DNA from: Moniliella sp. 'wahieum'
Taxonomy: Eukaryota
NCBI GenBank assembly: GCA_003971905.1
Contig: RSEE01000125.1
Span: 1 to 64,000, forward strand
Length of the DNA: 64,000 bases
Direction of reading: 5' to 3'
Both the position numbers and the translations under genes were made by a program. Positions 1 through 64,000 of the stretch are shown one piece after another; positions within the stretch are counted from its first letter, which is position 1; the number at the start of each line of letters is the position of its first letter. The notes below the pieces were generated by a model. The model was not told the DNA's origin. It saw only the letters and a program-made list of their open reading frames with translations, and made no database searches.

Positions 1-2687
1 CCCCGCCCCCCCTCTGCGCCTTCTGCCTCGTCGCCGAGTTCGACATTGCCGCGGCGCCACCCTCGCCGCGCAGTACCCCCCCGCCCCTTGCTCGATGCCC
101 ACCAGCTCGCCGAGCTCATGCTCCCCGGCGCCCACATCCGCCACGAGGACTGGACCTACTCCTTCCTGCCCTCGCAGGAGGACTATGCGCGCGCCGCGTC
201 CCACGCCCAGGCGCAGCGCACCGCCAACCCCCCCTCCCCCGCTCTCTCTCCCGAGGAGGAGGCCGAGGCGGCGCTTATCCATCCCCCTCCTCCTCTCGAC
301 CCGGCGTTTGCCGGCGACGTGACCTACATGCTGACGTTGGTCAAAACCAACACGACCCCACGGCCCGCCGCGGTGCCCAGGTCAAGGCGATGAGCATCGG
401 CACGCGTCTGCCATTCTTGCAGGCCTTCAAGCCGCTCCTCCTGGTCGCTCTGGACCGCTACTTTGCCCAGCCGTCCGCGGACCAGCCCCAGGCCGTGTAC
501 GAGACAATCAACGCGCTCGACCTGCGCGGCATGCCTCTCCTGTCGCGTTCGGAGCGGTTGCTTCTGCGCAACCAGGACCGGCGCGACTTGTTCGAAGAAC
601 GCTTCGCTCGCCTTGCTGCCGATACAACCCGGCCCCAGCCGAGTGTGGAAATGATCATCTACCCCCCGCCGCCGGTGCCGAGGAGGAGGATTCGCCGCCG
701 GCGAACGAGAGCAAGCCTACGCTGTCTGGCAAGAAGACACGCGCTTCTTCCACACGTTTGCCCACCTTGGCCGCCTGCCCATCCCGCTCCATCTGCCCCT
801 CACCACGTTCCCCGAGGAAGTGGGCGAGTTTAGTCTGAGTGCGCTGTTCCAAACGTTTGCACTGCCGGTTGATAAGACGGTGCTTGGCCCGCTTCACCCG
901 CACCTGCACACCAACGGCCCCCTGACCCACCCGCTCACCATTCTCTTCAATGCGATCCGCACCAACAAGCGCGTGCTCTTCCTCAGCTACTGCTTTTCGG
1001 CTCTCGACGTTGCGTCGCATGTGCTGGCTGGTATGGCGCTGGCCTCGGGGTGTGGGGCGGTGTTTGAGGGATTGGTGGGCAAAACGTTTCCCTACATCAA
1101 CCTCAACCACTTGGACCTGCTCCTGGCCGCGCCCGAGGGCTATATTGCCGGCGTGACCAATCCGCGTTTTGTCGAGTTGGGACACTGGGATGTCCTGCTG
1201 GACCTCGACACACGCAAGGTCACCGTTGCCAAGCACATTTCCCCCTCCGCGGCCGAGGTGGTGAAGCAACATAGCCGTCGCTCCGGCAAAGGGGTTGGTG
1301 TCCAGCGGTCCGATTCGCTCAATCGCACCTCCACCCATCCTTACGGGAACGTGACCATCGCGAACACCGCGAACGTGGCCATGCGCATTCGGCCAGCCAG
1401 TCTACCTCCCACACTGTGCGCGAGGGAATCGCACCCCTGCTTGCTTCGAGCGGCAAGGATGGTCGTCACGGTCCTTGGACCGAAAGCCGGAGCGATTGCT
1501 TTGATACGGCGTTTATGGAGAGCGTATGTCCCACTCCGGCTCACCCTCAATGTGCACCACTGACCCTCCCTTCCCTGCCCTGCCCGCTATCCCCAGCTCG
1601 CCCGCGCGATCCAAGCGCATTGTGGAGAAGATTATGTGCGACAGCGGGTGGTGGAGTATGCGCAGTACTTTGCCCAGCGCGTGGCACGGCACGAGGTGTA
1701 CTTTACCGGCAGCACGGCACTGCAGGGGCTCGAGACGCGTGGCTACCACCAGGGGTTGCCCGGGGCAGGCATGCCGCCCAAGCCGCGGCTGGGCAAGGAG
1801 AAGGCTGACCCGCGCGATCCGGAGCTGATCCAGGCCAGTGCGAGCCTGGGCCCCGTCGACGTTGCCGATACGCACGCGTACGCCGTCTGCATCGAGTCGT
1901 TCCGCCAAACACGCGGCTATGTTCGCTTTGTCCAGCACCAGGCCAATCTGTACAACGCCAGTTCGCTCCCGTTTGATGTGCCGTACCAGCTGGCGCGTCT
2001 GCACGGCCGCGCACCGGAGCGGGAGATCGAAGCGATCTATGCCCACCTTGCTCTGCTGCGCTCGTCGCGCCAAGTGGTCGAGCTGCTGTCGCTGCTGCCT
2101 GCGTACGATGGCGGGCTGATGACGCTCGCGTGGGGCGCGCTGAGTCCGTCACCGCTGGTGCGCGGCTACGCGCTGGACCTCTTTAGCCGCATTGCGCTCC
2201 ACCCGGTTGGGGGCAAGCTGCTGCAGGGCGTGGACATGTTCACGCGTCTCGTGCTGGCCGAAGGCCTGACGGCGCAAGAGGAAACGGCGCCCATCCACCC
2301 CACCACCAGTCGAAGCAGTACGCACTCGGCGCGTATGCAGCGTCGCCGCACTCGGCGTCGTCCACGACGCTCAACGAGCTCAAAGGTCCTCCCTCGGCCT
2401 GGAGCAAGAAAAAGTCGCGCTCGAGCTTGACGGCGCGCATTGTACCTCGTTCCCGGCCCCGGCCACCCCCCCGGCCCAACGCCCCCGGGGGAAGAGAAGG
2501 AAACGACGAGCCGGTCGTGGCTGGGAAAAGGTCGGAAACTGTTCCAGCAGCGCCACTAGCCATTGGGTCTGGTGCCGTGCACACCCTTCAATCCATGCCT
2601 AGTATACCCGGAGCCGCCGCCGCACCATTGTGGCCGGAGATCCGCGCCGCCTGCGCCAGGCTGTGCGCACCGCCACGGCCGCCATAG
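1..2687 (+). CDS. Afi1/MesA-like polarity protein (Arf3-docking plus SPA-type domains); 5' end at the window edge; frameshifted in the assembly
   Basis: Stitched frames give FCLVAEFDI, LAELMLPGAHIRHEDWTYSFL, FLQAFKPLLLVALDRYF, LHPHLHTNGPLTHPLTILFNAIRTNKRVLFL and GYIAGVTNPRF..WDVLLDLDT, recognised as Afi1/MesA family motifs. Intron GTATGT(1524)..CTGAC..CAG(1596). 3' end uncertain (2430-2690). Confidence 0.8.
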
Positions 2688-5600
2688 GGCACAAGTGTCA
2701 GGTCCTATGTCATAGACACTGCAGCAGTAATGAGAGCTACTACACCTCCTTCCCAGTCCCCTCTGCCACATGGAATTCCACTCTGCCGCGCGCGAAGTTA
2801 GAGCCGAGTGCCCCGTCGGGACCACAAACGCCACGAGAGACTAGCAATGCTTACTCCCCGTCGCCATGCATTAACAGCGCTCATGATGCCTATATAAGTG
2901 CTAGCCTAGTTTGCGAGCATCGCGGTCCCCACCCGGATGGCCAGAGTGCGCTCTTGACGAATGGACCGATGGAGACGCAACCTAGTACTCACTGAGTACG
3001 GTCGACAGGGCCAGACTCAGGCAGCACCGTGGCCTGAGCAAAAGGCGGTGGAGGGCGATGCGGTTTGGGGCGACACAGCAAAGCCCGCCAGGCTGGCCGA
3101 GTGGATCGCGGTGGCGCCCACGGATGGGCGCTGCACGAAGCACCCACCAGGCGCCACACGACCCTCTGGAAAGACCAGTAACTCAGCGCTTCGCCAAGTC
3201 GAGCGAAATAGAGAGAAAACGGGCGGGGGACGAGACATGGTGAGAACATCATGGCTCATGCGTGAGATCTGAGAACAAGAGAGCGAAATGGCGCGTGCGT
3301 GGCTTGGGTATTAGCGCTAACTTAGCGCTTAGCTGTGCCGTAGATCACGCGCACGCATCACACACCACGTGGCATCAGAACCGTGGGGCACAGCCGCCCT
3401 GCTCTTCTCGGACCGATGATCGGACATTGATCGGACATTGATCGACGGAGAATATAGAATCTGAGATGGACCTCGCGTGTCACATGTCACATCGGACATT
3501 TGTGAAAGGCTTCTTAGACCATCAATCAGCGATCCCCGATCAGCGACCAGCACCCAGCGACCATGCATCTATCAGCGCACAAGCCACCACCATAGCCCAC
3601 CCATCAAGGAAGCACGTCCCCCTCAAAGTATATATGCCACCCGCATCCCCGAGAGTGCGTTTTGGTGTGGCTTGTCGACGGCAGCGATGCGCGATTCGAG
3701 GAGTTGGTACGTGGAGTTGGTGGTGCATGTCGGATCCTTTGATAGACCCCGCAGTACGCGTTGGTGCATGTCATCAATTCGCCCTGGCCCTCCCACCCGC
3801 TCTTCTTCCTCTCTGCCATCCGCTTCGTCTCTTTTGGCTCATTACTTTTCATCATCCATCTTCACATCTACCTCCGCATCCACCCCCCTGCCCCCATCTA
3901 CCCACGCCAACACTGATGCCGGGCACATGCCCTATTTAGTACCCCTCATCATCGACCTCATCCGTCATCATGTTGTTAGTTGACTCAAGTCATCTCTCCG
4001 ATTCGGCCCGACCTGTCGTCCCAGGTCAAGGTCCCTGGGCCGGTCTGTCTCCCCATATGCAGCCCTCCTTCAAGCAAATGGAAGACCAGATCTGTCTGGG
4101 CAGCATCAGCCGATGGGGGATCAATCTGTTTTCGTTTTGTCTTTCACTACTGTCTGCCTTGGTCGTGCAATGGCGCACTGCACTCCACCTTGTTTGACCT
4201 TGTCTTCGCAGCAGTGCTATGTCAAGTAATTTGAGCCCTTCGGTGCCTGTTAGTTGTCGCTCGCACTCTTTTTCTCGCCTTGGGGTTGTGGGGGTTTTCC
4301 TTCTTGTCTTGTGGATCCTCTTCTCTCCTTACTATACGTCCAACAGTAGAACAAACGTCGTTTCGTCCTCCTCCTCCTGTCGCCGCATCACGTTGTATTG
4401 AGTAGCGGAGTCTACTATGCAAGGCAAAAGAGGGTGGGTGTGAATAGCATTGTACCCGCAAGGGGTCATTCTACTTCTATGCAAAATAGGGAAGAGAAGA
4501 AAGTAACCCGAACAAAAAAAAAGTGTAGATTGATCGTTCTATCCTGCGCCCATGCCGATGGGCTTGCAAGGTAAGTTCCAGTGCGGCAGATTGAGTGATT
4601 TGAAGTGGATCGGAATCAGCGTTACGAACCGTCAATGCTACATGGATACAGGACACGGTAACCATTTTCGCCGTCAGCACCTCCTTCCCCCGTTCTTTGG
4701 GCCTCCACCACCTTCAGTCAAGTTTCACCACTCTAGTATGGGGTTCGCTCTGTGATTGGTGGTATCTTGCCGGCCCACAGCCCCGATCGTCACCACGGGG
4801 CAGGGGCGTGGTTATGTCCAACGCATGTATCTTTATCAGCTCATGTAGTATTAATATCGTGATGGTCTCGTGGCTTCTCGATATTACACACAAGATGTGT
4901 GGGTTCAAGATTGCCCAGTAGTACACGCTTGTGCCCAAGACAGCCCGCCCAGTTTGGAGCGTTGTGGGTGCTGCCTCTGCGTGCGATCGTAGTTAGCATG
5001 GTGATTTGCCTGCGCTGCTCACAACAGTTCCCGATTCGTCGTTTATGCTTGGACACGCTCGGGGGGAGCTGAGCTATGCAATCGGTCAAAAAGGCTGGTG
5101 TTTAGCAGCAAGAACGTGCACCAGGGCATTTCTGCCTGGAGCCCCACTCAACACCATATGTCGAAGAGGTGGATGAGCCGCTGGCCCATTATTAGACGTT
5201 CACGCCGAAGAGGCTTAAGAGGATCTTGGGACCTACCACATGCCTGCGGTGGTGGCGAGCGATTTGCATACGTTCGCTATGACTATATTAGTCTGGGGTG
5301 CCCTCCCCCGCCCAAGCAGTAACAGAAGATACGAAGGAGGATGACATCTACGTCCCGGTATCCCCCTTGCGTCCTCTCCCCCTTTCCTGCGTCACCACAC
5401 GAACCTCAGGTAGTTGTTATACCGACCATCGACGATGGCCCCACGATCAACAAGTATGTCTGTTGCCGTTGCCCCGAGTGTATTACCCCTCAGGGCGTGG
5501 ATTCTTTTTCCCAGTAAAGAGGTTTGTAATGTATCCGGCCACACTAGGTCCCATACTTATAGCTGCTGGTCCTGTGCGTCCTTCTTCTGGTCCTGGGGGG

Positions 5601-6680
5601 ATTCAGGGGCGTATTAAAAAGAGAGACGATTGACCATTGACCTTCCTTATGTGTTTCCCCAGAGTCAGCGTTTCTTTGGTGATGTAGTGTCTTATAGGGA
5701 GGGTTGACATGTGGTCGGCCAAAGTCCAGGTGATTGGGCTCGAGAGAGTGGGGGTTGGGCGGGACGTGGCGGTGAAGGAAGGGATAAATGAAGAGGCACA
5801 GCAGAGAGTGGCTATATCGTCGTACCACAGCCCACACGTTCTACACCCTGATAGGTTGTTTACTTGTAGAGCTTACTTTTCTCCATCAATACTTAGGTCG
5901 GACTTACTTAGAGCCCATAGTGGCCTCGAAAGTGGAAGGGGGAGGGAGGATTCATCTCGCATATAGGTACAGAATGGACCGAGAGAGCTATGTGTCACAC
6001 TGTTGGGGCCGATTAGAGTTACTGCAAATGTACCACTACCACGAGCGAGTCGCGCCGGAGAGGATCAACTGCCAGCCGTCAGCCCATGCTCCCCTCCGCG
6101 AGAGAGGGTACTACCCACTGAAGTTCGGCCCAGTGTCTTTAGTTGCAAAGCCCTAAGGCCTAACGTCTGATGGGCGGCACCTTCACTTGTTCCCACCTCT
6201 CAACATCACACACTTGGGTGCCAGCGCCGCTAATCTAGCAGCTGAGGTGAGCCTAAGGACCAGCCGGAACCTGTATGCAGTGGGGAACAACAGTAGAACG
6301 GCCGCATCCGTCCGACTATAGCGGTGCAAGCGCCCCACCGACCGGACCGCACCTCTCTCCGCATAGACCGGGCAGATAGTCTTCATTGCACCTATATCCC
6401 TCTTACACTATGAGGCGGGCGAGAGGAGGAAAGACTGCGCAGCCAGATTCGAGAAGTAGCTTCCACTTGACACAGCGGATGACGTCGAACCAAGTGAGGC
6501 ACCTTCCACCGGCACCGACACCATGCCTGATGAGGCCTGCCCCTTTTCCCATGTCACCCTGTCCTACCCCCCCTGTGTTGCGGACCAGTTGATCCAACCT
6601 CACCCCACAGTCTGCAGAGCCCGAAGAAGAGCCCGTATGGGGGTAAATGCAGTATATTTGAGTTGGGGCCAATCCAGAGC

Positions 6681-6999
6681 TTAGCGCAGACGCCTGGGAA
6701 AAGGACGGGGAGTCGCCGGTCAGTTGAGCTCGGCCAAGACAAGCACAAGCACAGCACAAGAGCAAGGGCAAGGGCAAGAGCAAGCGGGGAAGAGCCACGT
6801 ACCGCGCCTCGCGCTCCGACTCGAGCAGCGCCAGGATGTCATCCACCTTGACGGGGCCCTTGACGTTCCGGATGATGGAGCGGGTCGAGTCGTCCATGAA
6901 CTCGACGCGGACCTGGATCACGCCACCGCGCGAGCCAGTGCGGCCGAGGACCTTGGTCACCTTGGCGAGCTTGACAGGTTGCTTCGAGACGGCCTCCAT
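6681..6999 (-). CDS. RPS28: 40S ribosomal protein S28 (eS28), two exons
   Basis: [66 protein letters not shown]. Removing the minus-strand intron 6802-6694 (GTACGT...ACTGAC...CAG) restores the canonical RRLR* ending. Confidence 0.97.
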
Positions 7000-7053
7000 C
7001 GTTGGTGGGAGCCAGCTCGGCGGGCGCGGGGCTGCGGCCAGGACAGCCGAGGG

Positions 7054-7185
7054 AGCAGTAGGGTTGCCGTTCCTCGTTGGCTGCTTGCCCCGGTGGGCCC
7101 AGTGCGCCAGAGGGTGAGTGTGGGCGCAATTTATTTCCCTCGGCTGCATCCTACGCGGGCAGGGCAGACGGCCAGCAGTAGGGTT
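7054..7185. promoter_or_regulatory. Bidirectional RPS28/RPS5 promoter with two copies of AGCAGTAGGGTT
   Basis: Identical 12-mers at 7054-7065 and 7174-7185, between divergent start codons at 6999 and 7357. TAGGGTT is a telobox-like core; function is inferred. Confidence 0.5.
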
Positions 7186-7356
7186 TCACCGTGTGCGCCG
7201 CGCCACCGCGGCAGGTGAGACGCTAGCCAAGCCGGTCCGGCGCTCCTGCCCTGTCCTGCCCCACCCACCCCATCCCTCCTCCCCCTCCTCTTTCTCTTGG
7301 TGCGTATTTCCCCTGCCAACTGCCGCAAGTGGGCCGGACTAACCAGCGCAGAGCAG

Positions 7357-7977
7357 ATGGCAACTGTGCAGACGATTCCCAAGGAGGCCGCCGCGGTGGC
7401 TGCGCCCAAGGGGGCGGTGCTGCTGTTTGGCAAGTACGATGTGCAGGAAGTGGAGGTGAAAGACTTGTCGCTGCAGGACTACATTGCGCTGCGGAACGCG
7501 GTCTATGTCCCGCACACGGCCGGGCGGTACGCGTCCAAGGCGTTCAAGAAGGCGTCGATGCCGATTGTAGAGCGGCTGGTGGATGCACTGATGATGAATG
7601 GGAGGAACAATGGCAAGAAGATCATGGCCGTTCGCATTGTGGCGCACGCGTTTGAGATCATCTCGCTCTTGACGGACCAGAACCCGATCCAAGTGTTGGT
7701 GGATGCGGTGATCAACACGGGGCCCAGGGAAGACTCGACGCGGATCGGGTCGGGGGGTACAGTGCGGCGGCAAGCGGTGGACGTGTCGCCGCTGCGGAGG
7801 GTCAACCAAGCCATCTCGCTCTTGACCATTGGCACACGCGAATCCGCGTTCCGCAATGTCAAATCCATCTCGGAATGCCTGGCCGATGAGCTGATCAACG
7901 CCGCCAAGGGCTCCTCCAACTCGTACGCCATCAAGAAGAAGGACGAGCTGGAGCGGGTGGCCAAGAGCAACCGGTGA
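7357..7977 (+). CDS. RPS5: 40S ribosomal protein S5 (uS7)
   Basis: [66 protein letters not shown] and a [14 protein letters not shown] end. Probable 5'UTR intron GTGAGA(7215)..ACTAAC..CAG ends just before the ATG. Confidence 0.97.
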
Positions 7978-9534
7978 TCCGCCTCTCGTTCTGTCTTTGT
8001 TCCTTCTCGTATTGCATGCATTCAATCAGTGGGCGGGCGATATAGGTCAGCAGTGAGCGAGGAGCGGAGCGGAGCGCTCAGGCTGAGCGTTAACTGGTTC
8101 CCGTAATGTAGGAGGTGACAGGCGAACTGGCTGGTACGCGGATGTGATGGAGAGACGCAGCTGTAACCTGTCACTGGTGGTGGGCCCCCAGTGGCACGCT
8201 CTGCACGAGAGGTCCAAGCCCTACCGCGCGAAGACCAAGCGGTGGACGGCACATGGGGGCGGTGTTGGCCCGCGCGAGGGGATGGAAGGGGGATGGTGGA
8301 TGGCAGATGGCGTGGAGGGGCTAGTTGATGGCAACCTGCCATGCCACGCTGGCGTTGTTGCATTGGTGTTGGTGTCGAACCGCGGGTAACCCTACCGCGT
8401 CGGGGGCTAGGGCTAGCCTGCTCGTGCCCAGTGTGCCAGTCTGGCATAGGGGCGGACCGCTGGAGGGAACAAGATCCACGAGCCAGCTGGGATGGAATTG
8501 GCTGGATGGTGCATGACGCGTGACGCACGACGCATGATGCATGCCGTATGACGCGATGTGACGCGTGGCACGCGACAGGCGCCGGTGGGCCGGGTGGAGC
8601 GCACGGGGGCAGCCACGCCGCAGCCGGGCGGGCAGAACGGCCAGGGGTGTCACCGGCTGGTCACCGGTCCCCTGCCCGCGAACCATGCGCGGACTGACTG
8701 GTGTGGTGCTGCGCCCCGATTCACGCTGCCTCGGCGGCGGCGTGGGCAGGGGGTGCGCCTGTGCGCGCGGCGGCGGCCGATACTGCCCCCGGGCGACCTG
8801 TGATTATGCAGCGCGGCGCCTGTGTCGCGTGCCCGGGAGCGGGCCCAGCAAATTTGCGACGCACTGCGGGCCAGTGCTGGGGTGCAGGGACGCGTGGCCA
8901 CGGGCGGCAGGGGGAGCAGCGACGCCCCGGCACAGGCGCCGTGCGGGCCAGTGGGTGGGCGCCGGGCTGGCTCCTGTTTGCCACGGCCGCCCCAGCTGAA
9001 CGCCGCCGCCCACCCCCACCATCTCGGCTGTCCGTGCTGCTGTCCGCATCGCTGTGGCCCTTCTCTCCCCGCCCCCCCCCCGTGCTCCCCAGCAGGTACG
9101 TCTGCCCCCCTCGCCCCCGTGTCCCCTGCCGCTGCCGCGGCTGCCATGGCCATGCCTTGGCCACAGCCGCTGCCCCTCCTTCCTCCATCCTGGCCGTCGA
9201 CGTGCATGCCGTCCCGCGCCCCTGCGGTGCTCCCGGCGGCGTCGGTACCCTCCTGGCCATGCGCCTGCCTTCTCCGCCATGCCCTCGTCTTTTTGCTTTG
9301 CGCTGCGCTGGATACGAGCTCGCCGCGCCCGACGGAGGATAGAGACCTGTTGATCGCTGTGGCAGTGCTGTGGCAAATGTTCTGCAGCGCCAACCGCGGT
9401 GGCACCCGCAATGACCTCCGCCTTTCGGGGTCGTGCATGCTTGGATAGCTTCCTCTCTTACTGATCCTTTCCCCTTCGTTTGCAGTTACATCCGACCCTC
9501 CCTTCCCTGGTGCGTGTGAGCACATTTGAGCAAG

Positions 9535-10560
9535 ATGGATCTTCGTGTAGGAGGCAAGTTCCGCATCGGCAAGAAGATTGGTTCGGGCTCGTTTGGTGAC
9601 ATCTACCTCGGCATCAACATCATTTCCGGTGAGGAGGTGGCCATCAAGCTCGAGTCGATCAAGGCCAGGCACCCGCAGCTGGAGTACGAGGCGAAGGTGT
9701 ACAAGTCCTTGGCTGGCGGCGTGGGTGTGTCGTTTGTGCGCTGGTTTGGCCAAGAGTGCGACTACAATGCTATGGTCATCGATCTGCTGGGCCCATCCCT
9801 GGAAGATCTGTTTAACTTCTGCCACCGCAAATTCAGCCTCAAGACTGTCCTTCTCCTCGCCGACCAAATGATCTCGCGCATCGAGTACATCCACTCGCGC
9901 CACTTTATTCACCGTGACATTAAGCCCGACAACTTCCTCATGGGTATTGGCAAGCGCGGGAACCAGGTCAACATTATCGACTTCGGTCTGGCCAAGAAAT
10001 ACCGTGACCCCAAGTCCCACCTCCACATCCCTTACCGTGAGAACAAGAACCTCACGGGTACCGCCCGTTACACCTCGATCAACACCCATCTTGGTGTCGA
10101 GCAGTCCCGCCGGGATGACCTCGAGTCGCTCGGGTATGTCCTGATGTACTTCCTCCGCGGCAGCCTTCCGTGGCAGGGACTCAAGGCGGCAACCAAGAAG
10201 CAGAAGTACGACCGGATCATGGAGAAGAAAATGACCACCCCCACGGAACTTCTTTGCCGTGGCTTCCCCTCGGAGACGGCAGTGTACCTCAACTACTGCC
10301 GCTCGCTTCGCTTTGACGACAAGCCCGACTACAGCTATCTCCGCAAACTGTTCCGTGACCTGTTTGTGCGGGAGGAGTACCAGTACGACTATGTGTTTGA
10401 CTGGTCCATTCAACAGCAGCGCAGCAAGGACGACCGTCGCGCTGCCCCGCGCGCCGACCCTGCTGCCCCGCTCCCTCGCCGCCGTCCGCTGATGGACGAG
10501 GCTGCGCATGCGTCGCGCCGCCCGGAGAATGGCCCTTTTGACCGCCCCGAGTACCTGTGA
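9535..10560 (+). CDS. HRR25: Casein kinase I (Hrr25/Hhp1, CK1 delta/epsilon type), intronless CDS
   Basis: [67 protein letters not shown] and LPWQGLKA in one intact ORF. Probable 5'UTR intron 9096(GTACGT)-9485(CAG). Confidence 0.95.
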
Positions 10561-11370
10561 ACACGTGAAACCCCATAACCCCCCAACCCTTCTTAACCCC
10601 CTGTTGAGTGGCGATCTTGTCGCCTTTAGTTCATCCGGGCCATTTTCTGTCCATGTTTGACTCTTGAGGCGGCGATCCCACTCTCGCGCCCCGATCCCCT
10701 GACGCCCCCTTGATATGGCCGGAGCCCCCACTGCCAGCAGGTTGGGCGAACTTGATTCCCCACTGCCTCAAGACTGTTTTGCAAGCCGGGAGAGGAAGGG
10801 GGCGTTGGCATAGGACGCGGATGGGCTTCCTTGCCTCTGTCTCCCTGCCTTTTCCACTCCACGCTACTGTTCCAACTTGGTATTTGCCGCGTTCGTTCGT
10901 TCCTAGGGCCCGGGGACGGCAATGTATGTTTTTCGTTTGACATGAACGTGATTGGTAGACGGCATGTAAGCTTGTATTTGTAGTTTAGAGGTGCGTACAG
11001 TACAAGCGTTTGGCTTGGCTGCCGATGGATGTTGTTCGTCTCGGCCTCGGTAGGCGACATAGATTGTCGCGGGTGTAAGCGCCCTGGAAAAGCCCAAGCT
11101 CAAAAGCCCCCAACATGGAGAAGGACAGGCATGTACGGATGCATGCAGCGCAGCACACGGCAAGCGCACGGTTTAACCCCTAACATGTGAGGGAGAAGCG
11201 GATCAAGGAAGACGAAAGAGAACAGTCTGCTGGCCAAGGCGATGGATGACTCAGGCGGACCTGGGGTGGTCCAGAACGCTGTCTACGAACTGCCGTCGAA
11301 CGCGTCAACAACAGCAAACTAGGGGAAGGGGGAAAGTGAGAGCGTGGGGGTGGGGGACGGACACCAAAAA

Positions 11371-11469
11371 TGACTTCGCCGGGCTCGAACCGGGGACCTT
11401 ATCCGTTAACGCACGCTGCTAGGAGCGTCGTGTTAAGGATACGTGATAAACCAACTACACCACGATGCC
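11371..11469 (-). tRNA. tRNA-Val(AAC) with 25-nt intron
   Basis: Reverse complement GGCATCGTGGTGTAGTTGGTTTATCACG-TATCC-TT-AAC-A-[CGACGCTCCTAGCAGCGTGCGTTAA]-C-GGATA-AGGTCCCCGGTTCGAGCCCGGCGAAGTCA, followed by TTTTT. One acceptor-stem mismatch and a short T-stem may be sequencing errors. Confidence 0.9.
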
Positions 11470-13399
11470 ATTGGGTCGACTGTTGGGTTGAATATCTCCC
11501 GTGGCGCGTAGCGTGTTCACGGACCTACCAGTCAGAATCAGGACAGAGCAAGTGCCCCTCGACGTACGCTTTGCTGGCCAAGTACCCGGTAGACGTACAC
11601 CAGGCAAGTGTACCAGTGCATGGTGCGGCTGAGGAACGCACGTATACACTTGGCGCCTCCTCGCTGTTGCACGTGCCGTCTGTCGGCGTAGGCATACTCA
11701 GCAGTCACTGATTCAGAAATGTTTTCTACGACGTGCTGCCCCTGGTTTGTGGGATCCAGCGTCGACCTCGTTCTCGCGCTGCTGTGAGACTAATCAGCCT
11801 GTATCCCAGCAAGGCTGTGGAAGATTTTATCCCTTACCAACCCCCCATCTTGGTGATGGCGGTGATGCTTGATGAGCCCCAGAGAAGGGGCTCTCGATGC
11901 CGCTTGGTTCCTTCTCCTTCTGTTGTCCTCCACATCCTCTAGGCATTCTGGGTGCACGCAACATCATTTTCACTTGCCTCTTCCTCATTCATCTCGTCAC
12001 CGTGTGTGTCAGGTTGTGACGACCACCGGCGGTCGAGTAGCGGTCTCTGGAAGAGAGGGGATTCCACCCTGTTACCCCGCTATCGCGGAAGGAGGGTCGG
12101 CATATATTCTCAGGTGGGGCTTTATCAGCATGTCCGCCCAGAGAATCCTGTGTCGGGGTTCAAGTGCAGTATATCGCACCTTTGCACTTCGAGAGTCGAG
12201 CGAGAGCGAATCGGGAGCGCAGATTAATGAAGCTAGGAATTCAAGCGCACCCACAGCGATGCGAGCGCCGATTGCACCGCTTCGAAACAGACATCAATGA
12301 AGATTCTATGGTACGTCTGGTTTGCCAATGGAGAACAAAAGGAAGTATATGGTCAGGGTGCGGTCTATATCGCGTCGGGGCACGCACGGTTCTACCTTCC
12401 AGGCCCACATATACCCTAAGCCCGACCTCACCTTTTTTCGCCCGAACACAGAGCACAACCGAGAGGTTTCGGCCCCATCGTGCTCCAACTATTATTTTCC
12501 GCTCCGCCCCCTGTGAGGCCTGATGCTACTATTACCATGAGCAAAGGCTTTTCCGGTATGGCATCTCATCCTCTGGCGTTGCCGAGAAAGTAGTTATCTT
12601 CCCCCTATATAAAATCACAGTAAAGGACTTTCAGCGTCGAGCCCCGTCGGGAATAGGATGGGGATTAGCGCTTAACAGCCCGGCTCCACCCCCACACATA
12701 TGAAGCGCATTTTAAGCATGGAATTTTCCTATGTTACTCCTTTCTTCTCATCCATCAACACCTAGACGCATGCATGCAGGACGCCTCTTCTCCCAACCGT
12801 GCAGCTTTTTGACTCGAATTGGTGGCAGCCATGTCTTCCAACAGTAAGGAACACATTATAGCCATATGAAGTCCACGGCGTTCCAAAAACAATTTTTTGT
12901 ATATGTAGTAGTGTGCTCCATTCTCGTCTCGAAGACGGCCGAATTCGTCCAAGATAGCCCATTGAGCAAAGTCCTATCAAATGACTAGAGATGCACAGTA
13001 TGGGGAATGGAGAGTGCTACAGCAAAAGCGTCGTAATCCTTTGAGGGCAGGCGGAGAGGAAGGAGAGGCGCGAGTGAAAAGGGGCAGATTGTGGTTATCT
13101 ACCTCTTTACACTAGTGAATTGGGAGTTACTAGCACTGACGCTCCCAGATTCGCAATGGCCCAAATACCATGGGAGGACAAAAAAGTCGGTACCACCAGC
13201 GTAGCACCCTCCACTAATATACTGACGCCTAAACCGACCCGTTCACCTTGCGTGTCTTGCTTGGTACGCCATACTATGCTCGGATGCATATATACGACCG
13301 CTACTGTATGATCGAAAGTCGCTCATTCCAAGTGTTTGGTGCATGTGTCTGTCATCTAGTAGTATGGAAAGAAGGCAAACCCAGTCACAAATGCATTAC

Positions 13400-14168
13400 G
13401 CAGACATGCACATCGGCAGCACATTGGCGCAACTTGAGGCTTATCAAGCCCAAGCCTGAGGTTCTCCAGCAACGGATCCTTCCCGTTGTGATGCACTACA
13501 GGTAGACCATCCGTCCTTTTGACGGTGCGGTTTTCAGCAATGGCCTTGGAGAAATGTCTACCCTCGAGTTGAGTTAGGCCCCACTTCATGGAAACGATGA
13601 TCTCCTGCCCCCTGCAAACTTGTAGCGGACACGGTGCAAGACTTCCAGCACCGCCGCCTGTGTGTTGTTGTCCTTGGAGAGGATAGAAAGTAGAGACCTG
13701 TCCATATTGACATGTTGAAGACATGTTGACATGAGAGCCACACCACAGGCCGTATGGCTTGCCCCATAATGCATGGTGCATACTGGTTTGCAGTGGAGGA
13801 GCACCGACACACGAGAGCATCTTGTTGATTCGGATCACGTGGAACGGGTGCACACGGATGCGCAAGTGTGGAAGGCATCTTTGCTGGCCGTCTTAAGCTT
13901 GAAGCTTGAAGGCGCTTGAGACCACAGGTATTTTTGTGGTGCAGATTCGCGCTGCCTCGAGCGCTTACTTCGGAAGTGATCTACTAGCGCTCATCGACAT
14001 CACACACAAGGTGGGAACAAAAGGAAAATCTTCAAGCACGTTTGCGGCCAAGTCAAAAATACGATTTTAATTGGGATCGCGGATTCGCCGGCCGTGGTTG
14101 TACCGCGATTTGGGAAAGGGCTTGTTTTGTACAGTAGCGATGGAAGCGGGCTGTGGGCGACGACTCAT
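13400..14168 (-). pseudogene. RPL10: Decayed, near full-length 60S ribosomal protein L10 (uL16) pseudogene
   Basis: Starts ATG AGT CGT CGC (MSRRP). Recognisable segments NKPFPKSRYN, RIFDL, ALEAARIC, KDAFH, RIRVHPFHVIRINKMLSC and WGKPYG. Many substitutions and multi-base insertions exceed the simple indel noise seen in neighbouring real genes. Confidence 0.85.
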
Positions 14169-14989
14169 TGTAAGGTTTGTAAGTACACAGAGGTGGTGAG
14201 AGTAGGAAAGCAGAACCGAAACGAAAAGGGAAGAAAGTTTTTACAGACCATGAACAAAAACCCCACACTATTTGTCCTGCTCTTCTCTCTATAGTATGTG
14301 TGCTCTACTGCTCCACTGCCCATGCTCCAGAGCACAGAGGGTGAGCAGCTTGGCGCTCAAGCCGTGAGTGTGCTGGGATGGGCGCCGAGAGGGAGCGCCC
14401 AGGAAAGGGCTCGCGCTCATCCTGCTGCCAGTGAAAGTGCACTGGCTGACTTGGGCGACGCCAACGCGAGCTGAGCGCTGCGGAAGGCTGCGGTGCTTCG
14501 CTCACTCATGCCACACCCTACACCTAGGTCACGTGCTCACCCGGCACGTATGCTGTGGGCAAAGCCGCCAAGGAGGTTACCTCGCCGCATCTGAGCAATG
14601 GAGCTTCGAATCTGGAATGCGCGTATACCCCACCCCTTGAAGGCGCACAAGGACCACCACAATGTATATGCTGTCTGCGTCGGTCAGCAGGCGGATACTC
14701 TGACCATTCGTCCACTTTGGCACTTAGCAAAACATGTCGCAAGCCCCTATATATATACTGGATCCATATCACTTTGACAGAGCTTACTAAGGCAAAAGTA
14801 TCATTGCGCCGGGGAAACCATATCATTGACAGAACTTAAGGCTGGGACAAAGAAACACTGCGCCTACACTGACCCGTTCATCCGGCATGTGTTGCTTGTT
14901 AACGCCAACCCCGTTGAAGGAACCAGGGGAACGCCAGGAGATCAGGACTCTCTGTTGGTGCCCGCCATCTGTTCCCATACCCGAGGAAG

Positions 14990-15940
14990 CGTGTGTGGAT
15001 ACGGATGAACATGGTAGACATCCCAGCGATGAATATCTCCATGCAGTCAAATCCTTCCAGCGCCCAAGCATCTTGCCCGCTGCCTTGGTGGCATATGATC
15101 CTCGCGTCGTCAAGACCAAGGGGAAAAAGGGGTCTTGGGTGCGTTCCTGGTACGCGGTATTCTTGTCGCATTCTGCTTGTTCCAGCAGCCGAAGCAGTTC
15201 TTTATCCCGGCGTTCCAAAGGCTTCGCGGTGCTCTCGTGTACCACATCCGCCGGTACGCAGCCTGCGTCTCCTGCGTTCCCGAGTCCACAGCGTGTGGTC
15301 CACCTCCATCCCTGATCCTCTGATTCCTCCAGGCCCCATCACGTGTGGTAGTCAGAGTGCATTGCCTTCCTCCCGCGCCCCGTCATATCCTCTTCCTCCA
15401 CAATGGGCTCGTTGTGGATGTGGGTGTCGGGGATGGAGCGCACGAGCTGGAGAACGAGGTCCCGCACTGCCTCGTGCCATGCACCAAACCTGACCTTGGT
15501 GCGGATGAAAGCCATGATGTGTTGAACATGACGCCACACTCGCACATGCTGCGTGTGGAGCGGCACAGCGTTTGGAGCTGCACAGCGTGTGGAGCTGGAG
15601 ACCAACCTCAACCTGCTTGTCGGCCAGCCGGAGGGACGGGGAGGATGGAATGGAGGAGAGCTAAGTGCGGTTGAGCGGGTCGCGCTGCTCGACCACATTG
15701 GGACCACCGGCATTGTCAATCTTCTGGAACAGTTCTTCTCGGCTCTTCTACTACATTTCCCGTCTACCCTGGCGTTGCGTCGTAAATGTGTTCGCCGCCG
15801 CCGTGCTTGCTTCCGATCGGTCAAATAAGTGGTAATAAGATTGTCGTTGACCTCGTTGACCGCAGCCCGTGCGTATTCGGGCGCAATACACGAGTAAAGC
15901 GGGCTGCTGCATCCCCTCATCCGGAGAAGCAGGTTCATGG
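14990..15940 (-). mobile_element. Degenerate 3' fragment of a non-LTR retrotransposon with restriction-like endonuclease (CRE/Cnl1-like)
   Basis: Stitched minus frames: LSSIPSSPSLRLADKQVEVGLQLHTL, then WRHVQHI, HIHNEPIV, and EQAECDKNTAYQ...FFPLVLTTRG. This resembles the post-RT, zinc-knuckle and RLE order of CRE-clade elements; recognised by eye only. Confidence 0.55.
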
Positions 15941-16234
15941 GCATGTCGAAGTGATATAACGTGATGATTCAGGAACCATGTTGTCAGAGTGTATATCAGG
16001 GGCATGAAAATCAAATGAAAAAAAGGGCAGAAGGGAACGATGCTGAAGGAAAGCGAGAGAAAGGGATGGTAGTGTGGTGCACTCTGACAAGAGTCTTAAT
16101 CTAACTAGTAGGTATAGGATGGGAGCGACAGAGACAATAACATTGTGTGTACGTGGGATAGCTATGCGACCATATGGTATGATCTGAGTGACCATGCTGA
16201 CAGGCGAGAGGCTCTCGACCCTGGGAAAGGAGCG

Positions 16235-16415
16235 GATAATCTCCTCCCATTTCCAAACTCTTCGTCCCCGGGCGTCTCGCTCCTTCTTCTTTGTTCTTCT
16301 CCTCTTCGCGTCATGTCCTCTCCTCTTGCTTCCTCCCCAGGAACGATTGCTACATCCCTTGCCCTAGTCTCGACTCTGGTCTCTCTCGTCTTAGGCCTTA
16401 TCCCCGACTGTGATA
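16235..16415. mobile_element. Diverged solo LTR, copy 1 of 3
   Basis: Clear similarity to 26277-26457 and 32467-32649 (ctcccatttcca...acgattgctacatcccttg.cctagtctcgactctggtctc...ccccgactgtga). Left terminus eroded. Confidence 0.7.
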
Positions 16416-17599
16416 GTTCCGGTTCCTGTGGCTGAGTGTAGCAATCTTTTGATTCTTGATCTGTGCTCCTTTCTAGAGGATCCATGATCACGATTCCTTT
16501 CCCCGTTTCTTCGTTGTGTTGTCTATATCCCTTGGAGATCCTGCATGTATCACCCTCGATCCATGTTCCTTTCCCCTTAGCGTGTCATTTCGTCTTATCT
16601 TCCGTCTACTTCTTCTTGTTCGTCCACATTTCGTCTCTTTCTCTCGTCTTCGGTCGTTGTACAACACGACTTACTTATCCATCGTTGACCCGCCATAAGG
16701 CAACTACCGTGTTACCTAGTTCACCACAGGTGCCCCTCCCAATCTGCTGCTAGCGACCCCTTCTTAGTCTTTACATATCCTTTCGAGCAGACATCCATTT
16801 CCGTCGATCGCCAACTATCACTCTCTTCTGCCCTTACTTTGCCTTTAGCTGCATCAAGCTTCCGACCAACCCATCAGAACCACGGATTATAGGCATACTA
16901 GTCCGGCTCCTTCCAGTGCATACGCAACCTTATCACGCAAGCGGACGCCCCAAGTCAGAGGCCTCGCCTCGTATCTAGCACCGTTTGGATCTGCTGACAA
17001 TGTTCTGGATCGATCAAATGTGTGAGTCCTGAGTGGTCTGTGCTCTTCTCTAAAGGAAAGCATCCTTAAATCATGGGTCGGGCTTCAGTAGGCGCCCGCC
17101 CATGACATTTCGTCCAGTCCCTTTTTCGTGTGCTCGTTTCTAATATATAGAGAGGTTGTCTTCTAAGAAAATTCCGCCAACGAGAGCCCTTCAAGGTAGC
17201 GCTTTTCGTTCTAGAATCTACAAGGCTGTCTTCGGTTAACATAAAGCCCTCAGGCCTCAGGCCTCAGCAGCCCTCGGCGCCCTCAGCACCACTGTGGAGA
17301 AAAACAGGCAGTCTAATTAAAGCTTTTTATTATCATGATGGCATCTATATACATTTTGGGCCCTGCTAGTGTTGTTGCCGCATCCACCGAGTAAGCGTCC
17401 ATACCATACTCACATACATATATGTGGCTGTCAATGAGCCGTACAAGGTGTCTGCACACACTCGATATTGTGAATGGTAACATTCCGGTAACGATATGTC
17501 CGGGACCGTTTATGTACTGCGCTTCGAACTTTCAGTTACGACTGTTTTGCGACGGTCTTACTTGCTTCCCAATAGTGCTCGCATAGCTGGATTGTTGGT

Positions 17600-20322
17600 C
17601 CTTCGTTCCGCCGACGTGTACCCTTCCTTTTTGACCAGTATTGCAAATAAGAGGCACATAATGATCAAGCTGATCCAGCTAATAAGCTAGGCGGTGAACT
17701 TTTTGACTTGAGTATAGAAAAGAAACATACAGTTGCGGGAGGGTCAGGAGAGATCCCCACAATCTGCATCAACAACCCTTTTTTATTGGAGTTGGATTAT
17801 GCCATGGCGCACCCTGCCCTTCCTGGTGGACAGGGGTGGGGCGTGCAACACATTGCATTTCGGTCATCATGTGCTGCATCATGCATCATGACCATGCGCG
17901 GTTGGTCATCTGCGTGGCCGTTGAGAAAATGCGCATTATACCACTTAGCGGTTATACTTCCCAAACGTGGATATATGGACGTGAGCAAAGGGAGACTACA
18001 GACAGGCCGGTGAAAACGTATTGGGCCAGGACTCGCTGCTATCCTTCGTGGGGCAAACGCATCGTCTGAACAAGCTTCATCCCTTGTGCGAGCGACAGTG
18101 TGTACCGCGTTGGAAAAGAAGATAGCAATGCAAAATAGTATGTTAAGGCATCCAAGAGAAGGTAAGAATCCACCGGCACCAAAAGCTGGATCCAGCAACA
18201 CAGTGATCATGGCCCATATTGCCCAGTTTCTGACCAGCAACAGACGCAAAAAGCGTTGGCCGGTGGAGCAGACGGTATACCCTTTCAGAGTGCGGATGAG
18301 TGTAAGTGCTTTCCGGTAATCTCTGTGGTTGGTTCATTCCTAATTCGCCGCAGTTCCAGCAAAAGCTGCGCGTACCGATGCCCCCCGTATAGATTGGACG
18401 GTGGGATGGGTCAGCGCAGATGGGGAATAGGTATTACCGGCAGATCACATTCAAGTAACCCTGCCATGCAAGACACCACTGATGGAGCATCGTTCTTGGT
18501 GCACAGGAGTGGGCGCAATGCTTTTCTTCTTGAGGGTGGTATAGAAGGCGAGACTGGTAAAACAGAAAACGGTCGCGATGTGCAGGGAAGGTGAGGGGTT
18601 GCTTAAACGAAGGTGCTGACCTGGAGAAAGAAGGGTGGTCGCGAGAGTAAGCGACATCAGTCTGGAAGAGGTAGAGCCTTCAATCCTCTGGACGGGGTGG
18701 TGAAGGGGGAGGGGGAGGGGAAAGGGAAAGGGAGGAGGAGGAGACTGCAGCTATTAAGGAAAGCTTGAGTGGAGTGAGGAAACATATGGTATGCGATTTT
18801 GGATTATATGCATGAGGTGCGAGTGTGAAAAGACCAACAAGGCATATTGAACTCAGGAAAAGAGAATGGATAGATGGAAACAGGATCAGGAGCAGGCCAT
18901 GCCGGTTCTGGTCGCCAAAAGTCTCGCATTGGCTCTTCAGTTGGGAGATGAGGGCCCAGGAAAGGTACAGTGAGAGGTGGGGTCACCGCACCTCCATTCA
19001 GGGAAGGCCAAAGGGCAGGCTTGAGGGATTCATTGCCCCCGCACGAAGTGGTGGGGGTATTAGAGAAAAAGAGCGATGCCGGGGGGTCGGTGAAGGACTC
19101 GGTGCAGCTTGAGGCAGTGGTCGGTGAATCGAGAGACGGAACCCCTCCCAAAGGGACGGATAAGGGAAAGACGAAAGATGGGTCTGGAACAAAGGTTGCA
19201 AGAAAGAGCAGAAAGGCCCTGGGTCGGAGGCCAAGGCGCCTCGGTGGAGAGGTGAAGGTTGAGTCCTCTTGCTCCTCATCAGGCAAGGCCTGCACCAGCC
19301 CTGACCCACACAGGACTTGTGAAGAGGGGCGGGCATATGCTGTGCCGGTAATGTTCGGGAGGGAGAGACGAGGTTTGAGAGACATGCTAATATCCTTCCA
19401 TTCGAAGCCGAGGGGCTGGTGCGGGTTTCTTGTGGGTAGCTCCTCGCCTACCGTGATGGGGAGGGGCCCAAGAACGGCATGTGTACTTTTGCTTGAGCCT
19501 GGGGACATCGCAGTGCTGCCACTAGACAAGAGGGGTGGCTTGTGCGGGGTCAGGGTGGGTACTGCGGCGGAGTGAAGGTGAGGCTGAGGGGTGTGGTCTG
19601 GCCCGAGTCGGGGGCAGAGTTTGGAGTGAGACTAGGCGCGACCGAGGGGAGACCAAGGAGATGCATGAAGGCTGGGCTGCAGTCGTCGTCGTACAAGTTG
19701 TGTCGGCAGGACCGGGGGAGTCAAGCCATTTCTCCTCTACCCCACTCGACGCACCCGTGGCAAGACCCGAATGCGGCGGGGAGTGCGGACGGGAAGGGGA
19801 ATGCCCAAGGGGCGTGGAAGACAACGTTGAATCGAGCTCGGGGCTGTAGGGGCAGGGCGCGGGGGCAGGGAATGCCGGCCCTGGGAGCGGATGCGTTGGC
19901 GGTCGTAGGTGCAAGGCTTGTCGGGCTGGGACACCTTACACCTCTCGCACGGCCGCCTCCGTCGCAGCGGACCTTGGCGCGGGCGCAGGCATCGCAGGCC
20001 TGGAGATGCGGAGCAGGCAGAGCGCTCGCGGGTTGACATGGTGCGCAGGTTCAGGTGCCGTCTCTTTTCCTGGTCGACATGCATGCGGAGATGGCGCTCG
20101 AGGACATCCTTGCGGCCAAACCGCTTGGAGCAGACGCTGCAGCCAAACGGGAGGGTGGGAGCGTGCACAGCCTGGTGGCGGGCGAGGTAATCGGGGCGCT
20201 GGAAGACCTTGTGGCAGGTGGGGCAGACAGGGGTGACGCGTGCCGGCGGCGCGGGGCAGCGCGCCTAGCACCCGCACGCCGTGGTGCTTGGCGGGGGTGG
20301 CGGCGGTGGGGACGGGGGACAT
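17600..20322 (-). CDS. Fungal transcription factor with two C2H2 fingers followed by a Zn(II)2Cys6 cluster; 3' end uncertain
   Basis: CPTCHKVFQRPDYLARHQAVH and CSVCSKRFGRKDVLERHLRMH, then a frameshifted ACSA..LRC..RPCERCK..PCTY cluster. Ser/Pro-rich coding-like sequence continues to about 17.6 kb. Confidence 0.8.
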
Positions 20323-20499
20323 GGGGGGGCGGTGGCGGCGGCGGCGGGCGGGGTGGGCAGGTGGGGCGAAGGGGTGGGATGTTAATATACGGGCAGGAGG
20401 GGGTTGGGAAAGCGAGGATGCACGGGGGCAAGAGTGCTGGCGTGTGCCAGGGCTAAGCAGGCGGCCGGGGGCACCCTACAGAGTGCGTGCAGGCCGACG

Positions 20500-23400
20500 C
20501 ATTCTGAGGTCTGAGATCTGACGCGCTGGCGTCTGATCTGAGACCAAGTGCCCTTCCGGCCCCTGGGCGGGGGCACTGTCGGAAATGCACCGGCTGCCAA
20601 AACGAGACTGCGGCGACTGGCGAATGCGAACGCACCCTGCGACGCCCAGTTAGAGGCGGGAAGATTGTTATTGAGCGGGTGCGCTGGGCCTGGGCAGCAT
20701 TGTTTCCGGACGGACTCACGTTTGCTCAGTACTATGTACCCCGTACCCACTGAGTACTGAACGTACTGAGTACTGATTCAGTACTGGGGGCTGCGGGCTG
20801 GGCCTCAGCCTGAGGACAACATGTCTGGGCGTTCACATGCTCACATGTTCACCACTAGCAAAAGAGTTTTGGGTGCCATCGATGATCAACGTTCAACGTT
20901 CTACCTTCGACGTTCAGCTAGTCCCTATTCAACGTACCATGTACCAACGTACTCTACGTTAACTCCTGCCTTCATTTTAGTCACTAGTCACTAGTCACTC
21001 CCACCCATCCGAACGAGACGGCAGATGGACAGCTGTCACGCATGTCACGGACCTGGCACCGCAGAAGGCAATTATACGGGTAGCGATTATCCGGTAATAC
21101 ATCCCAGTACCTCTACTACCTGTGTCCAGGGTTGGATCCAGTACGCAAAACATGTGTGAGTACACACCAGAGAGGGTACGATGAGTAGGCTGCACCACTG
21201 CCACAGTGCAATGAGTGCTGATTGATACTGAGGCCTGAGGGGTCAGTCCGATGATTTGAAAAGTTGATATATACGGGAGCTGCGGATCAGGCTGTGTTCT
21301 GAGAAGGTTACACGTTACGACGTCGTCTTCAGGGAGGCGTGGCTATAATAGCCACTTCCTAATACTCGTACTAAAAAGTCGGAATGACCAGTGACTTGAC
21401 TCGTGATTCTCGTGGGCACCAAAACAGGGACAGCTGGGAATACGGATGGCGACGGAATTCGTATCTGGGGCGGTGCCTTGCAGTGCCCGTCCTCTTTCAA
21501 CCCCGGCACATAGGATGCATCACGCGTCACGAATGCCCCCTCTCTATTAAGTGGTGACTAGGTGACTAGTGACTGTGATTAGTGACTGTCTTCAATCAGT
21601 GACTCGACTGGTTCAAGACTCAAGCTTCAAGCGCCCAAGCGTCAGCGCTGCTCAGACCTCACGCGAGTGACGAGCTGCACTCCCTAGTCACTTGCACTTG
21701 CTCAGCGGATCAGCGCTGAGGCTCAGCGGCTCAGCGGGCGCAGCATGTCATAGATTTTAAGGTCCTTCAAGGTCTCCAAGCTTCAGATCTATCTCAGATC
21801 TCAGGATAGCTGCCGAGAAACAGGCCACATAGGTTGGTGACCGGTGAAGCTGGAGGCCCAAATCGTCGGAATGTGGCTTGAGGAGCTTGAGGGACTGCGG
21901 TAGGGACCCGCGCGTCAGGGTGCCGGGACGCCCGACACGCGACAGGTTTCTCTGAAATGATCCAGGTGATCAGTGACCGGTGATCTCTGATCATCGATCC
22001 GAGATCATCGATCAATGTTCAACGATTAATTATTTCGATTCAATATTCATCCGATGGGAGGAAAGAAAAACGGGTGGTTATATTCTCCGGTCTTGGCCTT
22101 ACCGGTTCCCAGTTCCGGGCTATATCGTGGTGTTCAGTGAACTTCAACGTGCAACGGACGTTGACGTTGATCGTTGAACGTAGGTTGAACGATGATCGTT
22201 GACGCGTTGACGGAAGTGTCGGATATCTACGTAAGCGCTAAGCCTCTTAGATATTATACTTCTTCCTCTGCGATCTGATATCTGACATTGTTGACACGTT
22301 GACAATATTGACCTGGTGCATGATAGAAGCCTGAGGCGGCTCGACGGCACGTTACCTTGATGCGTGAGCGCGTGAGCATAGCCTGGGTTAGGTGGCTGGC
22401 GGAACAACACCAACGCGGCGCGCGAGGAAGAAGGGAGAAGGGAGAGGCAAGAGACAGGGAAGAACATTGAAAATTTTGAGTGAAGGGAACCCAGCTACTT
22501 TTATACCAATCCTGTTGGTCGGCTCGGCACGGCGCTGCTGGTCGAAGAGGAGGTTTTGGGACCGGCCTATACTGGCTAGCAGAGTGATGGCAGCGAGAAT
22601 GCCTTGCCCGATGGGCTGGAGGCAAACATGTAAACGTTAACGGGGTGTGAATGGCAAAAAAAAGCCCCCAACGGATACTGGTGACGCGCGGTGACGTATC
22701 GTAATCGAGTAATCCCCAGCGGCCTCAGCGCCTCAGCAGGCCCATCGACCTCATCGGCTTTATCGATCAAAAAATGGTTAATGACCATAAGGTGATAACC
22801 TCGTGGTGGTCACACGCTTGTCTACCGTTGTACCTTATGCATTACACCACATGCATTTTTGGTGTGGAGCAAAGGCGACATGTCCGATTTCAGAAGCTCA
22901 AGCCTCCAACGAGAGGGCTCGCATGCACACAGATCAAAAGAAGCACTCACAGAGCAGCAACAGTACGATCATTAGCATGTTTAAGTTAACCACGTTTACG
23001 TTTCCGGGCCGAAGTAATTGCGCACAGGCATGTTGTGATCGTGATCCTTCACTGGTTGTGTTCTGGCAATCGTTTCTCAATGGCGTGCCTGTCCTACACA
23101 GGGCGTCTATAGCTGCGCCTACGGGAGAGAAAGGAAGAATGATTAATGAAGGGTCGTTGTCGCAGGGTTCTCATGTGCAGGCGACAGGCTGCAGTGTCAA
23201 CGGGACAACACGCACCAGACGATGCATGAAGCTGTAAGCTTTAAGCTTCAATCTCAAGCGTCAAGCCTTCTGGCGCAGCAGGGCGCAGCCAAGCCCTGCT
23301 GAGCCCCACAACCTCACCATAACGCGTAACGCGCGTAGGTGCCCTTCCTGTGGTCCGAACAGGGTGGGCTTGGTGATCGTGATCCAGTACACGTGACGCA

Positions 23401-25560
23401 TGATGTATGATAATCGATGATTCGATGATATGCAGGATGCTTTAGCACTAGCGGTGACCGGTGACTGGTGACATGGAACATGGGACAGGCGGGAGAGATC
23501 CAGCGCTGAGAGACAGACCCTGGCCTGGCAGTCCGCAGCCAAGCGCAGGCTATAGGCACCCGGCTCCCCCGCCCGAGCAGGCCGAGCGCAGCAAGGCGCA
23601 GCCTGCAGGGCACAAGCACCCAGTCTATTTGTGTATAGGTGTACATACGTCTGCACATACACCATGGGCTGCACTCGTACGATTCGCCATACATACCAAC
23701 GTGTACTAGGTACTATTAATGAGTAGTTTTAACGTTTTTGGCTTTTGCATTTAACGTTGTGAATAACGTTAATGCCATGCACATTCACTAACACTCGAAC
23801 GGGCCTCCAGTACGCCAGTGTGTGCTGCGACTCCGGAGAACCAAGTCTCAGTGTGTCTGACCTGTGCCCGTCGTCCGAACGCACACTGCCCATCCGCCCG
23901 AGGGGGATGCTGTTGGCTAAATTGGTTGTCTCATATCTCGGAGCAGACGCAGGAAGACGTTTTCGTGGGCGCGAGGGGAGAGGGTTACGTACGTTACCGG
24001 GGTTACCGGTTCCGGTTACCGGTTATGCAGTACGTTGCACATGGATGATCGATTGGTATCGGTCATGCATGTAATGCATGATGGATGTCGATGATCGATG
24101 ATTAATGACTAACCGATTATCGATTAAGTAGCTTGAAGCTGGAAGGGGAGCCGAAAGGGCACAGAACGTATGACATGTGACATGTGACATGTGACATTGA
24201 CGTGCGACATGTGACATGTGACATGCGACATGGGACCGGTGACCCGTTACCTGTCATGCCCTTGGCACGTGACGCGTGACTAGCTTGACTGTCCCATGGG
24301 CGCGTAGACTACAGGCGTCCAAAGTGTCCGAGTGCCTAAGTGCATAAGCACCAAGCGCCAAGCCCCATCGTAAGAGTTAGAACCAGCATTTTTTCCCCAA
24401 TCCTATGGGCTCAAATACCTTAAGTCTCATGTATCACGCGCGACCTGCGGTTTCCCCCGCATTGTAGGTTCTGACGCGTGACGACTGAAGACGCGGAGGC
24501 CTGAGGGCCTCAGTACTGAGACTCAGTGCGACTGGTGTGTTGCAGGAAGCACCGGGGAACCTGCCGCTCAAAGAAGCCTCAGCGAGGGCTGTGAAATTTG
24601 AAAGACCAGAAAAGAGTAGGCAGTTGAACGTTGAACGTTGACTAACGATTTCAAGGTATAAAAAGGGAGATATATTCACGCATCGCTGCTAGAGTGCGAC
24701 TTGGGAGCACTCGGCGATCCTATGGTTCAGCTGCCAAGGCGTGAAGGCAAAGTGGTGAGCCGCATCCGTCTTCCAGCAACGTCTCATTGCGAAGAGCAGC
24801 AGGCCAAGAAGAAGTGTACCTTTAGACAAGGCGTGAAGCTTGAAGCTTGAAGGCAAAGTATAGTGAGCGCGAGTCTTCAGGCAACGTCTGAAAGGAAGGA
24901 GAGACAGGAGAGACAGAGGAGCGGCTTTTTGCGAAGATGTATAGGGGGTGCGCATCCTGCGATCGGAACTCTTCCTCCCGCCCAGGAGAGCGTCACCGAT
25001 CAACTTGAGGGTCGTGCAGGAGAACCCTAGCACTATACCACCCAATAATAGCATGGCACGTACATCGGATGGTATACATAGGTGGATAGGAATATTCCAG
25101 CCTACCAGAAGCAAGGGATATCGGAAGAAGTGAGCCGTTATGCATTAACCAGGCTCTTGCGCTACGCCGCTGGTCCAATGTAATGGCATCCAAATAGTGA
25201 GCACGCTCACTATACGTAGTATTTTTTCGTATTTTTAGGTTGTTCTCAAGTTGGGATGGGAAGCGTGTTCCTTGAAGCTTGAAGCTTGAAGTGTTCGCGT
25301 ATTCCCGGGTCACCGGTCAATGTCGATGTGAGATCTGATCGCTAGTCTGAGCGCTCTGGTCGATCTGAATCCTCAGCGCGTCAGCAGGCAGACTCTACTT
25401 GTCGTGAGAGTCTGGTTGGAGAGCACTACGATTAATCAGGGGTTTGATTGTTCCACATTTAGGGCCTTTACGGCCTAAGGCCTAAGGCCTCTATAAGGGC
25501 TGCAGCTTGTTGATGTGTGATGCACGATGCGTGATGCATGATGCATGATGCATGATGCAG
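20500..25560. repeat. Dense field of (TNA + 4-bp palindrome)n heptamer microsatellites
   Basis: TGAGTAC (~20750), TCAACGT (~20886), TCACTAG (~20981), TGAGGCC (~21229), TCAGATC (~21794), TAAGCGC (~22232), TAACGCG (~23320), TTACCGG (~24000), TGACATG (~24171), TGAACGT (~24625), TGAAGCT (~24834, ~25273), TAAGGCC (~25476), TGATGCA (~25532). Confidence 0.9.
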
Positions 25561-26276
25561 ATAATACAGGCGGTGGGAAGAGCGAGTGAGTCACGCGTCT
25601 ACTGAGAGTTTTGTGTTTCGACACATCGATGCATCCCCGCGATTACTTCTCCATCTTCAGCGCCTCTTTTGCTTATTAAAGAGCTTCGGCTGATTAAGCT
25701 GATTCAGCTCCAAGCGGGGCAGGCTGTATGCATCGACTCCTGCCGCGACAGCGCTCCGTCCAGAGCGACCCGTTGGCCACACCCGCTCTCGCTCTACGGA
25801 TTACCGGTATCATACTCATCAGCCCTCCGCGTAGCCTCTTCTTCCGATGCACGCCACTGGTTGCTGTGCCTCAACGCATCTCACACAGTAAGGTGTCATC
25901 GCTATTGTGTGCTACCATGTGCTTCTTGGCAGAAGAGACGTTAGTAACGCGTACCGCGGCGATGCTACAAAGAAAGGTTATATAGAAGGCGCTCGGCCGA
26001 AAGAGCCAACAGCGCAGCTGTGGGTCCTGAAACAGCAGTTGAGGCCCTTTCGACTTTACTCGCACGCTCATCGAAATCAGGCATTCATGGCGCTCATAAT
26101 GCTCATAGCGCATCCATAGTGTGTTTCTCCGGCCTCCGGCCTTTCAGCAGGCTCATTGTCTCATGCATACTTGTGTATATACTGTGCATATGATGCTTGG
26201 ATGACAGTTTTGCCAAGCTGTTAGGAGGTGTCTGGAGGAATAGGGGAACATGCTCTGTTGAACGTTGAACGTAGTC

Positions 26277-26457
26277 TGTCATAGTTTGGCTGATCTCGCT
26301 CCCATTTCCAATTTCTTCGTCTCGAGCATCTCGCTCCTTCCCTGTTCCTTCCACTTCGCACCATGTCCTCTGTTCTTGCTTCTTCCCCACGAACGACTGC
26401 TACACCCCTTGGCCTAGTCTGATCCTGGTCTCCCTCGCCTTAGCCCCGACTGTGACA
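26277..26457. mobile_element. Solo LTR, copy 2 of 3, with a perfect 5-bp target site duplication
   Basis: Begins TGTCATAG and ends CTGTGACA (TG..CA inverted termini). Flanked by TAGTC at 26272-26276 and 26458-26462. Confidence 0.9.
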
Positions 26458-26899
26458 TAGTCGATTCATTATACTCACGAAGTCTTGCTTCCCAAAGCTA
26501 CTATGCACCAGGCACACAAGAGAGCTAAAAAGGGCCCGACGTATAGTTTAGCACGTTTAAACCTCTTCCACTTGAAGCATCTTCGCCAGATTAGCCCTAC
26601 TATCACCTCTTTCTTACTGAAGGAGGAGAATGCAGGAGAAATAGCACATGAAGGAGAAGCATACCAATGCCAAGCGGGTCGGACTCCATTACTTCCCCTG
26701 CGAAAGTAACCACCTTTTTTAACGAATGATGATATGGCTTGAGGAAATTCTTACCGTGAGGGAAGCTCGCAGTCAGCCTCTCTCCATCTGTTGATCACCA
26801 GTGGTCTAGAGCCCATCGACCTTCAGTGACACGCAGCCCGATGCACATAGTGCAGGGGGGCAGTGAGCTTCGGACGTTCCATGAGCTTCCACTGGCCTC

Positions 26900-29800
26900 C
26901 AACCCAGGAGCCTATCGAAGCCCATAGCTCTAGCTCTCCTTGGCTCTTGAATGCCATCTTCATCCCTCATCGCCAGCATCGCTAGCTAGGCCTGTGACAC
27001 CATCTCGAGTCTTATTTTCTCCATCAGCATACCTTTTCGAGATACTGCCATGCATGGCTTGACTGTTTTGATCCCTCTATTCCAAAAGTTCTCTGCCTCG
27101 CTCCTAACTGAGAGACTTACTCTGTTTTTTCCGTCTCTCTCCATGTCTCCTCTCTGCTCTAGTAGCTTCTCCTTTACGCACGATTGATCCACCCTCCACA
27201 CTCGGGTCTCGGCTCTGGTCCCATTAGCCTTGGCCTCCACCGGCTGCGATATTATCGGTCGTCATAATACCATTAGACCAGAGATGTCTGCGACCCCCAG
27301 GCCCCTCGATCCATTGGGTGCACAACCCTAGCGCGCCGTACGCCAGCACGCGTATTTCGGTCCCCTGCGACCCCCTTCCAATCTTTTGTTCGAGCTCCTG
27401 CCCAACCTTCCGTTCGACACTAGCCGACGCTCCGTTCGATGACGATGGAAAGAGTGGTACCTCCCAACTAACATCTCTGTGACCTCGCGGGGCGCTCCGT
27501 CCTTTTACTAGCGCGCACCTGCGGTTCCTATACGGGCCTGCCGCCGAGGTGGCGGGCTTGGGCCTTGCGGTCGCCCAGCGCCAGGTCGAAGAAGCCTGCA
27601 GAGCTGCCGGAACCTCATCAGAATTCGGGTCCGCCTTTATGCCTAGGAGGACCAGCACTGCGCGTTCCGGACGGATCAGGACACCAAGCACCATAATCGT
27701 CGCCTCCGCTATGACAGAAGGAGAGGTGGATAAAAAGGCTCGGCTGACCATTTTCGCAGATGAGATCTAGAGTGGCATCCCGATTGCCTGTGGCCCTCAC
27801 ATCCATCATATGGGCGACGTGGCCCGGATTGACAACTTCATGGACTTCTGTTGCAGAACGAGGTTTTCCCTTGAGTCCAACAGTTCGGCTCGCACTGCGC
27901 GGGTGAAGGCGCCAACCAGGCCCACACGCCAGTATTGACCTGGGTTTCTCTGCCATTCACCGGACGCGTACATCGCGGCCAAGCATCAGCTTCGCCTCTC
28001 TCCTCCCGAGCCCGATCCCAGGCCCATACATCTCAACTCAGCTACCTTCTACGTCGAAGCGGCTCGACCCGCACCAAGCGTCCGTGTTCAAGATGAGTGC
28101 TTTTACACTAGTCGGCTCCGCGAACACCTCTTTGCCAAGTACTCCGCCTTCACCTCGCCTCGTCGCCTACATTATCCCGGCTTTGATGCTGTTTGAGCCG
28201 GCCGTGGTGTCCTACTGCTCGTCGCCCCTCGCGGTCTTTCGCGGTAGTCGTCCACATGCATACTAGCTCCACCTTGCCGTCTCTGCAGTATCCCTCAGGA
28301 TCCTGTGGGCACTGTCTTTTTGATCAAGCTAGGGTCTAGCAGCGTTCGAATGGACCATGGCTTTGACTTGGGTTCACAAATGCTGGCGTCGCACTTTTGG
28401 TTGTGAAAGTGGTCAATGGACGCAGCATGGCGTCGCGTCTGGTGACCCAGCAGGCGTTGGAGGCGTCCATAGCGGTCGATTCCCAAGTCTCGGTGGGATT
28501 TATCCTCGTCTCCCTTCACCATCTCTTACTTCATTTCCGAGTTCCCCCCTTTCTTGAAGACGACGGCAACCCCAGTACCGCCTATCCTTATATTGATAGT
28601 GCACGGCGCAAGGCCCAATGTCCCAGCTAGGTCTCTCTCGTGCCTGCTCCCCCGATCCCTCCACCTCCTTCGCTCCCTTCCTCCTCTGCGCCCCGCCGGC
28701 TCGTGGTATGAATTTTTGCCTCCCAGTCTCTTCCTCCACCCTCGGGCCCGAGCTCTTCCCTGCTTCTGCTGCGACGTGGGGGTCATAGCTTGCCTAGGCT
28801 GGTGCTATGTTGGCTCAGGGGTAAATTAGGCGGGTTCATACCATCATCGCCCGCGCTGCGCCTGCGTCCGCCTTTCCCGCTCCCCTTCTCTGCAATTGGT
28901 GTCCTGTCTCTCCACCCCGGTTCCGCTCTTCGGTTCTCTGGCAACCTCGACCCCGCTCACTGCGGCCAGTAGACTGGCCAACACCTCTCCTGTTGACTGC
29001 ATTGGAGAGTTCCCTGTTCCATCGCACAACAGGCTTTACGAGTGAAGCGTCACTCTCTCACTCCCCCACCCCGCTCCCTCCGCTTTCTCCCTATCATGTC
29101 TTCGGCCTCCGGAAGCTCCAGCGCGGGCTGGTGCAGTTTTCTATCGCTAACCTTACGGCGGCGCTGGTCCCGAAGGGTCTCGCTGTCTCCTCCCCCACGA
29201 ACTGGACCTCGCTCGTCACCCAAGTGATGGTCCAGGACTTCGCAGCCATTCAACTCCCTCCTGACATCTCTTGGAAATCCTACGGGATCATGCCCGGGTT
29301 CTGGGGTGCAATGTACCCGCTCCCACCGATCGGGCTTCCCCCGCCACGCGCCTGGATACCGAGAACTTGACCTGGATGTGGTTAAACGATTTCAAGAGGC
29401 TGATGCGGACAGACCCTCAGTTGATTGAGACTTGCGCGCAAGCGGTTAACAAAAGGCAATGCTGCCCAAGGCGCCTCTCCGACCATCATTCACCTTACGG
29501 TCTGGGAACACCATCTCATCCTTGGCACGGGCACTTTGGGCGACTATCGAACACCCAGAAGATATCTGGCCGACGCTGCGGATAACTGCGATCCTGCACC
29601 GGACCAACATCCTTTTGGGAAAGAGGCAGTTTGAGCTGAGTCTCCTTGGAGGCAAAAAACGAGTTTGGCTAACTTATGTGCTTGGGAAATGACTCCTCCC
29701 TATATAGCGGAGGAGGCTAAGGCCTAAGGACTGTTGGCCCTTCGTCGCGCCTCCTCTCATCTGGACAAGCAGTTCCCCCACCCAGCAGCCCTCCCCCCCC

Positions 29801-30100
29801 GCCTTCCCTCTCGTCCTCATGTGGCGTTCCCTCTTCATCCTCGAGGTTTTTCTAAACAAGCTTTGGCGGGGGGGGCTGTTGTGAGGTGGGTGTGATAGCT
29901 TACCTAGTAGTGGGCTGTGGCGCCATGGCTCAGGGGCACTAGGCCAGTTCATACCATAGCTGGCGCCCCCTTTCCTGTCCTCTCCTTCTCCGTAATTGGC
30001 AGTGTCTATCCACCACCGCCCTGCTCCTCGCTTCACTAGTCACTAGTCACTAGTCACTCGTAACCGGTATAACCTCTTTCCCGCTCAGCGCTCATGCCAT
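26900..30100 (+). mobile_element. Degenerate L1/Tx1-like LINE remnants, apparently two tandem 3' portions
   Basis: Fragments TLGSRLWSH, AGLGL and GCESGQWTQH (zf-RVT-like). A ~200-bp segment is repeated at ~28780-28965 and ~29890-30098 (atagctt.cctag..ggctcagggg..gttcataccat..aattgg). Many stops. Confidence 0.45.
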
Positions 30101-31379
30101 GGCATATTTTGACTATAGTAGTCACCTCCCCTGTAGACTGCGGCGAGGTCGGAGAGTGCCCTGTGATCCCCGGCACGAAACGGCACGAATCGAAGACAAC
30201 CTGTTCTCGAAACTGGAGTATTCTTCCAAATTGGAGAGGTGACAGGGAGGAACCCAATGCTACATGCTACAGTGGATTTGGCCTACCCCGCCGAACACGA
30301 GTTGGTCACCATCTCGTTAGTCGTCGCCGTCGCCGGCGGTCCCGCCTTCATGTTTCCCACTACGAGTTAACGTACCCCAGTACTTCGAGCACCTCAGGGG
30401 CTCCCCTATGCCACTCTCTTTCCCCGGCGAAAATTAGGGGCCACTCCGCTCCTCGTCCATCCTACCGCCGACGATCACATGTCACATGCTACATGTTACA
30501 TGTCACACGCCATTGGCCTATAGTCCCCAACGTCACATCGCCCACTTTTACTCACCCTTAGGCCTTGCCTCTTGTCCAAAATGGCTCGGAGGAGAATATA
30601 GCTTCGGTGTGTATCATAAGAAGGACGGCTTGCGGTGTGCCTCCCTATCACACCCTCGGCTCGGTTAGAACCAAGAACCGTTGCACTTTGAGCTTTAAGC
30701 TTTAAGCTTTACTCTAACCTCTCTTGGGGATCTGCATTGTCGCCAAGTCCGATATCATATATCAGTGGAGCTTATCGCTTGTCCTGTTTTCTCGGTCAAG
30801 AATAAGGCGAAAGGCTGATGTCCAGTACGTCTCGGGGGCGTCGAAGCAGGCCACAAGAACGTAGCAAGAAACGAAAATGCCAACTCAGCACCTGTACCAT
30901 CATGCATGCATCAGCGCCGCCAAGAAAGCTGCGTTGTGGACAAGTTCAACGAGAGGCAACGCACGACGCTTTTGCCCTCCGGCTCGTTGCTTGATAGTAG
31001 ATGACAATGAGTTGAACGCACACATGAGCGTGCACTTTTGGGACGTTTAGAGCTTTTTCTGTCACCATCTTTCCTATATCTTAGAGTATAGGTGGGGGGG
31101 GGGGGGCATTTCCTGAAGATGAGGATCAGGAAAAGGCGCACAGTCCCTACAAAAAAGAATGGCCATACTATGTGATGTCGGTCGGTTTCGGTCCCAGGGA
31201 CGGTTCTCCACCAAGAGAACCACTCTGTATGATAGTGTTTTGCGCCATGGAAGCAGAGCACTCTGTTCGACAGACAATCTTCAACTATATAAGGGGCCAA
31301 ATCGACGGTTGTAATGAACGGAAACGAAGTTAAGAGAGTAGAGCGAAGAACTTAGCGGTGGAAGGAGAACAGGGAAACG

Positions 31380-31540
31380 ATGACATGGGAAGAAGAGAGA
31401 GAGAAGGAAAAAGGAATTGCGCCCGCGCCAGGCGGAGAGGAGGCTGAGTGGCCCCGGGGGTGTGTATGGCGCCCGCTAGGTAAGCTACATCCCTTCCATA
31501 GCACAACATATCGCCACTTACCCCCCCCCCCCGCCGAATC
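31380..31540 (-). repeat. Inverted, more diverged third copy of the 28780/29890 dispersed repeat
   Basis: Reverse complement reads ggcggggggg...tagcttacctag.gggcgccat...ggggccact followed by a pyrimidine tract, matching 29865-29990. Confidence 0.5.
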
Positions 31541-32466
31541 CCCAAACCGACATGTAAGCGCTCATCCCATATACTATAGGACGCTCGCCGTATCAACTCT
31601 GACTTCCCAATCAAAACCCGGTTTATATGGAGTTGCAGCCTTCCTCCTGCGTTTCAAGTACACCTTCTACTATAGTGGGACTGTACTGAGGCCAAACTTT
31701 CGTCATTTACCTCTTTCCATAATGCAGTTGGCGTGGTCCAATGGATGTATACTCGAGGTTAGCGTTTTGCTTTGTAACGAGCTTGGGCGGATCCGGAGGG
31801 TTGTGGATCCCCGAATAAGAGGGATGACCATACCTTGACAGAGCCCACTTCTTCGTCCCTCAGTGGGAAGGTGCGGCTGCTCGCCCTACTTGTACATTGT
31901 GCATCACGTGCGCGTACCGGGGCCATCGATGCTTCTAGATTGCATCGCGCTCACAATCTATTTAGCTGGCACGGAAAGGGGAAAACCGATGATAGGAGGA
32001 GGGAGAACTAATATAGGCGTGAGGAACTCGATCAAAAAGGTCCACGACACAGATCATCAATCTTGAACAGAGAAACACTGCGATCGAATACAACACACAT
32101 TGCGGCCAGGAAACAAGATAGGGTTCTTACGCAAACGAAAGTCATTGTACGAATAGAAAGGAGGAACAGAGGAGGTAAGAAACCGAACCGGATCGACTAT
32201 AAGTACACAAGGGTAAAGGAAATCAACTGGTGTGGGGGGGGGGGGGGGGGATAGGAGAACGTAGAAGTATATATTAGGAGTAGCATCTCTCGACACAGGC
32301 TCGGAGCGAAATGGCAAAAAGCTCAGCATCAGCTCCAGGATCAAACACCCTGCTACCCAGACGTCGAGCGGAGCCGCGAGCAATAAGGTTGTGCCATGGT
32401 AACATGAACAGCCGAAAGCAGAGGGCACTTGGTGGTCGTGGAAGACCAACAACCAATCAACACATC

Positions 32467-32649
32467 TGTCATAGTTTGGCTGGTCTCTTGCTCCCAGGTC
32501 CAATTTCTTCGTCCGAGCGTCTCGCTCTTTCCTGTTTTCTTCTCCACTTCGCACCATGCCATCTGTTCTTGCTTCCTCCCACGACGATTGCTACATCCCT
32601 TGGCCTAGTCTCGACTCTGGTCTCCCTCGCCTGAGCCCCGACTGTGACA
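32467..32649. mobile_element. Solo LTR, copy 3 of 3
   Basis: TGTCATAGTTTGGCTG...CCCCGACTGTGACA, colinear with copy 2. Flanks ACATC / (A)TATC look like a degenerate target site duplication. Confidence 0.85.
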
Positions 32650-34077
32650 TATCGACGGCCGCTGTAAAAGCACGGGTTGGGTAGCCGGTAAGTTTGCCGT
32701 TTAAGCACATGGCCCATGTGGCAAGCATGGCCCCGAGGCACAGCGGAAGTCCAGTCCCTGCCTGCTGTCTTGCTAACGAAGCACCCAGACATACCATGCA
32801 GGACAGCTTTAAAGACACTGAGCGGGCGCGCCACCCAGAGTGCGCACCAGGGGGCACCGTCACATATCACACTGGCTACCACCGGAGAGACAGAAGGGCA
32901 GTGTGTCATACGTGAAGCTTGAAGACGGGGCCCCGCGAGTGGCATCACAGACACCTGCGGCAGGGTCTGCTCGATGGTACGTGTTGAAGCACGGGGGCAG
33001 CGTTACAGCCGGTTGTAGCCTGCAGGGAGCTCGCCGAATACCCTCACTGGTACTGCCTCCGTACCACAAGGGCTGCTTCGGCCGTAGCTGCTTGAACTTC
33101 TCCCCTCTCCCCTTTTAGCGGGCCCTTTCATCATTCTTATACGTCCCTTTCTCATTCCTAGCGCAGCAGCGATATATCCCAGAGTCTGGTTCAAGCAGCC
33201 AGCGATAGGCTGTTTAACTATATCTCTCGACCGCGCCTTCCTTGCCGTCCAAGAATACTCTGTTTTCCTCTTTCGAGACCATAAAATTCACGGTCGTCAA
33301 AGCTCTCATTCAGTATCCAGACTCTTATGGATCACTCTGCTTTGGGATTCCACAAGGCTTCAGTTGTGGCACAACGGAAGCGCCCGTCAGACCCTCTCGT
33401 TGGCTTTTGCGTCAACTTACCATCAGGCACCCCTCTAGGACAGGGATATAATGATTTTTCCCCGAAGAACGGACCCTGCACAATGTTGCTACGAGATATA
33501 CCCGAGGAGAGGCCCCGAGATCGAGGATAACCTACCTCGTATGTATAGCTGTTTCCCGATTTCCCAACAACGCTTAGACTCTCTTCATTGAACCGTGAAG
33601 AGTAGCTCGTCCTCCTCTTGCAAAGGGAATCAAATACTCTGGAAACTATATGGACGGACCCCGCACTGGTGAGCCATGACAACGGTCTTTCATATGGATC
33701 TGCCTTTCCTTCTCTCTCTGTTTATTTTTTACGCTTCCCATCATATTCTCGTTGATTTTGGCCCTACCTGGTCCTTCCGCACCGAGATCTACGCGGCCGA
33801 TGCGGCGTTTGAAACAGTAGTGCAGCGAAGACACATGAGATCCGGCCAATCCGATGGTATTATGCGCGAAACCAGACGGGTTCCTATTTGGTGTGCTCGA
33901 CCGTTTGGGGTCCCAGCCAAACCCATCCACTTGGACGGGGTTCTCTGCTAGCATTCGTGGGTACGGAGGAAGTAGCGTTCTATCAAGCAGGACGAGGGCT
34001 GATGCATTGATGGTAATGCATACGGGGCTTTCGGCCGACCGCGACGCGTGATAGATGATCATACGCGTTCCATTTGG

Positions 34078-35424
34078 TCAGGAGAAACGCATTGAATCAC
34101 GTTCGCCTTGGTCTTGGTTGCCCGTCACTTCTCGGCCCCGAGCAGGGGAATCAAGAGTGTCCAACCAATGGTGGAAGAGGTAGCGCTTGATATCTGCCAT
34201 GGTACGTGCCCGGCCGGTGCCGTCCAAGAGCGGCAGACCAGCATGGGTGGAGGGCCGGGTGAGCCGCTGATACTGTGCCGGCGACAAGGGCAATTGAGTA
34301 CGCCCGTGCTGGATCCAAGTTTCGACCTGGTGAAGCGGAATGCTGTATCCGACGCGCGGGTGGAAGGAGAGGTAGTGGTGAGGTTTCTTGAGTCGATCCG
34401 ATACTACAGGTCTGAGGAAAACACGTGCAGGTGAAGTGTGCGCATCGAGGGACACTGTGGTACGCCAGTGGATCGGCCAGCTTCGACCTGCCCGGCCTGG
34501 GCCAAGCGAAACAGCGCATCCCGTTCCGGCCTGCAGTGCTTCCGCCGTGCGCAACAAGTCCCATCCGTCCGTGGGGCTGGCGTCCCGTGTTGCCTGGGGC
34601 ATGTGCGCCTCGATCAAACGCTGGACCTGGCCGGGACAAGTGTCAGTGCTGCTCCATCAACGCAACCATATCCGCCTCCCATAGACGATGGGTCATGGGG
34701 ACGGGAACACACTTGCGAACCCAACTCGTCTCATCGGAAAGAGGGAGGACATACTGCCATCGCGGTTGCCCGCACTTTGCTCACCACCTCCCCCGCCCAG
34801 GGGGACGGAAGGAGGTGGAAAGCTGATCCAGCGTGGTCGCATCGAGGCTCGTACCGTCCGGCAGCGGGAATGGCAGACGGGGCAGGACCAATACGTGGTA
34901 CTTGGCCTTGGGGTACGCGTCCATCACCGCCATCGTCCAGCGATCCACCAACAAACACAAGCGCCCATCTGGCAGCAGGCCAGGACAGGCGGGGGGCGCA
35001 AGAGCGTAGCGGGTCAGCGCATGGTCCCAGCTGTCGGATACCTTATCGGATCCCGTGGCGGATCGCTTATCGTACTTGGCCCGACGTTGCGCCCGAGGAG
35101 GCGGCCGCGAGGAGGGTGCTTGAGCCTGGCTCGGCGCCTGTCGGCCGCTCTGCTCTGCCCCACCACCAGGCGGCGTGCTGCGCGCCGACACCCACCGATC
35201 CAGCGTCTGCTGCCGGCCCAAACTCCGGGACTCAGGCCCGACTGGTGGATCTGCCCTCGAAGCCACCAGACCAGGGGACGAAGTGGCGGGCGCTGGCTCG
35301 GCACAGGATGTACCCCGCTCGGCTCGGCCGGACGCCGGGGGCTGTCCCTCCCACGCGCCGGGTGAGGGCCAGCGGGGGGGGATGGCGTGGCAGCGGATGG
35401 CGTGGCAGCGGATGGCGGCGCCAT
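34078..35424 (-). CDS. HNT3: Aprataxin (HIT-family DNA 5'-deadenylase), frameshifted in the assembly
   Basis: SWDHALTRYA, DAYPKAKYHVLVLPR, a HIT-like motif near 34430-34450, and VSDRLKKPHHYLSFHP, all characteristic of fungal Hnt3/aprataxin. Confidence 0.85.
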
Positions 35425-35678
35425 GTCGGCCCAAAGGTGGAGGGAGGCCTCAGATGCCAAGGTTCAATGGAGGAAGTACGTGGTCGGGGCGGTGCAGCAG
35501 ACGCGATCGCTGCTGCTGGGCAGTGAGTGCACTAAAAACCCCCCGCGGGCCCATGCGAGCACCACGTGATCGCCGGTGCTAATAAGCGCGCATTGGTTGG
35601 TTTACTTTTTTTCCTCCGTTTGGTTGGCTTTTGCTTGCGGCCACCTCCGTCAGAGGATCTGGGCACCACCATCCGCAC

Positions 35679-36865
35679 ATGTGCGTTGCGTGCGCTGAAG
35701 AGCCGCAGCGTACGACGCGTTCTGCCCTGCCCGCCCCATCTGCCGACGAGGTGATGCGGGCACGCATTGCGTCGCTGCAGACCTGGTGCGCATGTGAGGG
35801 GTACCTGTTGGATCCGCGCGCTGAGATTTGCGTCGAGCGAGGCCGGTGGGGCGTGGGGCTGCGCGCCAACACGCAGGTTGCCGAGGGGGAGATTGTGGCT
35901 GCCTTTCCTCAAGCCTCGTTTCTTTCTTTCGGCACTGTCGGACCTCCTGCCGAGCTTCTCTGTGCCGAGACACGGATGGGACCGACGCTTGAACTGGCGC
36001 TTTGTCTGTTGTGGGAGTCTTTGCAGGGCCCGCGTTCGCGCTGGCGGGCTTACCTCTACTCTCTGCCGGAACCCGTGGTGCTGCCGCCGCTGTGGCCCTG
36101 GACGGAGCCCGAGCTGGCTACGACGAGGCAGCGTCATTGGATGCATCTGCTGCGGCGCACGACGGTGGGTGCGCGATGCGTGTCCCGCGCCCGGGCCGCG
36201 CAGCACGACCGGTGGAGCGGGATGGGCGAGGACAAGATGTTGGCGTATGGTACGTTGGATGCGGTCTTGACTCCGGACCGGATTGCGTTTCTGCAACGCT
36301 GCTTTCCCTTTGCGCGCGCTGCCAGTCCAAGCCAGCACGGGGACCAGCCGAACCCAGCTGGGGGCGCACGGCCGTTGCGGGACCTGCATGCGGCGCCGCC
36401 GTCGTGTCGCGCTGGTTGGCGGGACGCGTTGGGGCGGTGCTGCTCGGTGGTAAGTTCGCGTGCGTTTGTGCTGGACGAGCAGATGGGGCTGGCGCTGTGC
36501 CCGCTGGCGGACGTGTTCAACCACGCCGGGGACAGAATGGGGTGCAGCTGGAGGTAGGCGAGGATGGGATGGCTGTGATGCGCGCCGTGGGCCGGCTGGG
36601 GCCGGGGGAGGTGTACAATACGTATGGCGCGCTGGATCGGGCGGAGCTGCTGTGTCGGTATGGGTTTGTGCCCGGCCTGGTCGGGTATGCCGGGTCGGAT
36701 TCCGAGGGGGATTCCGAGGGGGATTCCGAGGGGGATTCCGGGGGGGATTCCGAGGGCGACGCGGAGGGCGATGGGGCGGAGGAGGAGGTGGAGGGGGCGG
36801 CGGCGGCGCTAGAGGCAGCGGTCAAGGCGTATCTGGCGGGCGGGGTTGCTGGGGTAAACGAATAG
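35679..36865 (+). CDS. SET-domain non-histone lysine methyltransferase (SETD6/Rkm-like)
   Basis: GRWGVGLRA, GPRSRWRAYLYSLP, VSSRAF, LCPLADVFNH and EVYNTYG..ELLCRYGFV, with an acidic DSEG-repeat tail. One frameshift near 36540. Confidence 0.85.
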
Positions 36866-37174
36866 CAGGCTGTAACACATGCCGGCCTGGCGGCGGGGGA
36901 TGCTTTCTACAGATATGCGCTGCCGTCGGACTACAACACCACGCGAACAAGCAAGAGCATTGCGAGTGTGCAACGGCCGACACAGGCGAGTACTGGACAC
37001 GGGGTACCGCGTACACACGCTGCTCGTCGCGTGTGGCGCGGCGGAACGCACCCGCAGCCTGGGGCGGAATTCCGCCTGGGCCAGGCAGGGCGCCCGAGCA
37101 TTTTTGCGTCGCCTGGCCTGGCGTGGCCTGGGCGAGCCGCAGCGTCCCCGCTCCACCCCGCCACTGCTGCTGCG

Positions 37175-38839
37175 ATGAGCGCCTCGCCAGTGCGCACCGA
37201 AGCGGCAGAGCGCGAACGGCAATTAGCCGAGACGCTGCGTGCGCGCCGTCGTCGCTCTTCCGCCGCCGAGCCACCGCCCACCGACCCTCGGTTGCGCGAA
37301 CGCTCGCCCCACCCTCCACAGCGACGCGACCGGGACCATGTGCATGAGTATGAGCATGAGCAGGAGCAGGAGCAGAGCAGAGCTTGACAGGGAACGAACT
37401 CGCGACCGCAACCCCGACCACACTCGAAAGCGAGACCACATGCGGGACCGTGAAAAGGACAGGGACAAGGAAAGCGACCGCGACCGCGACCGCGAACGAG
37501 ACCGTGACCGCGACCGTGACCGCGAACGCGACCGCGAACGTGATGGGAACCGGGACTGGGATGCTCGTCGGCGCGGACGGAACGAGCGGGAGAGTCGGGC
37601 GTCGCGTGACTATCGTGACCGTGACCGCGAACGTGACCGGGAGCGTGACCGGGGTACGAGGGGGAGAAGGAGCGGGAGCGGGCGCGGGAGAGGAGAGTGC
37701 GTGCCGAGCCCGTTGCGCAGTGGCGTCCGCAGCACATTTACCAACATGAGCCGGACCAGGACACGTTGGACCGTACGGTGTTTGTTGCGTCGCTGAGCCA
37801 GACCGTGTCGACGCACACGTTGGGCCAGTTTATGGCGCTCAACCTGGGCATGGAGGAGGTGGTGGATGCGCACATTGTCATGGACAAGGTCACGCGCCGT
37901 CCCAAGGGCGTGGGGTACGTTACGCTCGCCACGCGGCAGGGAGCACACGTGCGCTGCAGCTCACTGGCCATGTATTGTACGGCATTCCGGTGCAGGTGTC
38001 GCCTGTTTCGTTCCTTCCCTCCCACGCGAGTGGGGAGGCTGCTGGCGCAGGCGCCGGAGGCGGAGGGCGGAGGCGGTGCCGGCGTCGGGGCCGGCTCGAC
38101 GGGCGGGGAGAACCCCGAGGCACGGCTGTATGTGGGCAGTTTGAACTTCAACCTGGATGCGCCGGCGGTCAAATCTGTCTTTTCCCGCTTTTGGACCGGT
38201 GGAGTATGTGGACCTGCACCGGGAAGTGACGGGCAAGTCCAAAGGGTTTGCCTTTGTGCAATTTGTCGAGCCGGCAGACGCCCAAGCCGCCCGCCAGCGC
38301 CTCAATGGCGTCGAGATTATGGGACGGCCGATCCGGGTGGGGCACGTCAAGCCCCGAGCCATGGCCAGTTCCGCTCCCGTCTCGCGCCCAGGCCCAGCCG
38401 ACAGCATGGAACCCACCGCGCCTTCCTACCTGGACGAAGGGGTGGCGGGCGTGGACGCCGATGCACGTGCGACGTTAATGCAGACCTCATGTACCGCGGT
38501 ACGGCGCGTCAGCCGGCCGCCGCTGCCGTGCAGGCCATCCCGCCGCCGCCACCGTCGACGGCGGTCAAGCTGGCCAACATGTTTGATCCGGCCGAGGAGA
38601 GCGATCCGCACTGGGCGCGCGACATGGCGAGCGAGGTGGAGGAAGAGTGTGCGGCGCAGTACGGGCCCGTGGCGCGCATCTGGCTCGACGAGCAATCCCA
38701 GGGCGACATTTACGTGCGTTTCCGCGACCCGGGCGCGGCGCAGCGCGCGGTACAGGCACTGCATGGGCGCCACTTCAACGGCCGCGCCATCCAGGCCCAC
38801 TCCATCCCGGAAGCCATCTTTGCGGCCAAGGTGGCGTAG
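37175..38839 (+). CDS. RBM39/CAPER (Rsd1/PAD-1)-like splicing factor: RD/RE-rich N-terminus, two RRMs and a C-terminal UHM
   Basis: RTVFVASL..VVDAHIVMDKVTRRPKGVGYV; RLYVGSLNFNL..FGPVEYVDLH..KSKGFAFVQF; LANMFDPAEE..EVEEEC..YG.V..GDIYVRF..LHGRHFNGRAI. Confidence 0.9.
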
Positions 38840-39149
38840 CGCTGGGCATGTGGCCGCACCGAGCGACAAAATGGAGAGATGCGATGTGCTTGCAGTTGGT
38901 TTGGCGGCACAGCTGCTCGTATAGGTCTCGTATCCGTTAGCGTCTGAATAGAATTGGGAATGGGGAATCAAAAACGTGGATTGGATTAATTACGGTGTTC
39001 CTGGACCTCCACCAAGCGGCCCCAAAAAATCCTGCAAATTATATAAGCCCTCGTCCTCTGCGGTCTGTCGGCGCGAAGATTTTGAGCCCCACCGCCACCG
39101 CCACTGCGACTGCCGCCGCGACCGCCGCTTCCTGTCTGCTGGCCTGCGC

Positions 39150-42100
39150 ATGTCCCTCCGTCGTGCGCTCATCGCCCGAGTCAGCCAGATGGACGCCAGC
39201 GTGACCCTTGTGCCTGGCGCGGTAGCCGACGGGGCGTGGGGGCTACCTTCGGTGCTCGTCTGCGCCAACCAATCGCGCGTGCTGCTCGCCGCGCCCGAGG
39301 GCACGACCCGCCGTGCGCTCGACAAGCGTCTCGGTCTGCCCATTCCCACGCTGACACCTACGAATGCGCCGCCGAGCTCGAGCGCGGTGGTGCTCCTTCC
39401 TGCTGCTACGGCTGCTGCGGCCGGGGGTCTGCACGGCACGTTGATGAGCATTGCGGATGGTGCGCGGGCGCGGGTGGAGCAGTTGCCCGCGAAACTGACG
39501 CAGGGCAAGCACGTCCCTCCGCTCCAACTCATTGGTCCGACCAATACACGTCATATCGTTGCGCTCGCGCGCGCGTTCAGTCGGCGCGACGGGTTTGGGC
39601 TCGATGTGGCCGAGGTGACCAGCGAGACGCACAACGTCGCCACGCCCGTGCACCAGGACCCGTCATTGTCCATCTACGCCCTGCCCATCAGCCTTGCCAC
39701 CTCGAGCGAGCGGCCGAGTAAAAAGCGTCGCCCGTCACCGGACCCGAGCTGCCGCCCGACTACCTGCACAAAGTGATCGCAACCATGTTCAATGCGTCTG
39801 GTCTGCCCGGCGGGCGCGCCGAGGACGCCGATCCGGCCCAGCTCGGCCCTTCGCGCAACTACCTTACCCGCCCGTTGCCCTTGCCCGTTGCGCCGGTCCC
39901 ACTGTCCCTGCCTTCGCCGCACGTAGGGTTCGGGCCCGACGGGGCGAACGCAACGTCGCTTCCGCCCGAGGTGGTGGTGTATGCAATTGAAACGGCACCT
40001 ACCATGCCGAAAATTGACCAGGCGCGCCGGCGGCATTTGGATGTCCGCGCGGCCCGCACATGCGCGGCTTGCGCGACGGAACGCCCGTCCACATTTCTCG
40101 CCCGGTCGGGTGGGTAGTGCCCGACCTGAGCGCGGGAGAGGCGCTGCCGACATGGGAGGAAGGTATGTCGCTCCCGTCCGAGCCGAGGCAACGGCAGCTG
40201 TTGCTGCAAGCTCGTTGGATGAGTGTCGTGGAGGCCAACCCGCCCGGCCGGCAGGGCAGGGCAGTACAAGCGCTCAAGAAGGCCGAGGCGGCCTTGTCCA
40301 AGGCCAAGGCAGCGAAAGTTGTGCCGGGCAAAGAGGAGGCGCATGCGACGCAGCTGCAAGAGCTCGAGACCCGCTTGGCCCATGCCCGCGAAGCGCATGC
40401 GCGGTACGAAGAGGTGGTCAGTGTCCCGCTCGAAGAGGTGACGTTGACCGCGGACCTGGTCACCCAGTCCCCGCTTCCGGGCGGAGCGATGGTGCAGGTG
40501 TACCTACCGTCTGAATCCTATGTCGAGCCCTTTCTCGCCGAGGCGCCCAAACTGTTTGCGCGCTACCCCACCCAAGCCACGCTGCGCGCCGTGCTGCATA
40601 TTGTTCCTCCGGCGGTATGGGAAGACGAGCGGTACCAAGCGTTTGTCCAGTCGCTCGGGAGTGGCGTCGAGCACATCCTCTCCTCCCTGCGTACTGTGCC
40701 GACGAGCTGTCCTATCCCCGTGCCGCGCTCGGCTTGCACAAGGTGTCCCACCTGGACCGGGACATGTTTAGTGTTCCCCCCTATTCGCTCGAGCCGCGCA
40801 AACCACAGACACCGCAACGCCCCTGAGCGAAAGTTTGTTCCTTGCGTCTCATGCCGCCGCCAGAGGGAAGCGCGATTGTGCGTCTGTCGGACCCCGATAG
40901 CGGGGGCAAGGGGATTGCCCAGCCGAACCTGCAGGCGCCGCTGCGCTTCCCCCGACGACAAGTTTATGCAGAACGCCGATGAGGAGGTGTTCTATTCGTT
41001 TGAGCGCGAGATGCTAGCGTCGGGCTACGTGGAAGGAGGCCGGAAGAGCAAGCGGCAGATGCGTGCCGAGGGCAAGGTGGAAGCGTGGTACGAGTACAAG
41101 AAGCTTTCGGACGAGGTGCGGGCCGATGTGGCGACGCGCCTCGCGCCTCGGACCAAGAAGGAGTGGGAGGAGATTGTGGTGACCCCGCTGGGTACGGGCT
41201 CGGCGTTGCCCAGTCGGGACCGCAACGTGTCCAGCACGCTGGTCGAGTACGACCATCGGCCGTCGGGCACGCAGGGCACAGCGGCGTATGGCACGATGCT
41301 GATGGACTGTGGCGAGTCGACGCTGGGCCAGCTGTGCCGGCGTATGGCGCGGAGCGGGCAGGAAAGTGCTACGCGATCTGCGGCTGCTGTTTATCTCGCA
41401 CAAGCATGCGGACCATCTGCTGGGTGTGTTCCGTCTATTGGCAGCACGGGCGGCGGTACGTTAACCTTTGGGTGCGATCTTGGGTGCGGTGCGTTTGGAC
41501 TGATTGATTGACTGGTATTTTTTGTTTGCCCCCCCCCCCCCCCCCGCAGCTCAACCCCTCGTCGCCGCTCTTCCTTGTCACATGCGACGAGGTGTACGGT
41601 GCGATCAAGGAGTGGGACCAGATGGAGTCGCTCGGGCTCTACACGTCCTCCAAGGGCGGGGTGTACTATGTGCCGGCGCAGTCGATCCGCCGCACTGCGT
41701 TGGAGTTGGACGGTACGTTGCTCGTGCCCCTGGCGCCCGCCCAGGCCTACCTCCCACAGAACCAACAGGTAGCCAGCTACGCGGGCTATTGGCATAGCCA
41801 CTCCAAGTTTGCCAAGCCCGAGCAGGTCGAGGACCGGGTGCGCCAGCTGGCCGAGTACGGGCTCAAGGTGGACACGGTGCCAGTCAATCACCGGTGCTTG
41901 CATGCGTATGGCGCTGTGGTCACGCACACCTCGCAGCCGTACGGGCAGTGGGGCTGGCGTATTCCGGCGACACGATCCCGTCCTCGGCGCTGGCCAACGC
42001 GGCGCGGCAGGCGCGGGTGGACGTGATGCTGCACGAGGCGACAATGGGCGACGACATGGTGGAAGATGCGTTTGTCAAGCGGCACTCGACGATGAACCAA

Positions 42101-42405
42101 GCGCTGGGCGTCGTCGCTGCCTCTGGCGCACCGCTGGCGATCCTGACGCACTTTAGCCAGCGCTACCCCAAGCTGCCCAAGCTGGGCAGCGTGGCAGAGA
42201 ACGGGGCGGCGGTGGTGCTGAGCTTCGACATGATGCGGCTGCGCTTGTCGGAGGCGTGGAAGTTTGGCTACTTTATGCCCGCCCTCGAGATGCTCTACCC
42301 GCCGACATGGAGGCGAGCAGCATGGACGACGCGTCGCTGGCGTCGCTGGCGTCGCAGCCGTCGCGGCCTTCGCAGCCGTCACGGCCGTCGCAACCGTCGC
42401 GGCCG
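39150..42405 (+). CDS. TRZ1: tRNase Z long form (ELAC2); true stop unclear (see findings)
   Basis: APEGTTR, GGLHGTLMSIAD, PLGTGSALPSRDRNVSSTL, MDCGESTLGQL, SHKHADHLLG, VPVNH, AYSGDT, LHEAT, HST and LTHFSQRYPK. Intron 41456(GTACGT)-41549(CAG). Confidence 0.92.
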
Positions 42406-42773
42406 ATGGGCGACTGGACGTACTTTGTCTGGCAGCTGACGCGGCGGGGCGAGGGGGCGCGGGCGCGCTGCCGGCGCTGACGGACATGGTGGAGCAGGCG
42501 CTGGTGCGGCTGTATGGGCAGGCGGGCGGTGCGATTGGCGTGGCGGCGGTGCACGTGGCGGCGGAGCCGGACGGGGTGCGGGGCGTGCTGCGCGCGGCGG
42601 CGGGCGAGGCGGCCAAGGTGGCGGCCGCGCTGGCCGCGGCGCACGTCGACGGCTTCCGCCGGCGGTGGTGGCGTGCGCCCTCGGCCGAGGCCGTGTGGCG
42701 CCGCGCGGGCGGCACAGGCGCCGTGCCCGACTGGGTCGCCGCCGAGGCACAGGCCCTGCGCCAGATGGAATGA
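42406..42773 (+). CDS. POP8: RNase P/MRP subunit Pop8-like (Rpp14/Pop5 fold); one frameshift near 42450
   Basis: MGDWTYFVWQL...LTDMVEQALVRLYGQAG..VAAVHV...GVLRA..KVAAAL matches the recalled yeast Pop8 pattern (WQYFKL..LNNALKRSYGIFG..FLHV..AYIRV). Confidence 0.7.
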
Positions 42774-42901
42774 AAATCACATGTGATGCCATGTCACATC
42801 TCACATGCGCTCGTGCAGACAGGCAGGCAGGCAGCAGCCCACCCATACACCCCACAGGCTAACGCTAACGCTGGCCATATACACCCCCCCGCAACAAAAA
42901 G

Positions 42902-42993
42902 TGCGGCCGTCGGGAATCGAACCCGAGACTTCAGCTGCGCCCGGCGGGGGGCCCACGTGGAAGGCTGAAATTCTACCACTAAACTACAGCCGC
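42902..42993 (-). tRNA. tRNA-Gly(TCC) with 21-nt intron
   Basis: Reverse complement GCGGCTGTAGTTTAGTGGTAGAATT-TCAGC-CT-TCC-A-[CGTGGGCCCCCCGCCGGGCGC]-A-GCTGA-AGTCTCGGGTTCGATTCCCGACGGCCGCA, then a T-run terminator. Confidence 0.93.
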
Positions 42994-43203
42994 GCTGCTG
43001 CGCGCCCCGCACCCCCGCACGGCGGCTGAGCCACGCGGGAGGCAGGCGGCGGCTTAGGTCAGCACCCCCGTGCGCTCGGGCGGGGCGGTGGCGGGCGTGG
43101 TGGGGCGCAGGCACTGGCCCAGTGTGCGTCTGCCGCTGCTTGGCGGGCGGAGGCTGCTGTCCTGCCTCAGCCCCAGCCCCAGCGCCCCCCACCACCACCC
43201 GCC

Positions 43204-44753
43204 ATGTTCAAGTCGCTCGGCAAGATGATGGGCGCGTCGTCCAAGAAGGCACGCGCCAAGGACGACCCCGCCAACGCCCCGCCCTCCAGTGCCGCCCTCG
43301 CCGCCCAGGCGTTCACCGACGTGTCCTCGGCCTCTGCCGCTGCCTCGGCCGCCGCCCCGACGCCTGGGCCGCCCAGCCGCCGCCTCCTCCGCCCCCTTCC
43401 ACAGCCAGCCCCCGTCCCAGCCCCAGTCCCAGCCCCCGCCCCGCCCCCCCCCAGTCCGCCTCCCACCCCCACCACTCCCACTCCCACTCCCACTCCCACT
43501 CCCACTCCCACTCCCACTCGCACACCCCTGCCCCCATCCCCGCCCCGCCCGCCCGCGCGTCCCAGGGCAAGATCGACAAGCGCGCCGGCCTGAGCCGACA
43601 CGAGAGCCCGCTCCCGTCGCCCACCGAGGGCGGCATGCCGTCCAACAGCCCCCTGAGTCCGATGGCCAATGGCTACGATGCGTCATCGTCCACCTCGGCG
43701 TCGCAGCTGGTGCCTGCGCGCGAAGCCGGCGCGGCGGTGCGCACGTTTGACATTGACGATATGATTGCGCGTCTGATTGAGGCTGGGTACGTGGGCGGCA
43801 AATTCCCAAGCCGGCGCTCAAGAACAATGAGATTGTTGCGGTGTGCCAAGCGGCGCGCGAAGTGTTCTTGTCCCAGCCGACGTTGATTGAGCTCAGTCCG
43901 CCAGTCAAAATTGTCGGCGACACGCATGGGCAGTACCAGGACCTGCTGCGCATGTTCTCCATGTGTGGCTTCCCCCCCAACAGCAACTACCTCTTCTTGG
44001 GCGACTATGTCGACCGCGGCAAGCAGAGTCTCGAGACGATCCTGCTGCTCTTGTGCTACAAGATCAAGTACCCAGAAAACTTTTTCCTCCTGCGTGGGAA
44101 CCATGAATGCGCCAATGTCACCCGTGGTACGTGAGCCTGTCGTCCTCCTTCCCCGCGGATGCTCGTGTTACTTCTTCTTTTTTTTGCTAACCCTGCGCAT
44201 CCAGTCTACGGCTTTTACGACGAGTGCAAGCGCCGCGTCAACATCAAGATCTGGAAGACGTTTATCGATGTGTTCACACGCTTCCCATTGCGGCCGTGGT
44301 GGCGTCGAAAATTTTCTGTGTGCATGGCGGCCTGTCGCCGTCGTTGGCCGACATGGACGATATCCGGCGGATTGAGCGGCCGACGGACGTGCCGGACTAT
44401 GGGTTGCTGAATGACCTGCTCTGGTCCGATCCTTCGGACACGGCGTTGGATTGGGAGGACAATGAGCGGGGCGTGTCGTACTGTTTTGGCAAGTCGGTCA
44501 TTGGTCAGTTCCTGGGCCAATACGACTTTGACTTGATCTGTCGCGCGCACATGGTGGTAGAAGACGGGTACGAATTTTGGAACGAACGGACACTGGTTAC
44601 CATCTTCTCGGCGCCCAACTACTGTGGCGAATTCGACAACTTTGGCGCGGTGATGATGTGTCGGAGGATCTGCTGTGTGCATTTGAGTTGCTCAAACCGC
44701 TCGACTCGGCCGCACTCAAAAAGGAGATGGCCAAGACGCGCAGGAAAAAGTGA
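43204..44753 (+). CDS. PPZ1: Ser/Thr protein phosphatase, PPZ type (PP1-like) with low-complexity N-terminus
   Basis: [87 protein letters not shown] and [15 protein letters not shown]. Intron 44127-44204. GTGAGT at ~44750 could start a further intron. Confidence 0.88.
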
Positions 44754-45559
44754 GTGCGAGCCCAGCGCCGGCCCGCACGCGCATGCGCATGCGCATGCGC
44801 ATGCGCGTTCGTTCGCGGGCGCAAGAGAGCGGAGCGTACGTGGGCCGGGCCGAGGGGTGGTGGGACGTGCCTGGCCGCCCCCGCACCCTGGGGAGCTGGC
44901 TCCCAGGGGTTACGTGCCTGCTCTTTTCTTTTCTGTCCTGCTCTGCTCTGCCCTGTTCTGCCCTGCCCTGCCCTGTCCTGCTCTGCCCTGCTCTGCTCTG
45001 CTCTCTTCTTGACTCTGGTCGCGCCGCTTTGGATTGTTGGCGATGGTTTGCTATAGTGCGAGTGGACGTGTGGAGGGCGAGCGGACGGACGATGGTGGTC
45101 GACTGTGTGCGTGCGTGTGTTTGTTTGTTGCGCCTCTACCCCCCCCGGCATTTGAGAGTGCACTCGAATCTGGGCGCGACACGCTGCGCCTGGGAGACGT
45201 GCTGTTCATGTATGATTTTGTGTTGCGATTGCATTCGTTTGAGACGTGGCTGGGGCGTGGGGGGCGGTGGGCAAGGACAGGAACGTATAAGCGTAACGGC
45301 CCCGCACGCCTGCCGCGCCAATTGAATCTCGACTAGAAATGAAGGCCCAGCGCACCCGACCCAGTCGGTCGGCAGCCAGCAATGCGCAGCACATAGCCTA
45401 CCAGCTTTACCCCAGACGCCCTGGCGCATTTCGCAGCCGCCGAGCAGATGCCGTAATCCCAGCGGAACACCCCGGGCGGAATGGCCAGCGGCGGCGGCCG
45501 CGGCCGTGTTAGTAATCGAGCCCCGTCGGCGTGCCCAGCCGCCGTCACCATCGCCGAGG

Positions 45560-46070
45560 ATGCTGCCGACGCCCGAGGAATATGAAGGTACGTTTGGGGG
45601 TTGCTTTGTCTTGTGGGGGAACATTCTTGGTGCTGCTGGGCGCGGCAGAGGGTGACTGACACCACTCCCGGACGGCGGATGGCGGATGGGCGAACGCAGC
45701 GTACATGCGTGCGCGGCAGGCGCTGGTGGACGAGGATGTGATTCGGATTTGGCAGCTGCGCATTGTGCGTGAGAACCTGGGCAAGTGCGTCAAGAACGAG
45801 CAGACGCGCGCGATGGTGCACTGCAAAGATTTGACCCAACTGTACTTGCGCATGTTGCGCGCGTCGCTGGTACGTTTTGGTTTTCTTGGTTTTTTTTTCT
45901 TTCTTGTCCCTCCCCCCCTTGGTGTCCTTCTTTCCTCCCTCGTCCTACCTCTTCCTCGCGTCGTGCGTCGTCCGAGCGGTTTAGGTACTAGACACTGACG
46001 CACTTTCCGGGTTTGCTTTCGCTTTTTGTTTTTTATTTTTGTTGTTGCTTCCGTTGGTTTGCTCAGCTGA
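45560..46070 (+). CDS. Small spliced gene, likely complex I accessory subunit NDUFB10-like
   Basis: Splicing out 45588-45699 gives MLPTPEEYEAYMRARQALVDEDVIRIWQLRIVRENLGKCVKNEQTRAMVHCKDLTQLYLRML, matching the R..RE.L.KC...E.....C..L...YL pattern. Second intron begins GTACGT at ~45870. Confidence 0.6.
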
Positions 46071-47128
46071 TTGGTGTCCCGCGCGGAGGCAAGTCGACGC
46101 TCGAGAGTCATTTGCCCAGCACGTCGAGCGAAGCGTAAGCGAGCGGAGCGTATGGGACCGTCAGAGGTGACCCTCCTCGGCGTGGCCGCACCGTGCCTAC
46201 CCGCACGCACGCGCACTCACACTCGTACCCGCATTCGCATTCGCACTTGTCCTCACACTCGTACTCGCACGCGCACTCACGCTCGCACTTGCACTTGCAC
46301 TTGCACTCGCACCCTACCCACCTCCAACCCCAGCCCCGCACTCCAGTGCGCTCCCGCCCCGGCGCGTTCCTCATGGCTACCGGACCATCGCTGGTGACAT
46401 AGCTGTGCGCCAGGGCCGAGGCCGCGCGGGCGGGCGGGACGGTTGAGATGGCCTGGGCCACCGCCGTGCGCTAGCCAAGCCACCCAACCAACCCTGACCC
46501 CGACCCCAACCCCACCTCCAACCCAAACTTCAAGCAAACCACACAACCCAAACCCAACCCAGTCTCGACCGACCAAAGAGGATGAGATGAGCGCAAAGAA
46601 ATACATAACCCATAACTCGCTCCGGCACCCCGGGCTGAGCGGGAGCTGGGCAACTGAATCTATCGGTCAGAGAGGCAGGCCTCGAGCGGGGGGGCGGGGG
46701 GACGGGGGGGGGAGACCAGGGACCAGGGAACCAGGGGACCAGAATGGAAGAAGGGAGATGGGAGATGGGGAGATGGGAGACCAAAACATCAGACATCGCG
46801 AGGCGTCAGTGAACCGCGGGCGAGGGAACATGGGAACACATGGGGTAGACTACGGTGACGCAGGGACAGAGTCGGGCGGGGGGGAAGGGGGGAGTTCCTG
46901 GCGATTGGGTGACCGGTGGAGGGGGGGGTGGCCAGCGCACCGTCGCTCGCAAACGGGAAACGGGACAAGATAAACGGCAAACGGTAAACAGTAAACGGCG
47001 AACGGCGAACAGTAAAACATGAAAGGTGAACCTGGTGAACGGTGAATGGTGGATGGTGAATGGTGGATGGTAAACGTGACTGGGTGCGCTCCCGTCCACT
47101 TGTTGTCCAAGGGGGGGGGGGGGGGCAG

Positions 47129-50100
47129 TTACAGTCCCATGCGCTGCAGCAATGTACTCAGCCTGTTCCGCGCGACACAATCAGGTCAGTCAGTACTTTG
47201 GCCTGGGGGGGAGGCAAACAAAAGCAAAACAACTAAACGAAAACAAAACAAAACAAGCACAACAACACAAGTAGCGGCGGGGAAAGCAACGTACGTAGCC
47301 ATACTCAGCGGTTTTGCCATGTACCCATCTGCGCCCGCATGGAACGCAGCGCGTACGTCGTCCTCGGTCGAGCGGCCGGTCAAGGCGACCATCTTGATGC
47401 GATCTCGTGCGGGGGCGGGGCACCGCGCCTTGCTTCTTCCCACCGGCGGATCTGGCTCATCGCGCCCATCCCATCCAACACGGGCATGGTCAGGTCCATC
47501 AAAATCAAATCAAAGTATCCCTCGCCTTGGGTCGCCACCCGTCGTACCGCCTCCACGCCGTTGTTGGCGTCTTCCACACTGGCTTGCGGCGCCTGAGGGT
47601 CGAGTCGAGTCGAGTCGGTTTGATCAGACGAGGGTAGGATAGGTTATGTGTCAGTGCCCGTCGAGCAGAAAGAGCATAGGACGTACCAGTTTGGCCAGGT
47701 AGGCGCGGATGATGCGTCGGTTGATCTGGTTATCGTCGACGCTCAGCACACGGAACGCGCGGCGTCCCGCGCTGGCAGGCGGGGAAGAAGGCAAGACGGA
47801 TTTAAGAATGGCGCCATCGCCCACTTGGAGCGTTGCTGCAGGATCTTCGCGCGGGGTAGGATGTTTGTGCACGCGCGGCTCGTGGTAGGTGATGCTGCGT
47901 GCCATGACAGGGCGCGAAGGGTGCTTGCCATCCAGGAGCACATGGCCCGGGCGCATCTTGTCCTCGGCCGAGTGACGACGGATGAGCGAGGCGTGGGCGC
48001 CGCTAGGTGCTGGCGGGGTCAGGTGCACTCTCCCGCCCGCGCCTGCCGAGGCCGAGGCCGAGTGCGCGCCCGCCAGGTCGGCCAGACGCGGCGTCAACTC
48101 TTCTTCCTCAGGGATCATCATGGGGTGCTGGGCCCTTCGTTCAGGCCGCGGGGCAAAGTAGTCGCCTCCGCGTTCCGCGCGCTCATCCAGCGGCGTCAAC
48201 GGTAACGTCCTCCCTCCGCTGCTGGGGTCAAGTCGGACGCCACTGCATTCAGTGCAACCTCCATCGCATCCTGTAGCTTCTTAGGTCCAGCCGGCTTGAA
48301 CAGGCTGCTCATCACGCCCCCCAACGCAGCATACTGTTCCTGCACCGCCGACAACTCTGTCGAGCCGCGCGCCGCAGTGAGAAACACGACAGGCGGCAAG
48401 TAGGACAGACGGCCGTGGTGGCGGCGCTGGATCAAGGCACGCAGCAAGCCCAAGTCCTCATTGACCAACCAATGTCCCCCTGGGAGGTGGGCAGCGCACG
48501 CTCCCTGGGCTGGGAGTGCGTGTCGGGCTCAGGGTCAGGGTCAGGGTCAGGGTCAGGGTCAGGGTACGGATCCGGGTCCGGAGCCAGCGCAAAGCCCACC
48601 ACCCACCGAGGTAGTTGAGGAACACTTCCTTCAACGCCTGCGCGCCGCGGGACGGGCCAAAGCCAAGCAAGCTGACGGACAGGCGGCCATTGACACGTAG
48701 TGTGCGGCGGGGTACGGTGGGTGGCGCAGGTCGTTCGAGCTCGGCAGTGACCTTGATCTCGGTGCCTTCGCCCTCGGTGGACCAAACATCGATCTTGCCA
48801 TTGACCGCGGGCGACTGGACAATCGAGTTGACGATGGACAGGCCCAATCCGGTCCCGGTGCCCAGTGCGTTTTCTTGGGTAAACGGGTAGGGTGGAACAG
48901 TTGTTCTTCCAAAAAATGACGCGAGATGCCTCGGCCCGTATCCGTGACGCCCAACTCGACCACGACGCCATGCTCGTTGGACGACAACTCGCGCAAGGAA
49001 ACATGCACAAAGCCCGAAGGGGTGAACTTGAGCGAGTTGCCAATCAAGTTCATCAGCACACGACGAATGCCGCCCGCGTCGCACAACAAGTTCCACCCTT
49101 CTTCTCGGAACGAGACATCAATCACCACCTCCACGTCCGCCATTGGCATCTTGGCCGACGGCAGCGAACTGCTCGTGGTGGGATCGGGAGGGGCATAAAA
49201 CGATCCAATCCCACTCGCGTTGCCCCGTTCCAACGACTTGGCTACCTGTCCAATCCACGACGACTCGCACACCTCTTGTACCAGCTTGACCAGGTCCGCC
49301 GGCGCCTTGCTCCCCTCGCCGGCACGCGAACCGGAGAGCTTGGTAAAGTCGAGGACGTGATTGACGAGTTCCAACAGCGACTTGCCGCATGCTTCAATTG
49401 TTTCCAAGTACGAAGTTTGGGGACCATTGAGCACGGTGGATTTGAGCAAGTCCGAGGCGGCGAGGATGCCATGGAGCGGGGTCCTGAGCTCATGCGACAT
49501 GTTGGAGATAAAGTGCGACTTGGCCTTGTCGGCCAAGATGATATCTTTGCGCAGCACGGCCGACAAGATGATCATGCCCATGGCGCGGAGGTACTGGAGC
49601 CCAATCCCATGCAGTTCCTCCAGCGGCAGCGTCTTGTTGGACGCAAACGAGTAGACAATCAGCAGGGCGAACGGTTGGCCATTCAGACCAAAAATGGGCA
49701 CCATCAGTACCCATCCAATCTTCTCGCTGGGAAGCAGGCGGTGCAGCGCGCTGGGCATGTAGCGGTAGTAGCGTCCATTGGGATGCGTGCGCAAAAACTG
49801 CGCAATCTGCACATGGTCCGACAAGGGTACCGGTTCGGTCCGGGTCGAAGGGATGGGCCCTTGTTCACTGCTGCCCAACGCCACCATGGGCGGGACCAAC
49901 CGACTTTTCATCTCGGGTGCCGACGCCGTCGTGCCACTGTCATCCGCCGTGCCGCTACCCGAAACAACGGAAGGGGTGGCAGAGGAGAACGAGGGCGGAG
50001 CCGGCGTCCCGGTCCCGGCCCCCGTCCCGGTCCCCGTCCCGGTCCCGCCCGTCGGTTGGGACGGCGACGCAGGGAAGAAGACTTTGGAAGTCGGATCGGC

Positions 50101-52499
50101 CTCGTCCGACAGGGCTTCAATCACTTCAAAGTGCGACAGGTCAAACAGTACTGAGCCATTGGCTTGGAGTGCAACGCGTTGCGACTCGGCGGCCATAGTA
50201 AAGATGCGTCTGGCGCCGCTCGCATCGTCCTTGAGTCCTGAATCGGCATCGAGGTCCATCTCGAGACAGACGCGCGTAAACTGCTCGATGGAATGTTGGA
50301 TCCGGTCGCGCGCAGCAAAGTTGATTCCATCCCGTACCAACTCCATCTCCCGCATCACGATCCGGGCAAACTCGCGCAAAATGTGTCGTTGGCGCGGGGA
50401 GAAAGTTTCGCGCGGGTGGGGATCCAGGACACAAATCGTACCAATGTTGTGGCCATCCGACGTGCGCAGCGGTGCGCCAGCATAAAAGCGTACCAGTGGG
50501 CCAGTTTGCACTGCTGGGTTGCAACAAAACCGCCAATCGGCCAGCGCATCCAGCACCACCATCGGTTCGTCCGAGTCTTGCAGAATCGCATGCGCACAGA
50601 ACGAACGGTCGCGCGAATCAAACGGCATGGGAGCCGGAGCGCGCGGGTCGTGCATCCCCCCAGCGGCGGTACGAACACTGATGCCGTCCCGGGATACGAG
50701 CGCAATGATCACCGTCTGCACGCTGAGCGACAGTTTGGCCACATGCGCCATCCGATGAAAGTTGGGTGCATTGGCCCATTCGCCCGCGCTGCTCGGATCG
50801 CCATACCGATCCAGCGCCGCTGAGCGCGCCGCTTCGGTCGGTGGCAACGGTGCCAGCAGGTAGCCCAATTGAGCAAAGGAGCGTTCCATCATCTCCCCTT
50901 CGAACGGCAGCAAGAGCCTCGGGGGGGCCGCGGAGGGGTGCGCCAGCGGCCCGCCAGGCCGGCTGGTCGTGGGCAGGACAACCAAGTCCGAGTCTGGAGC
51001 GTCGTCCGAAATACAAAAGCATGCGAGGTGGCATGAAAGCCGGCACCCTGCGCGGCCTCTTTACCTGCGCCCGTTACCGAAACTGCATCAGCCAAACACT
51101 TTGCTTGCCACTCAAGTGCTCGCGCGGGTGGGAGACCCCATCTCGTTCCAGGGAAGTGCGCCGTGCCGCACGACGGAGGTGGTCCACCACCACGGCCGAG
51201 CCAGCTAGATCGCTCCGGGACGGAATCGAGGCCACCGACTCGTCCGACCCCGGATGGGACCTGGGGCTGCGGCTGGGGCTGGTCGGCCTAGCGGATCCAG
51301 GGACGCCCAAGAGCGAGGGCTGCGGGGCTGCGGGGGCTGCGTAAGTTGCAGCGGTGTAGGTTTCGGGCGGATGGGCGAGGAGGCATCTGGCGGGGCGGCG
51401 GCTGCAACCTGGTATCCAGCCCGACGCTGCCGCTGCCTGCCCCCGTGGGCCGGCACTGGCCGAGTGAGGCACCGTGTTGCTGGTCCCCTGGATAGGCGAG
51501 GATCGAAGAGCCTGGGTAGGGACCAGCGGCGCACTGCCGCCCTTGCCGCTCGTTCCCCGGCGTGGTAGTGCATCTTCTTTCTCGGTCGGGGCAAAGAGGA
51601 GAGGCTTGGGGTCAGGGAGGTAGGTGGAGACGTCCCTTTCGGGGGCAGGCGGACGTGAAAGTGTACTGGCCGATTCCGGGGTGTAATTCAGACTGAGGGG
51701 CACTGTGCAGTGTGGGTGTGAGTGGGTAAGTTAAGACCAGAAACGGATGAAAACCGACACACCAGCGGGCATGAGCAGAGGGGGGAAGAAAAGGAAAGGG
51801 GGGGGGGGGCAATACGTACGCGGATCTCCAGTGCGAGAAGAGGAAACGAGAGTGGTACGTTGGCCATCGTGGACGGAGGACAGGCCCGGGGGTCTTGGGG
51901 CGCGGTAGGGGTCCCATCGCCCGCGGACATAGGCGGCATGGAACGTAGTCCAATCGTACGCTCCCTCGTGGCACGTGAGCGCAGAGCGGGCAGCGGCGGG
52001 GGCGGGGTGGGGGAGGCGGCGCTGGGCGGGGAGTGGGGAACAGCTGCCACGGCTGATATGGCGAGCGGGGCGAGAGGAGTTGGATGGGGACACATGTCCT
52101 CTCCCTCGGGGGGAGGGGAGCGCCCTGGCCAATGGCGGGGAGGGAGGGCAGGTCATCGACGCTGTCCTCTTCGGACGGCTCGGGGTCGCTGGGGGTGTCC
52201 TGGCGCATAGCACTGGCCGAGGGGGCGGCGACACTGCTGCTGAAGCTGGAGCGGGAGCGGAAGCTTTCGGAGCGGTGGGCGGCGTGGTAGGGCAGGACCA
52301 GGACGGAGCTGGTGTTGAGGGGGGCGGGGGGCTGCGCTTGGGGTTGTGGCGGGGGCGGGGTGAAGGCGGCGAGGGAGGCGAGGGAGGTGCTGGATGCCGA
52401 GGGCGATGCGACCGAGGCGGGGGCGGGTACGGGTGCGGATGCGGATGCGAATGCGGATGTGCGGATGCGGATGCGGATAGGGATGCAGGGGCAGGTGCG

Positions 52500-52530
<31 letters not shown>

Positions 52531-52777
52531 GCGAGGGCGAGGGCGAAGGCGAGGGCGAGGGCGAAGACGAAGGCGAGGGCGAGTGGGGAGCCGACGCTGC
52601 AGCAGAGACAGAAGCAAAGGCGAGGGCCGAGGCGGCGCGGCTGGAGGCGGTGCTGCTGGCGTGGGCGGCGGCCGAGCGCCAGTCAGCAACGCAGGCGCCA
52701 GGGGCGGGCGTGGGCGGCTGGTAGAGGGGCGGCTGGGGCGGCTGGCGGCTGCTCTGTGCCTCCGGAGCGCCGGACAT
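47129..52777 (-). CDS. Hybrid sensor histidine kinase: GAF - HisKA - HATPase - receiver
   Basis: SFCAHAIL..DWRF..NP.V..VRFYAGAPL..G.NIGTICVLD (GAF); FISNMSHELRTPLHGIL (H-box); LMNLIGNSLKFT, DTGRGIS and GTGLGLSIV (ATPase); VLSVDDNQIN, FDLILMDLTMPVLDG and DGYMAKP (receiver). A terminal intron is followed by LSTLLQRMGL* (stop at 47129). Confidence 0.92.
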
Positions 52778-54132
52778 GGGATGGGGGGGCAGGCAGAGGC
52801 AGAGGACAGACAGAAGGCAGGCAAAGGACAGACAAACGGCAGACCCGCAGCAGCAAAGCGGGCGGTGGGGGCAGCGCAAGAAGCAAGCCACGCAACGCAA
52901 CGCACCCCAGCGTTAGCGGATGTGGGCGACGGGTGATGCACACGGGTGCTGCTTCACAGCTTCACCCTTGGAGCTTGCAGTTGACGCTTGACGCGGACGG
53001 GCCAAAGCACACGCACGGGCGAACTGGCTGGGTGAAAGTTGCAGGTCCCAGCCACGCCCGATCGATGGGTTGGGGGGGGATGGGGGGTGGTGGTGGTGGT
53101 GGTGGTGGCGATGGCGGTGGTGGCAGGAGCGGTGGTGGCAGGAGCGGTGGTGGCAGGAGCGGTGGTGGTGGTGGTGGCGTAGATGCTGGCTGGATGGAGG
53201 AGGCGTTAGGCGGTGCGATGAGCCTCATCCATCTGCATGGCTCCCATCCGACTGGAATCTGAGCTTTGGCGTGGCTGGGTGTGGGTAGGGTTAGATCGCC
53301 GCCCACCGCACCGCGGAGGCGTAGGGTTCAGACGCCCGGGGAGGCTGGCGCCGTGCGTGGGGTGCGTCGATGACGTCGTGTGCTGCCGCGGTGCGCGCTG
53401 GCGAGCAGGAGCTCGATGATCGGTACCGGGAACCCGCAGCCGGTAGCCATGGAATACTGACGCATGATGCATGATGAATGACGCACCAGCCATATCTCTG
53501 TCCTCCATTGCGTCATCGTCCGACGCACACTCCAGCCCCACCCGTCCGTCTCAGCGGCCTGCACCGCATGCCTCGCCCACCCTCTTCATCGTAGCAACCG
53601 TAGCCGAGCCCCCGCCCCCCTCGCGACGTCATCAGCACCCACAATCTGTCCCACTCGTCCGCTTTTTACTGCATCGCAAGCAGCAGGACGCGACCACTCT
53701 AACGCCGACGAGAAGACAGGAAGATGGAGCAAGAAAGATTCAATTGCCAGTGAAACATGTAACCGATGGGATACACACACACCCGCGCGCGCAACGCGTA
53801 GCAACCAGCCAGTGTACAAGTGGACTGGAAAGTCACTGCACTGGTGTATATACAAGACCTAAGGCCATCAAGCAACCTACCTCCTCGCTAGCGCACAGCC
53901 AAGCGCGCATTGGCTTAGGACACGCCACGCGCCTGACACCTTCACGTACCCCGCCACCTGCACCTTACGCTTCAACCTTCACCCTTCCAAGCCAATCCAC
54001 CACCGCGGCGCACCTGCTATCTGGGCCCTTGAAACTCATCTGACCATCTGACCGCCCGCAACACGCGTACCACGCCCGCCCATACGCGGGGAGGAGGAAG
54101 GAGGAGGGAGAAGGAGCACTTCTAATTTCATA

Positions 54133-55801
54133 TTACAGCTGATGACGGAGTGTAAGTCCCAGCAAGGCCGGCACTCGGTCCGGGCCGGTCCGGGACGGTA
54201 CGGCACGGTACACTACGCCACGGTACGCTACGCACTCGGAGGGACCGGCACGCCATCCGAAGTCAAGCCCGTGTCGGGCGCAGGGGAATGGTCGACCACA
54301 GCAGCGGCCGCAGCGGCGGCCGCGGCGGCCGCGGCGGCCATTTGCTCCGACGTGGGCGGGACAGAGGACGAGACGGCGCCGGGCTGGGCGGGGCGGGAGT
54401 CTGTGTGTCGGGCAAGTGGCCGTGGCCCGCGGGCGAGGCAAGGTGGCTAGCAGGACCGTACGAGTGCGCCGAACCAAACATCGACAGTGGCTGCGTCGGC
54501 GGAGGTGGCACACCCGTCGCGCCCGTGTACGGGTACGGGTAGTGCTGGCTCGACTGGACTGCCGGGGAGGCAGACGAGTGCATTTGGGCCTGTGCCTGAG
54601 CTTGGGCTTGAGCTTGCGCTTGGGCTTGGGCTTGTGCTTGAGCTTGAGCTTGAGCCTGGGCTTGCGCTTGAGCCTGGGCTTGCGCTTGAGCTTGGGCTTG
54701 GGCCTGAGCTTGGGCATGAGCTTGCGCCTGGGACTGCGTTTGCACGGCCGCCGCCTGTTCCGTGGGCGAAGCGAGGAGCACAATGCCATGCGCACGGAAC
54801 AACTTGACCAGCTCGGGGTACAGCCAGGTCTGCGCTTGGGCATGCGACACTAGACTGTGCATCTCAAGCGAGAGGCTTGCGTCGGGGACGAACGGCTGAC
54901 CGGCAGCAGCGGCAGCGGCAGACACGGCAGCAGCAGCCGCGGCCTCGGCAGCGGTACGAGACGATCGAAGCGAGCGAAAGTCGCCGTTGGTTTCATTGTC
55001 GCCCGAGCCGGCGCGAAAGGGGCGTTTGCGCCCGCCGCGCGGAAAGCCCTGGCGGGTAGAAAAGATATTGAGCACATGGCAGATATTGGCTGCAGTAGGT
55101 TCCAGACCAAAGAGCGGGTGGAAAAGCGGGGCGGACTGCAGGTCGCCCGGGTGCACCTTGCTCAACTGCTCTTCCAACCGCCTGTGGTGAGCGACAGCCG
55201 TGTTGTGTGTGACGAGACGAAGATGGCCCATGGCGATTTCCGCCTCGTCCAGCTTGGACAGGCACTTGGGGCACGGGCACAGTTTCTTGTGCAGGTCCGT
55301 GCGGCCTTGGTTGCGCGCCATGTCGCGTTTCATCGCCGACAAGCGCATCTCGCGCAGCACATGCGCCGTCTCGTCCGTGTCGCTGGTGGGGAAGGGGAGG
55401 GTGACGACAAAGGACGAGTCGGGGTCGGTGAGCGCGCCCGCGGGCAACACAGACATGTCGGCCGAGGTGGTGTCGGGGCCAGGCACGGGGGGGGCACGTC
55501 GGCCGGGGCAGCGGCCTCGGCGGGGGGGGGGACGGGGGCGGAGGCGGGGGCAGGGCAGGGACGGGCGGGTGGTCCGGGGCCGGGTCGGGGGGGGCGGGGC
55601 GTGGACGAGCTCCGGGGCAGAGACAGGCGCCGGGAGGGGCGCCGGGATGGAGGCCGGGAGGGAGGCGTGGGTGGGGGAGAGGTCCATCGTGGCAGCAGCC
55701 GAGGGCAACGCGTAGCCGGCAGGCAGGCTCTTGCTTGGGACGCGTCCGAGGGCCCAAGAGGTGGGTGTTGGGGAGCGAATGAAGGATTGCCGATTGTCCA
55801 T
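54133..55801 (-). CDS. Hypothetical protein with a CPCPKC motif and a long (QA)n tract; 3' end uncertain
   Basis: Long open frame starting MDNRQSF, a Pro-rich region, a globular-looking segment ([18 protein letters not shown]...[11 protein letters not shown]), poly-Ala and more than 20 QA repeats. Confidence 0.6.
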
Positions 55802-56699
55802 TTCAATTGGGGGGGGGCGGTGTGTAAAACTTTCCCGCCGCTTGAAAGTTTGTCGTCGCCTGCCCTGTGCGCCGGGCGCCGGCGACCGCAGGCGCCGCAC
55901 TGGCCCCGTGCCTGGCCGCACGCGTGCTGCGCCTGGCGCCCTGACACTCGCTCCGCGCGGGTGGGCCACGCACCGCAGGGACGCAGTGTGCGCGGGGGGC
56001 AGGACCACGCCGCACAGGGCAGTGGCCACGTGCAGAGCTTGGGCGTGCCTGCGCGCCGCGGCGCACGGCAGCGCTGTGGCGGGGGGGTTACCGCCGCGCT
56101 GACAAACGCACAGCCGCCCCGTCCCTGCCCGCCGCACGCCGCAGCAGCGCCCTCCTCCTCCTCGGCTGGGGGGGAGTGTGGCCGACACGCTTCCCAGCGC
56201 CTGGGCCTTGGGCCGAGCGCTGCTGAGCTCAGCCGAAGCGGCTTTACGTGGTCCCTCGTCCTCCGCACGCCCGCCCTCGGCACACTAACCCTAAACACCC
56301 CGTATCTCTTCTCTCGTCCTATAGCAGCACACCCAAGGCCAGGCAAACAGACACCCACTCGCTTACCCGTCTCTTCTTCCCCCGACCACACGTCAGATGA
56401 TACCGGCCTGCTCATCCGACGTGTGCTGCTTGCCGGCTGGACGTAGCACGCGTGTTGGATACGGGAATGAGCGAGGAAGACATCCGAGCGATGAGCCATC
56501 TCCATTGAGACGGATCCGTTATAATTCTTTCCAGTGTCCAACCATCTTGCTCGCAGTCTTGGTGGCATAGTACCCTCGCGTCTCGTCAGCGCCACAGTGG
56601 GAAGAAAGAGCCCTGGATGCGTCTATGGTACTTGGCGTTCTTGTCGCATGTTATTCCGCTTGCTCCACTGTAGTCGAAGCAGCTCCTTCTCCCTACATA

Positions 56700-57430
56700 T
56701 GACGTACTAGTCACTCTCATCCTGGAAAAAATCATAGCATCAACCGCAACACAGGTTCCAGGCTATGTCTATGGTTGATTCGCCAGGCCATTGTGGGTAG
56801 CCTTCTGTGTGGCTGTCGCACAGCTACCGGCCCCATCTTGCCTTCACCACGCCCCTTCTCTGTCGCTTCTTCGCCAATGACCCGTCTTCGGTTCACCGTC
56901 AAGCCGCATGGCACGCTCTTGGCTATGTTCAAGCCACGGTCGACATCGCCGTCTCACTCCCCGCGCACCCATCAGACCTGCCTCTCCTTCTACATTGTGA
57001 CGCAAGCTACGAGGCACCCGACCAGCGCAACACCACTAGTTTCGTTCTTTCCGTCTGACGTGTCCCATGCCTCTGGGAAATCCATCGGCAAACGCTCACC
57101 ACTTCCTCCACCACTGCTGCCGAGTACGTGACAGTCGCTGAAGGCTTACAGCATGCACACGGTACCTTCGCAACGTACTGGCCGAGTTCAATTGGGCTTC
57201 CAACGCTGAAGTTATGGACATGCGCTCAGACAGTCAGGGCGCCTGCGGCGACTCCGTCAAGGTTGGCTCCACTGGCCGGCTTCGTCACCTTGACTGGCGC
57301 TACTATTCTGTCCGCACCGAGTTCGCTCGCCGTCGTGCTGCCATCCAACACATCCATGGCTCTGACAATGCTGCCGATTTCTTTACCAACTATTAAAGGC
57401 TTTGCCTCGTGCCGATCTGACCTGAGCCCG
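56700..57430 (+). mobile_element. Ty1/Copia LTR-retrotransposon RT/RNase H remnant
   Basis: VGSLLWLS..RPHLAF, AWHALGYV, HCDASY, TSSTTAAEY, RSDSQGA, RHLDWRYY and HIHGSDNAADFFT appear in the standard Copia RT-RNase H order. Confidence 0.85.
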
Positions 57431-58439
57431 CGCGCTACTCAATCTCACACCATGATCTGGGATGCTTTGGATCAATGGGAAGCAACAGGTATTCCATGGC
57501 GACTTTTGTCGGAAGAAGACCCAAAGACGTCCCCAAGATTGGTTGGAGCGTCGGGATCGGATCAACGTGGCCACCATTTGATCACAAAGTTGACTGGTTC
57601 CTGATTTGTTCTAGACCCTGTTTTCCCCCTTTGATTATGCTCCCCTTCTTCCTCCTGTGACTTTGCTCGCATGTTCTCTTCTTCTCTGATGCATATATAC
57701 TTCGCCCTCTTTCCACTCGATGAATATGATCCTCATCCTTTCCCCCATCTCCGTCTCCTGTTCCCGGGGGGGAAGAAAAGCCCTCCCATTAACAGTAAAA
57801 CGCAAGTGGAAACACTTGCAAGTAGTAACGATCGAGCTGGGTGGTCCCTGTCTTGTGTCCTTTCCAAATATGATTGAGGAATGAAATCAAGGAGCAGTCT
57901 CCCATATGCGACCGCCACTAACAGACCACGAATTATAGACCTTGTGCGTACGATCTTAGAGGTCTTTGCCTTAATCCGATGACATCGAGTGAGTAGTGGG
58001 CCTTATTAATGATCGATCTTTTCTTTCATTCATACGGTGTAACCCATAATCAAAAAGCTGAAGAACTACCGAAACCGGAACTACCTTTCTGGGGGCACTA
58101 TGACTGGTGCAAGCGACCGCCTGACCCCGCAGTCGCGACTGAGGCCTGACTTTCAGAGAACCCGGTTATAACGTCATGCATTCTTCCCGATTACATATAT
58201 ATCGAGTATCGGGCTTCGTTTGCTTGCTCATTCGCCAGAAAAGTGCCACTCGTAATCAATAAGATGGCTAACTGTGTTATCGAGATACTACGGTGGGGAG
58301 TTTGGAGAGCACGGCTGGTGCCCACACTCTACTTTTCTACCAACAAGAAGAAGCCCAACTCCATGTATACGGCGTGCAAAATCGCAAGATATAGCCTTTC
58401 GTTGACAAGAGCACAGTGACTATAGTCTGGCATGACAAG

Positions 58440-60950
58440 TGGCTTAGTGAGGCCTGTGAGGCCCTGAGGCCCCTGAGGCCCTTGAGGCCGCCTGAGCCTG
58501 GTTTTGGTGGATACGCCAAAAGTGGGAGTGAGTGGTTGCTGTTGAGCCTGTGGTGATATATGATAGAGATTGCCCATTGGCAGGATTTGGCTACTGAGTC
58601 TCAATGGAAATGGTTCCTCGCTCGGATGTCAACCACGTTCATCCGTGTCCACACGCGCTACCTAGGGTACGGGACCGCAGATGACGACCATCACAGAAGG
58701 TCCTGATATCTTAGCGACTCCCCTGGTTCCTTAACCTTGGCCTTCCAAGTAACCCCCGCAAGATGAACGGTTCGGTTTAGATGTAGCGTTTCCCTAAACC
58801 GAACCGTTTCTCCTGTCCCCCTTAAGCTCGGTCAATGGCATGGATGCAGTATTATAGAGTGTGTCCTGGGGAGGATATAACGCACAGGTGCAGGGTGGCC
58901 GGTGAAGAGAATGATGATTCTGACAGGTCACGGATACGTGCTCTGTGACATACGATAGGTGTTCTGCATGCCATATGCCCAGCAAGTGTGGGTCACGCGA
59001 GCGTCAGTCGCCTTGCTAGTATAGTCGCTCTCGGTTCAAATTTATGGTACTGAGAGTACTGAGTGCCGGGTATACTCTGATCCGTGGTTCTACCGGGTCC
59101 TACTGGTCGAGATGATCGGATGATCCCTCAGCGTCTACTAAGTACTAATGCCTGTCTATAGAGCAGGATAGTGATTCTCGATTAACAATGCCAATTATCT
59201 ATTGGTAACTGTATAGCGATATCGAGTCGCTTTAGTCACAATGGTCACTATTGGTCACACATCAACGCGTCAGCTATGTATATGGGAGGATGCGGGTACA
59301 GACGAGTGCATTGCGACCATATCAAACTGTACGGAGAAGTTAAAAAAAACGAGAGCTCTGGGAGGCTTTCTAAATGGCCGAGGGGGCGTAACGCGTAACG
59401 TTACGAGAAGGGTGTGGGGAGGAGGACTTCCATCGATATCGAAAAGGCATAATGTGTGTGACTGTTGAGAGCCACGCTCTCACTTGCGAGTTTTTGAGAC
59501 GCTCGGAGGCTCGCCTGCCTCGCCAGTGACTAGTGACTTCTTCCATTCAAACTGAACACATGTATGTGTTGGGCCTCAGGCCTCATATGTCACACCAGCA
59601 CACAGAGATAATCCGGCAATTCTCCAGATGGATCGATAGCTTTTGCTAGCTACATGTGTAGATCGGGTGGGTTGCCACGCTGACAGACTGTCAGATTACA
59701 TGTTACACACACATTCAATATTCATCCCCTGGAACTTCACCGGTTCCCGGCTTCCCCGTCCGCAACCGATAGTATTGTGACTCTTTTTATCGCACCACGC
59801 CGACCCGAGCGACTCAGGGAATATGCTCTGCCATTATGCTGTATGCCACTTACGACCAGAAGCTAGTCACCTCTAAGATCTAATCATTTAATCTTCATGG
59901 ATTTTGGCACATGCGCACATCACCATGTCACAGGTAATATAGGACCCAGCCAGTGTTGGAGTGTGGTGGCATGTGACATGTGACACCACTTGATGTGATG
60001 GCTTTTGATAGATCGGCCATGTCGCTGGTAACCGGATCTGGCTATAGAGTTATCCGCGTCTCGCGCGCTCCAGATTGGTTACCGTCGCGCCTCGTTCCCC
60101 TCTTTCTTCTTCTCCGCGTTGTATTCAAAGTTGGAATAGCGTCAGGCCCAGGAGCTTACAAAAAGCTATCTCTGACTGTTCCCGCTCTGCACAGTGCAAT
60201 CGTCCGTATAGCTTTTGGTAGCGTAGCTACTTCTCACTGTTAAACGTTAACGACGACGGACAACCGCGGTTCTCGGCTCTCTCACCGTGCTCACCCATTG
60301 ATCGCGCGGTGTAGTGCTTTGCCCTGGCTCTCATTCTTTCGGCCAGGGAAGTAGTATCCGCTATCCGGTAGCATACAACACGATCTACACGAAGAACGAA
60401 CATGTAGCCCGTTTTCTATATTGTGGGCTCTCTGAGGCGCGACGGAGATGAAGTATCCACGTCACGCGTCAGGCGCGTCAGGCGCGTCAGGTGCCACGGG
60501 TGACATGGCAGTAACACACTCGCCTGAGGCCTGATCACGCGATCACGCGTCACTTGTTTCTAATTCTCCGACGTGCGCGTGTGCCTGATTGTTCCCAATG
60601 GTGTCAGGCTGTGACATGTGAGATCGGAGTCTCGTATATTTCTCCCATTTGCGCGGCTCTGTCTGCTACCCTCCCCCGTGCTATGGCCACGTTATATGTG
60701 AAACAGCATGATGTTGATACGTTGATAATCGGTCATCGATCATCGATCATCGATAACGTCAAAAACGTGGTAGTTGCGTATACAAGTGTCTGTCAGATGT
60801 GCTGGAGCCGTTCAAAAACGTTCGGTCCGCGGGGCCCAGTTTGCATCTCCACAGCCAGTTTTCTGCCATGCAGGCCTCACGCGCTCACGCCCACGAGAGG
60901 CATGGTCCAACGCATGCATCATCGATCTATTCATCATAATCATTAATCAT
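58440..60950. repeat. Second field of TNA+palindrome heptamer repeats, upstream of the OPT gene
   Basis: TGAGGCC variants (58448-58500), GTACTGA (~59048), TAACGCG (~59389), TGACTAG (~59527), TCAGGCC (~59576), TGACATG (~59974), TCACGCG (~60462, ~60535), TCATCGA x3 (~60733), TCATTAA (~60940). Confidence 0.85.
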
Positions 60951-61198
60951 TGCGACATCGTCCTTCCCCTTTATTAGTCGTGTGGCCAACCTCTGACAAC
61001 GGAGGAGGGGTATGCCCTGGCATGCCGGGCATGGTAGGCAGAGAGGCAAACTGGAGCGCACAGCTCGGCGAGCGCATCGTCATGAGTTTAGTTGGTTGAT
61101 TGGGAGTCTGGGCCCATATCGGGCAATGTGCTCTGTGTCCGGAAGCCGTCGGACTATGGACGACCCACAGTGAAGAGCCAGTCGAAAGCTAGATAGGC

Positions 61199-61200
<2 letters not shown>

Positions 61201-61236
<36 letters not shown>
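61201..61236. repeat. (GATT)9 microsatellite
   Basis: Perfect tetranucleotide array. Confidence 0.95.
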
Positions 61237-61238
<2 letters not shown>

Positions 61239-61399
61239 ATACCAACGGATTAATTGTGGATGCGCGTGGGGTCCGTTTTGCATGGGAAGCAGTAATTGAC
61301 GACATTCCGGAGTATAGCGCATCTTATATAACTTCAACCATGCCTCCCCTGGCACAGAGTTGCCCAAACAACCGCCTTCCATCTACTCACGCCCTTCTC

Positions 61400-63986
61400 A
61401 TGGCCTCGCCCTATGAGAAGGACGATGCTAAGGACGTCATTGACGCCCACCGGTGCCTGCCCTCGGCTCGCAGCAGCCTCATACGTGCTTGATCATGAGG
61501 CTGCTTTCGGTAACATTGAGGACACCATTCGCCAAGAGATTACCGACCATCGTATAACACCCCAACCTCGACCCAGCGCTCTTGCGAGGCAGATCAGGCT
61601 TTGTCCAAGGGCGATCAAAAGGCCGAGCTTCGCCTCGAGGATGTGATTGAGGACGACTCGATTTATCCTGAGGTCCGTGCCGCCGTTAGTAATCTCGACG
61701 ACCCCACCATGAGGGCCAACACTTTCCGCGCTTGGTTCATGGGCATGATTGCCTGTACCATTCTCAGTGGTATCAACATGTACTTCGCCCCCCAAGTATG
61801 TCTTATTGTTTCGCCTAACGATGACAAACAGCAACTAACCCCGTTGTAATGGTCAGTGGCCCACAGTTACCTTCCCTTCAATTGCCGTCCAGCTTTTCGC
61901 ATACCCGATTGGTGTCGCTATGTCTAAGATCCCTACCCTCGCAACTGGCCCCTTGCCGACTGGATGAACCCGGGGCCGTTCAATATCAAGGAGCATTCGA
62001 TGATCTCCATCATGTCTACTGTCGGTGTCGGGTCTGCCTACTCGACGGACATTTTCATCACGCAGCACGCGTACTATCGCCAGCATCTTATGCTGGCTAC
62101 ATGATCCTCCTCACGCTTTCGACTCAGCTGATTGGTTTCTCTTTGCCGGTTTCTGTCGCCAGATTCTGGTCTGGCCCGCCTCAATGATTGGCCTAGTAAC
62201 CTGACCCAGACCGCTTTCTTGTTTTCCATGCACGATGGCACAAGAGCCAGGCCCGGTGTTTCCGTGGATGGTCGCGTTTCAAGATGTTTCGGTGGTGGGA
62301 TGCATCGTATTTGTGTGGGAATTTATCCCCAACTACCTCTTCACTGGTTTGGCTACCTTCTCTGGCCAGCATGGTGTGCACCCAAGAACAAGGGGTGTCA
62401 ACCTCGTGTTTGGCGGCACTGGCGGCATTGGCTTCAACTTCATTTCATTGGATTGGCTCACCATCACCTCCGGGTTGGGCTCGCCCATTTACCAACCTTG
62501 GTTCGCCATTGTCAACACTTTCACTGGCTACCTGATCATCATTTGCTTTGTAGCTCCAATCATGTGGCCACCAACACCAAGTACACGGGTTACTTCACCT
62601 TCAGCAGTTCTGCCTTGTACGACCGCTTTGGCCAGTCCTACCAGGTCGGCTACGTGGTCAATGACCGTTTTGAGTTGGACAAGGACAAGTACGACTCTTA
62701 CTCGAAAGAGTATCTGTCGGCAACCTTATCATCAGCTACTGTGTTGGTTTCGGAGCCATCACTAGGTACGTGCTGTTCTCCTCGGTGAGGTGCTCGGAAA
62801 ATGTATCACTAACCCTGCTTATTCATGTGGCTCACATCAGTACACTGCACACTGCGCTTTGTACTACTCGAAGGACATCATCCGGCAAGTCAGGCGTTCG
62901 CTCAACGAGGAACCCGACATTCATGCCCGTCTTATGTCGCGCTACCCTGAGGTTCCCACTACTGGTACGGCTTCACGTTCCTCCTCTCGTTCGCCTTAGC
63001 TGTCCCTTCGGTTTACGTGTATCACACCGACCTCCCCATCTGGCTGCTGATCGTGCCATCTTGATGAGCGCCGTCTACACCATCCCCATTGGAATCATTA
63101 CTGCTGTGACATCCAACGAAGTGGGTCTCAACGTGATCGCCGAAATGATTGTGGGTTATGCTTTGCCAGGCAAGCCCGTGGCCATGATGATTCAAGACCT
63201 TGGGTACATCTCCATGTCCCAGGCCGTCTCGTTTGTCAGTGATCTCAAGTTGGGTCATTACATGAAAGTTGCCTCCCCGTGACATGTTCTGGGCTCAGAT
63301 GGTGTCCACCTTCTGGGCATGTTTTGTGGCAAGTCGCCGTCACTGCCTTCCTCTTTGGCTCGACCCCAACCTGTGCAAGATCAACCCCCACGAGAAAGTC
63401 AGTCCTGCGCACTTTACCTGCGCTTCTCACACGTTCTACTCTGGTACGTTTCTCTCCTTTCCAACTGGCAACAATGAAAGTATCTGGCATCACTGACCCT
63501 GACAAATCGTCTTGTTCAACAGCGAGTATCATTTGGGGTCTCATTGGCCCGGCCCGCACGTTCGCAGTGGGTCAGACGTACGGTGCGTTGAACATCATGT
63601 TCTTGATTGGAGCTCTGATCCAATCCCGACGTGGCTGCTGGCTAAGAAGTACCCCAAATCGTGGGTGCGCTTGATCAACTGGCCCGTCTTCTTCTCCGCG
63701 ACGGGTATGATGCCGCCCCGCGTCGGGGATCACTTCACGTCGTGGTTTGTTGTCGGCTGGTTCTTCCAGTACTACCTCCGTCGTCACTACTTTGAATTCT
63801 GGTCGGACTACAACTACATTATCTCTTCCGGTCTCGATGCCGGCAGCGCCATCATCTCCTTCCTCATCTCGCTCTGCCTCGAGGTACCCAACACTAAAAA
63901 GCTTACCGTGGACAAGTGTTCAACGGGGACAACTTTGGTGGGGTAACAAAGTTGAGGCCAATAACTTGCAGGGCTCGCTTTCTTGA
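61400..63986 (+). CDS. OPT-family oligopeptide transporter, multi-exon and frameshifted in the assembly
   Basis: EDDSIYPEVRAAVSNLDDP..TFRAW, NPGPFNIKEH, GLNVIAEMIVGY..PGKPVA, DLKLGHYMK, IWGLIGPARTF and YNYIISSGLDAG. Introns near 61796, 62766 and 63445. Confidence 0.93.
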
Positions 63987-64000
63987 CCATGAAGGAGGTT

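Follow-up and report, generated by a model that had tools for sequence, protein, structure and literature searches.

The non-coding DNA of the window (the whole stretch of 64 kb that was analysed) carries heptamer repeats in which a TNA triplet alternates with a 4-bp palindrome. These repeats are best read as healed scars of insertion and excision, which account for several percent of the DNA upstream of some genes. Each unit is probably a footprint left when a cut-and-paste DNA transposon acting at TNA was excised, with flanks hairpinned in a RAG-like manner. Hairpin-type footprints are a known class of mechanism, while the 7-bp, TNA-centred, RAG-like form is new relative to the literature found: a search of open text, with subscription journals and figures outside its scope, returned no description of a TNA-palindrome pattern.

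The repeat grammar proposed by eye in the preliminary description proved to be real. In the window, which comes from a smut-related fungus, a T-N-A followed by a 4-bp palindrome and the same T-N-A occurs 87 times, against 2.32 ± 1.48 (maximum 7) in 100 block-wise dinucleotide shuffles, and these units collapse into 74 arrays (64 two-copy, 7 three-copy and 3 four-copy). The variety of palindromes, put at thirteen by eye, extends to all 16 possible ones in the window and to 15 inside 20500-25560, with frequencies close to those of the dinucleotides flanking ordinary TNA sites (chi-square p = 0.27). The expected enrichment over other heptamer duplications was also borne out within the window, where 32 of the 53 perfect 7-bp tandem duplications conform to the grammar, compared with 0.1 of 5.9 in shuffles. 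The suggestion of an enzymatic action at TNA is supported. The rule is specific to this triplet, with 87 units at TNA versus 1 at ANT, 5 at CNG and 6 at GNC; no significant preference for G/C was detected at N (p = 0.16-0.19). An apparent T/A preference at positions -8/+8 of the target was rejected as a target signal, as it reflects decayed neighbouring copies in 7-bp register.

Analysis of the distribution revealed that 86 of the 87 units lie in the 32.5 kb called non-coding and only one in the remaining 31.5 kb (Fisher p = 3e-15 per TNA site). Retroelement-like remnants are nearly free of scars, with 1 unit for 305 TNA sites versus 73 for 676 (p = 1e-11), and decayed copies are present, 37 being one mismatch off a palindrome against 14.7 expected. 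The interval 20500-25560, to which the repeats had been assigned, is indeed dense (45 units in 37 arrays), but the pattern is window-wide, with further dense zones at 29.7-31.0 and 57.8-61.35 kb. The densest field (20300..26270; 46 units for 388 TNA sites) lies upstream of a C2H2 zinc-finger gene on the minus strand (zf-C2H2 match at 19737-20264), and its 51 model-conform junctions contribute 371 bases, or 6.2% of the stretch. The second field (29700..31000) has 9 units for 61 TNA sites, including a four-copy (TCA CTAG)n at 30033, and the third (57800..61350), upstream of a plus-strand transporter-like gene, has 18 units for 227 TNA sites. On the plus strand, the densest field includes a four-copy (TGA CATG)n with a one-sided start (24171..24197), a four-copy (TGA TGCA)n with decayed copies at its left (25532..25559), a compound array TGA TCGA TGA TTAA TGA keeping the 7-bp register with two different palindromes (24088..24108), and a chain of four TGA in the same register separated by TCAG, CCGG and TCTC (21967..21990).

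The geometry of the arrays is mostly one-sided. In 50 of the 74 arrays the periodicity runs on for at least 2 nt on one side but not on the other, the commonest class being (0,2) with 24 arrays, and 44 of the 64 two-copy arrays hold a perfect repeat shorter than 14 bp, too short for a perfect 7-bp duplication. Within these 64, the templating side is the right in 17 and the left in 25, and 76 of the 87 palindromes match a flank dinucleotide. The idea that a symmetric mini-hairpin is the precondition of the event did not survive: the original target is usually no 7-bp hairpin, both outer positions being unpaired in 27 of the 50 arrays extended on one side. The 7-bp mini-hairpin is a product formed after the first event, not its substrate. 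Fold-back templated extension, one of two processes suggested earlier, fails as well, since it predicts a complementary N on the two TNA triplets; this was seen 4 times (2.05 expected by chance), against 87 for the same N (2.3 expected). The other suggestion, a transposase footprint, is the one that gained support.

To locate the hairpin tip, junctions were classified in the 32.5 kb of non-coding DNA by the length of the duplication and the centre of the palindrome. Joints of RAG/Transib type, which are even-centred at the exact boundary of the flank and opened mainly at +2, number 93 for a 7-bp duplication with an arm of 2, against 0.3 expected; arms of 1, 3 and 4 gave 5, 6 and 2 junctions, and duplications of 3, 5, 9 and 11 bp were rejected. 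The stagger is 7 bp and the mirror-copied stretch is limited to 2 nucleotides. Odd-centred joints of the hAT type are absent for the 7-bp duplication and appear once each for 5, 9 and 11 bp in this non-coding DNA, near chance. Class (4,0) dominates with 76 junctions, followed by (4,1) with 11, (3,2) with 10 and (4,2) with 6, the last three against 0.1, 0.15 and 0.02 expected; as the classes overlap, the 8- and 9-bp joints counted distinctly amount to 23. The direct repeat of the target flanks the joint, the full 7-bp repeat being retained in classes (3,2) and (4,2), as in the 8-bp junction ccTCAgc-g-ccTCAgc (22723..22737, plus strand; one mirror base) and the 9-bp junction gcTGAtt-aa-gcTGAtt (25689..25704, plus strand; two mirror bases), respectively. 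Plain non-palindromic 7-bp duplications at TNA were found only twice. About 73% of spacers are palindromic (84 of 116 excess pairs), compared with 66-100% in simulations of the hairpin model and 7-8% in those of plain duplication.

Two paralogue pairs within the window display the states before and after the event, cdTNAab becoming cdTNA-ab-b'a'-TNAab. In a local duplication on the plus strand, the first copy retains an unscarred cg-TGA-ag (24740..24746), and the same site in the second copy reads cgTGAag CTTGAAG CTTGAAG (24832..24852). The added CT mirrors AG and differs from the ancestral CG, and the gain of 14 bp is explained without extra mutation under the hairpin model. The second pair comes from an LTR-like repeat, of which two copies (26277-26457 and 32467-32649) show a single site cc-T(T/G)A-gc, and a third carries a plus-strand TTA-GGCC-TTA scar (16391..16400, +7 bp) with the GGCC predicted by the hairpin model; this pair is weak, the copies being 84-87% identical with two more substitutions beside the scar.

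On this basis, a sequence of events can be proposed. A transposase would insert into a 7-bp target cd-T-N-A-ab and duplicate it. Excision would then hairpin both flanks precisely where the duplication ends, losing no base, in the style of RAG coding ends, as the geometry suggests. A host nuclease would cut each hairpin at a point 2 nt beyond its tip, so that both ends carry a 4-nt 3' overhang: ab-b'a' on the first and, on the second, the complement of d'c'-cd. End joining would retain one whole overhang and discard the other. The product, either cd-TNA-[ab b'a']-TNA-ab or the mirror-image form, would be 7 bp longer than the target, with rarer survival of more of the second end producing the +8 and +9 joints. 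Later hits, possibly helped by slippage, would lengthen the scar into arrays, because a scar offers two TNA sites and one target that is now palindromic. This last step is partly shown. A one-hit model underpredicts long extensions: the maximum extension is exactly 2 in 27 of 64 arrays (42%), against 60-75% in the one-hit simulation, and extension occurs on both sides in 11 of 64 (17%), against 6-8%. As the one-hit model fits only roughly, re-hits, decayed extra copies or slippage are needed too.

The closest known likeness is the V(D)J coding joint formed by RAG1/2 and Artemis:DNA-PKcs. PMC2175297 describes Artemis as cutting RAG hairpins chiefly at +2, which yields 4-nt 3' overhangs, and the joints share with the scars an even-centred palindrome at the exact flank boundary. 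Unlike these joints, which according to the same paper are mostly resected and lose their P nucleotides, a point against the footprint reading, the scars almost always keep one whole overhang, follow a prior duplication of a 7-bp TNA-centred target, and are germ-line and dispersed. The hAT elements, exemplified in PMC5873905 by Ac/Ds in plants, S. cerevisiae and C. albicans, also combine a target duplication with palindromic nucleotides from end-joined hairpinned flanks. Their palindromes, however, are described there as odd-centred on the complement of the element-adjacent base, and their footprints as heterogeneous (28 types among 128 Ds excisions). Known footprints are thus far more varied than the uniform scars, which also counts against the footprint reading. 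Since odd-centred 7-bp joints are absent, hAT-type chemistry was rejected as the source.

Basidiomycete transposons with 7-bp duplications described in PMC12730594 include hAT7, a fungal family of the right length for the scars, and Kyakuja of the Agaricomycotina. Kyakuja (KDZ) matches the scars in duplication length; it has CA..TG ends without inverted repeats and a KDZ transposase, and is reported there from Agaricomycotina, not from smut relatives. The same paper places EnSpm/CACTA, Mirage, Chapaev, Transib, Plavaka and ESTA in the CMCT clade, active in basidiomycetes, with target duplications of 2-5 bp, a range outside which the 7 bp deduced for the scars falls, again a point against such a source; those of the Cryptococcus elements CNIRT6 and CNEST are given as 3 bp and 2 bp in PMC12810828. 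Because the catalytic motifs of RAG1 are common to this clade, RAG-type flank hairpins would be expected from its members, whose hallmarks are 5'-CA..TG-3' inverted ends and a DDE transposase bearing the motifs C(2)C and H(3-4)H. If the footprint model holds, an EnSpm-like member of the CACTA-Mirage-Chapaev-Transib clade is the likeliest source family, favoured with modest confidence on grounds that include the even-centred chemistry.

This source is inferred, as neither a CMCT or other element nor a transposase was recovered in the window. A search of the 64 kb for elements with matching 7-bp duplications and inverted ends found none above shuffle level: exact matching at TNA gave 6 matches, all array-made or at shuffle level, and relaxed searches gave 4 and 2, compared with 0-4 and 2-4 in five shuffles. 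CA..TG ends within near-identical TNA heptamers yielded 2 candidates versus 2-4 in shuffles. A 45-nt inverted pair (56467/58642) was discarded, no 7-bp TNA duplication being visible by eye. Pfam analysis of 223 stop-free frames (115 + 108), limited to those of at least 55-80 aa and to a minor share of the gene-dense region, revealed no transposase and no match to the KDZ family, and the orphan frames 27227-27766 and 28825-29367 had no usable match in the ESM Atlas. The end motif CTCACTG occurs 10 times in the window for 10.0 expected, never adjoining TNAnn. A metagenome scan baited with a four-copy CATG array returned at least 119 loci. In the flanks of 80 (476,844 bases), a control that is not taxon-matched, units with the same N but a different palindrome numbered 36 (0.075 per kb) versus 78 here (1.22 per kb); among the loci listed, 20 of 119 had any such unit, and the grammar was not convincing by eye in the two inspected (L003 and L025).

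That the 64 kb hold some 100 scars but no recovered element, together with the very uniform outcome of the scars and their clustering upstream of genes, would also suit an element-free chemistry. Here a nuclease, whether transposase-like (free or domesticated) or of another kind, would make nicks in the two strands at a 7-nt offset around TNA, after which the ends are filled, hairpinned, opened at +2 and rejoined. We know of no precedent for a one-step 7-bp duplication with two hairpins, which insertion followed by excision yields naturally; on a rough estimate, about 4 scars per kb over about 8% divergence may be attainable by a low-copy active element. We consider this route unlikely, though the foremost of the alternatives. 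Class (4,0), the commonest scar, can equally be read as five copied and two mirrored bases, as expected from a 5-bp duplication (TNAab) with a 2-nt template switch in replication or synthesis-dependent end joining, or from a Transib-like element that duplicates 5 bp and leaves P nucleotides on one side only. Such an origin does not predict the 8- and 9-bp joints in which d or cd recurs across the junction, gives no reason for the strict TNA specificity or the fixed tip position on both sides, and appears improbable.

Ordinary slippage, with palindromic units kept by selection as protein-binding sites in promoters, would account for the concentration upstream of genes, for the three or four identical copies in 10 of 74 arrays and for the extensions above the one-hit model. 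As the preliminary description had argued, slippage is insufficient: most two-copy arrays cannot be perfect duplications, plain duplications at TNA are too rare, the 24832 pair gained a new mirror dinucleotide, and all 16 palindromes occur at background frequency, unlike a binding motif. It is very unlikely overall and largely refuted for the first event, although slippage may lengthen existing arrays. Finally, many coding frames in the window look frameshift-broken, which suggests an error-prone assembly, but an artefact of amplification, base calling or assembly is hardly credible given the avoidance of coding DNA and retroelement-like remnants, the decayed copies and the paralogues that differ in scar state.

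Most work on excision footprints uses individual reporter sites. In this DNA they would form a dominant and dateable class of mutation, as some 100 joints can be read in the 32 kb of non-coding sequence. An EnSpm-like source would provide in vivo evidence of RAG-exact flank hairpins in this clade, bearing on the origin of V(D)J chemistry, and would add 7 bp to the 2-5 bp of target duplication known for it. It would also make fungal hairpin opening and end joining readable at scale, and reveal how short tandem repeats, and palindromes in promoters, can arise without slippage as the first step. As a whole, and with slightly less than even confidence, we propose an undescribed lineage of the EnSpm/Transib clade, with a 7-bp TNA target, exact RAG chemistry and near-fixed repair, whose traffic through open chromatin upstream of genes may be a major mutational process. 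It would have generated 6% or more of the DNA in some upstream regions, seeded arrays without slippage and stamped A-nnnn-T palindromes into promoters as possible new transcription-factor sites. If so, products of hairpin opening and end joining would be preserved in the genome by the many thousands, as in a natural library.

The window holds 87 units in which TNA, a 4-bp palindrome and a TNA with the same N follow each other, against 2.32 ± 1.48 in 100 block-wise dinucleotide shuffles of the 64-kb window, the basis of all sequence tests on the units. This count bears out the TNA-palindrome repeat family of the preliminary description: the rule-bound insertion class is real. The units merge into 74 arrays (64 two-copy, 7 three-copy and 3 four-copy). 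The proposed comparison with other 7-bp tandem duplications, run within the window, revealed that 32 of the 53 perfect ones obey the rule; the same grammar built on other symmetric triplets occurs once for ANT, five times for CNG and six times for GNC. Multiple palindrome types do occur, as first described, but the thirteen then listed were incomplete. All 16 are present at the frequencies of the dinucleotides adjoining ordinary TNA sites (p = 0.27), and therefore no particular palindrome sequence is under selection (A/T-only palindromes, 8 versus 14.7 expected, p = 0.06).

Of the 74 arrays, 50 continue the periodicity for at least two bases on one side only, 13 do so on both sides and 11 on neither side, extensions of 0 and 2 bases being the most frequent class (24 arrays). 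Most two-copy arrays (44/64) are shorter than the 14 bases required by a perfect duplication, and in 27 of the 50 one-sided arrays the far flank and the mirror of the near flank have no base in common. The symmetric 7-mer is thus a product of the event, which converts cd-TNA-ab into cd-TNA-ab-b'a'-TNA-ab (primes denoting complements) or its mirror image. The template side was the right one in 17 and the left one in 25 of the 64 two-copy arrays.

A before/after pair is supplied by a stretch of some 60-90 bp that is duplicated locally in tandem (24738-24800 and 24830-24890). The copy at 24740 reads cg-TGA-ag (before) and that at 24832 cgTGAag-CTTGAAG-CTTGAAG (after), where CT mirrors AG and does not match the ancestral CG. 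An LTR-like 180-bp repeat with TG..CA ends lies at 26277-26457, 32467-32649 and about 16239-16413. One copy contains TTA-GGCC-TTA at the place of a single cc-T(T/G)A-gc in the other two, and mirroring of the left flank CC yields this GGCC; since the copies are only 84-87% identical and two further substitutions flank the scar, the pair supports the event weakly. On either side of the 26277 copy stands a 5-bp duplication, TAGTC, of the sort expected at a solo LTR.

The position of the mirror axis relative to TNA was determined in the non-coding DNA of the window (32.5 kb, delimited by open reading frames and Pfam matches). At 93 junctions, versus 0.3 expected, the axis was even-centred and lay two bases beyond TNA, where a 7-bp duplication ends; even-centred axes for 5-, 9- and 11-bp duplications gave 5, 6 and 2 junctions, and odd-centred axes 1, 0, 1 and 1. 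Joints adding 8 or 9 bp, which retain more of the second copy, were enriched (overlapping classes of 11, 10 and 6 versus 0.1, 0.15 and 0.02; 23 distinct joints), and the joint at 25689, gcTGAtt-aa-gcTGAtt, is a complete 7-bp duplication plus two mirror bases. Only two non-palindromic plain duplications occur at TNA. In the simplest chain, insertion would create a 7-bp nn-TNA-nn duplication, excision would leave hairpins on both flanks exactly at the duplication boundary, each hairpin would be opened 2 nt beyond its tip, and joining would retain one 4-nt overhang and lose the other. Simulated on scar-poor DNA of the window, this hairpin model made 100% of the spacers palindromic at 0% decay, 89% at 3%, 78% at 6% and 66% at 10%, and plain duplication 7-8%; the roughly 73% in the data (84 of 116 excess same-N pairs) would place mean scar decay at about 8%.

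According to passages of PMC2175297, the opening of RAG hairpins by Artemis falls mostly at +2, so that 3' overhangs of 4 nt remain. Ac/Ds footprint palindromes, as described in passages of PMC5873905, have at their centre the complement of the base adjoining the element, an odd-centred class absent here. We consider it likely that the insertions are transposon excision footprints, made by RAG-type chemistry on a 7-bp TNA-centred target.

In the 64-kb window, inverted ends within TNA-centred duplications matched only at the shuffle level, and a Pfam scan of 223 of its reading frames found no transposase family. By a rough rate argument, an element that is low in copy number and stays mobile could leave about 100 scars in 64 kb and yet no copy of itself there. 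The missing source element also leaves some room for a free or domesticated nuclease producing the same scars without a resident element, which we regard as unlikely. For a transposon source, passages of PMC12730594 give 7-bp duplications, the length of the inferred target, for hAT7 and Kyakuja in basidiomycetes, whereas the CACTA/EnSpm-Mirage-Chapaev-Transib clade, which has motifs in common with RAG1, makes duplications of 2-5 bp; its Cryptococcus members make 3 bp and 2 bp (passages of PMC12810828). Muta1 excision is mostly precise when a duplication is present (passages of PMC5225508). Passages of PMC5751038 on Ustilaginomycotina genomes describe these as compact and repeat-poor and do not mention footprints. 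The even-centred scars speak against hAT7, despite its matching length, and for the RAG-related clade.

An inverted pair of about 60 bp (56447-56511 and 58598-58662; 84% complementary over 45 nt), at which no target duplication was seen, spans 2.1 kb, in which a decayed frame without a Pfam match is, by its motif, presumably Copia RNase H-like. The frame at 57.1 kb is presumably Copia-like, and those at 14.8-15.3 and 27.2-27.8 kb presumably LINE-like. The 3.2 kb at 26500-29700 contain no scars and are probably a decayed mobile element; their orphan frames at 27227-27766 (-) and 28825-29367 (+) have no match in Pfam or Atlas.

In a one-hit simulation, the longest extension was exactly 2 bases in 60-75% of the two-copy arrays (42% seen) and both sides were extended in 6-8% (17% seen). 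The model therefore needs an addition: repeated hits, third copies that have decayed, joining made easier by a palindromic target, or slippage. Repeated independent hits are indicated by chains that keep the 7-bp register while their spacers differ, at 24092 (TCGA, then TTAA) and 21967 (TCAG, CCGG, TCTC); the 10 homogeneous three- and four-copy arrays could be either independent re-hits or slippage. Passages of PMC5873905 report 28 footprint types among 128 Ds excisions, compared with which the window scars are unusually uniform.

The window consists of GC-rich gene-dense blocks and lengthy non-coding stretches, and is fungal. Among named proteins, the best match to its ribosomal protein S5 is that of Tilletiaria anomala (91% identity), which places the host among the smut-related basidiomycetes. 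Non-coding DNA holds 86 of the 87 units, with scar fields at 20.3-26.27 kb (46 units per 388 TNA sites; scars make up 6.2% of this stretch), 29.7-31.0 kb (9 per 61) and 57.8-61.35 kb (18 per 227). Three stretches taken as retroelement remnants have 1 unit per 305 TNA sites, and the gene-dense block 1 per 507. Copies that have decayed to a single mismatch from a palindrome number 37, versus 14.7 expected. An artefact fits poorly with the avoidance of coding DNA, the decay of copies and the fact that paralogues differ, though numerous frames look frameshifted. Fold-back copying through the palindrome, put forward in the preliminary description, is rejected, since it would complement N, and N is copied directly (same N in 87 units, complementary N in 4, near the 2.05 expected by chance).

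Frameshifts interrupt numerous frames of the gene-dense block at 34000-56400, which suggests uncorrected long-read errors. Searches found RRM and kinase families there; we take frames within it to be SET-like, RBM39-like, tRNase Z-like, PP1-like and a hybrid histidine kinase. The frame at 13359-13892 (-), without a Pfam match at E 0.05, resembles a decayed ribosomal protein L10e gene in its motifs and may be a pseudogene or a stretch rich in errors. By eye, 11377-11465 on the minus strand resembles a tRNA gene with an intron. The coding sequence at 61.3-64 kb is presumably an oligopeptide transporter, and an ordinary (GATT)n microsatellite at 61200-61238 borders the third scar field.

One four-copy array, used as bait in a metagenome scan, drew at least 119 loci. 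In the loci listed, same-N units built on another palindrome had a density of 0.075 per kb versus 1.22 per kb in the window, a control that is not taxon-matched and is uninformative on close relatives; on this comparison, heptamer arrays of a single unit are common and the TNA-palindrome grammar is not. One locus (L025, 5278-5294 and 5374-5411) has TCA GCGC TCA TCGA TCA, a CATG array and TAA GCGC TAA within 500 bp, amid ordinary microsatellites; these units are too few for assignment to the same process. Scars of this kind are already known. A search of the open literature found no description of the 7-bp TNA target, of precisely such chemistry in fungi, of scars this uniform and dense, or of their growth into arrays.

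Follow-up and report, generated by a model that had tools for sequence, protein, structure and literature searches.

We analysed a 64,000-nucleotide window (C125:1-64000) of the 69.5-Mb genome assembly of Moniliella sp. 'wahieum'. Both haplotypes are present in this assembly, ~4% substitutions apart, as the contig pairs C125/C172 and C17/C62; C172 is the second haplotype of the window, with 41,318 aligned bases and 4.1% substitutions. The genes of the window are eukaryotic and intron-poor, and those for RPS5, a casein kinase I-like protein and a histidine kinase (window 7354–7977, 9535–10560 and others) are intronless. Many reading frames in the window are disrupted by indels of one or two bases that are probably assembly errors, and 431 one-base indels were found within 41 kb of alignment between the window and C172. 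At the centre of this study are two forward-strand copies of a dispersed repeat of 220–300 bp with TG...CA ends: copy B (29877–30180, the end being approximate), which carries inserts, and copy A (28767–29031; 265 bp), which does not. Most copies of the repeat have TG..CA-like ends, and a flanking 4-bp duplication was exact in 4 of 22 aligned copies (L003, L007, L011 and L020), had one mismatch in 4 more, and was absent at copy A. A profile search found no retroelement domains between copies A and B. The repeat is most likely a solo LTR that served as a passive substrate of the inserts.

The earlier note on this DNA described three palindrome-creating insertions in copy B relative to copy A. 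The letters of copy B at 30023–30098 are exactly as claimed there, and the copy A string also reads as given, although it occupies 28925–28963 rather than 28925–28965. Sites and footprints are given here without strand. At site 1 (30031–30058), the target CT-TCA-CT is followed by three 7-base units (30038–30058), each consisting of two mirrored bases and TCACT; the allele of copy B has two units instead of three, and both carry an additional TA or TAA. At site 2 (30059–30074), the target is CG-TAA-CC and the insert (30066–30074) comprises a 7-base footprint plus TA (30068–30069). This extra TA, which had been described as part of the insertion, is present in copy B but missing from its allele, where the insert is a clean 7 bases; it is therefore a separate two-base event, a later one, or an assembly error. 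TA duplications were not clearly enriched among clean 2-bp duplications (4 of 51). At site 3 (30083–30096), the target GC-TCA-TG holds a 7-base insert (30088–30094) that is absent from the second haplotype, and the TNA of this site was found only in copies A and B and their alleles.

Copy A, which had served as the ancestral reference, does lack the inserts but is a poor ancestor, since TNA has been lost from it at both site 1 and site 2; the ancestral state is given instead by the repeat family and the second haplotype. Our family comparison contained 26 rows, one without a match and two corresponding to copy B and its allele, leaving 23 other copies. Inserts 1 and 3 were missing from all 23, which contradicts the converse possibility that the family consensus already contains the arrays and that copy A is a deleted state. 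Extra copies at site 2 occurred in 5 of the 23, with differing junction classes, and some of these may share descent. These results confirm that the three inserts are derived and are located in copy B. The CTAG, CCGG and GCGC palindromes are missing from copy A, and the proposal that such palindromes are made de novo held, both in the repeat family and in five haplotype or paralog pairs in which a non-palindromic empty site stands beside a filled one. The accompanying statement that existing palindromes are not expanded needs amending, as they are expanded too and look preferred.

The same arrangement recurs throughout the window. A 12-base motif, xyTNA-rc(xy)-xyTNA, where rc(xy) is the reverse complement of xy, had 102 matches at 63 loci, compared to 0–2 in each of 20 block shuffles. 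When TNA was not imposed, 141 duplications of the form 5+2+5 were found versus 10 expected, with T in the third position in 107 of the 141 and A in the fifth in 106. The 63 loci span 3263–60951, at a density of roughly one scar per kb, and are densest at 20500–26300, 29700–30800 and 58500–61000. None of the 102 matches fell in rough gene blocks, though these blocks hold 408 of 2,413 TNA sites; this absence is expected, since a mutation of this type would shift the reading frame. All 16 xy pairs were used, N followed background among 73 isolated scars, and the only extended target preference at these 73 sites was a mild one for T at −8 and A at +8 (0.38 vs 0.25).

Comparison of haplotypes captured individual events. 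Two de novo +7 footprints, at GG-TGA-AG (21836–21849) and AA-TGA-AG (23138–23151), and one +8 footprint at CG-TAA-TC (22700–22714), in which six target bases occur twice, are present in the window and empty in C172. We also tallied indels in haplotype or paralog pairs whose alignments total 76,930 bases. Of the clean indels, the rule was matched exactly by 9 of the 18 that span 7 bases, 1 of the 10 of 8 bases and 1 of the 4 of 9 bases; the other nine clean 7-base indels were off the rule. With looser flanks, 13 of 35 fitted with at most one mismatch. Among the nine exact 7-base fits, five began at a non-repetitive, non-palindromic empty site, three lay at palindromic sites and one more lengthened an array. 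By size, there were 18 clean indels each at 7 and 6 bp, and 11, 11 and 10 at 4, 5 and 8 bp.

We characterized the junctions in 233,309 bases comprising the window and additional loci, counting both strands at non-palindromic sites (17,765 TNA and 17,538 ANT positions) and with known haplotype duplicates left out. Each junction counted had one whole copy with two mirrored bases before it, and we sorted the junctions by how much of the target the second copy retained. Retention of 4, 5, 6 and 7 bases was seen 32, 172, 34 and 14 times at TNA, compared to 8, 0, 2 and 3 times at ANT, and retention beyond seven target bases was nearly absent (1 and 0). The main class was highly specific, with 172 cases at TNA versus 0, 3 and 6 at control patterns. 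In the +8 class, the extra, sixth base was templated in 34 of 43 cases (p 2e-13); in the +9 class, the sixth and seventh bases were both templated in 14 of 42 (p 1e-7); and one polymorphic +9 allele, with an empty allele beside it, contains two full copies of the 7-mer separated by two mirrored bases. Because these classes and this allele keep further templated target bases, the duplicated unit is a 7-bp sequence centred on TNA, joined by P nucleotides, and the 5-mer that the earlier note took to be duplicated is the usual survivor of trimming. The sharp 7-bp peak predicted in that note exists within the footprint class (172:34:14) but not among all clean indels, where 7 bp ties with 6 bp. The junction palindromes are even 4-mers with no centre base. 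A further class in which the centre base is complemented (24 at TNA, 1 at ANT, symmetric cases being counted twice) suggests hairpin arms of greater length that were joined at T or A. TNA showed no enrichment of plain 7-bp duplications, with 32 cases versus 52 at ANT, and hardly any junction combined P bases of the two flanks (1 and 0).

Events also recur at the same site, as had been proposed. Across 8,854 TNA sites there were 154 doubles, 27 triples, 10 quadruples and one six-mer, so that a second event had occurred in 38 of 192 arrays (20%) compared to a rate of ~2% for first events.

No transposase was found among 131 reading frames of the window and its haplotype. Elsewhere in the assembly, a frame on C17 matched PF02992 (Tnp2) with an E value of 8e-14 (51.7 bits, cut-off 28.6; E 1e-12 in the genome search), and C34 gave a weak match to the same profile. 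In all, we saw only two EnSpm-like loci (C17/C62 and C34) and about a dozen ends. The candidate transposase gene is broken in both haplotypes; a CxxC motif is visible in the C17 frame, and H(3-4)H is not evident by eye. DNA behind this frame recurs at C45, C20, C66 and C93, with C45 carrying the C17 3' region as far as the terminus, and the similarity ends at a terminus that closes with GTG. A 26-base pattern of this terminus occurred 11 times, compared to 0 for the control, and was directly followed by NN-TNA-NN in 10 of 11 occurrences, or at 7 of 8 loci once haplotype pairs were collapsed (chance 0.038 each, p 9e-10), with NN variable. At the eighth locus, on C53, the terminus is followed by two mirrored bases and then a 7-mer, an arrangement that a re-joined flank hairpin would give and for which a point change is also possible. 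The 7 of 8 do not include the ends on C8 and C103, which belong to the family but had been chosen for having TNA; also excluded from the counts are matches on C5, C16, C41 and C42, whose agreement with the terminus covers just 10 bases.

The 7-mers at the terminus were palindromic at 5 of 7 loci, compared to 8% of lone TNA sites, suggesting that the element re-targets its scars. The terminal 7-mer on C17 has one further copy in 9 kb, located 3.9 kb upstream and just before the coding region, where an older scar has it as its second unit; the two 7-mers are probably a target duplication pair. On C40, a 27-base element remnant lies between two units of a scar, and both the C17 and the C40 arrangements fit insertion into earlier scars. 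Orphan element ends of just 15–45 bases stand in host spacer DNA on C40, C31/C113, C53, C75, C8 and C103, which suggests one-sided deletion or incomplete excision; single-end CACTA derivatives have been described in LsC2 (in the section of PMC8195511 concerned).

Scans of all the DNA analysed for inverted ends combined with target duplication returned only arrays matching themselves, and no element was recovered that has inverted ends on both sides and a target copy at each. None of the terminus loci yielded an inverted repeat on the left, at C17 the left end could not be recognised and a deleted relative on C65 gave no alignment there above shuffles, and no ends were found at C34, the second EnSpm-like locus. 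Two candidates for complete elements were rejected: on C5, where an exact 7-mer pair encloses 1.1 kb, the left end falls within a RhoGEF-like frame, whereas on C103, a 5.0-kb interval spans host genes. None of the large indels between haplotypes had both inverted ends and a 7-bp duplication centred on TNA. Searches of proteins of 614–2000 aa and of metagenome contigs, both weak tests, found no relatives of the transposase.

Several other mobile or repeated sequences were observed in and around the window. Relative to an empty site at window 22609–22613, C172 (L041:4437–4583) carries a 145-base insert with a 5-base duplication, in which a tRNA-like piece is discernible by eye and ARAGORN called no gene. 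An empty site at window 14142–14146 corresponds to L040:2255–3153, where 899 bases ending in TGTCAC...GTGACA are inserted with a 5-base duplication, and a ~180-base TG...CA element with a 5-base duplication at window 26277–26457, with relatives near 16289 and 32532, is missing from C172. A 218-base insert without inverted ends (L040:9114–9331; empty at window 17711–17717) has an exact 7-base duplication centred on TAT, not TNA. L040:3306–3815 is a 510-base element with perfect inverted ends and CTTAAG on both sides, as in TTAA-type elements, and related ends occur at window 58748–58794 and in L061, L070 and L094. A 1.4-kb insert between 254-base direct repeats (L039:8998 to L040:391), also present in L048, looks like a miniature LTR element. 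L010:645–1489 contains a near-perfect fold-back of several hundred bases, either an inverted duplication or an assembly artefact, and window 56467–56511 and 58598–58642 form a 45-base inverted repeat, 84% complementary, whose arms are 2.1 kb apart.

The derived state, TNA specificity, junction spectrum, re-hit excess and presence of element ends on the same target were observed directly. From these we consider it very probable that the scars are the footprint of some transposon, and probable that the inserts are empty donor sites of an EnSpm-like cut-and-paste DNA transposon that duplicates 7 bp, targets TNA and revisits its own scars. That the EnSpm/CACTA-like family identified here wrote the scars is a reading we favour with more reserve. 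In the proposed pathway, insertion at xy-TNA-zw with a 7-base stagger would duplicate the 7-mer, a step supported by the element ends and the +9 alleles. On excision, both flanks would be closed off as hairpins precisely where the element ends, in the manner of RAG, a step that we infer from the zero-loop palindromes. A host nuclease would open the hairpin ~2 bases from its tip, yielding y'x'xy. One end would be joined whole and the other after trimming, mostly to the A of TNA, with the self-complementary T-N-A core presumably supplying microhomology; the observed spectrum is a net gain of 7 or, less often, 8 or 9 bases. The resulting scar holds the palindrome xy-TNA-rc(xy), and repeated hits on it, for which the bias is observed, would make heptamer arrays grow. 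A model with a 3-bp duplication fails, as xy lies outside TNA yet is copied. The asymmetry of the junctions, with no enrichment of plain duplications and P bases almost always from one flank, is not predicted by a symmetric model alone.

Known systems share parts of this pattern. Transib and RAG duplicate 5 bp of target. hAT elements, Transib, RAG and Muta1 form the hairpin on the flank, according to the account in PMC5499845, and Artemis is described in PMC2175297 as opening hairpins mainly at +2 to leave a 4-nt palindromic overhang. The likeness to V(D)J, Transib and RAG, one of pattern only, is thus to a flank hairpin opened 2 nt from its tip, giving an even palindrome with, here, mostly two P nucleotides; most V(D)J coding joints lose P bases, whereas the scars keep them nearly always, and on a 7-bp TNA duplication. 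With EnSpm/CACTA elements (the CMCT clade), our candidate shares its PF02992 match, an apparent CxxC motif and a GTG end. The duplication differs: fungal EnSpm elements are reported to duplicate 3 bp and the CMCT clade 2–5 bp (passages in PMC12730594), and 3-bp duplications are likewise given for CACTA elements (PMC3193017 and PMC8195511, in the parts that treat them), whereas here TNA starts two variable bases past the end and the classes reach 7 bases. In the passages of PMC4455052 on duplication length, 7 bp is named just for hAT. Many small intergenic repeats in another basidiomycete, Ustilago maydis, have also been read as scars, with 10-bp repeats suggested as transposon footprints in the relevant part of PMC4081816, compared to 7 bp here. 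We found neither a published rule of this kind nor a 7-bp EnSpm element in a literature search confined to sources other than Repbase and subscription papers.

The same chemistry could have been performed by another enzyme, such as hAT7, Kyakuja or another 7-bp-duplicating or domesticated transposase, with the EnSpm-like ends playing a minor part. Few EnSpm-like copies remain, and both hAT7 and Kyakuja duplicate 7 bp in basidiomycetes, Kyakuja with CA..TG ends without inverted repeats (as summarized in PMC12730594). The resemblance to Ac/Ds and hAT7 extends to target duplication with short palindromic inserts from flank hairpins and to microhomology joining. Ac/Ds palindromes, though, are odd and centred on the complement of the flanking base (in the portion of PMC5873905 that describes them), whereas those observed here are even 4-mers without a centre base. 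Kyakuja, a KDZ element, agrees in its duplication length, ends and basidiomycete hosts, but the end found here belongs to a Tnp2-like element, and it is EnSpm-like ends that sit on the exact target. Profiles for the hAT dimer (PF05699), KDZ (PF18758), Plavaka and DDE_Tnp_4 found no match in the organism's own genome; these are weak tests in a frameshift-rich assembly, and for PF05699 and PF18758 the controls were silent too. We regard a different enzyme as unlikely. Somewhat less likely still is an origin without any transposon visit, in which a TNA-directed nick or break is followed by fold-back and template-switch repair that copies and mirrors neighbouring bases. Such repair would suit the strong asymmetry, with one side whole and the other trimmed, and the lack of enrichment of plain duplications, and scars are far more numerous than elements. 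A loop-free palindrome, though, cannot be primed by fold-back and requires a sealed hairpin, as is established for V(D)J ends; the duplication reaches precisely two bases to the left and right of TNA and no further; and transposon-type ends adjoin the same 7-mer.

Once two units exist, arrays could be lengthened by ordinary slippage during replication or by unequal exchange at short repeats. Slippage builds a microsatellite from a pre-existing tandem unit, but the five empty alleles are non-repetitive, and slippage cannot make mirrored bases at such sites, which refutes it for first events; it also leaves the specificity for TNA over the control patterns unexplained. As an account of the scars it is very improbable. 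We give even less credence to a sequencing or assembly artefact or to selected protein-binding sites. The assembly is rich in one- and two-base indels, as its many one-base differences between haplotypes attest, but many scars are common to both haplotypes and older scars carry substitutions; the use of every xy pair would be needless for a single binding site, and no scar lies in a gene.

In its fullest form, the transposon reading is of an EnSpm/CACTA-like lineage with a 7-base TNA stagger, RAG-like flank hairpins and a preference for its own scar palindromes, leaving about one scar per kb and forming a main source of heptamer microsatellites; to this reading, as a whole, we assign an even chance. 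If true, the genome would contain a sequence-coded mutational engine and a record of CACTA excision chemistry. This chemistry is not known to have been shown in vitro, and the rule described here makes it testable. If the reading is right, the fungus would offer natural records of how hairpins are opened and ends joined, numbering in the tens of thousands by extrapolation to the genome from 63 loci in 64 kb; the range of target duplications in CMCT elements would widen from 2–5 to 7 bp; and EnSpm-like excision would group, by its even hairpins, with RAG and Transib and not with hAT. Microsatellites may, moreover, arise without slippage, and repeat annotators would take such arrays for binding-site grammar.

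What the first reader, a model, noticed from the sequence alone, without database searches (positions are those of the whole stretch)
42290..42773. tRNase Z reads into a Pop8-like RNase P subunit: candidate 3'/5' tRNA-processing fusion
Seen: after the last tRNase Z motif (..FMPALEMLYP) no TAA, TAG or TGA occurs in any + frame before the Pop8-like ATG at 42406. One frame gives ADMEASSMDDASLASLASQPSRPSQPSRPSQPSRP-MGDWTYF, a low-complexity linker in frame with Pop8 and one indel away from the TRZ1 frame. There is no room for a separate terminator and promoter. Known: tRNase Z trims tRNA 3' trailers, and Pop8 is an RNase P/MRP protein (RNase P removes 5' leaders); they are normally separate genes. 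Inference: a fusion tethering both end-processing activities, or an overlapping or bicistronic arrangement.
Basis: partly seen in the sequence, partly recalled or inferred. Interest (0 to 1): 0.75.

Follow-up and report, generated by a model that had tools for sequence, protein, structure and literature searches.

The report
tRNase Z fused to Pop8-like domain
In this smut-related fungus the enzyme that trims tRNA 3' ends appears to carry, as its own tail, a copy of a small RNase P/MRP subunit (Pop8), which would physically link the two machines that cut the two ends of every tRNA.

Summary
No stop codon lies in any + frame from 42232 to 42436. The linker frame runs into MGDWTYF.

The window comes from an indel-ridden assembly. 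The tRNase Z gene has six frame breaks that no intron explains, and neighbouring genes are broken too. The window alone therefore cannot decide the question.

Relatives decide it. Four short ORFs from independent Logan assemblies read without a break from the tRNase Z catalytic half into the same C-terminal domain. They are 64-71% identical to the window in tRNase Z. Their linkers are 36 or 67 residues. None of the four has a Met between the junction and the domain's first strand. The window's linker has coding-type GC3 of 0.91 in the Pop8 frame.

The domain is Pop8-like:
- Pfam Pop8 scores 27.1 bits against a cut-off of 27.2.
- The AlphaFold model best matches archaeal Pop5 and the chains I take to be yeast Pop8 and human Rpp14, at Z 9.8-11.5 with the next hit at 7.3.

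Verdict: a real, apparently undescribed Trz1-Pop8 fusion in a small, unannotated clade of Ustilaginomycotina. That it tethers tRNase Z to RNase P/MRP is inference.

The parts
39150..41455 (+). Exon 1 of the long-form tRNase Z (Trz1/ELAC2-type) gene. ATG at 39150, second in-frame ATG at 39189. Three frame breaks not explained by introns, at about 39750, 40030 and 41350. Holds the His motif FISHKHADH.
   Evidence: Frame path from ORF lists and tblastn with P0251, P0014, P0022, P0003 and P0011. His motif in frame 41303..41464.
41456..41549 (+). Intron of 94 nt: GTACGT ... poly-C ... CAG.
   Evidence: Read from the sequence. P0001 begins right after the acceptor and maps to 41547 onward. The 94-nt length accounts for the frame change from frame 2 to frame 0.
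41550..42301 (+). Exon 2, tRNase Z catalytic C-terminal part, with the AYSGDT, HEAT, HST and THFSQRYPKLPK motifs, ending ...FMPALEMLY[P]. One frame break at about 41952, a GGGG run.
   Evidence: 119-aa piece 41945-42301: 71% and 64% identical to P0001 and P0002, at most 48% to named ribonuclease Z proteins. Pfam Lactamase_B_2 E=0.0012 on the fragment.
42296..42304 (+). Junction frame break. TAC CCG CCG as assembled. One missing base (a CCC run, or C-G-C) gives LY[P/R]ADMEAS, matching LYRADDE/LYRADEE in the relatives.
   Evidence: Sequence, translations, relatives, tblastn frame change 3 to 2 at 42298-42343.
42302..42411 (+). Low-complexity Ser/Pro/Ala linker of about 37 codons, in the frame of MGDWTYF. 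Contains a 9/18-nt tandem repeat at 42332-42405.
   Evidence: GC by codon position 0.65/0.68/0.91. TRF period 9/18, 0% indels. Relatives have linkers of 36 and 67 residues in frame.
42412..42462 (+). First strand of the Pop8-like domain (DWTYFVWQLT...), same frame as the linker. The ATG at 42406 lies two codons upstream.
   Evidence: Aligns with GWTYLLWEV (P0001) and DWMYFLWRL (P0002). It is strand E7-16 of the model.
42446..42467 (+). Second frame break inside the finding: a G-rich 8-nt repeat with one base missing.
   Evidence: Frame 2 changes to frame 1 at about 42441 in tblastn with P0002.
42459..42773 (+). Rest of the Pop8-like (Pop5/Rpp14/Pop8-fold) domain, with stop TGA at 42771-42773.
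   Evidence: Pfam Pop8 E=0.016 and Rpp14/Pop5 E=0.16 on this piece. BLASTP to P0001 residues 326-430: 41% identity, E=4e-9. Alignment A1. Model and fold matches.

Best explanation
Window 39150-42773 (+) is one gene with one intron (41456-41549). It encodes a protein of about 1177 residues. The parts are a long-form tRNase Z (Trz1/ELAC2 type), a disordered Ser/Pro/Ala-rich linker of about 37 residues, and a C-terminal domain of about 120 residues with the Pop5/Rpp14/Pop8 fold. By sequence the domain is closest to Pop8.

The six frame breaks along the gene are assembly errors. Five are single missing bases and one is an extra base, several of them in or beside short G or C runs. Two of the breaks lie inside the finding.

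Mechanism (inferred, not shown). The C-terminal domain takes the place that free Pop8 holds in yeast RNase P and RNase MRP, paired with Pop5 and one Rpp1/Rpp30 copy. Each RNase P (and MRP) particle would then carry a tRNase Z on a flexible leash. A pre-tRNA whose 5' leader has just been cut is released next to the enzyme that trims the 3' trailer. This fits the usual order, 5' before 3'.

Shown: ORF continuity in relatives, coding character of the linker, the fold and borderline family match of the domain, intact tRNase Z motifs.
Inferred: that the window's own gene is unbroken, that the protein is made as one chain, that the domain assembles into RNase P/MRP, and that this couples the two cleavages.
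For: (1) Continuity. 4 of 4 close relatives' ORFs from independent short-contig assemblies run unbroken from the tRNase Z half to the end of the domain (P0001, P0248, P0249, P0002). Their linkers are 36, 36, 36 and 67 residues, all in frame.
(2) No separate start. 0 of 4 have a Met between LEMLY/LELLY and the first strand of the domain. P0249 has no Met at all after the junction.
(3) Junction. The window reads [P/R]ADMEAS after one added base, against RADDE/RADEE in the relatives.
(4) Coding phase. Linker GC3 is 0.91 in the Pop8 frame, with a 9/18-nt indel-free repeat.
(5) Assembly quality. The tRNase Z gene has six non-intron frame breaks. The OPT transporter is spread over three frames, and the histidine kinase HATPase_c, the RBM39-like gene and the PPZ-like phosphatase are each split. 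With five single deletions and one insertion the CDS becomes 3534 nt, a multiple of three.
(6) Domain identity by sequence. Pfam Pop8 (PF20976) is the best non-MBL family in all three lineages. E=4.5e-6 and 27.1 bits for the P0002 domain over profile 1-72 of 74. E=0.016 for the window piece. E=0.057 for the P0001 domain. The best ESM Atlas feature hit scores 0.91, with 204 of 256 features shared, to an 'Rpp14/Pop5 family' cluster (PF01900 51%, PF20976 34%).
(7) Domain identity by fold. The AlphaFold2 model has pLDDT 76, pTM 0.71 and beta-alpha-beta-beta-alpha-beta topology plus helices. The Foldseek top hit is 6agb_H at E=9e-5, followed by other yeast, human and archaeal RNase P/MRP chains. 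VIA-align against 48,161 chains gives 2czv_D Z 11.5, 6agb_H Z 11.0 (116 aligned, rmsd 2.7) and 6ahr_H Z 9.8, with the next hit at 7.3.
(8) Literature. Pop5 and Pop8/Rpp14 share a core fold, and each pairs with an Rpp30/Rpp1 copy (PMC13462272, passages). 5' leader removal enhances RNase Z (PMC8509007, passage).
Against: The window as assembled does not encode the fusion. Its tRNase Z frame stops at 42437, and two frame corrections are needed inside 42290-42480.

The relatives are bare ORF calls on contigs of about 5 kb. They show ORF continuity only, not transcripts or proteins.

No Pop8 match reaches Pfam's gathering score. The best is 0.1 bit short, and the others are far below.

A profile of the domain found nothing in PDB sequences. 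The phmmer run over 1.84 billion representatives gave only 6 hits, which look like low-complexity matches.

Fold alone cannot separate Pop8/Rpp14 from Pop5.

That 6agb_H and 6ahr_H are Pop8 and Rpp14 rests on my recall plus chain lengths, not on a tool label.

Only three lineages carry the fusion. 0 of 15 other long fungal tRNase Z proteins scanned have a Pop8 match.

No genome is held, so a second free POP8 cannot be excluded. Assembly into RNase P/MRP is untested.
Confidence: 0.6

Rival explanations
1. The fusion is real, but the Pop5-fold tail does not enter RNase P/MRP. It serves tRNase Z itself, for example as an extra RNA-binding or self-association module, and a separate Pop8/Rpp14 gene does the RNase P job.
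For: Family membership is borderline. The fold is a general alpha-beta plait shared with many RNA-binding domains at Z 6-7. Free Pop8-like proteins of about 130 aa seem to exist in Basidiomycota: ESM Atlas row 3 is a cluster whose commonest phylum is Basidiomycota, with PF20976 on 12% of members (a lead only). Archaeal Pop5 forms homodimers within (Pop5)2(Rpp30)2 (PMC13462272, passage).
Against: The three best structural matches are all RNase P proteins and stand about 2.5-4 Z units above the rest. Pop8 is the best Pfam family in all three lineages. No other family explains the domain.
Confidence: 0.2
2. The gene makes a polyprotein. The linker is cut after translation, releasing free tRNase Z and free Pop8. 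The fusion then serves co-expression and stoichiometry, not tethering.
For: The linker is long, disordered, variable in length (36-67 residues) and poorly conserved. That suits a dispensable connector.
Against: No cleavage motif is conserved in the linkers (by eye). No example of such processing for these families was met in the papers read.
Confidence: 0.08
3. There are two separate or overlapping genes, as the raw assembly reads. tRNase Z ends at TGA 42437 with an Arg-rich tail, and a Pop8-like protein starts at ATG 42406. The open frames in relatives are chance read-through in GC-rich DNA.
For: The assembly as it stands. The window has an ATG two codons before the domain. Stop-free stretches are common in this DNA.
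Against: 0 of 4 relatives have a start codon for a separate Pop8. All four keep the frame across linkers of different length. The Arg-rich tail frame has GC highest at codon position 2 (0.68/0.91/0.65), unlike coding DNA here. Even the 'separate' Pop8 ORF needs a frame correction to be read.
Confidence: 0.07
4. The locus is a decayed pseudogene, or a mis-join in a poor assembly.
For: Six frame breaks in one gene.
Against: Unrelated neighbouring genes are broken in the same way. All tRNase Z catalytic motifs are intact. Codon-position GC is coding-like throughout. The same architecture occurs in four other assemblies.
Confidence: 0.05

Closest known systems
Pop8 (yeast RNase P/MRP subunit, Pfam PF20976) and its human counterpart Rpp14
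   Same: Size of about 120-140 residues. Beta-alpha-beta-beta-alpha-beta core with C-terminal helices. Pop8 is the best Pfam family. The best eukaryotic structural matches are 6agb_H (Z 11.0) and 6ahr_H (Z 9.8).
   Different: Known Pop8/Rpp14 are free small proteins, whereas this one is the C-terminal domain of tRNase Z. The Pfam score is at or below the gathering cut-off. Identity to the solved chains is only 17-19%. Assembly with Pop5/Rpp1 is untested.
Pop5 (archaeal and eukaryotic RNase P subunit, Pfam PF01900 Rpp14/Pop5 family)
   Same: Same fold. The archaeal Pop5 chain 2czv_D is the top VIA-align match at Z 11.5. PF01900 is the second-best family, E=0.056.
   Different: The sequence match is weaker than to Pop8. 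Eukaryotic Pop5 is larger (163-173 aa, PMC13462272 passage).
Trz1 / ELAC2, long-form tRNase Z
   Same: Two-lobed long form. His motif, AYSGDT, HEAT, HST and THFSQRYPKLPK motifs. Possible alternative start codons. 45-48% identity to named fungal ribonuclease Z in the C-terminal piece.
   Different: It carries a folded extra domain after the catalytic lobe. In the 120 listed homologues, long tails elsewhere look like Lys/Glu-rich low complexity, for example in Tremellales (by eye). 0 of 15 scanned have a Pop8 match.
Human mitochondrial MRPP1/MRPP2 platform, which keeps the tRNA after RNase P cleavage and presents it to ELAC2 (PMC5716156; I saw only the start of the abstract in a search listing)
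   Same: It links 5' cleavage by RNase P to 3' cleavage by RNase Z through a shared protein component. That is what I propose this fusion does.
   Different: The mitochondrial system is protein-only RNase P and uses non-covalent hand-over. Here a subunit of the RNA-based nuclear RNase P/MRP is covalently joined to tRNase Z.

Membership tests
Long-form tRNase Z (Trz1/ELAC2) | Metallo-beta-lactamase His motif HxHxDH in the C-terminal lobe | tested here: met
   FISHKHADH in frame 41303..41464.
Long-form tRNase Z (Trz1/ELAC2) | Downstream catalytic motifs (AYSGDT, HEAT loop, HST loop, motif V in THFSQRY) | tested here: met
   GLAYSGDT, MLHEATMGDD, KRHSTMNQ and LTHFSQRYPKLPK in frame 41798..42439. 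Motif names follow PMC2942849 (passages).
Long-form tRNase Z (Trz1/ELAC2) | Significant sequence similarity to named ribonuclease Z proteins | tested here: met
   912 proteins at E<=0.001. Named fungal ribonuclease Z at 45-48% identity, E down to 1.8e-23. tblastn of full-length relatives covers 39189-42298.
Long-form tRNase Z (Trz1/ELAC2) | Pfam domains above their gathering scores (PF12706, and N-terminal PF13691) | tested here: inconclusive
   Only fragments could be scanned because of the frame breaks. PF12706 gave E=0.0012 and 19 bits against a cut-off of 27. PF13691 was not reported on the N-terminal piece at E<=1.
Pop8 (PF20976) | Score at or above Pfam's gathering cut-off of 27.2 bits | tested here: inconclusive
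   P0002 domain 27.1 bits, E=4.5e-6, profile 1-72 of 74. Window piece, which lacks strand 1, 15.7 bits. P0001 domain 13.9 bits. Best non-MBL family in all three, but none passes.
Pop8 / Rpp14 / Pop5 clan | Pop5-type alpha-beta sandwich fold | tested here: met
   Model pLDDT 76, pTM 0.71. VIA-align top three of 48,161 chains: 2czv_D Z 11.5, 6agb_H Z 11.0, 6ahr_H Z 9.8, next 7.3. Foldseek top six are yeast and human RNase P/MRP chains. That the H chains are Pop8 and Rpp14 is my recall, supported by their lengths.
Pop8 / Rpp14 | Pairs with Pop5 and one Rpp1/Rpp30 copy inside RNase P and RNase MRP | not testable with these tools
   No Pop5 or Rpp1 of this organism is available, because no genome is held. 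The complex predictor's reference list covers bacteria, archaea and phages only, so no job was sent.
Pop8 / Rpp14 | Free-standing small protein of about 120-135 aa | tested here: not met
   In 4 of 4 relatives the domain is the C-terminal end of the tRNase Z ORF, with no Met before it. This is the point of difference.

The most novel reading that the evidence does not exclude
In this clade the tail of tRNase Z is the only Pop8. Every RNase P and RNase MRP particle therefore carries a built-in tRNase Z: one 'both-ends' tRNA processing machine, with tRNase Z also delivered to the pre-rRNA processing enzyme. As a Rosetta-stone fusion it would imply that nuclear RNase P and tRNase Z work in physical contact in other eukaryotes too. 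It might also explain why a 2006 inventory found no Pop8 in Basidiomycota (PMC1636426, passage).
Probability: 0.3. Interest if true: 0.8.

Novelty: new variant of a known kind. Interest (0 to 1): 0.62.

Why it matters
RNase P and tRNase Z cut the two ends of every tRNA, usually 5' first. In the nucleus they are treated as separate, freely diffusing enzymes. A natural covalent fusion of tRNase Z to an RNase P/MRP structural subunit would be direct genomic evidence that the two steps can be physically coupled. It would give a ready-made system to test hand-over of the tRNA between them.

It also matters for annotation. A 'missing' Pop8 in some Basidiomycota may be hidden in the tail of TRZ1.

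In four searches of the held open-access library I found no paper that describes such a fusion. I saw the hits of those searches mostly as listings and abstracts. The fungal tRNase Z survey (PMC2942849, passages) attributes size variation to extensions without naming any domain. Its supplementary alignments could not be read and might show the tail.

Tried and rejected
- Whole genome of the window: none is held. A second POP8, POP5 or RPP1 could not be sought.
- Sequencing runs for 41600-43000: none was listed, and no RNA holder was listed. Read laying was therefore not used, and the indels could not be checked against reads.
- phmmer of the 104-aa window piece against 1.84 billion representatives: 6 hits at E<=0.001. 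They look like Ala/Gly-rich low-complexity matches, for example 19 stretches in a 1956-aa protein. None was used.
- Profile A1 against longer proteins: only P0001 and P0002 among 8000 scored candidates. No named full-length fused protein was found. This is weak evidence, since the search depends on shared words and was capped.
- Profile A1 against PDB sequences: one chance hit at E=1.6.
- Metagenome contig scans. P0001 alone gave 74 pattern matches, none confirmed. A2 gave two loci, L001 and L002, that look like short-form RNase Z with no Pop8-like tail.
- A second, more distant fusion? The tail of P0096/P0251 (FQYASFELRRV...SLVELNGL...) looked Pop8-like by eye, but it is not supported:
  - Pfam gave no family at E<=10.
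  - BLASTP to P0002 gave nothing in the tail.
  - ESM Atlas gave no usable hit.
  - hhalign of A1 against A3 gave E=0.018, probability 2.5%.
  - The AlphaFold model has pLDDT 55.6, and its Foldseek hits are generic plaits with no RNase P chain.
- Long tRNase Z tails in Tremellales, Orbilia and a lichen fungus: 0 of 15 scanned have a Pop8 match at E<=0.1. 26 of the 120 listed homologues have 120 or more residues after HFSxR. Apart from P0001, P0002 and P0096 these look like low complexity by eye. Only 15 of the 120, plus P0001 and P0002, were scanned by Pfam.
- A1-based HMM against 1270 six-frame ORFs of the window: only the two self pieces.
- Bacterial promoter and terminator scan of 42200-43000: nothing found. 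It is not meaningful for a fungus.
- Earlier findings of this scan: nothing on this genome, sequence or topic.
- Complex prediction was not used, because no cognate Pop5 or Rpp1 was available.

Full report
**What is in the sequence**

The window is 58.8% G+C and fungal in style. Its RPS5 (7357-7974) is 90% identical to that of Tilletiaria anomala. It is 81-83% identical to those of Testicularia, Moesziomyces, Tilletia and Tilletiopsis. I therefore place the organism in Ustilaginomycotina. No close annotated relative exists for the gene in question.

On the + strand, 39150-42301 encodes a long-form tRNase Z. The motifs FISHKHADH, GLAYSGDT, HEATM, HST and LTHFSQRYPKLPK are all present. The 119-residue piece 41945-42301 found 912 homologues. 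Named fungal ribonuclease Z proteins reach 45-48% identity. One intron, 41456-41549 (GTACGT...CAG, 94 nt), is read from the sequence. It fits the start of relative P0001.

**The observation**

Stops in the + frames lie at 42231, then 42437, 42478 and 42771. One frame reads ALPADMEASSMDDASLASLASQPSRPSQPSRPSQPSRPMGDWTYF.

The remainder of the downstream domain (42459-42770) is in a third frame.

A stop-free run is not remarkable in this DNA. There are 69 runs of 150 nt or more on the + strand.

What is informative is codon phase. The linker has G+C of 0.65/0.68/0.91 at codon positions 1/2/3 in the frame of MGDWTYF. This resembles RPS5 (0.58/0.41/0.84) and tRNase Z (0.64/0.43/0.89). In the tRNase Z frame, the Arg-rich tail that the raw assembly predicts has 0.68/0.91/0.65. 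Sequence outside the gene is flat. The linker also holds a 9/18-nt tandem repeat (42332-42405) with no indels.

**Assembly quality**

I traced the gene with relatives by tblastn and by the ORF lists. The reading frame changes at about 39750, 40030, 41350, 41952, 42299 and 42446-42467, in addition to the intron. Five changes are what a single missing base gives, and one is what an extra base gives.

Several changes sit in short G or C runs. At 41952, for example, the window has TGGGGCTGG where the relatives' QWGLAYSGDT needs one more G. With these corrections the coding length becomes 3534 nt, a multiple of three. That gives about 1177 residues.

Other genes are broken in the same way:
- An OPT transporter is spread over three frames (62132-63279).
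- The HATPase_c domain of a GAF histidine kinase is split (48461/48634).
- An RBM39-like gene is split (37649/38145).
- The PPZ-like phosphatase next door is split.

So this is an error-rich assembly, not a decayed gene. The window alone cannot say whether the two parts are fused.

**Relatives settle ORF continuity**

The two closest homologues of the tRNase Z piece are unnamed ORFs from short Logan contigs. P0001 is 430 aa and 71% identical. P0002 is 360 aa and 64% identical. Both start in the tRNase Z catalytic half and run on through ...SFDLMRLR(L/I)S(D/E)AWKFP...LE(M/L)LY-RAD(D/E)E... They continue through a low-complexity linker into a domain that aligns with the window's, ending ...ELEDL or ...AAHDL.

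The cluster of P0001 holds two more assemblies, P0248 and P0249. They differ from P0001 at 5 and 8 residues and have the same unbroken ORF. The linkers are 36, 36, 36 and 67 residues long. In 0 of 4 is there a Met between the junction and the first strand, and P0249 has no Met anywhere after the junction. A separately translated Pop8 is thus not possible there from an AUG.

The window reads LY, then [P/R]ADMEAS once one base is added at 42299-42301. This matches RADDE/RADEE. These ORFs are bare gene calls, so they prove continuity of the frame and not expression.

**What the tail is**

| Test | Result |
|---|---|
| Pfam Pop8 (PF20976), P0002 domain alone | E=4.5e-6, 27.1 bits (cut-off 27.2), profile 1-72 of 74 |
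| Pfam Pop8, window piece lacking strand 1 | E=0.016 |
| Pfam Pop8, P0001 domain | E=0.057 |
| Pfam Rpp14/Pop5 family, second best | E=0.056 |
| ESM Atlas, nearest cluster | 'Rpp14/Pop5 family', score 0.91, 204 of 256 features |
| AlphaFold2 on four-row alignment A1 | pLDDT 76, pTM 0.71 |

Pop8 is the best non-MBL Pfam family in each lineage. The model is a beta-alpha-beta-beta-alpha-beta sandwich with C-terminal helices.

Foldseek ranks 6agb_H first (E=9e-5). It is followed by 6agb_E, 6w6v_E, 7c79_E, 6w6v_H and 6ahr_H, then archaeal Pop5 entries. VIA-align against 48,161 chains gives 2czv_D Z 11.5, 6agb_H Z 11.0 (116 residues, rmsd 2.7) and 6ahr_H Z 9.8. It then drops to 7.3.

2CZV holds P. 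horikoshii Pop5 (PMC13462272, passage). That the H chains are yeast Pop8 and human Rpp14 is my recall. It fits their lengths (131 and 121 residues). It also fits the statement that Pop5 and Pop8/Rpp14 are the two proteins of this fold in those enzymes (same paper).

I conclude that the tail is a member of the Pop5/Rpp14/Pop8 clan and is closest to Pop8. Strict Pfam membership is not reached.

**How widespread**

A profile of the domain found only P0001 and P0002 among longer proteins. 0 of 15 other long fungal tRNase Z proteins have a Pop8 match. A look-alike tail in P0096/P0251 was not supported by any test. The fusion is therefore seen in three lineages only: the window, the P0001 group and P0002.

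Two leads from papers:
- A 2006 inventory failed to find Pop8 in Basidiomycota (PMC1636426, passage).
- A 2010 survey lists Malassezia globosa Trz1 at 1109 aa, against a fungal mean of about 924. It names no domain in the extensions (PMC2942849, passages). Its supplementary alignments could not be read.

I could not fetch those proteins, so whether they carry the tail is open.

**Mechanism**

In yeast and human RNase P, Pop5 and Pop8/Rpp14 each pair with a copy of Rpp1/Rpp30 (PMC13462272, passages). Removal of the 5' leader favours RNase Z action (PMC8509007, passage).

My best reading is that the tail docks where Pop8 sits. tRNase Z is then held on a flexible leash of 36-67 residues at RNase P, and also at RNase MRP, which shares Pop8. 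The 5'-cut tRNA would be passed directly to 3' trimming. This is inference.

The rivals are:
- a tail used by tRNase Z itself;
- a cleaved polyprotein;
- two genes with chance read-through;
- a pseudogene or artefact.

They are weighed in their own sections.

**Novelty**

Four searches of the held library found no paper that describes such a fusion. The term sets were tRNase Z + Pop8 + fusion; Trz1 + Pop8; ELAC2 / Rpp14 / domain fusion; and ribonuclease Z / RNase Z / Pop8 / Malassezia. I saw the hits mostly as listings and abstracts.

The nearest functional analogue I met is the human mitochondrial MRPP1/2 platform, which hands tRNA from RNase P to ELAC2 (PMC5716156, start of the abstract only).

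I rate this a new variant of known kinds, of real interest to tRNA-processing specialists. It rests on computational evidence and on an error-rich window.

Noticed in passing
window 42901-42993 (-): A tRNA-Gly(UCC) gene lies 128 nt downstream of the fusion gene's stop, convergent with it. It is 92-93 nt long against a 71-position tRNA model, so it probably has an intron. It sits next to a tRNA-processing gene, probably by coincidence.
   Followed up: no
window 37649-38921, 43205-45010, 48461-51060, 62132-63279: Window-wide single-base indels. The RBM39-like RRM gene, the PPZ-like phosphatase, the GAF histidine kinase and the OPT transporter are each spread over two or three frames. Any ORF-based finding in this genome needs a polished sequence.
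   Followed up: partly
window 39150-39191 (+): The tRNase Z gene has two in-frame ATGs 13 codons apart (MSLRRALIARVSQ-MDAS...). The short basic leader resembles a mitochondrial presequence. This recalls dual nuclear/mitochondrial targeting of ELAC2 by alternative initiation (PMC3084753, abstract seen in a listing). If so, the Pop8-like tail would also be carried into mitochondria.
   Followed up: no
P0096 residues about 905-1001; P0251 residues about 1003-1095: A more distant tRNase Z (41% identical to P0002 in the catalytic part) has a tail FQYASFELRRV...SLERSLVELNGL...VLVKVD. It lines up by eye and by hhalign register with strand 1 and helix 1 of the Pop8-like domain, and it ends abruptly in both ORFs. 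No test supported it. It may be a truncated exon.
   Followed up: yes
window 41530-41545 (+): A run of about 16 C lies inside the intron, just before the CAG acceptor. Its true length is uncertain in this assembly.
   Followed up: no
window 43440-43530 (+): The N-terminal extension of the PPZ-like phosphatase holds a hexanucleotide CACTCC repeat. It reads (HS)n or (TP)n depending on frame. The frame there is uncertain.
   Followed up: no
literature: PMC2942849 Table 1; PMC1636426: Malassezia globosa Trz1 is listed at 1109 aa, unusually long. Pop8 was reported as not found in Basidiomycota in 2006. Together these hint that the fusion may be wider in Ustilaginomycotina. I could not fetch the protein to check.
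   Followed up: partly
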